Of a stretch of 1,074 bases of DNA, positions 1 through 1,074 are shown piece after piece. The translations under genes were made by a program, and so were the position numbers. Numbering within the stretch: the first letter of the stretch is position 1; each line of letters starts with the position of its first letter. This DNA is from Escherichia coli (GTDB lineage: Bacteria; Pseudomonadota; Gammaproteobacteria; Enterobacterales; Enterobacteriaceae), in the NCBI RefSeq assembly GCF_003334385.1, contig NZ_QOWN01000128.1. One strand, given 5' to 3'. The notes under the pieces are model-generated. The model saw only the letters and a list, made by a program, of their open reading frames with translations. It made no database searches and was not told the origin of the DNA.

Positions 1-97
1 CACATGCTGAGGGTGCTGTCCGGGTGCAGCTCCGGGTCGGGCAGGCGGTTACCTGCCGGGTCTGTGGCATACGGGATATCAATGCCCAGGTTACATA
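1..97 (-). CDS. Start of a downstream orphan Rhs core fragment (partial; continues beyond position 1; no recognisable start codon), possibly ybfO/rhsO-like
   Basis: One minus-strand frame is open across 98..1 and reads ICNLGIDIPYATDPAGNRLPDPELHPDSTLSM. Composition jumps to about two-thirds G+C by hand count, matching the Rhs core at the other end of the window. As I recall, the peptide resembles an internal Rhs core segment (…IPYATDPAGNRLPDPELHPDSTL…), but this is from memory. There is no ATG/GTG/TTG and no SD between the immunity stop and this segment. Confidence 0.55.
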
Positions 98-122
98 TAA
101 TAATAAGAGCAATTAACTTAAT

Positions 123-449
123 TTATTTGTTTATAATGCGCTTACTTAATACAAACCATTGAATATACCCTCCTGACAGAAAATAAAGCCATATTATTAT
201 CGCCATAATATACTTACTATCAATCCTTACGCCAATAATGTCTGATACAGTCCCTATAAATATTAGAGCAATAAAGAATACTATGCCTGTTGGAAAACAT
301 ATTACCATCATTCCATAAGACATGAGACTAATTAACTCACTCACATCACGAGTGGAGTCTAATAGTGAAAGTCTATGCATGGAAAAGAATAGTATTAAAA
401 GCGATAAAGCCAGCCATATAGCTCTGAATAAAAAAATAATATATTTCAT
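123..449 (-). CDS. ybfB: Small polytopic membrane protein (108 aa, about 3 predicted TM helices); candidate cognate immunity protein for the Rhs toxin tip
   Basis: ATG at 449-447 and TAA at 125-123. The start overlaps the toxin stop as TAATG, with GGAG (460-457) seven nt upstream. The protein [24 protein letters not shown]...IMAIIIWLYFLSGGYIQWFVLSKRIINK has three long hydrophobic segments (roughly aa 4-24, 46-68, 81-101). The region is about 30% G+C by hand count, typical of Rhs tip/immunity modules. The ybfB symbol is tentative, based on recollection that E. coli YbfB is a 108-aa membrane protein immediately downstream of rhsC. Confidence 0.85.
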   Translation of the reverse strand: MKYIIFLFRAIWLALSLLILFFSMHRLSLLDSTRDVSELISLMSYGMMVICFPTGIVFFIALIFIGTVSDIIGVRIDSKYIMAIIIWLYFLSGGYIQWFVLSKRIINK

Positions 450-1074
450 TACATCACTCCGGTGAATACAAATCTAATAAAACGTCCAATGTTATTTCCG
501 GAGCACTTCATCTTACATGTTTCTAAAGAATCATTAGACCAGTCTTGGCAGTTTTTAAATAGCCCTAAATTTATAGGTGTGAATATATCAGGCAATACAG
601 AATAACGCGGCCTTACCTCTTTAAACTTCCCTTTTAAACAGTTCTCCACACAACTATTATCGGTTTCAACGAGGTCACAACGGCCAGCAGCTTCTTTTGT
701 ATCATTACTTGCTTTACCTGGCCCCCATAGACCATCTCCTTTTGATTCTCCCCGTTGGTCTTGGCCACCACAAGTATAGTCCCCTTTACCATCTGGGACA
801 CAAAGATATTGATGATAGAACGGATTCCCCCATATATCTGGACCGCTTCTTTCACCAGTTCCGCCCATTGAATGCAGTGGCTTAATGCATTTTAGTGTTT
901 CTAATCCTAATGGATCTATATTTGAGATCGGATTCAACGGATACTGATAAAAATTCCATCCCCCTTTCAGCCCAATCGGATCCTGAGTGATATATCGCCC
1001 CTGCAGCGGGTCATAATAGCGGTGGCGGTTGTAATACAGGCCGGACTCCTCATCATACTGCTGCCCCGGCAGGC
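449..1074 (-). CDS. rhsC: Rhs-family polymorphic toxin, C-terminal portion (5' end lies beyond position 1074): end of conserved Rhs core plus variable C-terminal toxin tip
   Basis: Minus-strand frame is open from the window edge (codons 1072-1070 downward) to TAA at 451-449. Positions 1072-902 translate to [56 protein letters not shown], which matches the canonical Rhs core C-terminus as I recall it. The ORF track's start at 937 is a TTG (Leu) inside this frame, not the real start. Composition shifts from G+C-rich core to AT-richer tip near 900. The rhsC symbol is tentative: it rests on remembered E. coli K-12 locus architecture (Rhs gene followed by a 108-aa membrane protein, then an orphan fragment) and needs BLAST confirmation. 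Confidence 0.88.
452..901 (-). other. Variable C-terminal toxin (CT) domain of the Rhs protein, about 150 aa, Cys/Gly-rich, family unassigned
   Basis: Sequence immediately after DPLGL: [150 protein letters not shown]. It has nine Cys including two C-x3-C pairs, lower G+C than the core, and sits where Rhs toxin tips sit. I do not recognise a nuclease, deaminase or ADP-ribosyltransferase motif. Confidence 0.75.
457..460 (-). promoter_or_regulatory. Shine-Dalgarno-like GGAG for the immunity gene, embedded in the last codons of the toxin gene
   Basis: Minus-strand sequence ACC GGA GTG ATG TAA TG: GGAG followed by a 7-nt spacer before the immunity ATG (449-447). Arrangement is consistent with translational coupling. 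Confidence 0.5.
902..931 (-). other. Rhs core/tip demarcation motif PxxxxDPxGL ([10 protein letters not shown]), the predicted autoproteolytic boundary
   Basis: Codons 931-929 (P) through 904-902 (L) read [10 protein letters not shown]. The conserved core-like sequence with DPIGLKGG (982-959) lies just upstream. In Rhs and Tc-toxin C proteins this motif marks the end of the conserved shell and the cleavage site that releases the tip. Confidence 0.8.

Follow-up and report, generated by a model that had tools for sequence, protein, structure and literature searches.

Do the steps in base composition along an Rhs locus mark the joints between its modules? The question is raised by a stretch of 1,074 nt of Escherichia coli DNA (the window) whose blocks of differing G+C content were taken, in a preliminary description, to pinpoint recombination joints at about 90 and about 900. 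We regard it as very probable that the window represents the distal RhsC element, in which a core gives way to an A+T-rich cassette of tip and ybfB, with a second, partial core beyond it that carries an older, displaced tip. The module edges are placed by homology, not by composition.

The RhsC locus of strain K-12 matches the window at 99.9% over all 1,074 nt, with one mismatch and on the reverse strand. Gene order and junctions are those of the K-12 RhsC element, in which rhsC, ybfB and an RHS core pseudo-CDS are annotated; that element, consisting of rhsC, ybfB, ybfO/rhsO, ybfC and copies of H-rpt/ISAs1, is the same locus as the window. Reading down from position 1074, sequence comparison identifies the end of the rhsC core, then the RhsC tip, ybfB and a spacer of 30 nt, and finally the beginning of an orphan core fragment. 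The 3' end of the rhsC core (902..1074, minus strand) runs off the window at 1074 and is assigned from its translation, RHS profiles and the K-12 annotation. The RhsC C-terminal tip follows as an open reading frame of 150 codons after DPLGL (452..901, minus strand), with the stop codon TAA at 449-451. The start of ybfB overlaps that stop by one base (TAATG, 451-447), and its reading frame of 108 codons plus stop (123..449, minus strand) corresponds to the annotated protein YbfB. An A+T-rich spacer defined by composition (93..122, no strand, 16.7% G+C) leads from the ybfB stop to the orphan rhs core fragment (1..92, minus strand), which is the start of the ybfO/rhsO pseudo-CDS, extends past base 1 and is recognized by self-match of the locus and by the PGAP pseudo-CDS. 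The modular reading of the preliminary description, with an Rhs core end, an exchangeable tip, a partner gene and a second core fragment, is confirmed by homology; the block at 1-90, which it had left unidentified, is the start of this orphan fragment. Within the window, an Rfam search gave no structured RNA match, a scan for terminator-like sites found none, and no direct or inverted repeats were detected.

The core end scores 75.6 bits against TIGR03696 (Rhs_assc_core, cut-off 32.5) over core-end residues 2-57, and matches positions 1205-1261 of the 1261 in NCBIfam model NF041261 (RHS_core). In the K-12 record, rhsC is a gene of 4,194 nt annotated 'rhs element protein RhsC', with its YD-repeat shell upstream, outside the window. 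The core/tip demarcation motif PxxxxDPxGL (902..931, minus strand) was located in an alignment of the nine K-12 core ends, with the proline at 931-929, then ISNI, then DPLGL at 916-902. The eight other K-12 core ends are 78-94% identical to that of rhsC down to 899-930, where homology among the nine is lost, and the sequence past the motif is unrelated between paralogues. Nucleotide homology to the paralogues collapses from 929 downwards, while protein-level conservation stops at 902. The mismatch map of rhsA versus rhsC has two mismatches across 930-1120, then ten across 905-929; the orphan core of RhsF is identical to rhsC over 902-964, and its alignment goes no further than 902.

At the other end, window 1-92 codes for the YD-type stretch IPYATDPAGNRL. 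Bases 1-77 are 100% identical to rhsC core 874-950 nt upstream of the window end, as found by the self-match, and bases 78-92 retain only degenerate similarity (NLGIDIPY versus NLDIRIPY), so that the fragment begins at 92 by protein-level similarity, where the PGAP pseudo-CDS ends, and at 77 by exact identity. The complete orphan core fragment measures 1,045 nt, and its identity to the end of the rhsC core is 96.7%; its pseudo-CDS is annotated 'missing N-terminus' and is followed by ybfC. In O157:H7 strain TB21-1, the ybfO tip terminates a full-length RHS core gene of 4,200 nt at the same locus. As read from annotation and alignment, ybfO/rhsO is an orphan (dissociated) rhs-CT, with a partial core, a tip of its own and a small downstream gene.

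Natural alleles define the cassette. Between ybfA and ybgA, as in K-12, O157:H7 carries a single full-length rhs gene, which ends in the ybfO tip, and the blocks of the alignment between the two strains stop at window 77 and 905. The 1,871 nt that K-12 has in addition are accounted for by 827 nt (window 78-904) and 1,044 nt (one core repeat). In these alignments the module edges are therefore 77/78 and 904/905, and the exchangeable cassette (78..904, minus strand, 827 nt) comprises the tip, ybfB, the spacer and the novel junction, and lies between direct repeats of core of about 1 kb. It varies between strains as one unit, present or absent: with window 93-901 as query, most of it was found in 2,535 of the 5,426 complete genomes of E. 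coli, and the core parts were found in 3,888. Strain N18-04097 is 100% identical to the window over 93-901. A partial match in strain G5 was considered as an alternative module edge and rejected as an IS1-associated truncation at window-equivalent 142.

The left step in composition agrees with these edges. By block, G+C is 65.6% at 1-90, 36.0% at 91-900 and 50.0% at 901-1074. In a binary segmentation, the strongest break comes out just after base 75 (69% versus 39% G+C, permutation p about 0.003), close to the homology break at 77/78. Over 4 kb the core has 57-73% G+C per 100 nt, and the tip and ybfB have 25-49%; regionally the core lies at about 60-65% along its full length and the tip and ybfB at 31-41%. 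Synonymous sites are also A+T-rich, with a GC3 of 0.30-0.31 in the tip and ybfB versus 0.70-0.84 in the core (0.84 in the orphan fragment start, 1-92). The host background was taken from flanking E. coli genes other than rhs, 8.2 kb in all with 52.6% G+C. Relative to it, a value of 36.0% over 800 nt falls 5.6 sd under the mean, and the G+C of ybfB is lower than in any 330-nt flanking window. The step claimed at about 90 is therefore real and sharp, with its maximum-likelihood position at 75, the expected contrast between G+C-rich Rhs core and A+T-rich tip holds, and the value near 30% given for the immunity gene compares well with the computed 30.9% for ybfB (123-449). The G+C-rich, A+T-rich, G+C-rich pattern itself stands in outline, but its right block, 901-1074, is genome-average rather than G+C-rich. 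Nor does the left block start at the 3' end of the immunity gene (base 123); it starts 31-46 nt further, at the orphan core fragment.

On the right, no compositional step is found at about 900. Bases 871-960 still have 33% G+C, the last 19 core codons (905-961) have 35%, and total G+C climbs only near 960-995. When 77 is imposed as the first break, the likelihood of a second has a local minimum at 875-890, close to the claimed step, and maxima near 605 and in the region of about 960-995. The best two-break model, 75|605, reaches a log-likelihood ratio of 26.9, against 18.0 for 90|900; the best model with three breaks, 75|605|995, separates segments with G+C of 0.69, 0.31, 0.44 and 0.63. The step at 995 is marginal in total G+C (p about 0.07). 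Along the rhsC frame, GC3 is 0.80 up to codon 25 and 0.32 beyond it, the change falling at window 997/998 (p = 0.001), and within the core end it is 0.70 in 962-1072 and 0.32 in 905-961. The right-hand step in G+C and GC3 thus falls within the conserved core, 55-95 nt away from the module edge, and a picture in which two compositions meet at the motif is incomplete. The module edges found by homology, 77/78 and 904/905, do lie close to the positions of about 90 and about 900 that had been tied to the immunity-gene 3' end and to the motif. The right-hand edge is the PxxxxDPxGL motif; composition does not pinpoint it. Nor can 904/905 be equated with a recombination joint, since it is the limit of conserved sequence and not necessarily a crossover point.

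The A+T-rich block is itself not uniform. The break at 605 has a permutation p of about 0.003, and bases 631-870 reach 46% G+C because GC1 (0.57) and GC2 (0.48) are high, with a GC3 of only 0.27; the N-terminal half of the tip is rich in Gly, Pro and Asp. This internal step reflects the amino-acid make-up of the tip, not synonymous sites and not history.

In the account that we favor, the mosaic would be the junction of two DNAs with different compositional histories, and the three-block pattern would arise because a core of about 60-65% G+C (GC3 0.7-0.8) is joined to cassettes with a GC3 of about 0.3. An incoming cassette attached to a piece of core would recombine with the resident core, and the previous tip would be pushed downstream, to persist there as an orphan with a core fragment in front of it. 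This would leave direct core repeats of about 1 kb, and recombination between them could later delete or switch the tip. Under this displacement model, crossovers would fall inside the repeated core segments of about 1 kb. The event that separates the two alleles would have been either an insertion in the K-12 lineage or a deletion in the O157 lineage, and the cassette may have had a foreign, A+T-rich origin. A search for its donor identified none, and all named homologues come from Enterobacteria.

Four other explanations were weighed. The one that survives best, although we think it unlikely, extends the exchanged unit: the last 32 or so core codons (YITQDPIGL...DPLGL, 902-997) would travel with the tips and have their composition, and the mobile edge would lie at about 997, leaving 904/905 as just the place where conservation ends. 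The GC3 step at 997/998 falls just there, the displacement model moves tips attached to core fragments, and rhsB departs from rhsC from about 953, before rhsA does. Yet 930-1074 is nearly identical in rhsA, rhsC, ybfO and yibJ (2-3 mismatches) despite their different tips, the A+T-rich codons there specify conserved Asn, Phe, Tyr and Gln, and the G+C-rich core piece in the orphans is about 1 kb long instead of 95 nt.

Less probable still is that the A+T-richness of the cassette is kept by regulatory selection, through H-NS-type silencers or internal promoters, rather than by ancestry. H-NS-type silencers prefer A+T-rich DNA, and the cassette, at 31-41% G+C in a genome of 51%, contains promoter-like hexamers; these sites, however, occur at chance level (5 seen versus 3.8 expected), and such selection would be compatible with a foreign origin as well.

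We give very little credence to the idea that the A+T-richness is a by-product of protein composition in DNA of the same origin, with a hydrophobic YbfB rich in Ile, Phe, Leu and Lys and a biased toxin. YbfB is indeed very hydrophobic, amino acids do drive the step at about 605, and the A+T-rich core end is kept in all paralogues. Against this, ybfB is A+T-rich at all three codon positions (GC1/2/3 of 0.32/0.31/0.30), the tip has a GC3 of 0.31 while the adjoining core in the same gene and host has 0.70-0.84, the non-coding spacer is at 17% G+C, and the cassette is present or absent between strains as a unit. Because third codon positions and spacer are equally A+T-rich, a purely amino-acid account is rejected for the cassette as a whole.

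Chance fluctuation in a short window, which might be suspected from the small size of the G+C-richer blocks (90 and 174 nt), the departure of the first by only about +2 sd from the flanking background and the average composition of the second, is ruled out for practical purposes by the permutation tests at 75, at 605 and for GC3, and by a saw-tooth profile that extends over kilobases to both sides and is found again in other genera.

YbfB is a small protein with three hydrophobic segments by hydropathy; its gene has 30.9-31.2% G+C, and an NCBIfam search with the protein found no family. Homologues of YbfB lie within about 25 nt downstream of a tip homologue in four other loci, the two adjoining in Buttiauxella, in Salmonella and in two metagenome contigs, where the saw-tooth in G+C is repeated. 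YbfB is the presumed immunity partner of the RhsC tip.

The tip (41% G+C) carries 9 Cys and 20 Gly. By sequence it matched nothing in Pfam, in NCBIfam (where the core part alone was hit) or in PDB; the lone Pfam match, to the OCRE domain, was insignificant (E = 0.019) and was set aside. Foldseek against PDB returned nothing, and hhalign of the tip against YiiX and against an approximate PLAAT3 sequence gave probabilities below 0.1%. Tip homologues form 35 clusters, with named members from E. coli, Shigella, Salmonella and Buttiauxella. The tip thus falls in no described family and is presumed to be a toxin domain; we provisionally infer toxin and immunity functions for the tip and YbfB, respectively. 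In the permuted papain-like cysteine hydrolases (NlpC/P60-LRAT-YiiX-TseH), the catalytic His sits on a beta-sheet, and the helix that comes next has the catalytic Cys at its N-terminal end. As a side lead, the tip may belong to this class: at least 90% of 16 tip sequences share H31 and C119 (in an NCQDW motif), a His and a Cys at the positions expected, and H11 is invariant. We see a reasonable prospect, somewhat short of an even one, that at least one of two further readings is true: that the tip is an LRAT/YiiX/TseH-type cysteine hydrolase acting on the envelope of target cells and blocked by the three-segment membrane protein YbfB, or that the hyperconserved core end belongs compositionally to the exchanged unit. 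The second may follow from the synonymous-site step observed 95 nt upstream of DPxGL. A literature search on rhsC and ybfB returned only unrelated papers and no functional study of RhsC-CT or YbfB; the fold lead could steer simple toxicity and immunity work on the K-12 pair of rhsC tip and ybfB.

The finding otherwise matters little beyond correct annotation. Composition places the orphan-core junction within about 2-15 nt and the core/tip edge wrongly by 55-95 nt. Since G+C steps misplace the core/tip edge, module boundaries in Rhs loci should be mapped by homology between alleles and paralogues.

Among known systems, RhsF is reportedly, after Zhao and Hill in 1995, a reshuffling of RhsA, RhsC and RhsE components. 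RhsF of strain MSB1_6C, located near metJ/yiiX, resembles window 1-550 at 98.7% (core-fragment start, spacer, ybfB and tip 3' end) and has the same 77/78 junction. It differs in having a ybfB/tip remnant, with the tip cut by an ISAs1 copy at window-equivalent 550, and in that its downstream core fragment is joined to a different tip with dsORF-f3.

In CdiA-CT/CdiI systems, a polymorphic C-terminal toxin lies past a conserved demarcation motif, with its cognate immunity gene directly downstream and with displaced orphans; Poole and coworkers are said to have described orphan toxin-immunity modules of this kind in 2011. The CdiA system differs from RhsC in its delivery protein and in having a VENN motif instead of PxxxxDPxGL, and the window contains neither CdiA nor CdiB.

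That Rhs elements combine a G+C-rich core with an A+T-rich tip has been known for E. coli K-12 since the 1990s; the mosaic is a textbook property of these elements and serves routinely to delimit displaced tips (PMC2935791). Jackson et al. (2009, PMC2935791) reported a G+C-rich core with an A+T-rich extension and delimited dissociated tips by a G+C peak together with core homology; the pattern is thus a published diagnostic for Rhs elements and cannot count as independent support, as had been proposed. In their 'C-terminal displacement', orphans consist of a partial core, a conserved core end and a tip, and in the SMA1610 locus of Serratia marcescens the core has 67.7% G+C versus 46.4% in the tip (PMC2935791). 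The G+C contrast, the make-up of the orphan and the boundary signs of such arrays are also present at the RhsC locus, whose architecture is therefore already known. It departs from these arrays in that the tip-side compositional step lies inside the core. E. coli clade I loci were stated to be generally without dissociated tips (PMC2935791), whereas the RhsC locus has one, ybfO.

In Salmonella Typhimurium LT2, recombination within a shared core stretch of 522 bp, 95% identical, activated an orphan (Koskiniemi et al. 2014, PMC3967940). The LT2 rhs-main/rhs-CT-orphan pair and RhsC both share near-identical core, 522 bp at 95% in the one and 1,045 nt at 96.7% in the other, so that homologous recombination swapping the expressed tip would be possible. 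Such recombination has been shown experimentally in Salmonella, and the natural alleles at the RhsC locus are consistent with it.

Megablast against complete E. coli genomes matched all 1,074 bases of the window at 99.9% identity, over annotation reading rhsC, ybfB and "RHS repeat-associated core domain-containing protein"; parts of the window are repeated a median of 5 times per genome. The window strand is opposite to the gene strand in the K-12 record. The 3' end of rhsC (1074 down to 449, minus strand) translates to 57 core residues, which map to the extreme end of the NCBIfam RHS core models (TIGR03696, 75.6 bits against a cut-off of 32.5), and then a 150-residue tip. The ybfB ORF (449 down to 123, minus) follows at TAATG (447-451), where the rhsC stop shares one base with the ybfB start, an arrangement typical of translationally coupled gene pairs. 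A 30-nt spacer (122-93) lies between ybfB and an orphan core fragment, annotated in K-12 as the start of the ybfO/rhsO pseudo-CDS, an N-terminally truncated rhs that begins at 92 and runs off the window past base 1 on the minus strand. The spacer stays open in the ybfB frame past the ybfB stop (...INK*IKLIALIIICNLGIDIPYATDP...), with no ATG, GTG or TTG start codon between that stop and the core fragment. Across 3-125 (minus) the fragment is in frame with ybfB, whose stop is the sole separator; the shared frame may be coincidence. On the plus strand G+C skew is mostly negative over 121-1020, with cumulative skew down to about -5.7, consistent with minus-strand placement of all three genes. In some strains, including three megablast matches, IS1 insertions break the locus; in strain G5 (L007:5051-5632) the match ends within ybfB at window-equivalent 142, and an IS1 pseudogene lies about 50 nt past.

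The preliminary description had divided the window into a G+C-rich block to about 90, an A+T-rich block to about 900 and a second G+C-rich block, and took their boundaries for module edges and recombination joints. The mosaic itself was recovered in part. G+C is 65.6% in 1-90, 36.0% in 91-900 and 50.0% in 901-1074, and the estimate of about 30% for the immunity gene agrees with 30.9% computed for ybfB. Measured against 8.2 kb of neighbouring non-Rhs E. coli genes (52.6% G+C), the A+T-rich block lies 5.6 sd below background and ybfB below every 330-nt background window; the 65.6% of the first 90 nt exceeds background by only about 2 sd, and the right-hand block is genome-average rather than G+C-rich. 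Breaks were called by likelihood segmentation with permutation tests, then by exhaustive search of models. The top break falls after base 75 and the second after 605 (permutation p about 0.003 for each), and a third, after 995, is marginal (p about 0.07). By exhaustive search the optimal two-break model, 75/605, has LLR 26.9, compared with 18.0 for 90/900, and the optimal three-break model, 75/605/995, gives segments of 0.69, 0.31, 0.44 and 0.63 G+C. The proposed right-hand step fails, since break likelihood dips to a local minimum at 875-890, which makes about 900 nearly the worst position for one; the poor fit there arises because G+C is 33% across 871-960 and 35% in the final 19 core codons (905-961).

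The compositional step at about 605 is no module edge. It is an amino-acid effect of the N-terminal half of the tip, rich in Gly, Pro and Asp, in which G+C at codon positions 1, 2 and 3 (GC1, GC2, GC3) is 0.57, 0.48 and 0.27. GC3 is 0.37 in the C-terminal half, and the three values for ybfB are 0.32, 0.31 and 0.30. Because low G+C in the cassette (tip, ybfB and spacer) reaches synonymous sites and the spacer, at 17%, it is more than a by-product of protein composition; the cassette is presumably of foreign origin. GC3 is 0.84 in the orphan core (3-77), 0.70 in core 962-1072 and 0.32 in core 905-961. Within the rhsC frame it is 0.80 through codon 25 and 0.32 thereafter, a drop at 997/998 (p = 0.001) that precedes the end of DPLGL by 95 nt. 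The last 32 or so core codons (902-997, minus) resemble the tip in GC3 (about 0.32, compared with 0.80 upstream), despite nucleotide sequence near-identical across paralogues with differing tips.

Homology, not composition, resolves the edge positions. Window 1-77 matches at 100% the rhsC core 874-950 nt past the window end, and is also 100% identical to rhsA; 78-92 retains only degenerate similarity (NLGIDIPY versus NLDIRIPY). In full, the orphan core fragment measures 1,045 nt and shares 96.7% identity with the terminal 1,045 nt of the rhsC core. At the other end, homology to the window runs out at 899-930 in eight other K-12 core ends (rhsA, rhsB, rhsD, rhsE and the orphans ybfO, yibJ, yibS and ylbH). 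Mismatches to rhsA number 2 in 930-1120, then 10 in 905-929, and the orphan core of the RhsF element shows identity from 964 down to 902, the alignment end.

The cleanest test of the edges is comparison of K-12 with O157:H7 TB21-1, whose ybfA-ybgA locus has a single 4,200-nt rhs gene with the ybfO tip at its end, then ybfC. The alignment forms two blocks, ending at window-equivalent 77 and 905 and overlapping by a 1,044-nt repeat; K-12 has 1,871 extra bases, 827 (window 78-904) plus 1,044. With the paralogue homology limits, these blocks put the edges at 77/78 and 904/905, the first of which composition located within 2-15 nt and the second of which it missed by 55-95 nt. We infer the direction of the K-12/O157 difference; the architecture, edges and natural alleles are direct observations. 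At the TB21-1 rhsC locus (L012:6207-10973) a full-length rhs has the K-12 orphan tip ybfO as its expressed tip, and ybfC is annotated as frameshifted. The cassette (query 93-901) occurs in 2,779 of 5,426 genomes (at 80% query coverage or more in 2,535), and the ybfO tip with ybfC in 3,605, in some under a full-length "RHS element core protein" annotation. The modular interpretation is upheld in part. The term recombination joint fits only the illegitimate junction at 77-92; 904/905 is a conservation limit. The real crossovers should lie inside the core repeats.

Occurrences elsewhere are further evidence of shuffling of the units. In strain MSB1_6C (L006:3495-6597, the RhsF locus), window 1-550 recurs at 98.7% identity in another Rhs element, adjoining metJ/yiiX, as core-fragment start, spacer, ybfB and tip 3' end; an ISAs1 (H-rpt) pseudogene, which cuts the block, starts 4 nt past the tip remnant, and the core fragment runs into a different tip and "dsORF-f3". 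About 240 genomes have this partial pattern. Buttiauxella, Salmonella and two metagenome contigs contain tip homologues at 66-79% identity, and a YbfB homologue (35-52% identity) lies no more than about 25 nt downstream of each. In these four loci (L008-L011) YbfB diverges faster from the window protein than does the adjacent tip. In 5 kb of the Salmonella enterica contig (L009:2772-7673), A+T-rich stretches alternate with at least four Rhs core ends; this is a displaced-tip array, with saw-tooth G+C as at the window locus.

The tip, presumably a toxin domain with YbfB its presumed immunity protein, matched nothing in Pfam, NCBIfam or PDB sequence searches, and its homologues form only 35 clusters. 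In an alignment of 16 sequences, H11, H31 (in HQYLC) and C119 (in NCQDW) are conserved, as are several further Cys. The tip was modelled with AlphaFold2 at moderate confidence (pLDDT 65.9, pTM 0.62); in the model a strand carries His31, and Cys119 lies at a helix N-terminus. Neither Foldseek against PDB nor profile comparison with YiiX and a PLAAT3 sequence gave a match. YbfB has three hydrophobic segments. That the tip is an envelope-acting cysteine hydrolase, and YbfB a membrane immunity protein, is about an even bet, a reasonable lead only.

The G+C mosaic is a known phenomenon. In the description by Hill and colleagues, a core of some 1,200 codons is G+C-rich and the core extension A+T-rich, and Jackson et al. 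found core fragments and displaced tips in G+C-poor regions after rhs genes, with displaced-tip boundaries definable from the G+C peak and core homology (PMC2935791). The locus has this published C-terminal displacement architecture, in which tips come joined to core fragments and then recombine with the resident core (PMC2935791); here too a tip would most likely enter on a core fragment, followed by recombination with the resident core. In Salmonella an orphan tip was activated through recombination over 522 bp of shared core (PMC3967940); the repeats here, at 1,045 nt, would be an even better recombination substrate.
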